From: Acidimicrobiia bacterium
GTDB taxonomy: Bacteria; Actinomycetota; Acidimicrobiia; Spongiisociales; ZC4RG35
Direction: 5' to 3'
Length of the DNA stretch: 42,643 nucleotides
NCBI GenBank assembly: GCA_037969415.1
Contig: JBBKXI010000024.1
Coordinates: 1 to 42,643, forward strand
Part shown: one piece after another, positions 1-42,643 of the stretch
Layout of the letters: each line of letters begins with the position of its first letter
How positions within the stretch are numbered: the first letter of the stretch is position 1
Made by a program: the position numbers and the translations under genes
Notes under the pieces: generated by a model
What the model was told of the DNA's origin: nothing
Database searches by the model: none
Seen by the model: only the letters and a program-made list of their open reading frames with translations

Positions 1-714
1 GAGCGAGTCGGGCGCACTGGTTGGCAGAAGGTGGCCGACACCTTCAACAATTTCGATGTCGGCCTCGCCACCACCCGCCACTATCACCTCGGCGGCAGCC
101 TGGGCCACGGCAACGGGAACCTCTTTGTCATTCTCACCCCAGAGCAACTTCACCGGTTTGAGCTGTCGGGCCAGCTCGTCGTGGTAATCCTCGTTTACCA
201 ACCGAACCAGGATGTCACGCATGATCCCGGTTGTCGCTCGATAGTCGGCGGAGCCCCGGTTGCGCTTCATTTTCTCGATTGTTCCGTCACTGAGCAGATT
301 CAGATCGTTCAGCTTGCGAGCTACCCGATACGGGAGCGGGGACTTGCGGCTGGGTGAAAGTCGAACCAGAGGCGCACCGGTCACCAACAAGGGACCTACC
401 AAATCGGGAAAGTCAGCAGCCAAACAAACGGCAACCCGACCGCCAAACGAATGCCCCACAACCAGCGGGGGCTTGGCAAATTCTTCGAGGACCGGTCGAA
501 GAAATCGGGCATACTCACGTGCTCCCCACACTTCCGGCGGCTCAGGGGTTGCCCCAAATCCGGGAAGATCAACCGCAAGGGCACCAAAAGAGACCAAACT
601 GTTGGTGAAATCGCTTCCGCGTCGGCCCCAACCGTGCAAAGCGAGGATGGTCGGAGACGACACACCGATCGCCTCAGCGAAAAGAGACCCGCCTGCTAGT
701 GAACGCAATGCCAA
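1..714 (-). CDS. Alpha/beta fold hydrolase (partial, runs off window start; absent from supplied ORF track)
   Basis: Manual minus-strand translation MALRSLAGGSLFAEAIG...LHGWG...DLPGFG...GHSFGG...WGENDKEVP...GVGHLLP; nucleophile elbow GHSFG plus catalytic Asp/His motifs; TTG start preceded by AGGA. Confidence 0.85.
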   Translation of the reverse strand, partial: MALRSLAGGSLFAEAIGVSSPTILALHGWGRRGSDFTNSLVSFGALAVDLPGFGATPEPPEVWGAREYARFLRPVLEEFAKPPLVVGHSFGGRVAVCLAADFPDLVGPLLVTGAPLVRLSPSRKSPLPYRVARKLNDLNLLSDGTIEKMKRNRGSADYRATTGIMRDILVRLVNEDYHDELARQLKPVKLLWGENDKEVPVAVAQAAAEVIVAGGGEADIEIVEGVGHLLPTSAPDSL

Positions 715-781
715 ATTCAATCCTCGACCATCGACGTATAAATGCCGAGAATACAGTTGAGACGATGAGAATCCGGAGTCT

Positions 782-2569
782 GTGACTACAGAGCTGACTA
801 ACCCGCGTAAAGCGATGGCCCCTTTCCGGGGGTCTTTGTTGCGACGTGCCTCAGCCGTCGGGTGGTTCGTGACCATTATTCTCAGTGCTCAAGCCGTGAG
901 GGTATCGGTATTTGCCGAGCCAGATTTCTTCATCCCGCTCGCCGCACTCGCCGGCATGCTGACCGTTTCGACTGCCATCCGGTGGGAATCCCTGATGGCC
1001 ACTCGGATCGCGCCATGGCTTGCGTCTGCCTGGCTTCTCGTATTCGCAGCAGGGATCGGTGCGATCGCACTTCTCCCCGAGATGAACCCGACGGCATTGC
1101 CCATTTTGTTCGGGTTGGCCGCCGTCTCCGGCCTCCTTGTCACCTGGTGGGCTCACGCAATGATCACAGTGGCGATAAGCGGGGAAATTGCTTATCTCAC
1201 CTTCGCCTCGAATCCGGAAGCCGGGATCACCGACGTCCTGGGACTCATTCTGACGGTCATTGCCGTCGGCGCCGCCACCGCACTGGTCGGAATGGAATTC
1301 GAACGAGAAACTCTTCGGTCCGCTGAAAGGTCGGCAGAGATCGACCATCAACGCCTCGACTTTGCCCGTCTCTACGAAGTGAGCGCCACGTTGGCCAGAG
1401 CGGAATCTCTCGCCGAGATCGTGCCTCACCTCATCGGTACCATCTGCAAGTACCTGGATGCCCAGGTCGGAGTAGTCCTCCTCTACAACCAGGATCGCCA
1501 TCGCTTGGAAGTGATGAGTCCGATCTGGGTCAACGGCTACCCCCTCGAGAGCGATCCGCTGGTGATCGATGTTGGTGGGCCTGGTGCGATTGCACAGGCG
1601 TTCCGAGCAGCCAAACCCATCTTCATCGACCATGTCGAAGCCGAGACCGCCCACCATGTGTTGCTGACTGACCTGGGAATCAGACAGGCGATGATCTCAC
1701 CTCTAAAGGTCGAGTCGATGCGGGTCGGAACAATCATTATCGGGGATCCATACAACGGCGACTTCACAGAAAATCAACTGGAACAGCTTGGATCGTTGTC
1801 CGCACCTGCCGGTCTGGTCCTGTCCCAGATCGGTCGGTACGAGGCGCAGGCAGATATGACAAGGCGTCTCGAGGAAGTGGCCCAAATGAAGACCGACTTC
1901 GTCTCCACCGTCAGCCATGAACTACGGACGCCCCTCACTTCGATCATCGGTTCTCTGGATACTGTCAACCGCCCCGAGCTGCAGCCGGAAACTGCCACGG
2001 CCCAGGAATTGTTATCTACCGCCCGGCGGCAGGCGGGGCGGTTGCAACGCCTCATAGACGACCTCCTGGTTGTTTCCCGGATCGACCGCGGGGCAATCCC
2101 CGTCCATCTCGAGCCGATATCTATTTCCGAGCTTTTCGATGAGATAAATCGAACGGTGTCGATAGAGCCCACTTTTGCTGTCGAACCCCCGGAGCTGGCC
2201 GTCGAAGCCGACCGCGACCACCTCAACCGGATCATGATCAACCTCGTGGAAAATGCGGCGAAATACGCCGTCAACAGCCCGGTGGAGATCTATGCATCGG
2301 ACCACGACCACAACGCGACAATCGCCATCGTCGACCACGGGCCTGGAATCCCACCCCACGAAGTTGACCGGATCTTTGAGCGTTTCACCCAAATCGACCA
2401 GTCCGACACACGGTCGAAGGGTGGGACCGGCCTGGGTCTGAGCATCGTGCGATCCCTGGCCGAAGTTATGCGCGGCTCGGTGCGCGTCGAGGAAACCGAA
2501 GGTGGTGGCGCCACCTTTATCGTTGAGCTCCCAAAGGCAAAGGTGTTCATCGAGAGCGGCGTCGGCTAA
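782..2569 (+). CDS. Membrane sensor histidine kinase (TM helices + GAF + HisKA + HATPase_c)
   Basis: Hydrophobic N-terminal ~170 aa; H-box VSHELRTPLTSI; N-box NLVENAAKY; G-boxes DHGPGI and GGTGLGLSI. Confidence 0.92.
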   Translation: MTTELTNPRKAMAPFRGSLLRRASAVGWFVTIILSAQAVRVSVFAEPDFFIPLAALAGMLTVSTAIRWESLMATRIAPWLASAWLLVFAAGIGAIALLPEMNPTALPILFGLAAVSGLLVTWWAHAMITVAISGEIAYLTFASNPEAGITDVLGLILTVIAVGAATALVGMEFERETLRSAERSAEIDHQRLDFARLYEVSATLARAESLAEIVPHLIGTICKYLDAQVGVVLLYNQDRHRLEVMSPIWVNGYPLESDPLVIDVGGPGAIAQAFRAAKPIFIDHVEAETAHHVLLTDLGIRQAMISPLKVESMRVGTIIIGDPYNGDFTENQLEQLGSLSAPAGLVLSQIGRYEAQADMTRRLEEVAQMKTDFVSTVSHELRTPLTSIIGSLDTVNRPELQPETATAQELLSTARRQAGRLQRLIDDLLVVSRIDRGAIPVHLEPISISELFDEINRTVSIEPTFAVEPPELAVEADRDHLNRIMINLVENAAKYAVNSPVEIYASDHDHNATIAIVDHGPGIPPHEVDRIFERFTQIDQSDTRSKGGTGLGLSIVRSLAEVMRGSVRVEETEGGGATFIVELPKAKVFIESGVG

Positions 2570-3357
2570 CCGCCCGGTGTATCAACTCCGGCCGCAATCG
2601 CGTGAAATCCCCCGTCCACATGGACAATCTCACCGCTGGTCATCGCAGCCCAGTCACTCATCAAAACACATACCATTCGAGCAACAGGGTCCGGATTAGA
2701 GGCGTCCCATGTCAGTGGAGACCTCTCCTTCCACACTTCGTCGAACTTGTCGAAGCCGGGTATTGATTTGGCCGCCACCGTTCCCAAAGGACCAGCCGAG
2801 ACCGCGTTAACCCGAACGTTGTATTGACCAAGGTCTCGAGCCAGATAGCGGGTGACGCTCTGGAGCGCAGACTTGGCGACTCCCATCCAGTCGTATGCCG
2901 GCCAAGCCTGGGTGTTGTCGAAGTCGAGCGTGACCAACCCCCCGCCACCCGCTTTCTGAAGCAAAGGAAGTAATGCCACAGCGAGCGTCTTGTAGGAGAA
3001 CGCCGAGGTAGTGAAGGCTATCTGGGCCGACTCGACTGGAGTGTTCAAGAAGTTGCCCCCGAGCGCATCGCCCGGGGCGAATGCAATTGCATGAAGCGCC
3101 CCGTCGACCCGCCCCCAGCGCCCATCAAGATCGGCAGTGAGCCGCTCGACATGCTCGGGGTCGTTGATGTCCAATTCGATGACGTCACACATCTGAGGCA
3201 AACGCTGTACCGAACGCTCGGTAAGTCGAAGGCCGCGGCCGAATCCGGTCACCACGATCTCCGCACCTTCCTCCTGTGCGATCCGGGCGACATGCCAGGC
3301 AATCGAGTCATCGGTGAGAACTCCGGTCACCAGAAGTTTCTTGTCTTTCAACAGCAT
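2566..3357 (-). CDS. fabI: Enoyl-ACP reductase FabI (InhA-like)
   Basis: LVTGVLTDDSIAW, HAIAFAP, YDWMGVAK catalytic motif, VNAVSAGP, GEIVHVDGG. Confidence 0.95.
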   Translation of the reverse strand: MLLKDKKLLVTGVLTDDSIAWHVARIAQEEGAEIVVTGFGRGLRLTERSVQRLPQMCDVIELDINDPEHVERLTADLDGRWGRVDGALHAIAFAPGDALGGNFLNTPVESAQIAFTTSAFSYKTLAVALLPLLQKAGGGGLVTLDFDNTQAWPAYDWMGVAKSALQSVTRYLARDLGQYNVRVNAVSAGPLGTVAAKSIPGFDKFDEVWKERSPLTWDASNPDPVARMVCVLMSDWAAMTSGEIVHVDGGFHAIAAGVDTPGG

Positions 3358-3368
3358 TTGATTTCCTC

Positions 3369-3728
3369 CTAGAAACTGTTGCCGAACGTAAGGATGCCGC
3401 GAATCGCCAAACCCATACTGAACAACAGAAGCAGCCCGTAATAAAGGGCAGGGCGTTTTCTGAACTGTGCCCGGTATATGTATGCGAATGAGAAGGTGAT
3501 TGCAATTACGACGCCATAAAACACGTGCTGGTTACCGGGATCCGTCCCGCCGGAGTAGAGAGTCACCCCGAGGACGATCTGGAATAGCAGGAACCCTGCC
3601 GCGAACCACACGGTACGCAGGAAGGGTTTCGGCACCGGGTCGCGATTCCTGATCACGATCCCCCAAATCCCCACAGCACCAGCGAAAGCCGCGGAGAAGT
3701 AACCCCAATACTGATGGAAGGCACTCAC
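3369..3728 (-). CDS. Hypothetical integral membrane protein (~4 TM)
   Basis: Four hydrophobic segments; likely GTG start at 3728 with TATGCT -10 box 6 nt upstream; co-oriented with and 11 nt upstream of fabI. Confidence 0.75.
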   Translation of the reverse strand: MSAFHQYWGYFSAAFAGAVGIWGIVIRNRDPVPKPFLRTVWFAAGFLLFQIVLGVTLYSGGTDPGNQHVFYGVVIAITFSFAYIYRAQFRKRPALYYGLLLLFSMGLAIRGILTFGNSF

Positions 3729-3771
3729 CGGGCCAGCATAGGGAATCTGTCTACCGCGCGATGTGATCGGG

Positions 3772-3777
3772 TATAAT
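3772..3777 (+). promoter_or_regulatory. -10 box (TATAAT) for the 3802 gene
   Basis: Perfect TATAAT in a short divergent intergenic region, followed by GGAGG and ATG. Confidence 0.55.
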
Positions 3778-3801
3778 CCGGAAAGGAGGTATGGAGGCAA
3801 C

Positions 3802-4062
3802 ATGTTTGAAGCAGTGGAATTTGTAGAAGTCTCGGGACTGGCGGAGCCGCGGCAGACTGTCATCGAAGAATTCACAGACGAAGCGTCGGCTGTGGAAGCG
3901 GCCCGGCAAGCTCGGAAAGAGTTCCTGGAGACGGGGTCCGTCGATTACGCGTGGTGGATTGTGCGCAAGTCCGGAGCAACCCTCGCCGAGTTCATCGCCG
4001 ACTCGAAGAGCAACAAGGAATTTGTCCTCGACATCACATCCGGTCAGCTCGTAGAAGTCTGA
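3802..4062 (+). CDS. Small acidic hypothetical protein (86 aa)
   Basis: GGAGG SD before ATG at 3802; protein-like composition MFEAVEFVEV...GQLVEV. Confidence 0.75.
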   Translation: MFEAVEFVEVSGLAEPRQTVIEEFTDEASAVEAARQARKEFLETGSVDYAWWIVRKSGATLAEFIADSKSNKEFVLDITSGQLVEV

Positions 4063-4063
4063 T

Positions 4064-4390
4064 TTGACCGATCCGTGGCCATCATGGGCGGGCCGTTGGT
4101 ACGGAATCGTGCTGCGGCTCCTGGTGGCCGGTTGTGGTTTGATCTTCGGGTTATATCTGATGCTCGCCGGCTATTACACAGCTGTCGATTGGAAAACCGG
4201 AGAATCGAACTGGACCACCGCGGCTGTCTTCCTCATCACCGGTGGGATCATTCTCGCGGGCTATTCCCTTTGGGGGGCAATCCGACCCAGTAAGCTGTCC
4301 CTTATGCCGCCCGCCGTCTTCTTTCTCGGTGCACTCCTATTGGGTAGTCTGGCCCTGGTCGATGATCTCTTCAGAGAGGCCGCAACGTAA
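4064..4390 (+). CDS. Hypothetical membrane protein (3 TM)
   Basis: Three hydrophobic helices; starts immediately after previous stop. Confidence 0.65.
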   Translation: MTDPWPSWAGRWYGIVLRLLVAGCGLIFGLYLMLAGYYTAVDWKTGESNWTTAAVFLITGGIILAGYSLWGAIRPSKLSLMPPAVFFLGALLLGSLALVDDLFREAAT

Positions 4391-4392
4391 AA

Positions 4393-5988
4393 TCATTTCG
4401 CTGCCTCCAGATCGGAAATGATCTGTTGCGATGCGAACCGGCCGGGAGCACCCATCACGCAGCCACCCGGATGGGTTCCTGAACCACACTGGTAATAACC
4501 CTCGATCGGTGTCCGGTACTGGTTCCAACCCGGAGCCGGGCGGAAGAAGAACATCTGTGGAGCCAGGAACTCACCGGCGAAGATGTTCCCTTCGGTTAGG
4601 CCAACGGTTCGCTCGATGTCCAGCGGTGTCACCACCTCGCGGTGGAGGACCAAATCCCCGAAACCGGGGAAGAAAGACTCGAGGGTGGCCTGCACCGTGT
4701 TGCCGAAATTGTCGCGCTCAGTGTCCCAGTCGCTTTCTTTGAGGTGATACGGGGCGTACTGGATGAAACATGACATGACGGCTTTTCCGGGCGGAGCCAT
4801 ATCCGGATCGACATTTGACTGGATACATCCGTCGATATATGGCCGCTTCGAATAGGCCCCATACTTGGCGTCGTCGAAAGCCCGTTCCAGATAATCCAGA
4901 GAAGGTCCCATGTTGATAAAGCCGCGGTACTGATCGGTGCGGTCACCCATGGCCGGATACTTAGGGTTTGAGTCGAGGGCAAAATTTACCTTTGCCGACG
5001 TGCCCTGGAATCGAAACCGCCGAATGTTCTCGACAAGATCGGTGGGCAATTCCATCGGATCGACCAGTTCCATAAAGGTGCGCCGGGGATCGATCGCACT
5101 CACCACGATCTTCGACTCGAGTTCGGTGCCATCCTCGAGTACGACACCCGTGGCCTTGCCATTCTTGGTCACGACATGGTCGACCGGTGATTCGAGGCGG
5201 ATTTCGGCGCCGAAGGATTCTGCCGCCCGCGCCAGCACCTGGGTGAATCCCCCATTGCCACCCTTGTGAAATGCCCAGGCTCCGTAGGCCCCGTCGTGCT
5301 CGCCAAATGAGTGATAGAGCAGGACCAGTCCAGAGCCCTGAGACCGCGGCCCAACTTTCGTCCCGATGATCCCCGATGACGCGAGGAGCCCCTGCATGAT
5401 GTCGGACTCGAAATAATCTTCGAGGATGTCGGCAGCAGAGCCGGTCATGATCCGCACCAGATTGTGGAGAACACCTGGTGGAAGGTCTGCCAGATACGAG
5501 CCGATCGCGGCCATCCTGGCCCGCTCCACAGGATCCTTGGAAGTGATGTCCGGAGGTATCGAGTCCATCAGCGGGCGGATGGCGTGGACCACCTGTTCCA
5601 TCATGTGCCCGTACGCGTCATAGGCATCAGCGTCGTGTTTGGAATGACGCGAGATCTCGTGATGGTTCTCGGCCTTGTCCTGGCCCATGTAGAGGTAGTC
5701 GCCGTTCTCCATCGGGGCGAACGTGCTCGGCATCAAGAGAGGCATAAAACCGTGCTTGGTCAGCTCGAGCTCATGGATGATCTCAGGCCGGAGCAAACTC
5801 AACGCATAGGAAAACGTGGTGAAGCTGAAACCGGGGTAGAGCTCTTCGGTGATAGCGGCGCCCCCGACCAGATGACGACGCTCCAGGATCAAAGTCTTCA
5901 ACCCCGACTTGGCCAGGTAGGACCCATTGACCAGTCCGTTGTGGCCACCGCCGATAACAATTGCGTCGTAATCGTTTCGCTCTGCCAT
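4393..5988 (-). CDS. FAD-dependent oxidoreductase, phytoene dehydrogenase-like (COG1233/PYROXD2-like)
   Basis: IGGGHNGLV Rossmann motif, LERRHLVGGA, C-terminal YQCGSGTHPGGCVMGAPG; GAGG SD. Confidence 0.9.
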   Translation of the reverse strand: MAERNDYDAIVIGGGHNGLVNGSYLAKSGLKTLILERRHLVGGAAITEELYPGFSFTTFSYALSLLRPEIIHELELTKHGFMPLLMPSTFAPMENGDYLYMGQDKAENHHEISRHSKHDADAYDAYGHMMEQVVHAIRPLMDSIPPDITSKDPVERARMAAIGSYLADLPPGVLHNLVRIMTGSAADILEDYFESDIMQGLLASSGIIGTKVGPRSQGSGLVLLYHSFGEHDGAYGAWAFHKGGNGGFTQVLARAAESFGAEIRLESPVDHVVTKNGKATGVVLEDGTELESKIVVSAIDPRRTFMELVDPMELPTDLVENIRRFRFQGTSAKVNFALDSNPKYPAMGDRTDQYRGFINMGPSLDYLERAFDDAKYGAYSKRPYIDGCIQSNVDPDMAPPGKAVMSCFIQYAPYHLKESDWDTERDNFGNTVQATLESFFPGFGDLVLHREVVTPLDIERTVGLTEGNIFAGEFLAPQMFFFRPAPGWNQYRTPIEGYYQCGSGTHPGGCVMGAPGRFASQQIISDLEAAK

Positions 5989-5996
5989 TTACTACC

Positions 5997-7196
5997 TCAG
6001 GCTGTCTTTCTTTTGGGGTTATAGAAGGGAAGTCTTGTCACGTTGGCATCTACAACATCGTATTTGTGGTCGATCGTGACTTCGAGGCCAACCCGGGTCC
6101 CAGTGGCCCCGAACTCCGGCCGGACACGGGCAATTCCGATATGTCGTTGCAACATGGGTGAGTAAACAAAGCTGGGTGTGTAACCGATCCGGTTCAGATC
6201 TTGGTCATAGAGCATCATTCCGCCGTTTTCAGGGGTGTGGTCCTTGGGCGGGATCAGGCCACGGGAATTGTAGAGACGGTCCCAAGCCTGCCAATCGACC
6301 ATGACTCCGACAGTCTTCCAACGAGAGGTGCCATCCCTAAGTTCGCGTTCGATGGCTGTCCGTCCAATAAACGCGCGGTCGTCAGATTCCAGATCGCGGA
6401 ACATCCAACCCATCCCCAGCTCGTGTGGAGTGGTCCGCTGGTCGTCGTTCCAGGCATATCTCGATGAATAGAAGTCGACGTCGATTAGTACCAGGCCCGC
6501 CTCGATCCGGGTTATAAGCAACGAGGTCTGCCCACAGGGGATGACACCGTAAGGCCTCGCTACTTCAAAAAGGGCATCCCAAACATCGAGGGCATCTGCG
6601 CGATCGACCCAGACCTCGTAGCCGAGGTCACCCGTGTACCCGGTACGAGAGATGGTGACGGCAGCGTTGCCGATCTTGGCCGGGGTGAGATGGAAATAGT
6701 CTATGTCTTCTACCTCCGGGGCCAGTTTCTTGAGGATCTCGAGAGCGTATGGCCCCTGCAGGGCGAGCGCCCCGATCTGGTCCGATACGTCTTCGATCTC
6801 CACCGATTTTGGGCCCACCAGATCCTGGAGATACGCCATGTTTGGCTCGGCCGCAGTGAGCAGGAACTCATCCTCCGACATTCGAAGAATGACACCGTCT
6901 TCAACGACATAGCCGTCATTGTCACACCAGAGGGTGTAGTGGGCCTGGCCAGGACGACATTTGCGGATGTCGCGGGCAAGGACTCCAGATAGGAACCGCT
7001 CGGCGTCGACACCGGTAATCCGGTATTTGTATAACGGCGAAGTATCGATCACGCCAGCGGAGTTCCGGATGGCGAAATACTCGAACTTGTCGGACATCTG
7101 GTAGCGGTCGGTAGCCAGGTAGCCGGACCAATGGCTCCACAGCCCGGTCTTGTTCTCGGCGCTGGTCCTCGGATGAAATGGGGTCTCGTGGATCAT
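5997..7196 (-). CDS. GcvT-family (THF-dependent) aminomethyltransferase-like protein
   Basis: DTSPLYKY, ALQGP, SRTGYTGDLGYE, RIEAGL, SPML..HIG, PFYNP motifs; no gcvH/gcvP nearby. Confidence 0.92.
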   Translation of the reverse strand: MIHETPFHPRTSAENKTGLWSHWSGYLATDRYQMSDKFEYFAIRNSAGVIDTSPLYKYRITGVDAERFLSGVLARDIRKCRPGQAHYTLWCDNDGYVVEDGVILRMSEDEFLLTAAEPNMAYLQDLVGPKSVEIEDVSDQIGALALQGPYALEILKKLAPEVEDIDYFHLTPAKIGNAAVTISRTGYTGDLGYEVWVDRADALDVWDALFEVARPYGVIPCGQTSLLITRIEAGLVLIDVDFYSSRYAWNDDQRTTPHELGMGWMFRDLESDDRAFIGRTAIERELRDGTSRWKTVGVMVDWQAWDRLYNSRGLIPPKDHTPENGGMMLYDQDLNRIGYTPSFVYSPMLQRHIGIARVRPEFGATGTRVGLEVTIDHKYDVVDANVTRLPFYNPKRKTA

Positions 7197-7233
7197 CGGT
7201 TACCTCGATTCGATGTCGGGACTGTAACACCGA

Positions 7234-7253
7234 AACTGAACGGCCGTTCAGTT
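7234..7253. promoter_or_regulatory. Putative TetR/BetI-type operator (perfect 20-bp palindrome)
   Basis: AACTGAACGGCCGTTCAGTT between divergent gcvT-like and acyl-CoA dehydrogenase genes; three similar copies elsewhere in cluster. Confidence 0.8.
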
Positions 7254-7302
7254 GAGTGCTAGCGTCTCTGAATCAGGCACACATGTCGCAGAAAGGTTCG
7301 TC

Positions 7303-8475
7303 ATGACAACCCTGCTTTCTGATTCCGAACTCCGACTCCAGCGAAAAGCACGTTCATTTGTCGACGAGCTTATCCCCCATGAAGTGACGGCCGAGATGAA
7401 CCGGGGCAAGCTTCCCGACGAGATCGAAGAAGCTCATCACGAGCGAGCCCGCGACCTCAACTTCCTCTCACTGAACATGCCCGCATCGATGGGCGGCCCT
7501 GGATACACCATGTTGGAGCAGACCGTGATCCAGGAGCAGACCGGCCGGGTGACCAATGCTCTCGGCTGGGTGGTGAGTACCGGCCCTTCGTGGATCGAAC
7601 CGGTGGTCACCGAGTATCAACTCGACCGCTGGATCCGAGCCACGGTGACCGGGGAACTCCACGAGTGCTACGCCATAACCGAGGAACATGCCGGATCGGA
7701 TGTCGAGGGAATCCAGACCACCGCCCATCGCGAAGGGGACGAATACGTAATCAACGGAGAAAAATGGCATGTGACATCGGCGAATCTTGCCTCCTACGTG
7801 TTTGTCCAGGCAAAGCTCAGCGACGGTGACAACACGGGGCGGCACGTTCTCTTCTTTGTCGATATGGACACACCGGGCATCGAGTGTCTCCGGGTGCCCG
7901 AGTACTCGCACACTTACAACCACCACCATTGGGAGATGCGCTTCACCGATGTACGGGTGCCGGTGGACAACCTGGTCGGGTCGGAAGGTGACGGGATGAG
8001 CTTCTCACATGACTGGTTCCGTTACGAGAGGTTGATGATTGCCGCCCGATGTTGCGGGGCGGCAGAACGTCTCATCGAAGAGGCGACCGCATTTGCAGAA
8101 CAACGGGAAGCGTTCGGGTCAAAGATCGCCGATTATCAGGCGATCCAATTCATGCTCGCCGATTCCCTCACCGAGTTGTGGGCTGCACGGCTGATGACCT
8201 ACGAAACGGCTCGGGCAATTGACGCCGGGGTAGACCGCAAGGTGCAACACACGCAATGTTCGATGGCCAAGCTATATGCGTCCGAGATGGCCAACCGGGT
8301 GGCCGACCGGGCAGTACAGATCTTTGGTGGACGAGGGTTCATGCGGGAAAACGTCGCCGAGCGCTTTTACCGGGAGCTTCGAGTCGACCGGATTTGGGAA
8401 GGTACCTCCGAAATCCAGCGGGTCATCATTGCTGACCAATTACGCAAGAGAGGCGCAACGACTCTGGCTGGTTAG
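7303..8475 (+). CDS. Acyl-CoA dehydrogenase family protein
   Basis: YAITEEHAGSD, INGEKWHVT, REAFG, SMAKLYASE, QIFGGRGF, IWEGTSEIQR; GAAAGG SD before ATG 7303. Confidence 0.95.
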   Translation: MTTLLSDSELRLQRKARSFVDELIPHEVTAEMNRGKLPDEIEEAHHERARDLNFLSLNMPASMGGPGYTMLEQTVIQEQTGRVTNALGWVVSTGPSWIEPVVTEYQLDRWIRATVTGELHECYAITEEHAGSDVEGIQTTAHREGDEYVINGEKWHVTSANLASYVFVQAKLSDGDNTGRHVLFFVDMDTPGIECLRVPEYSHTYNHHHWEMRFTDVRVPVDNLVGSEGDGMSFSHDWFRYERLMIAARCCGAAERLIEEATAFAEQREAFGSKIADYQAIQFMLADSLTELWAARLMTYETARAIDAGVDRKVQHTQCSMAKLYASEMANRVADRAVQIFGGRGFMRENVAERFYRELRVDRIWEGTSEIQRVIIADQLRKRGATTLAG

Positions 8476-9659
8476 CCCCGCAGTTCGTTGGCCGCCACTT
8501 TGGGCACCACCAGGCCCTCGCCAAGGTATAGCCGGGCCATCACCCCGAGGAACTGATAAACCGTCCCCTCCCATGAGCTCAGCGGCCCCGGCCGGTATCC
8601 GCGGTTCTTCACCCCACGCATCACACCGGCACACGCCGCCCAATCTTCGCGATTCGTGATATCCCAGAAATCGACGGCATACGACGGGTCAAAACCGGGC
8701 GCGTCCATCACCTCTGGCGAGAACAGCCAGGCACATTCGACGAACGTCTGGTCGATACTCATTGGGGTGAGACGGTGAGTCATCACATAGTCGGGGTGCA
8801 TCGACAACAAGAGGTTGGGCATGACCGTTAGATACCAGACCTGGCGCTCCAAACCGCCGGCATCGACACCGGGAAAATTCGACCCGCCCGAAGACCCGTC
8901 GAGCGACATCGTCACGGCGTGAGCTTTGAGGTCCATCGTGCCGCCCATCCACATCCCGCTGGGATGATGGTCGTAGCCACTGTCCGGCGGTGTCACCTCA
9001 CATAGCTCGGGGTGGATCGTCGAGCAGTGATAACACTCGTTGTAATTTTCGACCACGATCTTCCAGTTGGCGTCGATCACATAAGAATGGGTCGCCGCGG
9101 TGCGGAGGTGTGCAGTGTCATATGGAGTCGCCAATTCGGCCAGGTTGCCAAAGTTCTCGGCAATATCAGGTGCGGTGGCGGTGAGATCGACCCAGAGCCA
9201 GCCAAGATATTCGGCCACCCCCACCGGAATCAGGGGATAATCGCCCATGTCGAACCCGGGGGTCTGGGTGAGTGTCGGTGCGGCGCGCAGCGAACCGTCG
9301 AGACGGTAGGACCAGGAGTGGTACGGGCATCGGATCGACCGGATATCTATGGCATCGCCACCGATCGGAGCCAGTTCGTGGCCACGATGACGGCAAACGT
9401 TGGAGAATGCGGTGAGAGCTCCGTCAGCATCGCGGACGAGGAGGACTCCCTCTCCCCCAACGTCGACGGCCCGCATCTGTTCAGGCCCGAGCAATTCATT
9501 CGACCGTCCTATGCAAACCCACCCGGACCTGAAGACATGCTCCATCTCCCAGTCGAGTACGGCGGGGTCGGTATAGGCCGCGGCCGGCAGGGTGAGGTTC
9601 TCCCCGAAGTCAGCAATCACCCGACGGATCGGCGCTTCATCAATAGGTGCTGGATTCAT
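8472..9659 (-). CDS. Rieske non-heme iron oxygenase alpha subunit (GbcA/Stc2/choline monooxygenase-like)
   Basis: Rieske CRHRG...CPYHSW; mononuclear Fe ligands NWK..ENYNECYHC..IH and ED; GGAG SD before ATG 9659. Confidence 0.92.
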   Translation of the reverse strand: MNPAPIDEAPIRRVIADFGENLTLPAAAYTDPAVLDWEMEHVFRSGWVCIGRSNELLGPEQMRAVDVGGEGVLLVRDADGALTAFSNVCRHRGHELAPIGGDAIDIRSIRCPYHSWSYRLDGSLRAAPTLTQTPGFDMGDYPLIPVGVAEYLGWLWVDLTATAPDIAENFGNLAELATPYDTAHLRTAATHSYVIDANWKIVVENYNECYHCSTIHPELCEVTPPDSGYDHHPSGMWMGGTMDLKAHAVTMSLDGSSGGSNFPGVDAGGLERQVWYLTVMPNLLLSMHPDYVMTHRLTPMSIDQTFVECAWLFSPEVMDAPGFDPSYAVDFWDITNREDWAACAGVMRGVKNRGYRPGPLSSWEGTVYQFLGVMARLYLGEGLVVPKVAANELRG

Positions 9660-9697
9660 GACTTTTTCTCCTCCAGGGGAACGGGACACAGTGTATC

Positions 9698-9713
9698 CTG
9701 AATGGCGAGTCAG
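9698..9713. promoter_or_regulatory. Putative operator copy 2
   Basis: CTGAATGGCGAGTCAG, extended by palindromic flanks GTATC...GATAC (9693-9718), between divergent Rieske and aminotransferase genes. Confidence 0.7.
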
Positions 9714-9735
9714 GATACCCGAAAGGAAGGGACTC

Positions 9736-11100
9736 ATGCTTCCCGCCACCGATCAGTCGTCGATTCTCGACGAGTTGATCGAACAAGAGGAACAGAAATT
9801 CCTGGGTCGTGCCCCCGAGGCGACCCGTCTCGCGATGCGAGCTGACAAATCGCTGGCGGGAGGCGTCACCTCGAGCTGGCAAATCTCCCGCCCCCAACCC
9901 ATCTGGATCGATCGGGGAAAGGGTTCGCGGGTGTGGGATGTCGACGGGAACGAATATGTCGACCTCCACGGTGGCTACGGAGCGATGCTGGCCGGCCACG
10001 CCCATCCGGCAGTGGTCGAAGCCGTTCGTGACCGTGTCGCCCTGGGGACCCATTTCGCCCAGCCGACGCGGGATTCGATCGATGTCGCCGAAGAATTGGT
10101 CACTCGCTACAAACAACCATTGTGGCGATTCGGCAACTCAGGGACCGAAGCCACAATGGACGCCATTCACCTGATGCGGGCGGTTAAAGAACGCGATCTC
10201 ATCATCAAGTTCGAGGGTGCCTACCACGGCCATCACGACGCCGCCATGGTCTCGGTTTGGAACGAAGAGGATCTCGGGCCCGAGAAACGGCCACTCAGTG
10301 TTGCTGCCGGATCCGGGATTCCTCAAGCCATGGTAGATCTCACACTGGTGGCGACATTTAACGATCTCGATGTCGTCCGATCCTTGTTTGCGGAACACCC
10401 GGGCCAAATCGCTGGAGTGATCGTCGAGCCGATTCTGCAGAATTGCGGCATCCTCCTCCCCCAGCCTGAGTTCCTGGCCGGTTTGAGGGAAATCACCTTG
10501 GAAAACGATGCGCTCCTCACATTTGACGAAGTCAAGACCGGTCTCACCTCGGGCCGCGGCGGTGCCACTCAGAAATTCGGTGTCCAACCCGACATCGTCT
10601 GTCTCGCCAAGGCACTTGGTGGGGGACTTCCCATATCAGCCATCGGTGGTTCTGCCGAAGTGATGGGAGCAATAGTCGACGGAACCTACGACCAGGTGGG
10701 GACTTTCAACGGCAACCCGCTGAGCATGGCTGCAGCCAAAGCCATGTTGACCCAAGTAATGGTGGACGAAACATATCAACATCTCGATGAGATCCAGACC
10801 CTGATGAAGGGCGGCACCGAAGAGATCGTTAGGAATCACCAACTCACCGCCCACGTCGTCACGGCGGGGGCCAAAGGAAGCGTCATCTATTCCGCGGAGC
10901 CCCTCCGAACCTATCGAGACTTTCTTCAGGTCGATGGTCGCTACGCCCAGGCGGCATGGCTCTACCAGTACAACCGTGGGGTGTTCCTACCACCCTGGGG
11001 CAAAGGCGAGCAATGGCTGATCTCGGTGCAACACACCACCGACGACATCAACCTCTACCTGCAAACTCTTCGAGATTTCGCGGCCGTCATCACGTCATGA
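9736..11100 (+). CDS. Class III PLP aminotransferase (GSA-aminomutase-like / omega-transaminase)
   Basis: DVDGNEYVD, NSGTEA, FEGAYHG, VIVEP, FDEVKTG, LAKALGGG (PLP lysine), GTFNGNP; SD before ATG 9736. Confidence 0.92.
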   Translation: MLPATDQSSILDELIEQEEQKFLGRAPEATRLAMRADKSLAGGVTSSWQISRPQPIWIDRGKGSRVWDVDGNEYVDLHGGYGAMLAGHAHPAVVEAVRDRVALGTHFAQPTRDSIDVAEELVTRYKQPLWRFGNSGTEATMDAIHLMRAVKERDLIIKFEGAYHGHHDAAMVSVWNEEDLGPEKRPLSVAAGSGIPQAMVDLTLVATFNDLDVVRSLFAEHPGQIAGVIVEPILQNCGILLPQPEFLAGLREITLENDALLTFDEVKTGLTSGRGGATQKFGVQPDIVCLAKALGGGLPISAIGGSAEVMGAIVDGTYDQVGTFNGNPLSMAAAKAMLTQVMVDETYQHLDEIQTLMKGGTEEIVRNHQLTAHVVTAGAKGSVIYSAEPLRTYRDFLQVDGRYAQAAWLYQYNRGVFLPPWGKGEQWLISVQHTTDDINLYLQTLRDFAAVITS

Positions 11101-11124
11101 CATGGACATAGACTGCCTCCGGCT

Positions 11125-12204
11125 ATGAGTGGCGCCGTCAATCTCGTTGATCTCAAGAAATCCTTCGGTGATGTGCTCGCCGTAAAAGGGATCAACATCG
11201 CGGTCGAAGACGGGGAGTTCTTCTCGTTGCTCGGCCCATCGGGATGTGGCAAGACCACCACCCTTCGAATGATTGCCGGATTCGAACGTCCCGACTCGGG
11301 GGCGATCGTCATCGATGGGGTCGACCAGGCCTCGGTCCCACCACACAAACGCCCGGTCAACACTGTGTTCCAGAACTACGCACTGTTCCCCCATATGGAT
11401 GTTGCCGACAATGTTGCGTTCGGGCTGCGTTATCGACATGTCCCCAAGAACGATCAGAGTCGACTGGTGGGAGAGGCCCTGGAAAAGGTCCGATTGTCCG
11501 GGATGGAAAGCCGTCGGCCCACCCAGCTTTCCGGAGGCCAGCAACAGCGGGTGGCCCTGGCCCGCTCCCTCGTCCTCAACCCATCAGTGCTTCTCCTCGA
11601 CGAACCGCTCGGCGCACTTGATGCGAAGCTTCGCAAGGCATTGCAGGTTGAGTTGAAGGGGCTTCAGGAGGACCTGGGGATTACTTTCATCTACGTCACC
11701 CACGACCAAGAAGAGGCGTTGACAATGTCGGACCGGATCGCGGTGATGTCGTTGGGCGAGGTGGCGCAGCTGGGAACACCGGCTGATGTCTACGAAGCCC
11801 CCGCAACCAGTTATATCGCCGAGTTCCTCGGAGTTTCCAACCTCAAAAACGTCGAGATCGGCGTCCCGGTGAACGGCTCGACCACGATCACGATGGGCCA
11901 GCATCATCTAAGCGCGTCCGGAAACGGTGCTCCGGAGGGACCGGCAATGATTTCGATTCGACCCGAGCGAATCGGGATCAACCCCGAAACCGATCAGACG
12001 CAGAATTCGGTGCCTGCAACCGTTGCTCGTACCGTATACGCCGGACCGGTACTCAGCGTCCACACCCTTGTCGATGGTGTCGGAGAGTTTCAGGTCTCAC
12101 TCGCCAACCAGGGCAACCAATCGAATTGGAAAGCAGGAGACCGCGTCCAATTGCACTTTCCCCCGGACGCGATCCGCATTCTCGCCGGGTCGGATCAGGT
12201 CTAG
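11125..12204 (+). CDS. potA: Polyamine-type ABC transporter ATP-binding protein (PotA-like)
   Basis: [31 protein letters not shown]-terminal TOBE-like region. Confidence 0.92.
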
Positions 12205-13079
12205 ATTTCAAATCGGCCGATCGTCTCCAGGGCCGATTCATCGTCCCCGCTCTTGCGTCCGAAAACTTTCAAGGCCAGGCCGCCGAGTGTGACCGCTCCA
12301 ATCGTGACCACCATCAGCACGGTTGCGAGGGCGTTTAGCGACGGCGGCGGAGCCAGCCTCGCACCGGAGTAGAGCCGCACGGGAATCGTCACCGAATCGG
12401 CACCTCCTACCAGGAACTGGCTTATGACAAAATCGTCGATCGAGATGGCGAAGACGATGGCGAGCGAGGCAAAAATCGCTGGCATCAGCAACGGAAAAAG
12501 TACGCGCCTCATTGCCTGGGATGGCGAGGCGCCGAGGTCCATGGCAGCCTCCTCGTAGTCACGCCCGATGGCAAATAGACGACCCCGCACGATGATCACT
12601 ACAAACGAGATGGAAAAGGTGACATGTCCCAGGAATTGGGCCATCGTCCCGAAGGTGACGAAGTCGTAGAGGTTGTCGAAAACGAGGAAAAGGGCAACGC
12701 CCATCACAATCTCGGGGGTGACCAACGGAAAAAGCATTAGAAAGTTTGAGGGCTTGGCGAGACGTCCCCTCCAGCGTGCCAACCCGATCGCCAGTGCGAT
12801 GCCGATCGGGGTGGCTACCAGCATCGTCAGCAACGCCAGTTTGAGACTCTGATTCAGGGCAAAACGGAGAGAGGGGTCATAGAGAACCGATTCCGCTGCC
12901 TCCGGCGTGCCCAGATACCATCTGGTGGAGAAGCCCTGCCAGGTACTCCGCGATCGTCCGGCATTAAAGGAGAACCTGATGGCGATGATGACCGGGACTA
13001 TGGACCAGAGGATGTACATCGCGGTGACCAGCGGAAGCGTTCTCGGCTTGTTCCATGGGTTCGACAGGAAAGATCTCAT
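12201..13079 (-). CDS. potC: Polyamine-type ABC permease (PotC-like)
   Basis: EEAAMDLGA EAA loop, FAISIDDFVI, TM helices. Confidence 0.9.
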   Translation of the reverse strand: MRSFLSNPWNKPRTLPLVTAMYILWSIVPVIIAIRFSFNAGRSRSTWQGFSTRWYLGTPEAAESVLYDPSLRFALNQSLKLALLTMLVATPIGIALAIGLARWRGRLAKPSNFLMLFPLVTPEIVMGVALFLVFDNLYDFVTFGTMAQFLGHVTFSISFVVIIVRGRLFAIGRDYEEAAMDLGASPSQAMRRVLFPLLMPAIFASLAIVFAISIDDFVISQFLVGGADSVTIPVRLYSGARLAPPPSLNALATVLMVVTIGAVTLGGLALKVFGRKSGDDESALETIGRFEI

Positions 13080-14002
13080 TCCCTCGCTGCCCGGGTCGCC
13101 TGATTAATTGTCCTCAAGTAATAGAGCATTAGTCCGGCCACGAACACCATCAGGACAATGGTTAGTGCGGCACCGACCGCTCCCTGACTGGTGGTCTGGT
13201 TGATGAACTGGTCGATAGTGTTGCCCAACATGCGGGTACGTGGTGAACCGGACAACAGCGTCGGGGTGTAGTAGTCACCAAACATGGGCAGCATGATGAT
13301 GACCAGGCCACCGAGGACGCCGTTTTTGGACAGTGGGAGTGTCACCCTCCAGAAGGTTGAGAAGCTCCCCGCACCCAGGTCGCGCGAGGCCTCAAGTGTT
13401 GCCTCATCGATCCGGTCCAGCGATGCAAAGAGCGGCAGAATAAAGAACGGTATATACCCGTAGACGAGGCCAAGTATGACCACGTAGTTGTGACCGGCGA
13501 GCCAATCCGGAAGGTTCTCGACTCCAATCGTTGCCAGGAATTGGTTGACCTGACCGTCAGGGCTCAACAGATTGACCCACGACATCATCCGCATCAGGTA
13601 GTTGATCCAGAAAGGGGCAAGGATAAGTAGCAACCACAGCCAACGCCACCGCCCCGCCTTCCGTGATACGAAATAGGCGACCGGATAACCGATCAGGAGG
13701 CAAAGAAACGAGGCAACAAACACGTACCCGAGGGTGCGCAGCGCGATAACACCGAGCTGACCCCCGAAGAGATCTCCCAATACCTCACCGAAAACCGCGG
13801 TATCCCAATAAAACGGGTTCCACTCCGGCTGGGGACGGTTGAAAATCGGGTCGGTTCGACCCATCGCAACGGCGAATATCGCATAAAAGGGGACCAGGAA
13901 CAGGGCAACCAACCACAACACCCCGGGGAGGGCGAAAGATGGCCAAACGAAACGACGTTGGCCGACAACGTCGTATTCGCCGCCTTGGAGGTTGGTGGGC
14001 AC
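13076..14002 (-). CDS. potB: Polyamine-type ABC permease (PotB-like)
   Basis: GYPVAY, PFWINYLMR, LEASRDLGA, GDYYTP. Confidence 0.9.
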   Translation of the reverse strand: MPTNLQGGEYDVVGQRRFVWPSFALPGVLWLVALFLVPFYAIFAVAMGRTDPIFNRPQPEWNPFYWDTAVFGEVLGDLFGGQLGVIALRTLGYVFVASFLCLLIGYPVAYFVSRKAGRWRWLWLLLILAPFWINYLMRMMSWVNLLSPDGQVNQFLATIGVENLPDWLAGHNYVVILGLVYGYIPFFILPLFASLDRIDEATLEASRDLGAGSFSTFWRVTLPLSKNGVLGGLVIIMLPMFGDYYTPTLLSGSPRTRMLGNTIDQFINQTTSQGAVGAALTIVLMVFVAGLMLYYLRTINQATRAARE

Positions 14003-14034
14003 CGATTAACCCTCAGAAAGAGAGGGTCGTATGG

Positions 14035-15327
14035 CTAGCCGCCCGACGTGGCGCGGTTCCACTGATCCGACCATGCCTTTTCGGTGGCAGGATCGAGCGG
14101 ACCTTGCACCCAAATCGAGTCGCCGGCGAAGTCCTCCGGTCCAACGATGGCCGGTGCCAGAAACTCGGGAACCCACTCGTCGGCTACCAGCGTGTCGCTA
14201 TCCAGGCCGACTTGCGGTGGTTGGTATCCCAGCCACCCGAAATTCTCCAGGGCGTTGGCTTCGTCAAGCATGAAGTTGATGAAGTTGTGGGCCAGCACCG
14301 GGCGGGCTGCGTTTTTGGGGACAGTCATAGTGTCGTTGGAGATCATTCCGTTGACAGCCGACCCCTCACTCTTGCCCGGCCAGTTGTAGCGGGTGACCGA
14401 GATGTCAGCGTCTTCGGGCCAGTAATACTGAGAGTTGATCAGGTCGCCCGACCACGCCATATGCAATCCAAAACGACCCTCCGGGATACCTACATATGCA
14501 CCGTCGATGGTGTATCTCACACCCATCAAATCGATCAACTCGATGAGAGAATCGCCAGCAGCTTTCAGTTCGGCGTCGGTCGCCTTGGAGGGATCGACGA
14601 CGCCGTTCCGGAACAGGGTCATCGGAATGGTGTCGGTGAACGAGTCGAGCAGGCCCATTGTCCCGTTGTATTTCTCATTCCAGAATACGTCGTAAGGATT
14701 TGCCTGGCCCTCGATATCGGCACTGTCGACCATGTCGGTCCGCCAACCAATCCCCGTGGTGTAGACCACATAGGGGACCGAATACCGGGACCCCTGGTCG
14801 TAATACGGGTTGACCAGCGATGGCCAGACGTACGTCTCCAGGTTGGGTAAGTAGTCGAGATTCAGGGGTTGAATCAAACTCCCCGCCACGGAGACCGGGA
14901 CTCGCTGCGACGTGGGAAACCAGACGTCGAAGCTCACCTCGCCGGACGACATCTTGGAGATCGCCTCCTCCTCGTTGAAGAAGGTGGTGATTTCGATGTC
15001 AACACCAAGAGCCTCTTCAGCTGCGGGGATGGTCTCAGGATTGATGTAATCAGCCCAGTTGTAGACCCGCAGAGGCCCGGCCTCCTGCTCCAGACCGGAA
15101 GCTATTGCTTGGTTGTCGTCAAAGAGTGGTTGTTGAACCGGGCTGGCTGGCGTGCCGATGGCGAGATCAGCGGCGGCGTCCTGCTCCCGATCGGCGCACG
15201 CGGCAAGAAGTGAAGGCATCAAGGGAATGGCGATTCCAAGGGCCCCGGCACGGGATATGAAGTCCCTTCTGGTGTAGATCCGCTTTCTGGGGTCCTGGTT
15301 CCAGTTCTCTCTCGGGTGATAGGCCAT
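14035..15327 (-). CDS. potD: Polyamine-type ABC substrate-binding lipoprotein (PotD/PotF-like), Tat signal
   Basis: TRRDFI twin-arginine motif, lipobox LLAAC, YNWADYI, YSVPY, AWSGD, FINFM; GAGGAGG SD. Confidence 0.88.
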   Translation of the reverse strand: MAYHPRENWNQDPRKRIYTRRDFISRAGALGIAIPLMPSLLAACADREQDAAADLAIGTPASPVQQPLFDDNQAIASGLEQEAGPLRVYNWADYINPETIPAAEEALGVDIEITTFFNEEEAISKMSSGEVSFDVWFPTSQRVPVSVAGSLIQPLNLDYLPNLETYVWPSLVNPYYDQGSRYSVPYVVYTTGIGWRTDMVDSADIEGQANPYDVFWNEKYNGTMGLLDSFTDTIPMTLFRNGVVDPSKATDAELKAAGDSLIELIDLMGVRYTIDGAYVGIPEGRFGLHMAWSGDLINSQYYWPEDADISVTRYNWPGKSEGSAVNGMISNDTMTVPKNAARPVLAHNFINFMLDEANALENFGWLGYQPPQVGLDSDTLVADEWVPEFLAPAIVGPEDFAGDSIWVQGPLDPATEKAWSDQWNRATSGG

Positions 15328-15360
15328 GCTTGCGTCCTCCTCGCAACTCCGAATTGAATC

Positions 15361-15376
15361 CTAAACCGCCATTCAA
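15361..15376. promoter_or_regulatory. Putative operator copy 3
   Basis: CTAAACCGCCATTCAA upstream of the potD-like gene; matches consensus YTGAAYGGCCRTTCAR with mismatches. Confidence 0.6.
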
Positions 15377-15398
15377 TACGGATGTCGGATGGAGCCGA

Positions 15399-16001
15399 CT
15401 ATTTGAGGAACGCCCTGGAGAATCCGCGGGCCAGGTCACTCATCCGCGCTGAACTGATCGTGGGGTCTCCGAGCATGACCTCGATGGCCATTCCGTCGAG
15501 CATCGCCGACAGTTGGATAGCAAAGTCGGAGGACTCAACTCGGCGAAATTCACCGGACTCAATCCCTTCGTCAACGATGGCAGCAATCTGGGATCTCCAG
15601 GCCTCATCGAGACGGGCCCGCGCTGCGGCAAGCGTCAAGTCGTGCCTCGCCATCTCCCAGGTCGCCGGCCAGATCTGCCAGCCATCGATTTTTCCGTTGC
15701 CGCTGGTGGGGACGGGACAGGAAGCCTCGATCAAGATAATCAGCTTGTCCTCGGCTGAGGTCACCGTGAGCAATTCTTCGCCCACCTTGTCATAAAACAA
15801 TTGATCCTGATAGATCAAGGCGTCGGTGAGAAGAGCGGCTTTGGATGGGAAGTAATAAAGGACTAGCGCCGGGCTGGCACCGATTATCTCGGCGATGTCA
15901 GCAATCCGGGTTTCACAAAGGCCACGTTCGGCGATCGCCGAGATAGTGGCCTCGAGAATGTCACGTCTACGACTCTCGGTCAGTTTCGGTCTTGGACTCA
16001 C
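15399..16001 (-). CDS. TetR-family transcriptional regulator (BetI-like C-terminus)
   Basis: N-terminal HTH (ILEATISAIAERG...IADIAEIIGASPALVLYYFPSK); C-terminal GIESGEF...AMLDG; probable GTG start at 16001. Confidence 0.92.
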   Translation of the reverse strand: MSPRPKLTESRRRDILEATISAIAERGLCETRIADIAEIIGASPALVLYYFPSKAALLTDALIYQDQLFYDKVGEELLTVTSAEDKLIILIEASCPVPTSGNGKIDGWQIWPATWEMARHDLTLAAARARLDEAWRSQIAAIVDEGIESGEFRRVESSDFAIQLSAMLDGMAIEVMLGDPTISSARMSDLARGFSRAFLK

Positions 16002-16046
16002 TCGCTGATGATGGCATAACTGCGTCATCCCGGCCGAAAAGGTACC

Positions 16047-16062
16047 CTGAACGGCCATTCAA
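16047..16062. promoter_or_regulatory. Putative operator copy 4 (autoregulatory position)
   Basis: CTGAACGGCCATTCAA between divergent tetR and acyl-CoA synthetase genes. Confidence 0.75.
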
Positions 16063-16116
16063 CTGCCGATGATTATTGTCCCCACAAGAACCCACCAAAC
16101 ACGAAGAGCGTCCTAA

Positions 16117-18225
16117 GTGACTCCCAGCCCAGTCAACGACCCAGCTAGCCCCGTCGGGGGGATACAAGAGGGGTCGCCCCCCCTTGTAAACTTACACCCA
16201 CTTCTCAACCCGGCTTCAGTATCCGTTGTGGGTGCCTCGGAAAGACCGGGGTCGGTGGGCGATCTCACACTCAGACAACTCATTTCCGGTGGATTCAGTG
16301 GTCCGATATACCCGGTCAACCCGGGATATACGGAGCTTCACGGAATCGCTTCATTCCCGTCATCATCCGATCTCCCTTCGCCCGTTGACCTGACCGTCCT
16401 TGCTGTCGCCAACCATTTGCTTGAAAGCGAAATGGAGAAGGCGATCGCAAGCGGGACCAGGGCCGTCACCATTTTCGCAAGCTGTCACGGGGCCGCCTCG
16501 GACGGAACCCCACTTCGATCGAGATTGAAGAACCTGGCGGACGCGGCAGGAGTTCCCGTTTGCGGTGGCAATGGCATGGGTTTCTTGAATGTGGAAGACA
16601 GCGTGCGGGTCTGCGGCTTTTATCAGCCGCCGCTCATGCCGGGTGGCGTCGCATTCATCAGCCATTCCGGCTCCCTCTTCTCCGCCGTCCTCCACAACCG
16701 GCGGAGAATGGGGTTCAACCTGGTGGTCTCCAGCGGACTCGAGATCAACACGACCATGGACCATTACCTCGATTGGGTGCTCGACAAGGCGAGCACCCGG
16801 GTAGTGGCGCTTTTCCTCGAGACAGTCCGGAATCCCGATCGATTTCGGGCGGCGCTCAGCAAAGCTGAAGCAGTTGGTGTCCCGGTCGTGGCGCTCAAAG
16901 TCGGTACAAGTCCAGGTGCACAGGCGGCAGTGGCCACCCACAGTGAGGCGTTGGCGGGGGAAACACCGACCTTCGATGCGGTCTTTGCTGCTCATGGTGT
17001 TCACAAGGTCTTAAGCCCGGACGAGTTGCTCGACACTGTTGAACTATTCGCCGCCGGCCGAAGGGCAACCGCGGCCGGTCTGGGGGCGGTTCATGACTCG
17101 GGCGGGGAACGAGCGTTGCTGTTCGATACAGCTCATCGTGTGGGTGTGCCGCTGCCAACGGTCGCCGCAGAAACGAGCTCCAAGCTTCAGCAGATTCTCG
17201 ACCCGGGTCTGGAACCGGCCAACCCTGTAGACGCCTGGGGGACCGGGCGAAATGCCGAAGACGTCTTCGCCGAATCGCTTAAGGCGCTAGCCAACGATCC
17301 GTCGATTGGTGCGGTTGCCTTCACGGTCGACCTCACCCCCGAGGAGAAGCCTGACGACGCGTACAGTTCAGCAGCCCTGACCGTCCACGCGGCTACCGAA
17401 AAGCCAGTGATGCTGATCGCCAACCTCTCATCGGCTGTTGACCCGGTGCAATCCGACGTGCTTCGTTCTTCGGGGATTCCAGTGCTTGAAGGAACCGAAA
17501 CCGCGCTTCGAGCAGTCGGGCACCTATTCGACCACTACCGGAGGGCGGCGCTGGGCCCAAACCCTCCCCGGCTTTCCCGACCCCGAGATGTGCCGTCGAC
17601 CGATCTCGACGAAAGCGAGAGTCTCGAACTCCTCGAGCAATACGGAGTTCACACTCCCCGGTCCCAGCTGGTCGAGACGGTCGATGGGGCCGTCGTGGCG
17701 GCCCGGACCATCGGCTATCCCGTCGTTGTGAAGACTGCTGAGTTCGCTCACAAGAGCGATGTGGGCGGGGTCGTCCTCAACGTCAAGGATGAGGCGGGCC
17801 TCCGCGCGGTAGTCACTGACATCCAAATCCGTCTCGGCGATAAGGTCGTGGTCGCCAGCTATGTTCCTGATGGATTGGAGATAGCGCTGGGGATGTACAC
17901 GGATGCCCAATTCGGACCGATCTGCACGGTGGGAGCCGGAGGTACCCTGGTGGAGATCCTTGATGACCACAGCTCGTTTGTGCCTCCGATCGGACCTCAG
18001 GCTGCCCACGGACTCCTAGATCGGCTACGCCTCCGACCCATTCTGGATGGGGTGCGAGGCGGGGCCCCCCTCGATATCGAAGGCCTTGTCAACATCGTCG
18101 TCCGATTCTCCGAACTGGCGGCCGACTCCGACGGACGATTGGCCTCGATCGACGTGAACCCGATCATCGTGGGTCCGACTTCGGTGGTGGCGGTCGACGC
18201 GCTGGCCAAGGGCTGCGATGACTGA
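16117..18225 (+). CDS. ADP-forming acyl-CoA synthetase (acetate-CoA ligase family, fused alpha/beta)
   Basis: CoA-binding VVGAS..PVNP, GGNGMG, SHSGS, ATHS phospho-His, NPVD, ATP-grasp HKSDVGGV, DVNPII; exact start uncertain. Confidence 0.9.
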   Translation: MTPSPVNDPASPVGGIQEGSPPLVNLHPLLNPASVSVVGASERPGSVGDLTLRQLISGGFSGPIYPVNPGYTELHGIASFPSSSDLPSPVDLTVLAVANHLLESEMEKAIASGTRAVTIFASCHGAASDGTPLRSRLKNLADAAGVPVCGGNGMGFLNVEDSVRVCGFYQPPLMPGGVAFISHSGSLFSAVLHNRRRMGFNLVVSSGLEINTTMDHYLDWVLDKASTRVVALFLETVRNPDRFRAALSKAEAVGVPVVALKVGTSPGAQAAVATHSEALAGETPTFDAVFAAHGVHKVLSPDELLDTVELFAAGRRATAAGLGAVHDSGGERALLFDTAHRVGVPLPTVAAETSSKLQQILDPGLEPANPVDAWGTGRNAEDVFAESLKALANDPSIGAVAFTVDLTPEEKPDDAYSSAALTVHAATEKPVMLIANLSSAVDPVQSDVLRSSGIPVLEGTETALRAVGHLFDHYRRAALGPNPPRLSRPRDVPSTDLDESESLELLEQYGVHTPRSQLVETVDGAVVAARTIGYPVVVKTAEFAHKSDVGGVVLNVKDEAGLRAVVTDIQIRLGDKVVVASYVPDGLEIALGMYTDAQFGPICTVGAGGTLVEILDDHSSFVPPIGPQAAHGLLDRLRLRPILDGVRGGAPLDIEGLVNIVVRFSELAADSDGRLASIDVNPIIVGPTSVVAVDALAKGCDD

Positions 18226-19021
18226 CGTCGTGCTGGCTGCTGACGACGGTCCGGTGCGGGTCTTGACCCTCAACCGCCCGGAAAAGCTAAACGCCATGTC
18301 GACGTTGATGACCGAACGACTCTCCGTGTTGTTGGCTGACGCCGCCCGGGACGAATCGGTGCGAGTGATCGTCATCACCGGTGCCGGGCGTTCCTTCTGT
18401 GCCGGGTATGACCTCGAGGAAGACGCCGTGAGCGATAGCTACGAAGCGAGCTTCGAGTCGCTGAACCACAGTCTCGACCGCTTGCTCGAGGTCTTCGACC
18501 ATCCCCAGCCGGTTATCGCCAGTGTGAGGGGCCATTGTCTCGCCGGCGGATGCGATCTGATGATGATGTGCGATCTCACCGTCGCAGCAGATAACGCAGT
18601 CTTTGGCCAACCGGAGATACGGTTTGGCTCGGCCATCGTCGCCCATGTCCTCCCCTGGCTGGTCGGGGCGCGCGCCGCCAAGGAGTACATCCTCACTGGC
18701 GACGACAAAATCACCGCGACCAGGGCGAAGGAGTTGGGGCTGGTGAATCGGGTCGTGCCGGTAGACGACCTGGAGGCAGAGACACTGAAACTTGCGCAGG
18801 ATCTGGCCGCAGTCGACCCGACGGTGATGGCATTGACCAAACGAGCGATCAACGCCAGTTGGGAGAAAGCCGGGTTCCGGGAAGCTTTACGCGAGGGTGT
18901 GGAACTCGGAGCCGTCATCGAATCCGACCGTGCACCCGAACGCGAAGAATTCGAACGCATCAGCCGCGAACAGGGTCTACGAGATGCGATCGCTTGGCGC
19001 GACCAGAGGTTCTCCAACTAG
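18218..19021 (+). CDS. Enoyl-CoA hydratase/isomerase (crotonase) family protein
   Basis: LNRPEKLNA, FCAGYDL, GHCLAGG, FGQPEI. Confidence 0.93.
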   Translation: MTDVVLAADDGPVRVLTLNRPEKLNAMSTLMTERLSVLLADAARDESVRVIVITGAGRSFCAGYDLEEDAVSDSYEASFESLNHSLDRLLEVFDHPQPVIASVRGHCLAGGCDLMMMCDLTVAADNAVFGQPEIRFGSAIVAHVLPWLVGARAAKEYILTGDDKITATRAKELGLVNRVVPVDDLEAETLKLAQDLAAVDPTVMALTKRAINASWEKAGFREALREGVELGAVIESDRAPEREEFERISREQGLRDAIAWRDQRFSN

Positions 19022-20625
19022 AGCAACAAGTCGGCGTTCTCTTTGCGGAGCACTTTCTTGTCGAACTTGCCGGTTCCGGTCTTGGGCAGCTCAGCAATGA
19101 ACACGTAACGATCGGGTAGCCACCACTTTGCCACCCGGTCCGTGAGGAAAGCCTCCAGATCGGCCTCCGTGACCTCGGCCGAGGGTGCCTTGACCACAAA
19201 AGCGACCGGTCGTTCCTGCCACTTTTCATGATGTAGACCAACCACTGCGGCCTCGGAAACGTCGGGATGGGCCATGATCTCATTCTCAAGGTCGATCGAG
19301 GAGATCCACTCCCCGCCCGATTTGATCAGATCTTTCGCTCGATCCGTGATTCGGATGTAACCCTCGGGTGTGATCTTGCAGACATCTCCGGTCCGGAGCC
19401 ACCCGTCCACAAACTGTTTCGCAGACGCCTCTTCGTCCTTGTAGTACTCAGCGGCGATCCATGGGCCCCTGATCAGCAGTTCACCAAATGCGACGCCATC
19501 GTGGGGCAACTCCTCATCGATTTCGTCGACGATCTTGACCTGGAGACCGGGAATGGTGAGACCGGCCGTTTCCATGAAGTTGAGCTGTCGTTCCAGGTCC
19601 CATTCTTCCATCTCCGGCTTCATGACCGCAGCTGATGCAACGGGGTTGGTCTCGGTCATCCCCCAACCCTGGACCACCGTGATCCCTGCCTCCGTTCGGA
19701 ACCATTCGATCATGGAACGGGGCACGGCCGAGCCACCACATAGGAAAGCTCTGATGGATGACAATGTCGTCTCAGGATGCGCTTGCAAATACTGCTTGAT
19801 ACCCAACCAAACTGTCGGGACCCCGGCAGAAAAAGTGACTTTTTCGCTCTCCAGAAGCGGTACCAATAAATCAGGTGCCAGACCGGGCCCGGGATAAGTG
19901 AGTTTGGCACCCTGGGTCACCGCCATAAAGGGATAACCCCAGGCTGCAGCGTGGAACATCGGCACCACCGGGAGCACGTTGTCAGTGGGGAGAATTGCGA
20001 AGTTGGCCAGGTTGGAGATGGTATGGAGGTAGGTCGACCGCTGAGTGTAGGCCACCCCTTTGGGGTGACCGGTGGTGCCCGAGGTGTAGCAAAACATCAT
20101 CGGCGATCGCTCGTCGAGGACAGGCCAGGCGCCGTGCGCCTCCTCATCTGCGATCAGGTCTTCGTAGGCAATCGACCCGGGGATCCGGTCGTCAGCCTTG
20201 TCCCCCATCACAACAAAGTGCTGAACTGTCTCCAGCTGGTCGACGATCGGCGCCAGCAAACCGACAAGGTCGGGATCCACGAATATCGCCCGGTCCTCGG
20301 CATGGTTGATGATGTATACCAACTGCTCGGGATGGAGTCGTATGTTCAAAGTGTGACAGACCCGTCCGGTGTTGGCGGTGGCCCAGTAGAGCTCGTGGTG
20401 GCGACGGTTGTTCCATGCGAACGTCCCTATGGGTTCGCCCGCTTCGATCCCCATCCGGCCGAAGGCCGAGGCAAGGCGGCGAATCCGCTCGTCGGTTTCG
20501 CTGTAAGTCGACCTGGCGATGCTGAGATCGTGTTCAACGGAGACAATCTCTTGATCGGGAAAGAGCCAAACCGCCCTGTCGTACAGGGTGGAAAGGAGCA
20601 GGGGGAAGTCCTGCATATGGGGCAT
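19018..20625 (-). CDS. Fatty-acid--CoA ligase (AlkK/DmdB-like AMP-binding enzyme)
   Basis: [60 protein letters not shown]. Confidence 0.93.
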
Positions 20626-21239
20626 CAGGCGTCACCGAGCAGTTTTGACTTTTGAGCGGCGAACTCCTCGTCGCTCAGCTTGCCCTCGTCGTGTAGTCGT
20701 GAGAGCGTATCGAGCTGGTCAGAAACCGTCTTCGTTCCTCCCGCTCCACCAGACATCCCGGCGACATTCTGCTGGGTCATCCGTTTCTCCCGTTCAGCGT
20801 ATATCAACGACTGCACCCCTTCGGGGTTAGGGATGTCCTGGTACCGGCTCTGCCCGTGCGTGCCCGCCGACTCGATCATGAGGTCGCCCGTACCGAAGAT
20901 GCGTTCGAAGAAACTCTGATTGAAAGATACGTCATTAATCACCTCGTGTGGGATTTCTTTGCCGTGCTTCGAAACCAGCCCGGCGCGATAAATCACCCGT
21001 TCATTGGTTATCACGTGATTGGTCGTAAACCAACGGGTAAGGCCTCGAATCGTCAGCAGAAGTCCGAGAACACCCAAAGCCAACGCAATCCAGCCGGACC
21101 ACCCACTGGCGAATATCAGTCCTATCAATACTGCGATGAGCACCAGCAGCGCCCCTTCGCGGAGAATCCCCGACCAGTGCGGTCTGAACTCTGAGACGAT
21201 TACCTCATCGGAGCTGAGCAGTTTCTTTGGATATGCCAT
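20625..21239 (-). CDS. Membrane protein with bacterial PH domain and C-terminal SHOCT domain
   Basis: RPHW, two TMs, ITNERVI..G...ERIFGTGDL; C-terminal LSRLHDEGKLSDEEFAAQKSKLL; ATG 21239 preceded by TACTCT at 7 nt. Confidence 0.88.
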   Translation of the reverse strand: MAYPKKLLSSDEVIVSEFRPHWSGILREGALLVLIAVLIGLIFASGWSGWIALALGVLGLLLTIRGLTRWFTTNHVITNERVIYRAGLVSKHGKEIPHEVINDVSFNQSFFERIFGTGDLMIESAGTHGQSRYQDIPNPEGVQSLIYAEREKRMTQQNVAGMSGGAGGTKTVSDQLDTLSRLHDEGKLSDEEFAAQKSKLLGDA

Positions 21240-21287
21240 AGCTCCAAGAGTACCTACCATTTCTCATCCTCACCGAAAGAACTCCAA

Positions 21288-22535
21288 ATGACATCTCTGG
21301 ACCTAAGAAATTCGGCAAATCGCCGCGACAGGCTCACCAAACTCCGTCTCGAACGTCTTGTCCCTCGACTTATGAAGGATGCAAAGATCGATTGTTGGAT
21401 CCTGGTGTCTCGGGAATATGCAGAAGACCCGGTGGCCCAGTCGATGCTGCCAGCAACATGGATGTCGTCGAGGCGGCGGACAATCCTCTTGTTTCTGTCG
21501 GGCGAAGCAGAATTCGAGCGATCGGCCATAACTCGCTACGAAGTCGACGGGCTCTTTCCAGCTGGTTGGGACCCCGAATTGCAGCCCGACCAGTGGGATG
21601 CCGTGAGAGAGCGGGTCGTCGCGGCCAATCCAGCAACGATCGCCATCAGCACGTCAGAGTCGTTTGCCCATGCCGACGGGCTGACTCAAACCGAGTTCGG
21701 CCAGCTTGTCGCCGCTCTCGGATCGGGACTCGGCGACCGGATCGTCTCCGGGGAGGCTCTCGCCGTTGGATGGCTCCAGACCCGGATCCCGGAGGAAAAA
21801 CCTGTGTTCGAGGAGGCATGTCGCCGCGCCCATCAGATTCTGCGACGGGCGTTGTCACCAGAGGCGATTAAACCTGGTGAGACAACCACCAGGGACCTTG
21901 AGTGGTGGCTCCGTGACGAGGTCCAAGTGTTGGGATGTCCGGTGTGGTTCCATCCGTCGGTTTCGATTCAGCGTCGTGGAGCGGACCTCAGGGGTTCATT
22001 CGCTTCGGTCACCCGCGATGTTGCAATTGATCGAGGTGATCTGGTCCATATCGATTTCGGAATCGTCTGGGACCATCTCTGCACTGACCAACAACAACAG
22101 GGATACGTCTTACTCCCCGGAGAGACCGACATCGCGGACGGCCTCGATCGGGCAATGCAGATGGCGAACCAGGTTCAGGACATCCTCACGAGCAACTTCA
22201 GATCGGGGTCGAGCGGCAACGAAGTCCTCGCCGTCGCCCGCCAGCAAGCCAGTGCGGCCGGTCTCAATCCCACGATATACACCCACCCCATCGGGTACCA
22301 CGGCCACGGGGCCGGAGCCACCATTGGCCTGTGGGACCAACAGGACGGCGTTCCCGGATCCGGAGATGTCGCGCTCTTCGAACCGTCGGCATGGTCGATC
22401 GAATTGATGAACCGAACGGTTGTTCCAGAATGGGACAACCAGGAAATCGGCATCATGCTCGAAGAGGACGCCTGGTTTGAGGGCGAGATTGTGGAGTTCG
22501 TCGACGGAAGGCAGACCGAAATCTGGACGATCTAG
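21288..22535 (+). CDS. M24 family (Xaa-Pro aminopeptidase-like) metallopeptidase
   Basis: Metal ligand motifs HIDFG, TDQQ, YTHPIGYHGH, WSIE, MLEED. Confidence 0.88.
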   Translation: MTSLDLRNSANRRDRLTKLRLERLVPRLMKDAKIDCWILVSREYAEDPVAQSMLPATWMSSRRRTILLFLSGEAEFERSAITRYEVDGLFPAGWDPELQPDQWDAVRERVVAANPATIAISTSESFAHADGLTQTEFGQLVAALGSGLGDRIVSGEALAVGWLQTRIPEEKPVFEEACRRAHQILRRALSPEAIKPGETTTRDLEWWLRDEVQVLGCPVWFHPSVSIQRRGADLRGSFASVTRDVAIDRGDLVHIDFGIVWDHLCTDQQQQGYVLLPGETDIADGLDRAMQMANQVQDILTSNFRSGSSGNEVLAVARQQASAAGLNPTIYTHPIGYHGHGAGATIGLWDQQDGVPGSGDVALFEPSAWSIELMNRTVVPEWDNQEIGIMLEEDAWFEGEIVEFVDGRQTEIWTI

Positions 22536-22545
22536 ACCGTCTCAC

Positions 22546-22598
22546 CCGTTCTGTGAACGGTTTTGGTCTGCACAGCACAATTTTCCTTCACAGAACGG
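22546..22598. repeat. 12-bp perfect inverted repeat (REP-like element or convergent terminator)
   Basis: CCGTTCTGTGAA (22546-22557) ... TTCACAGAACGG (22587-22598) just after the peptidase stop. Confidence 0.6.
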
Positions 22599-22603
22599 TT
22601 TGG

Positions 22604-23043
22604 GAAAAAGGTCCAGACGCGAGAAGGTCCCGAGGGAGCTTTGACCGAAGTCTCTACCCTCTCGGGACTCTCGTCCGTTCGGTGCTAGGCCGGGGACCCA
22701 ACTCCGATCGGTAACTGTCGACCGAGGTCGGCAGCCCGTGCGATCCGAAGACCACACTGTCTGTGCGACCCGAAAGCCACACTCTCGATCCGAAGACCGA
22801 GGAGTCGATGAACCCGAAAGTTCACCTGTTGGAAGATCCGAAGATCTTCCGGTAAATCCGAAGACTCACCTTGGTCTCAGTTCCGTTCGACGATCCCGAA
22901 GGATCCCCGCCCGGGTAACTGGTCCCGGCCCTGAGCGTCCGGTTTCCCTTCTGCTCCGGGTAGCCGTCCCTGCGATTCAACGGTCCGGCTTTCGCCTTTC
23001 CGATCCTCGCTGGTCCGGTGCCTCCGGGTTTCCCCATCGGCGT
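22604..23043 (-). ncRNA. Predicted large structured ncRNA 'A' (~440 nt) with UUCG hairpin array
   Basis: 8 UUCG, 1 CUCG and 3 GAAA tetraloop hairpins on minus strand; many G-U wobbles that favour minus strand; long-range stem 22688-22698 with 22921-22930; own promoter; ends in CUUUUUC; no credible ORF. Confidence 0.8.
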
Positions 23044-23050
23044 GACCGGA

Positions 23051-23079
23051 AAAGTAGACCGCGACCCGAGGTTAGGCAA
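23051..23079 (-). promoter_or_regulatory. Primary-sigma promoter of RNA A
   Basis: TTGCCT (23079-23074), 17 nt, TACTTT (23056-23051); predicted TSS about 23043. Confidence 0.7.
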
Positions 23080-23086
23080 ATCGGGA

Positions 23087-23129
23087 CCGTGATTGATTTT
23101 CGCGAACCCTTTTTTGGTTTTCGCGAACC
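23087..23129. promoter_or_regulatory. Upstream motif CCGTGATTNNTTTTCGCGA plus TTTTCGCGAACC direct repeat
   Basis: Same motif at identical offset upstream of promoter B; 12-mer repeated at 23097 and 23118 (21-bp period). Confidence 0.55.
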
Positions 23130-23153
23130 TCAAATTTTCACCGCGTGGCGTCT

Positions 23154-23343
23154 GAAAAAGGTGCCAGAACGCGAGAAACCCCGAAGGAGCTACGACCGAA
23201 GTCGCCGCCCTCTCGGGGTTCTCTGACCACCTCACCAGGAAAGCGGGCCCCTGGATGGGGTGGTCTCGAAGAGACCGAAGTCCCTCCTATCCAGAACAAC
23301 CGAAGTTCTTCTTTCCCCGATATGGAGTCTCCCCCATTTCGGT
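23154..23343 (-). ncRNA. Predicted structured ncRNA 'B' (~190 nt), partial paralogue of RNA A
   Basis: Five consecutive hairpins (GAGA loop, three UUCG loops, one long imperfect stem); last ~70 nt homologous to 3' end of RNA A; own promoter. Confidence 0.75.
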
Positions 23344-23349
23344 AACGGG

Positions 23350-23378
23350 AAGGTAAATGAAGCACCGTCTTCCGTCAA
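23350..23378 (-). promoter_or_regulatory. Primary-sigma promoter of RNA B
   Basis: TTGACG (23378-23373), 17 nt, TACCTT (23355-23350); predicted TSS A at 23343. Confidence 0.75.
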
Positions 23379-23464
23379 CAAGAACCCGTGATTACTTTTC
23401 GCGACCTCTAGGTTTTCGTCCGCCCTCCACGAATCTGTCCCAGGCCGTCCTTATTATCAGAGAA

Positions 23465-24298
23465 ATGGTCCCGGTAAGAATTGAAACAACGACCGAAACA
23501 AACCAACCCACCACCGGGTTGACAACACTCTCGCCCAGCCGCGCCGGTGACTTCAAAACCTGTCCCCAGCTATTCAAGTTTCGGGCCATAGACAAGCGTC
23601 CCGAACCGACCACCGTCTACCAGGCACGAGGCACCACCGCCCATCTTGCCCTGGAACGCTTCTACGATCTCCCGGCTCCCGAACGCGATCCGGACACTCT
23701 TTTCGACCTCTTCCGTCAGGCCTGGACCGAGCTCCGCAGCGAAGATGAATACAAGGAACTGTTCGAGACCGCAGAGGCCGAGTCGGCCTGGGGTGTCGAA
23801 TCGATGAAACTCCTGGCCAACTACTTTTCTATTGAGGATCCGCGGCAAGTGGAGCCTTTTGACCGCGAAATGGATATGACCGAAGATCTCGACGGGATCG
23901 TTATCCGTGGAATCCTCGACCGAATCGACCGTGATGACGATGGGAGGCTGGTGATCACAGATTACAAGACGGGCAAGGCCCCACCCGAACGCTATGCATT
24001 GCCTGCCTTTTTCGCCCTCAAGATCTACGCTTTGTTGATCCGTAATCGGACCGGGGAGACACCCAAAGAAGTGAGGCTTCTCTACCTCAACGGGCCTACC
24101 CTCTATCGTCTCCCCGTCGACGACAAGCAACTCGACGCCATCGACAGCCAACTCCGGGCGTTGTGGGCGGCTATCGAAAGAGCCATGTCCTCGGACAACT
24201 ATCCGCCGCGACCGGGGCGGTTGTGCGACTGGTGTTCGTTCCAGGACATCTGTCCCGCATTCGCCAACAGCGAGTTACTCCTGGCCGATTCGGCTTAG
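23465..24298 (+). CDS. Stand-alone RecB-family PD-(D/E)XK nuclease (Cas4/AddB-like, 4-Cys)
   Basis: LSPS..FKTCP, RGTTAH, RGILDRID, ITDYKTG, CDWC-x5-C; ATG 23465 is 7 nt after TATTAT. Confidence 0.9.
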   Translation: MVPVRIETTTETNQPTTGLTTLSPSRAGDFKTCPQLFKFRAIDKRPEPTTVYQARGTTAHLALERFYDLPAPERDPDTLFDLFRQAWTELRSEDEYKELFETAEAESAWGVESMKLLANYFSIEDPRQVEPFDREMDMTEDLDGIVIRGILDRIDRDDDGRLVITDYKTGKAPPERYALPAFFALKIYALLIRNRTGETPKEVRLLYLNGPTLYRLPVDDKQLDAIDSQLRALWAAIERAMSSDNYPPRPGRLCDWCSFQDICPAFANSELLLADSA

Positions 24299-25575
24299 GG
24301 AAATACCCCGCGCACCAGTTTGGCGTCGGCGACCCGGCGGATTCCCTTGATCAGAGCCGCGGTCCGCATATCGACGGACTCAGTTGTCGCAATAGTGTGG
24401 ACTTCGTCAAAGGCACGCACCATTATCTCTCGAAGTCGACCGACCGTCTCGTTTTCGGTCCAGAAATACTTCTGCACGTCCTGGACCCACTCGAAGTATG
24501 AAACGGTGACACCACCGGCATTGGCCAGGATATCGGGAACGATGAAGACACCGTTTTCCCTCAAGATGGAGTCCGCTTCCAGCGTTGTGGGGTTGTTGGC
24601 ACCCTCGATGACGATCTTCGCCTGAACGTTGCCCGCATTCTTACCGGTGAGGACACCCTGGATCGCAGCAGGAACTAAAACATCTACTGGAAGTTCAAAT
24701 ACGTCGGCGTCTTCGATGAAATCAGCGTCGGGGAATCCCTCCAGAAATCTGTTCTCGTCAACCCACTTCTCGGCTGCGGAGATATTGATTCCGTCCGGGT
24801 TGTAAATCCCACCGGAGATGTCGGAGACCGCAACCACTTTTGCGCCCATCTGATCGGCGGCCACTGAGGCGAAACGGCCGACATTTCCAAACCCGTGGAT
24901 GGCGACCGAAACACCGTTTGGGTCGATACCACGCTCCGCTGCTGCCTGCGGGAGTAGAAACATCAGGCCACGGCCGGTCGCTTCACGACGGGCCACGCTC
25001 CCACCAAGCGCCGGAGGCTTTCCAGTGACAACGGCCGGAACGGAATGCCCGACGTGTTGCGAATAGGTATCCATTATCCATGCCATCACTTGCTCGTTGG
25101 TACCCAGGTCGGGTGCGGGAATATCGGTCTCGGGCCCGATGACATTGATGATCTCCATGGTGAAACGACGGGTTACCCGCTGAAGCTCCGCACGGGACAG
25201 CTCCATCGGGTTGATCCGGACCCCCCCTTTAGCACCTCCGAATGGGACTCCGACTATGGAACATTTCCAGGTCATCCACATCGCAAGGGCGGCAACCTCA
25301 CCCAAATCGACGTCCGGCGCGAAACGGATTCCGCCTTTGGTCGGACCCATAGTCGTCAGATGTTGCACCCGATATCCGAAGATGGTCTCCACATCGGTGT
25401 AAGTGTCATGCCGGAACGGAAACGCGACGATCGTCGATTTCTGGGGAACTTTGAGTCGGTCGGCGATGTTCTCATCCAACCCCATCAGATTGGCGACATT
25501 GGTGAACTGATTGACCGCCTCGTTGTACATCGGCGAGTCAAATTCGTGCGTGCTGGGCATTGCCCTGGCCTCCAT
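24295..25575 (-). CDS. gdhA: Glutamate dehydrogenase (Glu/Leu/Phe/Val dehydrogenase family)
   Basis: GPTKGGIRF, GGAKGG, DIPAPD, VTGKP, GFGNVG, EGAN, NAGGVTVSYFEW; likely ATG 25575 after AAGGA. Confidence 0.93.
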   Translation of the reverse strand: MEARAMPSTHEFDSPMYNEAVNQFTNVANLMGLDENIADRLKVPQKSTIVAFPFRHDTYTDVETIFGYRVQHLTTMGPTKGGIRFAPDVDLGEVAALAMWMTWKCSIVGVPFGGAKGGVRINPMELSRAELQRVTRRFTMEIINVIGPETDIPAPDLGTNEQVMAWIMDTYSQHVGHSVPAVVTGKPPALGGSVARREATGRGLMFLLPQAAAERGIDPNGVSVAIHGFGNVGRFASVAADQMGAKVVAVSDISGGIYNPDGINISAAEKWVDENRFLEGFPDADFIEDADVFELPVDVLVPAAIQGVLTGKNAGNVQAKIVIEGANNPTTLEADSILRENGVFIVPDILANAGGVTVSYFEWVQDVQKYFWTENETVGRLREIMVRAFDEVHTIATTESVDMRTAALIKGIRRVADAKLVRGVFP

Positions 25576-25688
25576 AAATGTGTCCTTGCCTCGCCCCTCG
25601 GAGGAAAAGCGCGGCGCTACCACTGAATCTAACCCATCTTGGCCCCCGCGCGGTCTTTCTGTCACACCGGGGACGTAGGGTTTGGGTT

Positions 25689-25802
25689 ATGAAAGAAATG
25701 ACAAGCGAATCCGTATTCTCCGACCCGGTTGCCTATCTGGCGAGCCTGGGAATCTCAGCGGAGTTGGTCGAGATCGAAACTCCGCTCCCAGTCGCTGCTT
25801 GA
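25689..25802 (+). CDS. Putative 37-aa small protein
   Basis: MKEMTSESVFSDPVAYLASLGISAELVEIETPLPVAA; TAGGGT -10 box 7 nt before ATG; fills the gap before adnA. Confidence 0.55.
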   Translation: MKEMTSESVFSDPVAYLASLGISAELVEIETPLPVAA

Positions 25803-25819
25803 TATCTACGATCGTTTCG

Positions 25820-28762
25820 ATGATTGAGGAACGGCGTCTCGAACCTGACCAATGGGGCGAGGAGCTAACGCAACCGGATGGCTACCAGTTGGTGGTTGCA
25901 GGCCCTGGAACTGGGAAGACTGAGTTCCTGGTCCGGCGGGTGGTCTCGATCGTCGAGTCGGGCCAGGCAACCCGAGACCAGATTCTGGTCCTCACCTTCT
26001 CCCGCCGAGCGGCTCGCGAGATCGGAAACCGAATCGAATCAGCCCTGGGCGGATCAACCATCCCGATCGAAGCAACCACATTTCATTCCCTCGCATTGCG
26101 TATCGTCGAAACGTCGAGATCGGGGGCGGCGCCGCAACCACTGACCACTCCGGAGCAGGTGGGATTGGTCAAAGATCTTCTCAAATCAGACGATCCGAGC
26201 AATTGGCCGCTCACCTACCGGGGAATCCTGGGAACCAGGGGGTTCGCCGAAGAGGTCGCGGACTTCCTCATGCGCTGTGCCGAGCGACTTCTCGGACCCG
26301 ACGAACTCGAAGCACGGGCGGCCAATCGCGCCGACTGGCAGGGCATTCCCGCCTTCTACAGACGATATCTCAATCAACTCGGCGAGGTTGACCGAATCGA
26401 CTACGGCGCTTTGCTGGTGGGGGCGGTGGATATCCTCGGGCAGGAATCGGGGCGCGACATCATTCCTAACTATCGATACGTTCTCGTCGACGAGTACCAG
26501 GACACGTCTCCGGCGCAGGCAGAGATGGCCCACTTGTTATCGGCTCCCCACGGCAATCTCACGGTGAGCGGCGACCCTTACCAGTCGATCTATTCGTTCC
26601 GGGGTGCTGAGCTGCGAAACATCGCCGACTTCCAGAACCGACACGAACAGGTGCGACGGATCGTCCTCAACAGGAGCTTCCGGGTACCGGAAGAGATCAT
26701 GAACTCGGCGTTGCGGGTGGTCAGCGAAGGGGACCTACCAGGTGGAGCAGGGGCGGTACACCCCGCACCACACCATGGACGGGTCGAAACGTATATCTTT
26801 GACCAGGAAACCGCCGAAGCCGAATGGATCGCTTCCCAGATCGAACGGTCGATACACGTCGACGGAAACGACCCGGGCGAACTAGCAATTCTGGTCCGCT
26901 CCAAGCGGGAGATGCTCAATGAGATCAGCCGGTCCCTCGACCGTCGCCAAATCCCTCACAACAGGCCAGACCGCCGTCTCGTCGATCACCCCGCCATCAA
27001 ACTGATCTCAGATCTAGTTGCCCTCGCCGCACATCATGGAGACGACGCCGACGACTTTGGGACCACAGATCAGGTTGCTCGCCGGCTCCTCCTTGGCCCG
27101 CTGGTTGGGATGACACTCGGCGAACTTCGCACCATCACCGGCACCCGAAATCGGGAAGGCTCCTGGATCGGCGCCTTCCAGCAAACCGACGCCGTCACCG
27201 ATCTCGTTCCAATCCTCCAGGAGTCCGATTGGGCCATCACGACGACCGCGTCCGACGGGTTTTGGAGACTATGGACTTCCTCGGGCCGATTCAACCGGTT
27301 CGTCGACAACCCGGAACGCCAGGAATGGCGGTCAGCCCTTGCCTCCTTTGCACAGGTCGTTGATCGGCAGGCCGACCGCGACCCGACGGTGACCCTGCAG
27401 CGATTCTTCGAACTGGCCGAAGACGAGGCTTTCGAAGCCACCCCGCTGCTCAGCCATCGCGGGCGCGAGTCAGCAGTCGTCCTCACCACTTTGCATCAAG
27501 CCAAAGGTCTCGAGTTCAAAGAGGTTTTTATTGCAAATGCAGTGGAAGGAGTCTTCCCCGACCTGCGAAGGAGTCGGCGAATGTTGCGTCCAGAGTTGCT
27601 CTCGCCAGAACGCACCACCGATCCGTCTGCCGTTTCCCAGTTCCAGGTCCAAGAAGAAATGAGGCTGGCGTACACAGCAATGACGCGTGCCTCGCTGCGG
27701 GTGGTCTGGACAGCTACAGACGCCGGCATCGACCAGGGCGAACAGCGACCATCACGTTTTCTCGTCGCCGCCTCGGGCCACACATCGCTGTCCGATATCG
27801 GTCGCCCACAATCAACTGAACAGCCACCGATCACAGTCGGGGAGGCCGAGACCCGTCTCCGGCGTGATGCTGCCGACCCTGCCCTCGCCCCGGCCGCCCG
27901 GCTCGCCGCGGTAGCCACTCTGGCAAAATCACCGGTTTCTAGATGGGAGGCGGGCCGATTCGCCGGTCTTCCCGAAAAGGGTCCCGATCAGCCGATCCTG
28001 GACAAAAAACCGTCAATGTCTCCCAGCCAGGCAGATAGCTACTCACGGTGCCCCCGGGTCTATGCGATCGAGCGGCGATTACAAATCGGCGACCCAACTT
28101 CGGTGTACGCCACTTCGGGAACCCTGATCCACACTGCCCTGGAACGTGCCGAAAACGAGATCGTGGGGACCGGGAAAGTTCACGGCAATGTGGACGTGGC
28201 CCTTGGCTATCTCCGGGAAGAATGGAAATCGGTCGACTTCGGGACCGACGCCCTAAACCAGGCATGGTTGGCCAGCGCCGAACGCAAGGTGTCCAACCTT
28301 TACGAAAAGTGGCCGGCAAATAGCGGCCCCCCGGTCGAACTAGAGAAGCAGGTCACTCTTGAAGTGGATGGTGTCCTCTGGCGGGGGGTAATCGACCGGC
28401 TCGAGTTAACGGACGCTGGTTATCGCATCGTTGACTACAAGACGGGCAATAGCGCCATCAAGGTGAACGACGCCAAAGAGTCAATTCAACTCGGGTTCTA
28501 CGCCCTGGCAGTGAATGCCATGAGCGAGGGGGTTCCGGTCGTCGCCGCCGAACTCTGGTATCCAGCCGAGAAGTCAGTCAGTCTGACCACCAGGACGCTC
28601 GATCTCGCCAACCTCGCAAAGATCGAGGAGAAGATGCGCGAGGTCACGGCAGCAATCAGTTCTGAAGTGTGGACACCGAAGGTTTCCGTTTTGTGCAACC
28701 GTTGCGCCTTCAAGACTTCTTGTCCTGCGTGGCCCGAAGGCAAAGGGGCATTTGTGGCATGA
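25820..28762 (+). CDS. adnA: AdnA-like UvrD helicase-RecB nuclease subunit
   Basis: AGPGTGKT, VDEYQD, GDPYQSIYSFRGA, TTLHQAKGLEF, EEMRLAYTAMTRA; nuclease GVIDRL..VDYKTG with 4 Cys; ATG 25820 7 nt after TACGAT. Confidence 0.88.
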   Translation: MIEERRLEPDQWGEELTQPDGYQLVVAGPGTGKTEFLVRRVVSIVESGQATRDQILVLTFSRRAAREIGNRIESALGGSTIPIEATTFHSLALRIVETSRSGAAPQPLTTPEQVGLVKDLLKSDDPSNWPLTYRGILGTRGFAEEVADFLMRCAERLLGPDELEARAANRADWQGIPAFYRRYLNQLGEVDRIDYGALLVGAVDILGQESGRDIIPNYRYVLVDEYQDTSPAQAEMAHLLSAPHGNLTVSGDPYQSIYSFRGAELRNIADFQNRHEQVRRIVLNRSFRVPEEIMNSALRVVSEGDLPGGAGAVHPAPHHGRVETYIFDQETAEAEWIASQIERSIHVDGNDPGELAILVRSKREMLNEISRSLDRRQIPHNRPDRRLVDHPAIKLISDLVALAAHHGDDADDFGTTDQVARRLLLGPLVGMTLGELRTITGTRNREGSWIGAFQQTDAVTDLVPILQESDWAITTTASDGFWRLWTSSGRFNRFVDNPERQEWRSALASFAQVVDRQADRDPTVTLQRFFELAEDEAFEATPLLSHRGRESAVVLTTLHQAKGLEFKEVFIANAVEGVFPDLRRSRRMLRPELLSPERTTDPSAVSQFQVQEEMRLAYTAMTRASLRVVWTATDAGIDQGEQRPSRFLVAASGHTSLSDIGRPQSTEQPPITVGEAETRLRRDAADPALAPAARLAAVATLAKSPVSRWEAGRFAGLPEKGPDQPILDKKPSMSPSQADSYSRCPRVYAIERRLQIGDPTSVYATSGTLIHTALERAENEIVGTGKVHGNVDVALGYLREEWKSVDFGTDALNQAWLASAERKVSNLYEKWPANSGPPVELEKQVTLEVDGVLWRGVIDRLELTDAGYRIVDYKTGNSAIKVNDAKESIQLGFYALAVNAMSEGVPVVAAELWYPAEKSVSLTTRTLDLANLAKIEEKMREVTAAISSEVWTPKVSVLCNRCAFKTSCPAWPEGKGAFVA

Positions 28763-31700
28763 ACGGACTAACCCCAACTCCCGAACAGCAAGCAATCCTC
28801 GACCTCGGGCTCGATTCGATTCGAGTGTCAGCCGGGGCCGGAACCGGGAAGACTACGACGGTGGCCATGGCGATTTCCAACCTTATCGCCAACCACGAAA
28901 TCGAACCAGAACACGTCCTGGGTATGACATTTACCAACAAGGCGGCGTCCGAATTGGCCGACCGGGTCAGAACTTTTCTCGGGGTGGGAGTCGATCCCGG
29001 CAGAGAGGTGGAGGTGCATACCTATCACGGATTTGCCGCCCAGATTCTCAGCGAATTCGGGCTTCTCGCTGGGTTGGAACAGCGGCCCGAAGTTATCACC
29101 CCGACCTTTTCTCGCCAGCTCCTCAGTGAGACATTCTTGAACACCGAATACCACGAGATTGATATCACCTGGTCGGGGCGGCTCGACCAGGTGAAACAAC
29201 TAGGCGACCGGCTCGGAGACCACCTGCTCGAACCGACCGATCTGCTCAATAGCGCGCATCCGGACGAAAAGCCATGGCCGGAGCGGGTTGAGATGCTGGA
29301 AACCTTGCAGAAGTACCAGAAAAACAAAAAGACTCTGAGCGTCGTTGACTATGCCGATTTGATCTCGCTGTCCACAAGACTCGTCGCCTCCGATGCGAGT
29401 GTCGCCACAACCATCCGGGACCGCTACAAGGTGGTGGTCCTCGACGAATATCAGGACACCAATCCTGCCCAGCGAGTCTTACTCACCACCTTGTTTGGCA
29501 ACGGGTTTCCAGTTATTGCGGTCGGCGATGTCGATCAGACGATCTACGAATGGCGGGGGGCCTCCGCCGAGAACTTCGACAAGTTCCCCCAACATTTCAA
29601 GCGCCCGGATGGCTCGGTCCCATTGCTCAGGGAACTCACCGACAATTACCGGTCGGGGCAAGCGATCCTCGATGTGGCAAACCAGATCCGCCTTCAAGCC
29701 AATCCCGATGCCGCTGCTCTCCGGAGCCCCAACCGGAGCGACGGTTTGATAGAGACCCGGTGGGCGGGCGACGCCATGATCGAAGCGGAGTGGCTGGCAC
29801 GCCGATTTGAAGAAATCCACGAAGCCGGAACCCCGTGGTCAGAAATGGCTGTGTTATTCCGAAAGAACAAAGACTTCGCCATGATTGTTGAAGCCTTCGC
29901 CGATCACGAGATCCCCATCGAGGTCGCCAACCTCGGCGGACTGATGTCTATCCCAGAGATCGCCGAGATCAAGGCCTGGATGACTCTTCTCGCCCGACCG
30001 GGAGATGCGGCATCAGCCCTTCAGATTCTCACCGGCAGCCGCTACCGGCTCGGCCTGGCCGACCTTGCACCCATCTCGCGATGGATCGCGGCTAACTCGA
30101 ATTCCCCCGCCGATGTTCTCCCTCCAATCACATTCATGGAAGGCATCGAAGCTCTCGACCACATCGAAGGTCTCCGCGACGACGCCCGGTTCGGATATCA
30201 GCATTTCATCCGGATATATCTCGACCTTGTCAGGGAAACACAGGGTGCCTCATTAGTGGAGGTTGCCCGTTTGATTCTGGACCGAACCCGGGCCTGGCCG
30301 GACATCGAAGCTCTCCCGGAAGTGGCCCGTCTCACCGCACGGCTCAATATCTACCGTTTTCTCGACCTCGCCGAGGATTGGAGCCCGTTGCGGGGAAGAT
30401 CGTCGTTGGCTGTGTTTCTTGATTATCTCGACGCCATGGAGCAGGAGCCAGCGGAGGAACTCGACGCCGCCCGGCTCAGCGGAGAAGATGCGGTGACCCT
30501 GGTCACGGTGCATCGGGCCAAGGGCCTGGAATGGGAGGTTGTGGCGATTCCGGCGGTCACCGAAGGAAACTTCCCGTCCGGGTCTCGCATGCACCCCGAT
30601 CCGAAACATCCAAGCGTGCTCCCTGTTGAGTACCGAGTCGACTCGATGTTCGAGCAGATGCCCCTCGACGAGAACGAGCGGAAAGCGTTTTTCCAGGAGC
30701 TAAATCTCAACCAGGAATGGCGGGTTGCCTATGTTGCCGCGACCCGTGCCAAGTCGCGCCTTCTGGTGTCGGGGGCCTACTGGTACGGACATCCGGAAAC
30801 CACAGTCAATCCCAAGGACCCTTCGCCATTGTTCGACCTAATCAGTTCTCACCCCCACAGCCACAATGCCGGCAAGGACGACGTTCCCGATCGGCCCGAA
30901 CTGTTACGTCGCGCACAACCAGATGGTGAACCCGACCCGCTGTTCCCGGAAGGTTGGCGCTCATCGCTTCGAAGCGCCATCACCGACCCCGACCACATTT
31001 CCTCTCTCGCCCGCAACCTCGACCTCGAATCGGACGTCACTGTGAATGAAACTGAATGGACCGAGCGGTTGTTCGAACTCCCCGACGCTTTAGAGCTCGA
31101 AGAGAGTCCTGATACGACGACGGTTTCTGTCACCGCGTTGGTCACCTACGCCGGTTGCCCGAAACAATATTTCTGGTCTGAAGTCGATCGGCTCCCCCGG
31201 CGTCGCAACCCGGCAGCCGTGGCCGGGACCGAGGTCCACCGGCGGATCGAACTCCACCAGAAGGGGGCGATTCCATTCGAAGAGCTCTCCCGCGAGATCT
31301 ACGACGTTCCCGACGGCGACTACCGCCCGGGTGCCTTTCGCACCTTCGAGTCATCTCGATTCGCATCCACTCCCGCAGCACGGGTCGAGGCACCCTTCAC
31401 ACTCGCAGTGAGCGAGCAGGTGAAGGTGCGGGGTCGCATCGACGCCATCTACGACGACGACGGGGTCTGGGAGATAGTTGATTTCAAGAGCGGCCGGCCA
31501 GGTAATAATCCGGCACGCCAAGTTCAACTCGAGGCATACGCCGTTGCGTGCTCGGATGTCGACTTCGGGCTAAACCCTTTGAAGTCAATGACTGTGACTT
31601 TCGCCTACCTCGGCGACGGGCTCACCGAGGAATCATCCGAAGTTGACGAATCGTGGCTCAGCTCTGCCCGGAAGCATTTGGAAGAATTGGGTGCCGGAAT

Positions 31701-31797
31701 TGTACAACAAGACTTTTTCCCCACTCCGTCGCCGCAATGCCAGGGATGTGACTTTCTCCAGTTCTGTAGCGCCGGCCAGGCATACTTGAAACAGTGA
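28759..31797 (+). CDS. adnB: AdnB-like UvrD helicase-RecB nuclease subunit
   Basis: AGAGTGKT, LDEYQDTN, GDVDQTIYEWRGA, NYRS, TVHRAKGLEW, YVAATRAK; nuclease RGRIDAI..VDFKSG, QLEAY; ATGA overlap with adnA. Confidence 0.9.
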   Translation: MNGLTPTPEQQAILDLGLDSIRVSAGAGTGKTTTVAMAISNLIANHEIEPEHVLGMTFTNKAASELADRVRTFLGVGVDPGREVEVHTYHGFAAQILSEFGLLAGLEQRPEVITPTFSRQLLSETFLNTEYHEIDITWSGRLDQVKQLGDRLGDHLLEPTDLLNSAHPDEKPWPERVEMLETLQKYQKNKKTLSVVDYADLISLSTRLVASDASVATTIRDRYKVVVLDEYQDTNPAQRVLLTTLFGNGFPVIAVGDVDQTIYEWRGASAENFDKFPQHFKRPDGSVPLLRELTDNYRSGQAILDVANQIRLQANPDAAALRSPNRSDGLIETRWAGDAMIEAEWLARRFEEIHEAGTPWSEMAVLFRKNKDFAMIVEAFADHEIPIEVANLGGLMSIPEIAEIKAWMTLLARPGDAASALQILTGSRYRLGLADLAPISRWIAANSNSPADVLPPITFMEGIEALDHIEGLRDDARFGYQHFIRIYLDLVRETQGASLVEVARLILDRTRAWPDIEALPEVARLTARLNIYRFLDLAEDWSPLRGRSSLAVFLDYLDAMEQEPAEELDAARLSGEDAVTLVTVHRAKGLEWEVVAIPAVTEGNFPSGSRMHPDPKHPSVLPVEYRVDSMFEQMPLDENERKAFFQELNLNQEWRVAYVAATRAKSRLLVSGAYWYGHPETTVNPKDPSPLFDLISSHPHSHNAGKDDVPDRPELLRRAQPDGEPDPLFPEGWRSSLRSAITDPDHISSLARNLDLESDVTVNETEWTERLFELPDALELEESPDTTTVSVTALVTYAGCPKQYFWSEVDRLPRRRNPAAVAGTEVHRRIELHQKGAIPFEELSREIYDVPDGDYRPGAFRTFESSRFASTPAARVEAPFTLAVSEQVKVRGRIDAIYDDDGVWEIVDFKSGRPGNNPARQVQLEAYAVACSDVDFGLNPLKSMTVTFAYLGDGLTEESSEVDESWLSSARKHLEELGAGIVQQDFFPTPSPQCQGCDFLQFCSAGQAYLKQ

Positions 31798-32396
31798 CAC
31801 TTCTCTTCTCCGGTCTGTTCGGGTATTTGATCGGTTCGCTTCCCACTGCCAACGCGATCGCCCGCCTGCGCCACGTCGATCTACGCCAGTCGGGTTCAGG
31901 CAACCCGGGCACTAACAATGCCCGTAAGCTCGGAGGCCTTGGTCTCGCCGCACCGATCCTCGTCATTGAATTCCTCAAAGGAGTGGCTTGCGTCACCATC
32001 GGCGGGTTAATCGCGGGCGACGCAGGTTCCGTGGTTGCCGGTGCCTCTGCGATCGCAGGCAATGTCTTCAACGTTTGGTATCGATTTGCCGGAGGCAAGG
32101 GCTTGGCGATCACCGGAGGTGTCCTGCTGGCACTCTGGCCAGCAGGATTCGTCGTGCTCGTGGCGACGATCGCTGTCGGTGCAATGCTCACCAAATCGAC
32201 CGGGACAGCCTCGCTGATTGCCATCGTTGCGATGATCGTCATGGCGATATTGTGGGTGGCCGAGCAGTGGCCCCACGCTTGGGGAATCGAGGATGTCGCC
32301 CTCCTCCCCTGTTTTGCGATCGCTGCCGGAGTGATCGTCGCCCCGAAACACCTACTCGATACCCGAAACCGGCTTAGAGAATCTTCCCGTCCCTGA
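31794..32396 (+). CDS. plsY: Glycerol-3-phosphate acyltransferase PlsY-like membrane protein
   Basis: GYLIGSLP, DLRQSGSGNPGTNN, FLKG, FAGGKG; some motifs diverged. Confidence 0.85.
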   Translation: MTLLFSGLFGYLIGSLPTANAIARLRHVDLRQSGSGNPGTNNARKLGGLGLAAPILVIEFLKGVACVTIGGLIAGDAGSVVAGASAIAGNVFNVWYRFAGGKGLAITGGVLLALWPAGFVVLVATIAVGAMLTKSTGTASLIAIVAMIVMAILWVAEQWPHAWGIEDVALLPCFAIAAGVIVAPKHLLDTRNRLRESSRP

Positions 32397-32829
32397 AATC
32401 CATCGTCAACGTCACCGGCCCTTCGTTGACCAGGTCGACTTCCATCATTGAACCGAATTCCCCTGTTGCTACGTCGATTCCCCGGTCGCGGAACGATTCG
32501 ACCATCCCTTCGACGAGCTTACGCGCCCGGTCTGGATCTCCTGCTCCGGAGAACGAGGGCCGCCGCCCCCGGGAGATATCAGCGAGAAGCGTGAACTGAC
32601 TGATGACCAGAACTCCGCCCCCGGTGTCAAGCACGGATCGGTTCATCAGGCCCGAAGCGTCAGAGAAGACCCTCAAACCGGCGATTTTGTCAACGGCGGC
32701 CTCGACGTCGGCCACCATGTCATCCGGCCCGATTCCCACCAATAGACACAGGCCCGGCCCTATCGAACCGACCACGTTCCCTGCCACGGAGACCGCGGCA
32801 CGGCTGACCCTCTGGAGCACTACCTTCAC
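32374..32829 (-). CDS. dtd: D-aminoacyl-tRNA deacylase
   Basis: VVLQRV, SQFTL, GRRPSF, NEGPVT (Gly-cisPro motif); GTG start at 32829. Confidence 0.95.
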   Translation of the reverse strand: MKVVLQRVSRAAVSVAGNVVGSIGPGLCLLVGIGPDDMVADVEAAVDKIAGLRVFSDASGLMNRSVLDTGGGVLVISQFTLLADISRGRRPSFSGAGDPDRARKLVEGMVESFRDRGIDVATGEFGSMMEVDLVNEGPVTLTMDFRDGKIL

Positions 32830-32863
32830 GACGAGCATTGTGCCATCCAATAGAGTGTGAATC

Positions 32864-35140
32864 GTGGCGAGAAAACCTATCCCGGTCGAGCAAGACATCA
32901 CAGGTCCGGCCGACGCAAGAACGGTCTACCTGCTGGATGTCGCCACCGACTACGAGGAGGCGATCCTCAGAGATTGGCTAGCCCGATCACTGGGAACGGA
33001 ACCACGCAGCATCCGCATCAGATCCTCGCGTCGAGGGAAGGGCGGTGATGCGGACGCTTTGGATGAGATACTCACCACAGAACCCGATGCATTCATGATG
33101 CCGGTGCGGGTCCTCTGGATGCCGCCAGAGAGGTCGGGGAAGCGATCGGTGCGGTGGTCCGATCTGATTCTCAAATTCGGTGATCCCCGTGACCCACGGG
33201 GTATACGGCCTCATCTAATACGGAACTTCCGTAAGGATCGGGTGGCTTGCATAGTTGGAGCCGGCGCACCGGTGCTCGAGATGGCTGAAGCGCACGATGC
33301 CAGCGGCACCCTCGACAGCATTTCATCATTTGTGACCCGGAGAGCATGGCGGGCACTCGACGCCAGAGAGCGACAAATACGGGGAAACCGCTACAAGACG
33401 CCCCGATTTGTCCCCGAGGCCATTTTTTCCAGGCGTTCCTTCCAGGAGGACGTACAGCGGATTGCGGCCGAAACGGGCATTAGTCCAGAGGCGGCTGAAA
33501 AGAAAGCGGCGCGATATCTCAAGGAGATCGCCGCGACTCACAGCCCTCTGGTAATCGACCTCGTCGCCAACGCAATTCATAAGCTGTACCGACAGGGATA
33601 TGGTCAGATCGAGTATCAACCGGACCAGGTCAAACGACTCGCCGAATACGGCCAGATTCACCCGGTCGTTTTTCTTCCGGCCCACCGATCCAATATGGAC
33701 CGACTCAGCCTCCAGTTCATGCTCTGGGAGAACGATCTACCTCCCAACCACACGGCCGGCGGGATCAATCTCAATTTCTTTCCCATAGGGCCGTTGGTCC
33801 GTCGCACCGGTGTCTTTTTTATCCGACGCTCATTTCGAGACAATCACTTATACAAGGCTGTGCTACAAAACTATCTCGACTATCTGATTGAGAAGCGATT
33901 CAACCTGGAGTGGTATCTCGAAGGTGGCAGATCTCGGTCCGGTCGTCTCCTGCCCCCGAAATTGGGCATGCTCAATTACGTCGTCGACGCCCAGCGCCGG
34001 GGCAAGGCAGACGACGTGCTCTTGATTCCTATCAGCATTGCCTACGACCAGATCCAGGATGTCCCTGACTACGCCCGCGAAGCTCAAGGAGGGGACAAGG
34101 AGAAGGAATCGATAGGCTGGTTGTTCAAGGCGGTCAAGTCGATGCGACAGCGCTATGGCGACATACATATCAAATTCGCCGAGCCGGTGTCGGTGCGGGC
34201 CTTCACCGAGGACACCACTGAGGCAGAATCGCTTGCCGTTCCCAAAATGGCATTTGAAGTGATGTATCGGATCGGCAAGGTAACCCCGGTTACGCCCACG
34301 GCCATGGTTTCAATCACTCTGTTGGCGGCGCAAGGTAAAGCGAAGACCGCCGCACAGATAGCCGACCAATGCGCAGCTTTGATGAGGTACATCGAAGACC
34401 GAGCCATTCCGATATCTGAGGACATGAGACTCCACGAACCCGAACAAGTGGCATTGGTTCTCGATTGGTTGGAGCAGAACGAGAACGTCTCATCGCATGA
34501 GGCACTGGGTCGACGCGTTTACTGGCTCAACGATGAACAGATGTTGCGGATCTCCTATTACCGGAATGTGGTAGTTCACCACTTCCTCAACCGCTCCATC
34601 GCCGAAGTCGCGCTGTCGAGCCTCAAAGAGTCAGCGACGATATCGGTCGATGCGTTTAATCAGACAGCCCTCGAACTGCGAGACCTCCTCAAATTCGAAT
34701 TCTTCTTCCCGGAGAAGGGCGAATTTCTGGAAAACGTCGCCAGGGATCTAGAGATCGATATTCCAGGATGGAGAAACATGCTGGTCTCAAGCGGGCCGGA
34801 GCCCTTGATCGAGAAAATCGGGCAGCCGATGAGCCGATGGGCCCTGGTTCCATTCCTCGATGCCTACCAAGTCGTGGCGGACGAACTAGTGGCGACGGGC
34901 AAAACCTACTCGGAGAAGAAATTCCTCAAAGCAGCACTCGACCGGGCCCATATGTATCGGATCGAAGATGAAACGATCGCCGGGGAGAGCGCGAGTCAGG
35001 TCTTGTTTAAATCTGCCCTCGCCCTTGCCGACAATCGCGGACTACTCGATGGTCCCGATAGATCCACGCTCAGGGAAAACTTTGCGGAGGAAATAAGCCG
35101 AGCCCGAACCTTTGCCCGCTCAGGACACACCGACGGCTAA
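32864..35140 (+). CDS. plsB: Glycerol-3-phosphate 1-O-acyltransferase PlsB
   Basis: HRSNMD (HX4D), GGINL, FFIRRSF, YLEGGRSRSG, IPISIAYD, YYRN. Confidence 0.9.
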   Translation: MARKPIPVEQDITGPADARTVYLLDVATDYEEAILRDWLARSLGTEPRSIRIRSSRRGKGGDADALDEILTTEPDAFMMPVRVLWMPPERSGKRSVRWSDLILKFGDPRDPRGIRPHLIRNFRKDRVACIVGAGAPVLEMAEAHDASGTLDSISSFVTRRAWRALDARERQIRGNRYKTPRFVPEAIFSRRSFQEDVQRIAAETGISPEAAEKKAARYLKEIAATHSPLVIDLVANAIHKLYRQGYGQIEYQPDQVKRLAEYGQIHPVVFLPAHRSNMDRLSLQFMLWENDLPPNHTAGGINLNFFPIGPLVRRTGVFFIRRSFRDNHLYKAVLQNYLDYLIEKRFNLEWYLEGGRSRSGRLLPPKLGMLNYVVDAQRRGKADDVLLIPISIAYDQIQDVPDYAREAQGGDKEKESIGWLFKAVKSMRQRYGDIHIKFAEPVSVRAFTEDTTEAESLAVPKMAFEVMYRIGKVTPVTPTAMVSITLLAAQGKAKTAAQIADQCAALMRYIEDRAIPISEDMRLHEPEQVALVLDWLEQNENVSSHEALGRRVYWLNDEQMLRISYYRNVVVHHFLNRSIAEVALSSLKESATISVDAFNQTALELRDLLKFEFFFPEKGEFLENVARDLEIDIPGWRNMLVSSGPEPLIEKIGQPMSRWALVPFLDAYQVVADELVATGKTYSEKKFLKAALDRAHMYRIEDETIAGESASQVLFKSALALADNRGLLDGPDRSTLRENFAEEISRARTFARSGHTDG

Positions 35141-35622
35141 GGCTTATTCCGATATTTTTCTTTGGCGAGCCGGATCCGTTCCTCCGAGCTCATCGGTTTC
35201 CCGGGCTCGAAGTCTTCCAGACTCAGATCCTCAACTGCAGGCAGGTCTCCGGGCCGATAAACTTCTTCGACGGCCGGTAACTCAGGTATTTCGACGATTG
35301 GTGGAGCGGTTCGTGGCGCTGCCTTCGGTTTTACAGGCGGCGTTTGTGGGACTGGTGGACTTTGCGGCGGGGGTTTGAGCGGAATCTGGACCTGCCCGCC
35401 ATCGGATTTGGCAGCCTTCGCCCTACGACGAAACGAACCCCCGATGAAGAGGAGCACCAGACCGGGAATCATGGCCCCACTGATGTCAAAACCGACACCA
35501 TCTCCTCCGGAGAAGTTTTGAATCTGATTGAAAAGGGCCGAGCCCAGGAGGAAGATCCCCATCAAGGTAAACACCCGGGCAAGGCAACCTGCCGCGCTCG
35601 CGTCGACCTTCTTTTCAGCCAT
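35137..35622 (-). CDS. Hypothetical membrane protein (2 TM + Pro-rich/acidic tail)
   Basis: ATG overlaps radical SAM stop (TGATG); two hydrophobic helices then Pro-rich linker. Confidence 0.75.
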   Translation of the reverse strand: MAEKKVDASAAGCLARVFTLMGIFLLGSALFNQIQNFSGGDGVGFDISGAMIPGLVLLFIGGSFRRRAKAAKSDGGQVQIPLKPPPQSPPVPQTPPVKPKAAPRTAPPIVEIPELPAVEEVYRPGDLPAVEDLSLEDFEPGKPMSSEERIRLAKEKYRNKP

Positions 35623-37019
35623 CAGATTGTGCCCCCAAACGATATTCCGCTGACCGCTGTCGCCTGGCCCGCTGTCGGCTCGGCACAACAAAACCAGCTC
35701 TCGCTGAGCCGGGGAACCATTCCAACTGGCGTTTGCACTCCGAGGTCAACTCCTGAAATGTCCGAGATGATCGAGCGCATTGTCGTAAGGGTATCTCCGG
35801 CGTCCTCCTTGCAGTCGGAGGCTTCTGCTGCGATCCGATCGAGTTCCTTGTGGAGCCGCGCCGACTCAGGATCCTCGAACTCCCAAACCCAGGTGAGGGC
35901 CTCTGGATCAAAATGGCTCAAGTGGGGTTTCATTTCTGGATGATCCGCCAGTAGCGAACCCTCTGGAATCAAAACCCGTATCGCAAGCTGTACAGGATCA
36001 ATTGCGCCGGCGAGGTCGTTGGTGTCGAGGAACTGGAACAACCCTGCAATCTCACTCGGCTTGGTCCACGGTAGGAATGGCAACCAGGTGGGTCGGAGGT
36101 AGATGCCGGACTCTCGGAGCACCCCCACTGCCTCGGTCATATCTCGCACCGTGTGTCCCTTGTCAAGAATTTCGAGGGTCCGGTCATCGACACTTTCAAA
36201 GGCGCTGATCACAAACAGCACATTCAATGAAGCCATCTCTTCCCAAAGATCATGGTGATTGACTATGTGCTCGACTTTCACCGTGACGTCGTAGGTGAGA
36301 TCCGGAAACGCCTGGTGCGAGCGGCGGAGAACTGACATGGAATAGGCCGGGGCGTTGAGAAAGTCGGCGTCGGCAAAAGTGATGTGCTCCGCTCCCTCTG
36401 CCACCAATTGGGCGATATCGGCGACCACCAACTCCTCACCGAGAACCCGGAGTCGCCCGTCATAGACAGCAGGTATTGGACAATGGCGGCACCGGTGGCG
36501 ACACCCGTGAGATGCCTCCACCGCACCAACCAGTCGGGCCTGTCCTTCGTATTCGAGCCGGGCATACTCCCCCAAACCCGGGAGGAGATCACGTTTGGGG
36601 ACTTCAAAATCTGACTTGCCGAGATGGATTTGGACGAGCGGCGACGGGCCTCGCACATCGAGCGACGACACCCATGAGCGCAAGGAGGGCTCGTACTCTC
36701 CGCAGAATATGGCGTCCGTGACCGTTCCCAAGGTCCGTTCCCTGCCGACGTCAGCGTATAGCCCATAGAAAGCGACGGGGATTTCAGGTCGCGCCTCCCT
36801 GATCCTGGAGGCAGTAGTAATGGCGAGACGCATTGCCGTATGCATCGGAACCGAAAAAGCAATGGCATCGATCTCATCGAGGACCGAGAAGTCGGCATCC
36901 TCAACTGAGAGATCGATGCAAACTACTTCGTGCCCGTCGCGAGTTAGTGCAGCAGCGGGCGAGGCGAGATGGATCGGTTGATGACCGAGTTCATATGTCG
37001 ACACCAGCAGGATTCGCAT
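35622..37019 (-). CDS. CUAEP/CCAEP-tail radical SAM protein (Cys variant)
   Basis: CRHRCRHC cluster motif; N-terminal B12-binding-like domain; C-terminal PRLSESWFCCAEPT. Confidence 0.88.
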   Translation of the reverse strand: MRILLVSTYELGHQPIHLASPAAALTRDGHEVVCIDLSVEDADFSVLDEIDAIAFSVPMHTAMRLAITTASRIREARPEIPVAFYGLYADVGRERTLGTVTDAIFCGEYEPSLRSWVSSLDVRGPSPLVQIHLGKSDFEVPKRDLLPGLGEYARLEYEGQARLVGAVEASHGCRHRCRHCPIPAVYDGRLRVLGEELVVADIAQLVAEGAEHITFADADFLNAPAYSMSVLRRSHQAFPDLTYDVTVKVEHIVNHHDLWEEMASLNVLFVISAFESVDDRTLEILDKGHTVRDMTEAVGVLRESGIYLRPTWLPFLPWTKPSEIAGLFQFLDTNDLAGAIDPVQLAIRVLIPEGSLLADHPEMKPHLSHFDPEALTWVWEFEDPESARLHKELDRIAAEASDCKEDAGDTLTTMRSIISDISGVDLGVQTPVGMVPRLSESWFCCAEPTAGQATAVSGISFGGTI

Positions 37020-37062
37020 CGATCAACAGTGTAAAGAGGGCGTATCGGTAACCTCGGGTGTG

Positions 37063-37959
37063 ATGACAAATCGCACAGAACGAGCCATAGCCGAGCTCAA
37101 TTGGCGTGACTATGGCGGCGAAGGCGAGATCATGCTGTTGGTGCATGGCCTCGGTGGTTCTCTCGCCAACTGGGACGCCGTAGGCCCGAGAATGGCCCAA
37201 GGTCGGCGGGTGCTCGCCATCGATCTTCCTGGATTCGGGATGTCACCTCCACAGGCCGACTATCGGTTGGAGACACATGCTCAGGCTGTGTCCCGCTTTA
37301 TCGAAGCCGTCGGCTACCCGGTCACCCTGGTCGGCAACTCGATGGGTGGATTGGTGTCGGAAATGGTCGCCGCCCACCGGGCCGACCTTGTGTCCCGATT
37401 GATACTGGTGTCCCCCGCAACGCCGATCCGTCTCCCCGATCCTGAAATCGATTGGCTGACGGCTCTCCGTCTCGGCTTGGAAGCGACGCCGTACCTCGGT
37501 GCAGCGATCCTCCGAACCGTGGGGAAACGCTTGACCCCGGAAGAAATAGTCGAGCTGAGCCTGAGGATGATCACTCACAATCCGAGTCGAATTCCACCCG
37601 ATGTCGTGGCAAACCTCACTGACACGGCCCGGGAGCGTTACCACCTCCCCTGGGCAGGAGTTGCGTTGAATCGATCTGCGTCATCTATCGCCTGGCTCTA
37701 CCGACGACCACGCGAATTCGTCCAAATGATTCGACGGATCGAGGCGCCGACTCTGGTAGTTCAGGGCGAGGTGGACCCGATCGTTTCGCCAAACGCAGTC
37801 AGATGGTTGGTTTCCCTTCGGTCCGACTGGAACCTTGTCGAAATGGAAGACACGGGCCACACTCCCCAACTCGACGCGCCAGTTCGTTTCTGCAACATCC
37901 TGGAAGAGTGGCTGGCAGAGTCTCGATCATCGGTTCCGACCGGATCGCCAACGCTGTGA
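37063..37959 (+). CDS. Alpha/beta fold hydrolase
   Basis: VHGLGG, IDLPGFG, GNSMGG, GEVDPIV, TGHTPQ. Confidence 0.92.
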   Translation: MTNRTERAIAELNWRDYGGEGEIMLLVHGLGGSLANWDAVGPRMAQGRRVLAIDLPGFGMSPPQADYRLETHAQAVSRFIEAVGYPVTLVGNSMGGLVSEMVAAHRADLVSRLILVSPATPIRLPDPEIDWLTALRLGLEATPYLGAAILRTVGKRLTPEEIVELSLRMITHNPSRIPPDVVANLTDTARERYHLPWAGVALNRSASSIAWLYRRPREFVQMIRRIEAPTLVVQGEVDPIVSPNAVRWLVSLRSDWNLVEMEDTGHTPQLDAPVRFCNILEEWLAESRSSVPTGSPTL

Positions 37960-37978
37960 CGTCACTATCCTCAGGGTT

Positions 37979-40699
37979 ATGTCAGGAGACCTAGGCAGGA
38001 CGCTCGAGAACGAATTCGTCCACCAACTGCTCGATTCCGACCCGGCGGAAACACGGGAATGGATGGAATCACTCGACGCAGTGGTCGCTGAGTACGGGCC
38101 AGTGCGCGCCCGATTTTTGATCGCAAAGCTTCTCGAACGTGCCCAGAAAACTGTGACCGGAGTTCCGGGAGCAGTGCGAACTCCTTATATCAACACCATC
38201 CCACCCGAGGAGGAACCAGAGTTCCCCGGCGATGAGGACATCGAGCGTCGCATCCGGCGTTTCATCAGGTGGAACGCAGCAGTGATGGTTATCAAGGCAA
38301 ACCACCGGGAGAAAGGGATCGGTGGCCATCTCTCAACCTTCGCTTCCTCGGCAACTCTCTACGAAGTGGGGTTCAACCACTTCTTCAGGGGACATGATGC
38401 CGAAGGCCGTGGAGACTATGTCTATTTCCAGGGCCACGCCGCGCCGGGCATATACGCCAGAGCATTCCTCGAGGGCCGACTCGATGAGGAACATCTCGAT
38501 AATTTCAGGTTTGAGATCGCCGGTGACGGGCTCTCGTCATACCCCCATCCCCGTTTGATGCCTGACTTCTGGGAATTTCCCACGGTGTCGATGGGGATCG
38601 GTCCGATCAATTCGATCTACCACGCCCGATTCAACAAATATCTCCACAATCGGGGTCTGGACGACACATCGAATTCTAGGGTCTGGTGTTTCATCGGCGA
38701 CGGTGAGACCGACGAACCCGAGACCCTGGGCGCCATTTCATTGGCCACCCGGGAGGGACTAGACAATCTCACCTGGGTAATCAACTGCAACCTGCAACGT
38801 CTCGACGGGCCGGTCCGGGGCAACGGCCAGATAATCACTGAGTTAGAGGCCGGGTTCCGAGGGGCCGGTTGGAATGTCATCAAGGTGATCTGGGGGGCAG
38901 GTTGGGATGCACTCCTGGCCAAAGACACCGACGGCGCATTGGTCAACGGTATGGGGAGCACGGTCGACGGCGAGTACCAGCGCTACAAGGCCGAAGATGG
39001 GGCTTACGTCCGTGACCATTTCTTTGGAAAAGACCCGCGCACCAAAGAACTGGTTGCTGAAATGAGCGACGACGAAATCTGGGCGCTCCGTCGTGGTGGG
39101 CTCGACTACCGAAAGATCTACTCGGCTTACAAGGTGGCCACCGAGCTCGACAATGGACGTCCGACGGTGATTCTCGCCAAAACCATTAAGGGATGGACCC
39201 TGGGGCCCGACGTTGAGGGCCGTAACGCCACCCACCAGATCAAAGAACTGACGAACAAGCAGTTGAGAGAGCTCCGAACCACGCTCCATCTCGAAGATGA
39301 CATCCCACTGGAATCCCTCGAGGGCGAATCCATCCCCCAATACTTCCGGCCCGAACCGGGCACACCCGAGCACGCCTATCTGATCAAGACCAGAGATCGT
39401 CTCGGTGGTTACCTCCCGAAGCGGCTCACCACTATCGAGAAACCACTGACCCTGCCGACGGATGAAGCGTTCAGCGAGATCTTCGCGGGGTCGGGAAAGG
39501 TAGAGGCTTCGACAACCAGCGCCTTCACCCGATTGTTACGCAATCTGGGCCGTGCCGAGGGATTCGGAGACCGTGTGGTTCCAATCGTCCCCGACGAAGC
39601 GCGCACCTTCGGAATGGACTCCCTTTTCCGCGAACTCAAGATCTATGCATCCAAGGGCCAGCTCTACGAGCCTGTTGACGCCTCGATGCTGCTCTCCTAC
39701 TCCGAAAGCCAGGATGGGCAAATTCTCGAAGAAGGCATTACCGAGGCCGGGTCGATGGCGTCATGGATTGCTGCAGCAACCTCCTACAGCACCAGAGGGG
39801 TACCGATGGTCCCCTTCTTCATCTTCTACTCGATGTTCGGCTTCCAGCGGGTGGGAGACCTGATTTGGGCCGCGGCCGATGCGCGGGCACGTGGTTTTCT
39901 ACTAGGAGCCACTGCCGGTCGCACCACACTCGCAGGCGAAGGGCTCCAACATCAGGATGGCCATTCTCTGGTCCTCGCTTCCACGGTCCCGGTCTGTGAG
40001 GCGTACGACCCGGCGTTTGCGTACGAGGTAGGCACCATTGTCGAAGACGGGATCAAACGGATGTACGGGCCCGATCCCGAAGACATCTTCTATTACATCA
40101 CGGTCTACAACGAGAATTATCCGCAGCCGCCGCGGCCCGAAGGTGCGGGCGACGGAATCATTGAAGGACTCTACAGGTGGGCTCCCGGGTCGGGAGGCGG
40201 CCACAAAGCGACAATCCTCTTCTCCGGTTCAGCCAACCTCGCTGCTCGTGCCGCCGCAGAAGATCTTGCCGAGCATTACAACGTGTCGGCTGAACTCTGG
40301 TCGGCGACCTCCTACAAGCGGTTGCGCGAGGAGGGTTTGAGTGTCGACCGTTGGAATCGATTCCATCCTCAGGAAGAATCCAAAAAGGCTCGCGTCACCG
40401 AACTGCTCGAGACGTCCGCAGGTCCTATCGTTGCAGTTTCAGATTTCATGAGGATGGTGCCCGACCAGATTTCGCGCTGGGTTCCCCGCACATACCTAAC
40501 CCTGGGCACTGATGGCTTCGGTCGCTCCGATTCCCGTAAGGCGCTACGCGAATTCTTCGAAATCGACAAAGGGCATATCGTCGTGGCCGTCCTTTCGGGA
40601 CTTGCTAGCGACGGTGTTGTTGATGCCGCGCTGGTCAAGGATGCTCTTGATCGATACGGAATCGACCCAGAGCGCGCCGATCCTGCCCACACCCATTAG
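37979..40699 (+). CDS. aceE: Pyruvate dehydrogenase E1, homodimeric type
   Basis: IGGHLST, SSYPHP, PTVSMG, GDGETDEPE ThDP motif, NCNLQRLDGPVRGN, EGLQHQDGHS, LGTDGFGRSD; ATG 37979 7 nt after TATCCT. Confidence 0.96.
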   Translation: MSGDLGRTLENEFVHQLLDSDPAETREWMESLDAVVAEYGPVRARFLIAKLLERAQKTVTGVPGAVRTPYINTIPPEEEPEFPGDEDIERRIRRFIRWNAAVMVIKANHREKGIGGHLSTFASSATLYEVGFNHFFRGHDAEGRGDYVYFQGHAAPGIYARAFLEGRLDEEHLDNFRFEIAGDGLSSYPHPRLMPDFWEFPTVSMGIGPINSIYHARFNKYLHNRGLDDTSNSRVWCFIGDGETDEPETLGAISLATREGLDNLTWVINCNLQRLDGPVRGNGQIITELEAGFRGAGWNVIKVIWGAGWDALLAKDTDGALVNGMGSTVDGEYQRYKAEDGAYVRDHFFGKDPRTKELVAEMSDDEIWALRRGGLDYRKIYSAYKVATELDNGRPTVILAKTIKGWTLGPDVEGRNATHQIKELTNKQLRELRTTLHLEDDIPLESLEGESIPQYFRPEPGTPEHAYLIKTRDRLGGYLPKRLTTIEKPLTLPTDEAFSEIFAGSGKVEASTTSAFTRLLRNLGRAEGFGDRVVPIVPDEARTFGMDSLFRELKIYASKGQLYEPVDASMLLSYSESQDGQILEEGITEAGSMASWIAAATSYSTRGVPMVPFFIFYSMFGFQRVGDLIWAAADARARGFLLGATAGRTTLAGEGLQHQDGHSLVLASTVPVCEAYDPAFAYEVGTIVEDGIKRMYGPDPEDIFYYITVYNENYPQPPRPEGAGDGIIEGLYRWAPGSGGGHKATILFSGSANLAARAAAEDLAEHYNVSAELWSATSYKRLREEGLSVDRWNRFHPQEESKKARVTELLETSAGPIVAVSDFMRMVPDQISRWVPRTYLTLGTDGFGRSDSRKALREFFEIDKGHIVVAVLSGLASDGVVDAALVKDALDRYGIDPERADPAHTH

Positions 40700-40703
40700 G
40701 TAG

Positions 40704-41813
40704 ATGGCCGACCTCACCCCTGAAGAAGTAGCTGCACGGACCGGAGGATTCGTGCTCATTGATGTCCGCGAGGATGACGAGTTCGACGCCGGCCACGTCG
40801 AATCCGCCATTCACATCCCCCTCGGCGCTCTCACGGACAGGATCGGCACCATCGTCGAAGATCCTGCTACCGAAATCGTGTTGTACTGCGCTACTGGCGC
40901 CCGCTCGGGGATCGGCGCGGTTTTTCTGACCGGTGCGGGATACCCGAACGTTTTCAACATGGGGGGTGGATTCGAGAGATGGAAAGCCGAAGATTTGCCC
41001 TGGACGGCGCCACCAGGATTGACACCTGAGCAGGTCGGACGGTACAACCGCCACATCAATCTTCCTGATGTCGGTTTCGCGGGCCAATTGAGGCTGCTCG
41101 AAAGCAGAATTGTCATAGTCGGAGCGGGTGGACTCGGCTCACCGGTGGCGCTCTACCTCGCCGCAGCCGGTGTCGGGACGATCGGGATCGTCGATCATGA
41201 CCGCGTCGATGACTCCAACCTGCAGAGACAGATCCTCCACAGCCTGGAGTCGGTCGGAAGTTCGAAGACGGAGTCAGCCCGGCAACGGATTCTCGGACTC
41301 AACCCGGATGTGAAGGTCGAGGCCCATGACGTCAAGCTGGATTCGAGCAATGTCCTCTCGATCCTGGCGGGATACGACGTTATTGTTGACGCCACTGACA
41401 ACTTCCCAACTAGATACCTGATCAATGATGCGTCACTCCATCTCGGTGTTCCGGTGGTTCATGGTTCGATCTACCGATTTGAGGGACAAGTAGCCGTTTT
41501 CGATCCTTACAACGGCCCCTGCTACCGCTGTTTGTTCGAGCTCCCTCCCCCACCGGAGTTGGCTCCATCGTGCGAGTTGGGCGGCGTCCTCGGAGTTTTA
41601 CCTGGCGTGATCGGCACCTTGCAGGCGACAGAAGCATTGAAGCTGGTGCTTGGTATTGGGGAGCCTCTGAACGGCACACTTCTCCTCTACGACGCGTTGG
41701 AACAGGACTTCACCCGTTTGTCAGTTGCCCGCCAGCCGGATTGTCCGGCATGTTCTGACCCGGATCATCGGCCGACTCTGGTCGATTACGACGAGGCATG
41801 CGTTCCAGCCTGA
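40704..41813 (+). CDS. moeB: Rhodanese-MoeB/ThiF adenylyltransferase-sulfurtransferase (MoeZ-like, N-terminal rhodanese)
   Basis: DVRE..GH, YCATGARS; RYNRHI, GAGGLG, SNLQRQ, DATDNF, CYRC and CPAC zinc motifs. Confidence 0.9.
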   Translation: MADLTPEEVAARTGGFVLIDVREDDEFDAGHVESAIHIPLGALTDRIGTIVEDPATEIVLYCATGARSGIGAVFLTGAGYPNVFNMGGGFERWKAEDLPWTAPPGLTPEQVGRYNRHINLPDVGFAGQLRLLESRIVIVGAGGLGSPVALYLAAAGVGTIGIVDHDRVDDSNLQRQILHSLESVGSSKTESARQRILGLNPDVKVEAHDVKLDSSNVLSILAGYDVIVDATDNFPTRYLINDASLHLGVPVVHGSIYRFEGQVAVFDPYNGPCYRCLFELPPPPELAPSCELGGVLGVLPGVIGTLQATEALKLVLGIGEPLNGTLLLYDALEQDFTRLSVARQPDCPACSDPDHRPTLVDYDEACVPA

Positions 41814-42199
41814 TCCTCCCCGATGACATCAGGGAGGCCATCCTCACCCACACCACCAACTGTGATCCCGAGGAGTGTTGCGGTTTAATCGCCTTCGATG
41901 TCGAAGGCCGAATGCGGTTTGCCTATCCGCTTTCCAATACCGACCGATCAGACACATCATTCACCATCGACCCCGACCAGTCCTATCGTGCCTTCCTCCA
42001 CGCCGACGAGATGGGTTGGGTCATCTCGGGAGTCTTTCATTCTCACCCCAAAGGCCCGGACAAGTTGTCAGACCGCGACCTGGCAGAGGCTCCCCGGGGC
42101 TGGATCCATCTCCTGTCAACCCCATCGGGTTTGACCGCGTTCCGGGTATCAAATGGAGTCGTCACAGGGCTCACCCTGTCTAGCGGATCTAACTCGTGA
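41798..42199 (+). CDS. JAB/MPN (JAMM, Mov34) metalloprotease, Mec-like
   Basis: EECCG and FHSHP....SDRD JAMM motif; overlaps moeB end. Confidence 0.88.
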   Translation: MRSSLILPDDIREAILTHTTNCDPEECCGLIAFDVEGRMRFAYPLSNTDRSDTSFTIDPDQSYRAFLHADEMGWVISGVFHSHPKGPDKLSDRDLAEAPRGWIHLLSTPSGLTAFRVSNGVVTGLTLSSGSNS

Positions 42200-42602
42200 G
42201 GTCGATCAAGCCAGCATTGGTAGGAGTGAAACCGGCGGCATCAAAGTAGAACGATCGTAAATCATCATCGAAGTCGACATGCAGCCATTCACATCCTGCC
42301 GCTTTTGCTTCCTCTCTCGTCACCTGAATGAGACCGACTCCAATCCTCTGGAGTCGGGACTCCACCGCCACCATCACATCCTGAATCCAAGCATGGACGA
42401 GTCCGTCCCAGATCACATTCACAAATCCGACGAGGTGAGCTCCGGTCCGTGCCGTTACCCACCCCAGACTGTGCCGCTCGGTCAGCCCGACCCAATCCCA
42501 TTCGCCATCGGGGTAGACACGATGATCGAAAGCCTCCGCATGGAGTCGATTGAGCTCGGAGTTAGTGAAGTCACCCTTCCAGCGATAGTTGACATCTGCC
42601 AC
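42189..42602 (-). CDS. GNAT family N-acetyltransferase
   Basis: LVGFVNV, DVMV....QRIGVG motif A, WLHVDF, FY..AGF; TATGAT 8 nt before GTG. Confidence 0.88.
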   Translation of the reverse strand: MADVNYRWKGDFTNSELNRLHAEAFDHRVYPDGEWDWVGLTERHSLGWVTARTGAHLVGFVNVIWDGLVHAWIQDVMVAVESRLQRIGVGLIQVTREEAKAAGCEWLHVDFDDDLRSFYFDAAGFTPTNAGLIDLTS

Positions 42603-42643
42603 GAGGCAGGATCATAAGACTGCTCGTCTGCTGGCGTCACCCC

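What the first reader, a model, noticed from the sequence alone, without database searches (positions are those of the whole stretch)
22604..23403. Tandem pair of unrecognised, partly paralogous structured RNAs, each with its own promoter
Seen: the largest gap in the window has no credible ORF but contains, on the minus strand, two cassettes of the same layout: upstream motif, TTGNNN-17-TACNTT promoter, dense hairpins, shared ~70-nt 3' module, UUUUU. Predicted transcripts are B (23343 to ~23154, ~190 nt) and A (~23043 to ~22604, ~440 nt), with 11 UUCG and 4 GNRA tetraloops between them. Known: C(UUCG)G and GNRA are the most common stable RNA tetraloops. I could not match the RNAs to RNase P, tmRNA, SRP, 6S or a riboswitch by eye. 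Inference: an abundant stable ncRNA system, either a new family or a much elaborated relative of the actinobacterial RNA-polymerase-binding Ms1 RNA.
Basis: partly seen in the sequence, partly recalled or inferred. Interest (0 to 1): 0.9.

Follow-up and report, generated by a model that had tools for sequence, protein, structure and literature searches.

The report
New tandem small RNAs in Acidimicrobiia
Two neighbouring genes for small, hairpin-rich RNAs belong to an RNA family not described before, found throughout one order of uncultured Acidimicrobiia, and they share an unusual promoter with DNA-replication genes, which hints at a role in replication or repair control.

Summary
The 22536-23465 gap carries two minus-strand cassettes. 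Each has a TCGCGAAAA box, TTGNNN-17-TACNTT, a 5' GNRA hairpin, UUCG-capped hairpins and a shared 63-nt 3' hairpin. No Rfam 15 family matches.

The 3' hairpin recurs, usually in 2-5 tandem units, in 35 of 36 sampled genomes of the same order. It is essentially missing from about 114 other genomes of the class.

Covariation supports the fold: 21 of 34 pairs have compensatory changes, and 0 of 500 shuffles reach that.

In 70 of 80 related loci the units lie divergent to a PD-(D/E)XK nuclease gene.

Of 63 units, 56 have the same promoter with a rigid box-to-(-35) spacing. The same box-promoter stands before dnaB and class II ribonucleotide reductase, and double boxes stand before dnaA.

Contigs from RNA libraries of four studies match RNA A end to end.

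Verdict: this is a real, new, order-restricted family of tandem structured small RNAs, placed in a replication/repair promoter group. Membership in Ms1 or 6S is not supported. How the RNAs act is inferred only. I favour protein binding through the invariant 3' helix. 6C-like base pairing is the main rival.

The parts
23154..23343 (-). Small RNA B (short form, about 176-190 nt). The predicted 5' end is at 23343. The 3' end lies just after the 3' hairpin and is not mapped.
   Evidence: The promoter geometry puts +1 at about 23343. The fold has z -4.49. Short-form homologues from 28 units align, and 21 of 34 pairs carry compensatory changes.
22604..23043 (-). Small RNA A (long form, about 430-440 nt). 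The predicted 5' end is at 23043-23044. The 3' end lies after the 3' hairpin and is not mapped.
   Evidence: Promoter geometry. The fold has z -5.24. In the 15-sequence alignment 36 of 118 predicted pairs carry compensatory changes. Contigs from RNA libraries cover 22673-23035.
23350..23404 (-). Promoter of B: box TCGCGAAAA 23404-23396, -35 TTGACG 23378-23373, -10 TACCTT 23355-23350.
   Evidence: The same architecture is found in 56 of 63 units of relatives.
23051..23126 (-). Promoter of A: distal box 23126-23118, proximal box 23105-23097, -35 TTGCCT 23079-23074, -10 TACTTT 23056-23051.
23165..23227 (-). 3' hairpin module of B, with the invariant helix CCCGAGAGGG / GCUYNCUCGGG and an apical UUCG hairpin.
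   Evidence: Covariance model R1 scores 75.7 bits. Alignment A1 of 60 distinct copies shows an invariant 5' strand and an invariant G.U pair, and 7 of 18 pairs have compensatory changes.
22614..22676 (-). 3' hairpin module of A.
   Evidence: Covariance model R1 scores 74.9 bits.
23317..23342 (-). 5' hairpin of B with a GAGA (GNRA) loop.
   Evidence: Helix 1 of alignment A2 has compensatory changes in 8 of 10 pairs.
23020..23041 (-). 5' hairpin of A with a GAAA (GNRA) loop.
22719..22905 (-). Run of eight consecutive hairpins in A, seven capped by UUCG and one by CUCG. The number of hairpins differs between species of the genus through hairpin duplications.
   Evidence: For the genus alignment with covarying stems and inserted hairpins.
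23466..24298 (+). Divergent PD-(D/E)XK (RecB/Cas4-like) nuclease gene, the constant neighbour of the RNA array. The ORF list starts it at 23357, but the likely start is an ATG near 23466.
   Evidence: Pfam PF12705, E 1.3e-37. In 70 of 80 related loci the modules lie divergent upstream of this gene.
21288..22535 (+). Convergent M24 peptidase gene. This neighbour varies in other genera.
   Evidence: Pfam PF00557. Downstream neighbours differ in the loci.

Best explanation
**Shown.**
- The gap holds two separately promoted genes for stable, highly structured small RNAs on the minus strand.
- They are members of a family absent from Rfam 15 and not found in my paper searches.
- The family is restricted, as far as sampled, to one order of Acidimicrobiia. 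There it is nearly universal, usually as 2-5 tandem paralogues next to a PD-(D/E)XK nuclease gene.
- Every unit has the same plan: one or two CGCGAAA boxes at fixed distance from a sigma-70-type promoter, a 5' hairpin with a GNRA loop, a variable number of UUCG- or GAGA-capped hairpins, and a 3' hairpin whose lower helix is invariant in sequence.

**Inferred from shared promoter architecture.**
- The RNAs are transcribed under the same unknown box-binding factor as dnaB and class II ribonucleotide reductase. Double boxes also stand before dnaA.
- So the RNAs belong to a replication/repair promoter group.

**Inferred, weakest step.** The RNAs act in trans as protein-binding (titrating or scaffolding) RNAs.
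- The invariant 3' helix, with its A mismatch and G.U wobble, and the 5' GNRA hairpin would be the recognition elements.
- The hairpin array would give nuclease resistance and, perhaps, valency.
- The 3' hairpin, followed directly by UUUCUC, probably also ends transcription.
For: **No known family.** Rfam gave 0 matches at gathering score over the window. At E up to 10 over 22400-23600 the only match was noise.

**Strand.**
- Fold z-scores favour the minus strand.
- G.U pairs are invariant or frequent, e.g. 60 of 60 at one pair.
- The model scores 60-80 bits on the RNA strand against about 30-39 bits for the opposite-strand echo.

**Distribution.**
- By BLAST, 34 of 41 relatives match, and 11 of 12 genus members match over the full length.
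- With model R1, 35 of 36 sampled genomes of the order's families match. Outside the order there are 2 weak matches among about 114 genomes of the class.
- Genomes missed by BLAST (G021, G033, G026) have the module by unfiltered search.

**Structure.**
- Short form: 93.9% of cells are paired against 84.8% in shuffles. 21 pairs have double changes against 13.3 in shuffles. 0 of 500 shuffles reach the observed value on all five measures. Slid controls give 33-61% paired.
- Long form: 36 of 118 pairs have compensatory changes.
- In G026 and G033 the apical hairpin is lost but the invariant helix is kept.

**Synteny.** 70 of 80 nuclease loci have modules divergent upstream. Four have another arrangement and 6 have none, of which 3 have under 330 nt of upstream sequence.

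**Promoter.**
- 56 of 63 units have box-18 nt-TTGNNN-16 to 18 nt-TANNNT, and the box spacing is identical in all 56. 45 of 63 have a double box.
- The pattern has 114 matches against 1 control in 41 genomes, and 1 match in 5 genomes of other orders.

**Same promoter before other genes.**
- dnaB: G000 and G011, confirmed by Pfam.
- Class II ribonucleotide reductase: 6 genomes.
- Double boxes before dnaA: 6 genomes.

**Expression.** Whole contigs of 361, 350, 231 and 218 nt from RNA libraries of four studies lie on 22673-23035 at about 96% identity. Their upper ends are at 23026-23035, which is 8-17 nt from the predicted start.

**No order-wide seed.** Outside the two terminal hairpins almost no column is conserved across the order. 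This fits recognition of structure better than one shared base-pairing seed.
Against: - No protein partner is identified. No RNA-binding protein gene is linked to the locus. Hfq, CsrA and Ro/TROVE were not found in the 93%-complete genome.
- UUCG tetraloops are usually structural rather than protein-binding.
- Within family f1 some loop sequences are invariant: a C-rich loop in B, and GGGUCCCCGGCC in A. This would suit base pairing instead.
- An invariant terminator stem could reflect some other constraint.
- The contigs in RNA libraries do not prove transcription, strand or ends, because DNA can be present in such libraries.
- The regulon inference rests on promoter motifs alone. The factor is unknown, and at dnaA the boxes lie farther from the likely promoter than in the RNA units (my reading).
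- All genomes are metagenome bins.
Confidence: 0.55

Rival explanations
1. The RNAs are base-pairing regulators of the actinobacterial 6C type. Single-stranded C- or G-rich loops and linkers would pair with mRNAs, perhaps of replication genes, without a chaperone. The conserved 3' hairpin would be only a terminator and stability element.
For: - Loops are invariant within family f1: GGCCCGCUUU in the penultimate hairpin of B, and UCCCCGG in A.
- No Hfq is found. This fits chaperone-free G-C pairing as described for 6C, which targets dnaB and panD (PMC6486639, abstract).
- The stem of the 3' hairpin is followed directly by UUUCUC or UUUUCUC.
- The promoter is shared with dnaB, nrdJ and dnaA.
Against: - No seed is conserved across the order. 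Only the two terminal hairpins are.
- The terminator stem is invariant on one strand over a whole order, which is more than a terminator needs.
- There is no 6C model match, either here or in the genome.
- No target was computed.
Confidence: 0.25
2. The RNAs are RNA-polymerase-binding RNAs, working like 6S or Ms1. They would fill the place of the 6S RNA that was not found in this genome.
For: - No 6S match was found in the 93%-complete genome.
- Ms1 also carries short 5' and 3' hairpins, and genuine Ms1 RNAs share no BLAST-detectable sequence (PMC9130861, passages).
- The RNAs are abundant enough to assemble from RNA libraries.
Against: - The flanks are not the HAD-IB hydrolase/oxidoreductase pair used to define Ms1 loci.
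- The consensus folds are consecutive local hairpins without a central bubble or a 5'-3' closing rod.
- Unit length ranges from 153 to 553 nt, which is odd for a promoter mimic.
- The promoter is shared with growth and replication genes, whereas Ms1 and 6S accumulate in stationary phase.
Confidence: 0.12
3. The region is not a functional RNA. It would be DNA-level palindromic repeats, or merely the regulatory region of the divergent nuclease gene, with incidental transcription.
For: - Many of the hairpins are near-palindromes in the DNA.
- The first box lies only about 60 nt from the nuclease start.
Against: - Folding and model scores are asymmetric between strands.
- G.U pairs would be A.C on the other strand.
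- Compensatory changes are frequent.
- Downstream units have their own promoters far from the nuclease gene.
- The genome holds a single locus, not dispersed repeats.
- Orthologous nuclease genes in other orders lack the array.
Confidence: 0.04

Closest known systems
Ms1 RNA (and 6S RNA) of Actinobacteria
   Same: Both are abundant, highly structured non-coding RNAs of actinobacteria with their own promoter. Ms1 also has short terminal hairpins (PMC9130861, passages). No canonical 6S was found in this genome.
   Different: - The synteny differs.
- The fold has no central bubble or rod.
- The genes come as tandem paralogues of very different length.
- The promoter is shared with replication genes.
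- Binding to RNA polymerase is untested.
6C RNA (Rfam RF01066)
   Same: It is an actinobacterial small RNA tied to DNA replication: it targets dnaB (PMC6486639, abstract). A link to the SOS response is known to me only from a reference title seen. It acts without Hfq.
   Different: - There is no model match.
- The RNAs here are 2-6 times longer.
- Their loops are UUCG or GNRA rather than C-rich.
- The conserved element is a helix, not loops.
Multi-copy small RNAs with a dedicated upstream activator site, such as RsmX/Y/Z and Qrr1-5
   Same: Several paralogous RNA genes, sometimes in tandem, each carry a conserved upstream site at fixed distance from the promoter. The RNAs have repeated hairpins and a conserved terminator.
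   Different: - There are no GGA loops and no CsrA gene.
- The box and its factor are different.
- The phylum is different.
Bacterial Y RNAs with Ro/Rsr (recalled)
   Same: They are structured RNAs, often in tandem, linked to DNA-damage responses.
   Different: - No TROVE gene was found in the genome.
- No Rfam match was found.
- No tRNA-like domain was found.

Membership tests
Ms1 RNA | The locus is flanked by HAD-IB hydrolase / oxidoreductase ('inhibition of morphological differentiation') genes. | tested here: not met
   The flanks are an M24 peptidase and a PD-(D/E)XK nuclease. The criterion is taken from PMC9130861, passages.
Ms1 RNA | An RNA of about 300 nt that folds into a 6S-like rod with a central bubble plus short 5' and 3' hairpins. 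| tested here: not met
   The single-sequence and consensus folds are series of local hairpins. Units range from 153 to 553 nt. These are predictions only.
Ms1 RNA | It binds the RNA polymerase core. | not testable with these tools
   This needs biochemistry.
Ms1 RNA | Sequence similarity to a known Ms1. | not tested
   No Ms1 sequence was at hand. I did not verify whether Rfam 15 holds an Ms1 model. The paper says that true Ms1 RNAs can lack BLAST similarity.
6S RNA (RF00013) | A match to the covariance model. | tested here: not met
   There is no match in the window or in the genome. The control genomes gave matches.
6C RNA (RF01066) | A match to the covariance model, with two hairpins that have C-rich loops. 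| tested here: not met
   The loops here are mostly UUCG or GNRA.
CsrB/Rsm-type sponge RNAs | Many GGA motifs in loops, and a CsrA/RsmA protein in the genome. | tested here: not met
   No CsrA was found. The loops are UUCG or GNRA.
Y RNA / Rsr | A Ro (TROVE) gene in the genome, and a Y-RNA model match. | tested here: not met
   There were 0 matches at gathering score. At E up to 10 the only match was mir-3524 at 16.6 bits, on a palindrome outside the RNAs.
The new family itself (working definition) | A CGCGAAA box 18 nt upstream of the -35, a 5' GNRA hairpin, and a 3' hairpin with the CCCGAGAGGG helix. | tested here: met
   Both window units meet all three features.

The most novel reading that the evidence does not exclude
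The RNAs are the RNA arm of an order-specific replication/repair regulon. They are made from the same box-promoter as dnaB, nrdJ and (with double boxes) dnaA. In this reading they bind and titrate the unknown box-binding activator, or RNA polymerase, through the invariant 3' helix. That would give feedback on replication-gene expression: a 6S/Ms1-like principle applied to a replication regulon. The near-copy of the box, in inverted orientation, in the DNA at the 3' end of each RNA gene might be part of this loop.
Probability: 0.12. Interest if true: 0.85.

Novelty: new variant of a known kind. Interest (0 to 1): 0.62.

Why it matters
Acidimicrobiia are widespread, mostly uncultured actinobacteria. 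My paper searches found no small RNA described for them.

This family has three notable properties:
- It is nearly universal in one order.
- It is abundant enough to assemble from environmental RNA libraries.
- It is tied by promoter architecture to dnaA, dnaB and ribonucleotide reductase.

It therefore offers two handles at once. One is a new structured RNA with an unusually invariant helix. The other is a new cis-element that seems to define a replication/repair regulon in a group where gene regulation is unknown.

It also shows how hairpin arrays capped by UUCG grow by duplication within an RNA gene.

Tried and rejected
**Rfam.** A scan of the whole window at gathering score and of the gap at E up to 10 gave nothing usable. 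A scan of six other box-promoter loci gave nothing, and one of three more gave only a weak AsdA hit below cut-off.

**tRNA/tmRNA.** None in the window.

**Consensus promoter and terminator scan.** It reported no promoter, because the -10 boxes lack the demanded consensus. It reported only unrelated terminator-like sites.

**Coding.**
- The ORFs inside the gap (137, 162 and 75 aa) have no Pfam family.
- The longest open frames differ in frame, place and length among 13 genus loci.
- The genus alignment has 1- and 2-nt indels.

**Possible partners.** Hfq, CsrA and TROVE were not found in the 93%-complete genome.

**GATC.** It is enriched only about twofold in A and was dropped.

**mRNA targets.** Complementarity of conserved loops to the dnaB leader was checked by eye only. 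Nothing convincing came up, and nothing was computed.

**Cover in RNA libraries.** At 88% likeness no contig of the four RNA runs lay on RNA B, on the 3' modules or on the flanking genes, apart from a 33-nt piece at 22276-22308. The shares were small (0.05-0.09) and are not used for habitat.

**Papers.**
- Searches for Acidimicrobiia plus non-coding RNA, covariation, sRNA or metatranscriptome terms listed nothing on such an RNA.
- A search for the box sequence with dnaA promoter and Actinobacteria listed nothing relevant either.

**Papers, and how much of each I saw.**
- PMC9130861: search listing and passages.
- PMC4191392: listing only.
- PMC6486639: abstract and outline.
- PMC6789036: passages.
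- Pahlke 2016: only as a title in that paper's reference list.
- PMC10861870: listing only.

**Discarded figure.** The last row, a global alignment of B against A, is meaningless and is not used.
Full report
**1. What is in the sequence**

Between the M24 peptidase gene (21288-22535, +) and a PD-(D/E)XK nuclease gene (+) lies a gap without a credible ORF. The ORF list starts the nuclease at 23357. Pfam aligns it only from residue 57, and relatives align from about 23501, so an ATG near 23466 is the likely start.

Read on the minus strand, the gap holds two cassettes of the same layout.
- B: box TCGCGAAAA (23404-23396), TTGACG, 17 nt, TACCTT (23355-23350), then an RNA from about 23343.
- A: two boxes 21 nt apart (23126-23118 and 23105-23097), TTGCCT, 17 nt, TACTTT (23056-23051), then an RNA from about 23043.

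Both RNAs begin with a hairpin closed by a GNRA loop. Both end in a shared hairpin module (23227-23165 and 22676-22614).

Twelve of the 13 UUCG on this strand cap stems. CUUCGG is 23-fold denser here than in the genome.

The minus strand folds far better than shuffles (z -4.49 and -5.24). The plus strand does not for A (z -0.29) and folds less well for B (z -2.87, 19 kcal/mol weaker).

- There are 12 UUCG hairpins, not 11.
- The module is 63 nt, not about 70.
- The U-run is not conserved.

**2. It is no known RNA**

Rfam 15 gave nothing at gathering score over the whole window. At E up to 10 over the gap it gave only a meaningless microRNA hit, on a palindrome that lies beyond RNA A. ARAGORN found no tRNA or tmRNA. 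The genome, 93% complete, gave no 6S and no 6C match.

**3. Relatives and distribution**

The locus is single in its genome.
- By BLAST, 11 of 12 genus members hold the whole region at 71-89% identity.
- More distant relatives match only the 3' module, typically two or three times a few hundred bases apart (34 of 41 genomes in all).

I built a covariance model of the module, R1, from 60 distinct copies.
- It found the module in 35 of 36 sampled genomes of seven families of the order (f1 14/15, f9 7/7, f2 5/5, f12 5/5, f5 1/1, f6 2/2, f11 1/1).
- Among about 114 genomes of other orders of the class it gave only two weak matches.
- Three genomes of the order that BLAST had missed (G021, G033, G026) carry the module when searched without filters. 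G033 and G026 have a shortened form that lacks the apical hairpin but keeps the invariant helix.

Record titles of 80 loci with a closely related nuclease mostly read 'Acidimicrobiia bacterium', and all are metagenome bins.

In five genomes of other orders the nuclease orthologue exists (35-37% identity). Its upstream region has no boxes, no hairpin array and no module.

**4. Structure is conserved by covariation**

*The 3' module.*
- The 5' strand CCCGAGAGGG is invariant.
- The 3' strand varies only in ways that keep pairs (G-C to G-U) or sit opposite an unpaired A.
- One G.U pair is invariant in 60 of 60 copies.
- The outer and apical helices covary, for example A-U 36, G-C 14, G-U 9 at one pair.

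*The short form (28 units from 13 genera, alignment A2).*
- The 5' hairpin, a penultimate hairpin and the 3' module are supported.
- 93.9% of cells are paired against 84.8% in shuffles.
- 21 pairs have changes on both sides against 13.3 in shuffles.
- 0 of 500 shuffles reach the observed value on any measure.
- Slid controls give 33-61% paired.

*The long form (15 sequences).*
- 36 of 118 predicted pairs have compensatory changes.
- Single hairpins are gained by duplication in some species.
- A possible long-range pairing joins a 5' GCGAG with the 3' tail CUCGC. This has little covariation behind it.

*Paralogues.*
- Predicted unit length ranges from 153 to 553 nt.
- Some are recent duplicates: 99% and 94% identical within G028 and G029.
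- The A and B types are old enough to be shared by several genera of family f1.

**5. Genomic setting**

In 70 of 80 loci fetched through the nuclease protein, the module lies on the opposite strand upstream of that gene. Four have another arrangement. Six have none, and three of those offer under 330 nt of upstream sequence. The other neighbour varies.

**6. The promoter and what shares it**

Of the 63 units examined, 56 have CGCGA(A/C)N, exactly 18 nt, TTGNNN, 16-18 nt, TANNNT. 45 have a second box about 21 nt further upstream.

The pattern is far from random.
- The box-promoter pattern has 114 matches against 1 for the reversed control in 41 genomes.
- The double box has 66 matches against 2.
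- Five genomes of other orders have one match between them.

I fetched 37 sites that lie outside the RNA loci and looked at the downstream genes (17, 20; three of them turned out to be RNA units).

*Double box:*
- DnaA in 6 genomes: G000, G011, G036, G020, G025, G002.
- Class II ribonucleotide reductase in 3 genomes: G025, G036, G031.

*Box-promoter:*
- Class II ribonucleotide reductase in 3 further genomes: G040, G029, G017.
- DnaB in G000 and G011. Nine more genus members have near-identical promoter sequences, but I did not fetch them.
- A 262-269-aa protein without a Pfam family in 6 genomes. Its promoter also holds a CGAAC-N4-GTTCG palindrome, which resembles the actinobacterial LexA box (recalled).

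*Other sites:* a 5'-nucleotidase, and several genes of no known family.

The inference, not shown, is that one unknown factor recognises the box. It would tie the RNAs and the divergent nuclease to replication, dNTP supply and probably repair. Its position, about -61 and -82, would suit an activator. This is my reading, not a test.

**7. Expression**

One index search gave only small shares. When laid, contigs of RNA libraries from four studies cover RNA A at about 96% identity.
- They are whole, free-standing contigs: 361 nt on 22673-23033, 350 nt on 22677-23026, 231 nt and 218 nt.
- Their upper ends are at 23026-23035, just inside the predicted start at 23043.
- There are no loose ends on that side.
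- Other contigs in the same runs share only a 33-nt piece (22882-22914). That piece is the hairpin invariant in all 15 long forms, so it comes presumably from relatives.

Contigs cannot show strand, ends or level, and DNA may contaminate RNA libraries. This is supporting evidence, not proof.

**8. How it most likely works**

*Shown:* a conserved, independently promoted, structured RNA family.

*Inferred:* membership of a replication/repair promoter group.

*Least certain:* the mode of action. Across the order only two things are kept: the 5' GNRA hairpin and the sequence-invariant lower helix of the 3' hairpin. The helix is kept even where the apical part is deleted. The middle of the RNA is free to grow, shrink and change sequence. 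That pattern suits recognition of fixed structural elements by a protein, with the UUCG hairpins giving stability, better than it suits one conserved base-pairing seed. The 3' helix is followed directly by UUUCUC and probably also terminates transcription.

I put about 0.35 on protein binding as such, within an overall 0.55 for the whole statement.

*Main rival:* 6C-like chaperone-free base pairing through family-specific loops (0.25). It is attractive because 6C targets dnaB (PMC6486639, abstract).

*Second rival:* RNA-polymerase binding of the Ms1/6S kind (0.12). It is not excluded, but it fails the synteny and fold criteria.

*Third rival:* a non-RNA reading, which is nearly excluded (0.04).

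**9. Novelty and limits**

No Rfam family matched. My searches found no paper that describes these RNAs or the box. Supplements were closed, and subscription journals are not covered.

I class it as a new family within the known kind 'stable structured bacterial small RNA with its own promoter'.

Limits:
- All genomes are metagenome bins.
- Ends and strand of the transcripts are not mapped.
- RNA B has no expression evidence.
- The box-binding factor and any RNA partner are unknown.
- The regulon rests on motif occurrence.
- The tallies include two unpublished genomes (G027, G038).

Noticed in passing
L151-L156 (G040, G029, G028, G039, G017, G023): Here the CGCGAAA box-promoter also carries a CGAAC-N4-GTTCG palindrome between the -35 and -10. 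The palindrome resembles the actinobacterial LexA box (recalled). The promoter precedes a 262-269-aa protein. The two of these proteins that I scanned (L151, L155) have no Pfam family.
   Followed up: partly
L160-L162 (G031, G037, G026): A conserved leader of about 70-80 nt follows a box-promoter. It contains AAGGUGC...GUUCGGGGAAGUGCGGGG. No Rfam family matches at gathering score. It is a possible unknown cis-regulatory RNA.
   Followed up: partly
L159 (G017:C105): The class II ribonucleotide reductase gene behind a box-promoter shows an intein splicing-domain hit, and its barrel domain is interrupted.
   Followed up: no
window 22546-22598: A perfect 12-nt inverted repeat with a 29-nt spacer lies just after the M24 peptidase stop. 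On the plus strand a shorter hairpin followed by TTTTGG looks like that gene's terminator. This palindrome gave the only weak Rfam hit (mir-3524), which is noise.
   Followed up: partly
G012:C14:18627-19454 and G012:C76:7675-8494: One genome bin holds the whole two-RNA locus twice, on two contigs, at 89% and 87% identity to the window. This may be two strains binned together rather than a duplication.
   Followed up: no
window 22614-22625 and 23165-23176, and relatives in A1: The DNA just after each 3' hairpin (TTTCTCGCG), read on the other strand, is a near-copy of the upstream box (CGCGAGAAA against CGCGAAAA). So most RNA genes are bracketed by a box and an inverted near-box. Its meaning is unknown.
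   Followed up: no
window 23357-23465: The ORF list extends the nuclease ORF upstream to 23357, across the promoter of RNA B. Homology starts much later, so the true start is probably the ATG near 23466.
   Followed up: partly
L020 (G028:C104), between the units: Dense runs of CGCGAC/TCGCGA-like repeats, more than six within about 90 nt, precede the proximal box of the long units. This may be an expanded array of binding sites.
   Followed up: no

What the first reader, a model, noticed from the sequence alone, without database searches (positions are those of the whole stretch)
22688..22930. Array of seven 18-20-nt tetraloop hairpins enclosed by one long-range stem in RNA A
Seen (minus strand): GGUGAGUC-UUCG-GAUUUACC (22851-70), GGAAGAUC-UUCG-GAUCUUCC (22831-50), GGUGAACU-UUCG-GGUUCAUC (22807-26), CUCGGUC-UUCG-GAUCGAG (22784-801), GUGUGGCU-UUCG-GGUCGCAC (22763-82), GUGUGGUC-UUCG-GAUCGCAC (22738-57), CUGCCGAC-CUCG-GUCGACAG (22715-34). 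Linkers are 0-5 nt, and a longer UUCG arm lies at 22878-22921. Stem sequences differ while stem length (7-8 bp) and loop are held constant, i.e. covariation between repeats. Five units have G-U pairs only on the minus strand; the CUCG unit has one C-A mismatch. GGCCGGGACC (22930-21) pairs with GGUCCCCGGCC (22698-88) to close the domain. Inference: a multivalent scaffold or protein sponge (CsrB-like logic but with UUCG loops), or a self-assembling RNA.
Basis: partly seen in the sequence, partly recalled or inferred. Interest (0 to 1): 0.85.

Follow-up and report, generated by a model that had tools for sequence, protein, structure and literature searches.

The report
Tetraloop hairpin string in new RNA
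The seven small hairpins are real RNA structure and form the variable middle of a previously undescribed noncoding RNA of about 430 bases found in one order of Acidimicrobiia, whose function is still unknown.

Summary
They fold in the minimum-energy structure. Across 13 homologues 97% of cells pair, and 21 of 54 pairs show double-sided changes. G·U pairs outnumber A·C mismatches 105 to 5, so this is RNA on the minus strand, not DNA. It is the only such cluster in the 2.46-Mb genome.

The enclosing long-range stem is not supported. Its 3' half is the invariant loop (UCCCCGG) of a local, covarying hairpin.

The array is the variable middle of a stand-alone RNA gene ("RNA A", about 23043-22612). 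Upstream are two CGCGAAAA boxes and a TTGnC-N17-TACnTT promoter. The gene ends in a conserved 52-nt hairpin. A shorter sister gene ("RNA B") lies just upstream with the same build.

Such cassettes (1-5 per locus) occupy one syntenic locus in a single order of Acidimicrobiia. Homologues carry 1-8 hairpins capped by UNCG or GNRA loops, so UUCG is not a recognition site.

Rfam and five literature searches gave nothing. RNA-library contigs from four studies cover RNA A.

Best reading: a modular structural string in a new ncRNA. A sponge role or an RNA polymerase-binding role stays open.

The parts
23396..23420 (-). RNA B upstream boxes: degenerate distal box (ACGAAAA, about 23420-23413) and proximal TCGCGAAAA (23404-23396)
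   Evidence: Read. The same two-box layout lies about 183 and 163 nt before the 3' hairpin in short-class cassettes of other genomes.
23350..23378 (-). RNA B core promoter: TTGACG (23378-23373), 17-nt spacer, TACCTT (23355-23350)
   Evidence: Read. Same build as the RNA A promoter. It overlaps the first codons of the + strand ORF that begins at 23357.
23165..23343 (-). RNA B, about 175 nt (ends inferred): a UUCG hairpin, a covarying hairpin with invariant loop GGGGCCCGCUUUCC, then the conserved long 3' hairpin (23223-23173)
   Evidence: Alignment of 13 loci with invariant columns. The short class is the largest cassette cluster, 56 of 174 distinct cassettes. The 3' hairpin pattern matches at 23217-23180.
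23097..23126 (-). RNA A upstream boxes: TCGCGAAAA twice (23126-23118 and 23105-23097), 21 nt apart
   Evidence: Invariant in 13 of 13 aligned loci. The stricter form (box, 0-3 bases, CAA; at most one mismatch in the box) gave 42 genome-wide matches, and only these two carry an unmismatched box. The looser pattern YCGCGAAAANCA has 5 matches in G000: these two, one before dnaB on contig C78, and two others. Boxes are found upstream of nearly every 3' hairpin in loci L021-L139.
23051..23079 (-). RNA A core promoter: TTGCCT (23079-23074), 17-nt spacer, TACTTT (23056-23051). The inferred start is near A23043.
   Evidence: 46 of 47 homologues have TCTACnTT at a fixed distance from the box and from the conserved CACGCCGA start. 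The generic sigma-70 scan found none in 22000-24000. The start site is inferred, not mapped.
22922..23043 (-). RNA A 5' domain: P1 hairpin (ACGCCGA-GGGG-AAA-CCC-GGAGGC) and further GNRA-capped hairpins, including GG-GAAA-CC
   Evidence: RNAalifold pairs with compensatory changes. Wide alignment of 46 homologues.
22878..22921 (-). M1 arm: extended hairpin holding the 21-nt motif GGGGAUCCUUCGGGAUCGUCG (22908-22888)
   Evidence: 20 of its 21 positions are invariant and one nearly invariant (G024 has U) in the 13 aligned sequences. The motif is kept with at most 3 mismatches in 45 distinct homologues. Pairs are listed.
22715..22870 (-). The array: seven tetraloop hairpins H1-H7 (six UUCG, one CUCG), stems of 7-8 bp, linkers of 0-5 nt
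   Evidence: fold; covariation; G·U asymmetry; unique cluster; variable number and loop type in homologues; H5 and H6 are 17 of 20 identical.
22675..22711 (-). M2 hairpin: CCG-A-UCGG...CCGA-A-CGG enclosing a covarying stem with invariant loop UCCCCGG (22696-22690).
22621..22672 (-). Conserved long 3' hairpin: GAGAGUCCCGAGAGGG..GAC-UUCG-GUC..GCUCCCUCGGGACCUUCUC
   Evidence: Only two copies in the genome, both in this locus. The exact pattern occurs in 46 of 301 genomes of the class, all in the window's order. In genome contigs it occurs in 119 or more stretches; nearly all of the 80 listed records are titled Acidimicrobiia/Acidimicrobiaceae or Actinomycetota/Actinomycetes, seven Acidobacteriota/Acidobacteria and three 'uncultured bacterium'.
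22605..22620 (-). Tail GCGUCUGGACC followed by UUUUU (22609-22605). Possible termination point; the 3' end is not mapped.
   Evidence: Read. The U run is not conserved in relatives, and the terminator scan did not call it.

Best explanation
The seven hairpins are the variable central module of a stand-alone, highly structured noncoding RNA, 'RNA A' (about 430 nt, minus strand, roughly 23043-22612).

Shown:
- The gene has its own conserved promoter: two CGCGAAAA boxes, TTGnC, 17 nt, TACnTT.
- It has a 5' domain of tetraloop-capped hairpins.
- An almost invariant hairpin M1 comes next, then the array.
- After the array is a hairpin M2 with invariant loop UCCCCGG.
- A conserved 52-nt 3' hairpin ends the gene.
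- The stems are kept by compensatory change.
- The structure exists only on the minus strand.
- The units are gained and lost: 1-8 per homologue, with duplicated units in some relatives, and H5/H6 are near-identical in the window.
- The caps alternate between the two most stable tetraloop classes, UNCG and GNRA.
- The same promoter-body-3'-hairpin cassette is used by a shorter sister RNA B just upstream, and by 1-5 tandem RNA genes at the same syntenic locus throughout one order of Acidimicrobiia.

Inferred:
- The array works by shape, not by sequence.
- It is a string of autonomous, very stable 7-8-bp hairpins that grew by tandem duplication.
- It leaves almost no single-stranded RNA, so the transcript should be rigid and hard for single-strand-specific RNases to attack.
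- It sets the distance between the conserved M1 and M2 elements, and possibly the number of docking sites for a partner.
- The conserved elements (M1, the M2 loop, the 3' hairpin) are more likely to be the specific contact sites.
- The hairpin string is the scaffold or expansion part.
For: Anatomy and fold.

Homologues: 11 of 12 genomes of the same genus have a match, 72-89% identical, and 10 of them match nearly end to end. They are aligned.

Covariation: 21 of 54 array pairs have double-sided changes, 97.3% of cells pair, and 0 of 500 shuffles reach this.

Strand: 105 G·U against 5 A·C.

Noncoding: no frame stays open across the 13 homologues, and the two overlapping ORFs have no Pfam match.

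Uniqueness: it is the only UUCG-hairpin cluster in the genome, and the 3' hairpin occurs twice, both here.

Modularity: 47 distinct homologues carry 1-8 perfect hairpins. Loops are UNCG 108, GNRA 53, other 56. The commonest stem length is 8 bp for UNCG (49 of 108) and 7 bp for GNRA (18 of 53). There is an extra duplicated unit in G001 and G009, and H5/H6 are 17 of 20 identical. In one genome (L059) the 5' domain has also gained tandem GAAA hairpins.

Cassette build and promoter.

Fixed locus: a PD-(D/E)XK nuclease gene lies in 110 of 139 loci held, UvrD-nuclease in 103, and a bPH_2 protein in 80.

Presence in RNA libraries: contigs of 361, 350, 231 and 218 nt from four runs of four studies lie wholly inside 22673-23035, at 95-96% identity for the two longest. 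The tool warns that this does not prove transcription.
Against: No experiment or raw-read data fixes the ends, the strand or the abundance.

The RNA-library contigs stop just 5' of the 3' hairpin (22673 and 22677). The mature 3' end may therefore differ from the one assumed.

The narrow stem length (7-8 bp with either loop class) is not required of a mere spacer and fits a partner that measures the hairpins. So does the parallel change of H5 and H6 in relatives.

The structure tested came from the same alignment, which flatters the slide control.

The 13 aligned sequences are close kin, so counts of cells overstate independent events.

No protein partner, target or phenotype is known. The functional part of this statement is inference only.
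Confidence: 0.5

Rival explanations
1. Multivalent protein sponge or scaffold. Each hairpin is a binding unit for one protein, which the RNA titrates or assembles. Copy number sets capacity.
For: There are many units of one size. Stem length peaks at 7-8 bp with both UNCG and GNRA caps in 47 homologues. Unit number varies between genera. H5 and H6 are kept alike and change in parallel in relatives, as expected for sites of a dimer. The stems are under selection.
Against: No loop or stem sequence is shared between units across genera, and caps switch between UNCG and GNRA. Any binder would therefore have to read shape alone. Some homologues have only 1-3 perfect hairpins. Neither CsrA nor Hfq was found in the genome, which is 93% complete. 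No RNA-binding protein gene is linked to the locus: neighbours are a PD-(D/E)XK nuclease, AdnAB-like helicase-nucleases, GDH, an M24 peptidase, a bPH_2 protein and an acyl-CoA ligase.
Confidence: 0.2
2. RNA A (perhaps together with RNA B) is this order's abundant RNA polymerase-associating RNA. It would be the functional counterpart of 6S, Ms1 or CoRP RNA with a different architecture.
For: The Rfam 6S model finds nothing in G000 or in 150 of 150 sampled genomes of the class. RNase P, SRP and tmRNA are found elsewhere in G000. Passages of PMC11077062 propose that each species has one abundant RNAP-associating RNA that may differ from 6S and Ms1, and describe the roughly 500-nt CoRP RNA as genus-restricted. 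Like Ms1, RNA A has a fixed syntenic locus and a fast-changing sequence. 'PH' is one of the Ms1 synteny phrases in Table 3 of PMC9130861, and a bPH_2 gene flanks this locus in 80 of 139 loci. RNA-library contigs cover RNA A.
Against: There is no rod with a central bubble. The consensus and minimum-energy folds are strings of hairpins. A 5'-3' closing helix is not conserved in 45 homologues. No Rfam family matches the locus even at E up to 10, apart from one chance microRNA hit. No HAD-IB hydrolase or oxidoreductase neighbour appears among the 16 real flanking ORFs scanned. The Rfam 6S model finds nothing in any Acidimicrobiia genome sampled, so its absence here says little.
Confidence: 0.15
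3. A base-pairing regulatory RNA. The invariant C-rich loop of M2 (UCCCCGG), and the invariant loop of RNA B, would pair with G-rich mRNA sites. The hairpin string and the 3' hairpin would only stabilise the RNA.
For: In both RNA A and RNA B, the hairpin just before the 3' hairpin has a covarying stem and an invariant loop. C-rich loops as seed regions in actinobacterial sRNAs such as 6C are recalled knowledge, not tested here. No Hfq was found, which fits chaperone-independent pairing.
Against: 430 nt with a conserved 5' domain and M1 hairpin is far more than a seed carrier needs. No target was predicted or tested. Other long cassette classes in the order lack the M2 motif. The Rfam 6C model does not match.
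Confidence: 0.1
4. A DNA-level element (REP-like palindromes, cruciforms, protein-binding repeats) or a protein-coding stretch, not an RNA.
For: ORFs of 137 aa (minus strand) and 162 aa (plus strand) overlap the region. Palindromic DNA would read the same on both strands.
Against: 105 G·U against 5 A·C cells means the helices exist on one strand only. It is a single locus, not dispersed. Open frames are not conserved among 13 homologues, and the ORFs have no Pfam match. Promoter and 3' hairpin bracket the element.
Confidence: 0.03

Closest known systems
CsrB/RsmY/RsmZ-type sponge RNAs
   Same: A stand-alone RNA made of many short hairpins. Unit number varies between relatives. Sister genes share a dedicated upstream activating site, and the RNA ends in a stable 3' hairpin.
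   Different: The units carry no GGA or other shared loop motif. The caps are closed UNCG or GNRA tetraloops. No CsrA was found in the genome. No Rfam model matches.
Ms1, 6S and CoRP RNAs (abundant RNA polymerase-associating RNAs)
   Same: A stand-alone, own-promoter RNA of several hundred nucleotides in Actinomycetota, at a fixed syntenic locus, with sequence that diverges fast between families. A PH-domain gene is a neighbour, as in some Ms1 loci (Table 3 of PMC9130861). No 6S is detectable in the lineage.
   Different: No rod with a central bubble. No HAD-IB hydrolase neighbour. No Rfam match. Binding to RNAP is untested. CoRP homologues are reported only in Corynebacterium (passage of PMC11077062).
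Large orphan structured RNAs of bacteria (OLE, GOLLD, ROOL, raiA; names recalled, all in Rfam)
   Same: Several hundred nucleotides, many covarying helices, taxon-restricted, function unknown at discovery.
   Different: None matches by Rfam. As far as I recall, those classes have one conserved multi-helix core. They are not a cassette with a shared promoter and 3' hairpin around a fast-changing string of equal-sized tetraloop hairpins.
Variable regions or expansion segments of RNase P RNA, rRNA and tmRNA (general knowledge)
   Same: Lineage-specific insertions between conserved elements, built from helices capped by UNCG or GNRA tetraloops, tolerated in variable number and length.
   Different: Those usually lengthen or branch an existing helix. 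Here up to seven separate hairpins of equal size stand in tandem, 0-5 nt apart.

Membership tests
CsrB/RsmZ-type sponge RNA | Repeated GGA motifs exposed in hairpin loops or linkers | tested here: not met
   The array loops are UUCG or CUCG in the window. In homologues they are UNCG, GNRA or other. No motif is shared across units.
CsrB/RsmZ-type sponge RNA | The partner protein CsrA/RsmA is encoded in the genome | tested here: not met
   PF02599 has 0 matches in G000 (93% complete). The control search finds it in 3 of 14 control genomes.
CsrB/RsmZ-type sponge RNA | Match to an Rfam model of the family | tested here: not met
   No Rfam 15 family reaches its gathering score in the window. At E up to 10 on 22300-23500 there is only one chance microRNA hit.
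6S RNA | Match to Rfam RF00013 | tested here: not met
   locus; whole genome, 0 matches; 0 of 150 genomes of the class.
6S RNA / Ms1 | Long irregular rod with a central bubble, the ends paired | tested here: not met
   The consensus fold and the minimum-energy fold are strings of local hairpins. The 5'-3' helix seen in the window's fold is not better than shuffles in most of the 45 homologues.
Ms1 | Synteny with a HAD-IB hydrolase ('inhibition of morphological differentiation') gene and an oxidoreductase gene (PMC9130861, Tables 1-3, passages read) | tested here: not met
   None of the 16 real flanking ORFs scanned with Pfam between 12201 and 37019 is a HAD hydrolase. One listed phrase, 'PH', is met: a bPH_2 gene at 20625-21260, present in 80 of 139 loci.
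Ms1 / 6S / CoRP | Physical association with RNA polymerase core or holoenzyme | not testable with these tools
   This needs RIP-seq or a gel shift.
REP/BIME-like dispersed palindromes | Many dispersed copies of the same unit in the genome | tested here: not met
   There are 66 perfect 7-bp UUCG hairpins genome-wide and this is the only cluster. The hairpin stems differ from one another. The 3' hairpin occurs only twice, both here.
Intrinsic terminator (for the conserved 3' hairpin) | G+C-rich hairpin directly followed by a U run | tested here: inconclusive
   In the window a U5 run lies 11 nt after the stem. It is absent or displaced in most relatives. The scan did not call it. The hairpin sequence is far more conserved than a terminator needs.
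New cassette family (double box, body, conserved 3' hairpin) of one Acidimicrobiia order | CGCGAAAA box or boxes, TTGnC-N17-TACnTT promoter, conserved 3' hairpin, locus between the PD-(D/E)XK nuclease and bPH_2 genes | tested here: met
   Window. Family.

The most novel reading that the evidence does not exclude
RNA A and RNA B are the founding members of an undescribed class of abundant RNA polymerase-associating (or otherwise housekeeping) RNAs. They would be built as strings of tetraloop hairpins rather than as a 6S-like rod. They are made from a dedicated expression cassette whose CGCGAAAA-box regulator also controls the replicative helicase gene dnaB. This would tie the RNA's level to replication or growth state in an order of Acidimicrobiia that has no detectable 6S or Ms1.
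Probability: 0.15. Interest if true: 0.8.

Novelty: new variant of a known kind. Interest (0 to 1): 0.62.

Why it matters
Acidimicrobiia are common in soils, sediments and waters and are mostly uncultured. Almost nothing is known about their RNA biology, and the Rfam 6S model did not match in any of the 150 genomes of the class sampled.

This locus gives a well-delimited new RNA family:
- a clear promoter and a conserved 3' hairpin;
- strong covariation;
- more than 170 distinct natural variants in which the number and cap type of the hairpins change.

That variation is a ready-made natural experiment on how modular hairpin strings evolve and what they are for. If the RNA proves to bind RNA polymerase or another abundant protein, it would add a third or fourth architecture to the 6S/Ms1/CoRP group. 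If it is only a stable scaffold, it is still a compact natural example of an RNA made almost entirely of very stable tetraloop hairpins, which is of interest for RNA design.

Tried and rejected
1. Known RNA families. Rfam 15 gave nothing over the whole window. At E up to 10 over 22300-23500 the only hit was a chance mir-3524 match outside the RNA. No tRNA or tmRNA lies in the window.

2. Universal RNAs in disguise. RNase P, SRP and tmRNA are found elsewhere in G000.

3. I also looked for another closing helix. The window's minimum-energy fold pairs 5' CCGGACC..GCGAG with the 3' tail, and RNAalifold kept GCGAG:CUCGC in 10-12 of 13 sequences. A duplex test on 45 homologues was no better than shuffles for most of them. 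This is left open.

4. Ms1 by synteny. There is no HAD hydrolase nearby. The string 'acidimicrobi' occurs 0 times in the main text of PMC9130861. Its supplementary species list could not be seen and might bear on this.

5. Complementary distribution with 6S. This was uninformative, with 0 of 150 in the whole class.

6. Double box across the phylum. The exact pattern matched in 3 of 401 genomes (G000, one of the same order, one elsewhere; the control pattern hit once). The pattern is too strict to say much.

7. Another order. Seven loci around PD-(D/E)XK homologues (30-38% identical, possibly paralogues) from a different family showed 0-3 tetraloop hairpins in 3.7 kb and dense coding. Nothing comparable was found there.

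8. Literature. Five searches and a term search of the preprint 10.64898/2026.10.21.760802 (0 hits) found no description of this RNA.

9. Read laying. The four RNA-library runs gave no cover on 22300-22651 or 23048-23600. No DNA run was laid beside them. The habitat labels of small-share runs are not used.

10. The generic sigma-70 scan found no promoter, and its three terminator-like sites are not those of RNA A or B.

Unpublished genomes. G027 is counted in the tally (34 of 41). G277 is counted (46 of 301; family f1 26 of 35; genus g13 6 of 6). No sequence of either was aligned or is quoted.
Full report
**The observation**

There are seven hairpins of 18-20 nt, six with UUCG loops and one with CUCG. 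Stems are 7-8 bp and linkers 0-5 nt. A longer UUCG-capped arm lies at 22921-22878.

All of them form in the minimum-energy folds. For 22600-23140 the z-score is -5.51 and 0 of 100 shuffles fold as well. For the inferred transcript 23043-22612 the energy is -213.2 kcal/mol and the z-score -5.64, again with 0 of 100 shuffles.

The cluster is not a genomic commonplace. The 2.46-Mb assembly holds 66 perfect 7-bp UUCG hairpins on both strands. Six lie in 22749-22862 on the minus strand, and no other place has three within 300 nt.

**Homologues and covariation**

A search with 22600-23240 found the locus in 11 of 12 genomes of the same genus, at 72-89% identity. Ten of these matched nearly end to end. 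Parts of it were found in 34 of 41 relatives in all. This tally includes the unpublished genome G027.

On an alignment of 13 sequences (A1 and A2), RNAalifold predicts 120 pairs, 29 of them with changes on both sides.

For the seven array helices alone (54 pairs, 675 cells):
- 97.3% of cells pair, against 91.9 +/- 0.5 in shuffles.
- 21 pairs have double-sided changes, against 8.2 +/- 2.0 in shuffles.
- 0 of 500 shuffles reach either value.
- Sliding the partners by 1-3 columns drops pairing to 25-49%.

Two caveats apply. The sequences are kin, and the structure came from this same alignment.

G·U pairs outnumber A·C mismatches 105 to 5 in the array, and 222 to 12 over the whole RNA. The helices therefore exist only on the minus strand, which means RNA.

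No reading frame stays open across the homologues. The two overlapping ORFs have no Pfam match.

**The part that fails**

The proposed closing stem (22930-22921 with 22698-22688) is not conserved. In 45 distinct homologues the best contiguous complement between the region 5' of M1 and the 3' motif averages 6.18 bp, against 5.74 bp for shuffles. In the window it is 7 bp, which 26 of 200 shuffles reach.

The 3' motif is instead the top of a local hairpin. UCCCCGG is an invariant loop. The six pairs flanking it are canonical in 37-45 of 45 sequences, with GC/AU/GU, UG/CG/UA and UA/CG exchanges. RNAalifold and the minimum-energy fold agree.

I found no other well-supported long-range closure.

**What the array belongs to**

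The region between the M24 peptidase gene (21288-22535, +) and the PD-(D/E)XK nuclease gene (to 24298, +) holds two RNA genes on the minus strand.

RNA A has these parts:
- two invariant TCGCGAAAA boxes (23126-23118 and 23105-23097);
- TTGCCT, a 17-nt spacer, then TACTTT (23079-23051);
- a conserved start CACGCCGA near 23043;
- a 5' domain of tetraloop hairpins;
- the almost invariant M1 hairpin (GGGGAUCCUUCGGGAUCGUCG, 22908-22888);
- the array;
- the M2 hairpin (22711-22675);
- a 52-nt conserved 3' hairpin (22672-22621).

RNA B (about 23343-23165) has the same kind of boxes, promoter and 3' hairpin around a short body. That body carries an invariant loop GGGGCCCGCUUUCC.

The 3' hairpin occurs twice in the genome, both times here.

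**Distribution**

Nearly all of the 80 listed records are titled Acidimicrobiia/Acidimicrobiaceae or Actinomycetota/Actinomycetes. Seven are labelled Acidobacteriota/Acidobacteria and three 'uncultured bacterium' by their depositors.

Nearly every hairpin has the box or boxes 160-650 nt upstream, and loci hold 1-5 such cassettes.

Among 174 distinct cassettes, the short class (RNA B type) and the long class with M1 and M2 (RNA A type, 45 sequences) are the largest. Other long classes share only the ends.

In 46 of 47 RNA A homologues the -10 element sits at a fixed distance from the box.

In a sample of 301 genomes of the class, the exact hairpin pattern occurs in 46. All 46 are in families the tool labels as the window's order: f1 26/35, f2 8/16, f9 5/9, f5 3/3, f6 2/3, f12 1/7. 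None of the genomes labelled only 'same class' has it. This tally includes the unpublished genome G277.

The locus is syntenic. The PD-(D/E)XK gene lies in 110 of 139 loci held, the AdnAB-like UvrD-nuclease in 103, the bPH_2/SHOCT protein in 80, GDH in 57 and the acyl-CoA ligase in 56.

**The array across homologues**

Between M1 and M2, 47 distinct homologues have 1-8 perfect tetraloop hairpins. RNAfold counts 2-10 loops.

Of the 217 hairpins, 108 have UNCG caps, 53 GNRA and 56 other. The commonest stem is 8 bp for UNCG (49 of 108) and 7 bp for GNRA (18 of 53).

The window's genus has the longest all-UNCG version, with seven hairpins. Some genera have mostly GNRA caps (L028, L133, L090).

Units are gained by duplication. 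G001 and G009 have an extra copy of H4. H5 and H6 of the window are 17 of 20 identical and change in parallel in relatives. One genome has added tandem GAAA hairpins in the 5' domain instead (L059).

So the array is a variable, selected, shape-defined module. UUCG is not a recognition motif.

**Expression**

Four RNA-library runs from four studies hold contigs lying wholly within 22673-23035. Their lengths are 361, 350, 231 and 218 nt, and the two longest show 13 differences each.

The tool warns that contigs in an RNA library do not prove transcription and cannot give ends or strand. I treat this as a weak hint that agrees with the inferred start.

**Mechanism**

Shown:
- It is an RNA gene with a conserved promoter and 3' hairpin.
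- The stems are under selection.
- Unit number and cap type vary.

Inferred:
- The string acts by shape. It is a rigid, almost fully paired scaffold that resists single-strand-specific RNases.
- It spaces the conserved M1 and M2 elements and may offer repeated docking surfaces.

I put about 0.5 on this structural-module reading. About 0.2 goes to a true multivalent sponge, which the uniform stem length and the H5/H6 concerted change favour and the lack of any shared sequence disfavours. About 0.15 goes to an RNA polymerase-associating role and about 0.1 to base pairing through the C-rich M2 loop. A DNA-level or coding element is very unlikely.

**Comparison with known families**

It is not a CsrB/Rsm RNA: there are no GGA motifs, no CsrA and no Rfam hit.

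It is not recognisably 6S or Ms1. There is no Rfam hit. There is no rod with a bubble. There is no HAD-IB hydrolase neighbour (criteria from passages of PMC9130861).

It does share with Ms1 and CoRP the pattern of a fixed locus, fast sequence drift and several hundred nucleotides. Passages of PMC11077062 argue that lineages without 6S or Ms1 should have their own RNAP-associating RNA. The Rfam 6S model finds nothing in 150 of 150 genomes of this class.

Five literature searches found no description of this RNA. For both papers I read search listings and passages only, and supplements were closed.

**Verdict**

The hairpin array is real and well supported as RNA structure. The enclosing stem is not. 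The array is the expandable middle of a new cassette-built ncRNA family restricted, as far as sampled, to one order of Acidimicrobiia. Its function is open. Interest 0.62.

Noticed in passing
G000 contig C78, minus strand about 2600-2376 (locus L151); the gene is L151 1023-2375: A third promoter of the same build: a distal CGCGAAAT box, a proximal TCGCGAAAAACA box, TTGGTC, then TCTATGTT. It precedes a leader of about 115 nt and dnaB (Pfam DnaB and DnaB_C, E 2.9e-109). All 12 promoter regions recovered (G000 and 11 of its 12 genus relatives) contain it. In most relatives the distal site is an inverted repeat CGCGAAAACA-N5-7-TGTTTTCGCG, so the box looks like a transcription-factor site shared by dnaB, RNA A and RNA B. 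The box pattern is rare: 5 hits in G000 (control 3) and 5 in G011 (control 2).
   Followed up: partly
window 23165-23343 (-): RNA B is a sister RNA gene of about 175 nt with its own boxes, promoter and 3' hairpin, and an invariant loop GGGGCCCGCUUUCC. It is the commonest cassette class in the order, at 56 of 174 distinct cassettes.
   Followed up: partly
window 22738-22782 (-): Hairpins H5 and H6 are 17 of 20 identical. In relatives their 3' arms change in parallel (CGCAC, CACAC, CAUGC in both). This points to concerted evolution, repeated duplication or a constraint that the two stay alike.
   Followed up: partly
window 23357-23540 (+): The ATG at 23357 that opens the PD-(D/E)XK ORF lies inside the RNA B promoter. 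The Pfam domain begins at residue 57, and tblastn to most relatives aligns only about 245-250 residues. The true start is probably some 180 nt downstream.
   Followed up: no
G000 contigs C3, C10, C14, C67, C74, C83, C168 and others: A 23-nt palindromic hairpin, GGCCGTTGCGAAAAGCAACGGCC, occurs in 9 dispersed copies (up to 3 mismatches). It looks REP-like or terminator-like and is unrelated to the array.
   Followed up: no
L030, L065, L071 (genome-contig loci), G028:C104, G316:C69: Some genomes of the order carry 3-5 tandem cassettes at the locus. Short and long bodies alternate, and the 3' hairpins within a locus are identical or nearly so.
   Followed up: no
G012 contigs C14 and C76: One relative holds two copies of the whole RNA B and RNA A locus on different contigs (89% and 87% identical to the window). 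This may be strain mixture in the bin or a real duplication.
   Followed up: no
window 22673-22677 and 23026-23035: RNA-library contigs from different studies end just 5' of the conserved 3' hairpin and within about 10-17 nt of the inferred start. The cause could be an assembly or reverse-transcription stop at the very stable hairpin, or processing.
   Followed up: no
window 25682-31797 (+): Two adjacent genes of 1026 and 1042 aa each combine a UvrD helicase with a C-terminal PD-(D/E)XK nuclease. This layout looks AdnAB-like (name recalled). It is conserved next to the RNA locus in 103 of 139 loci.
   Followed up: no
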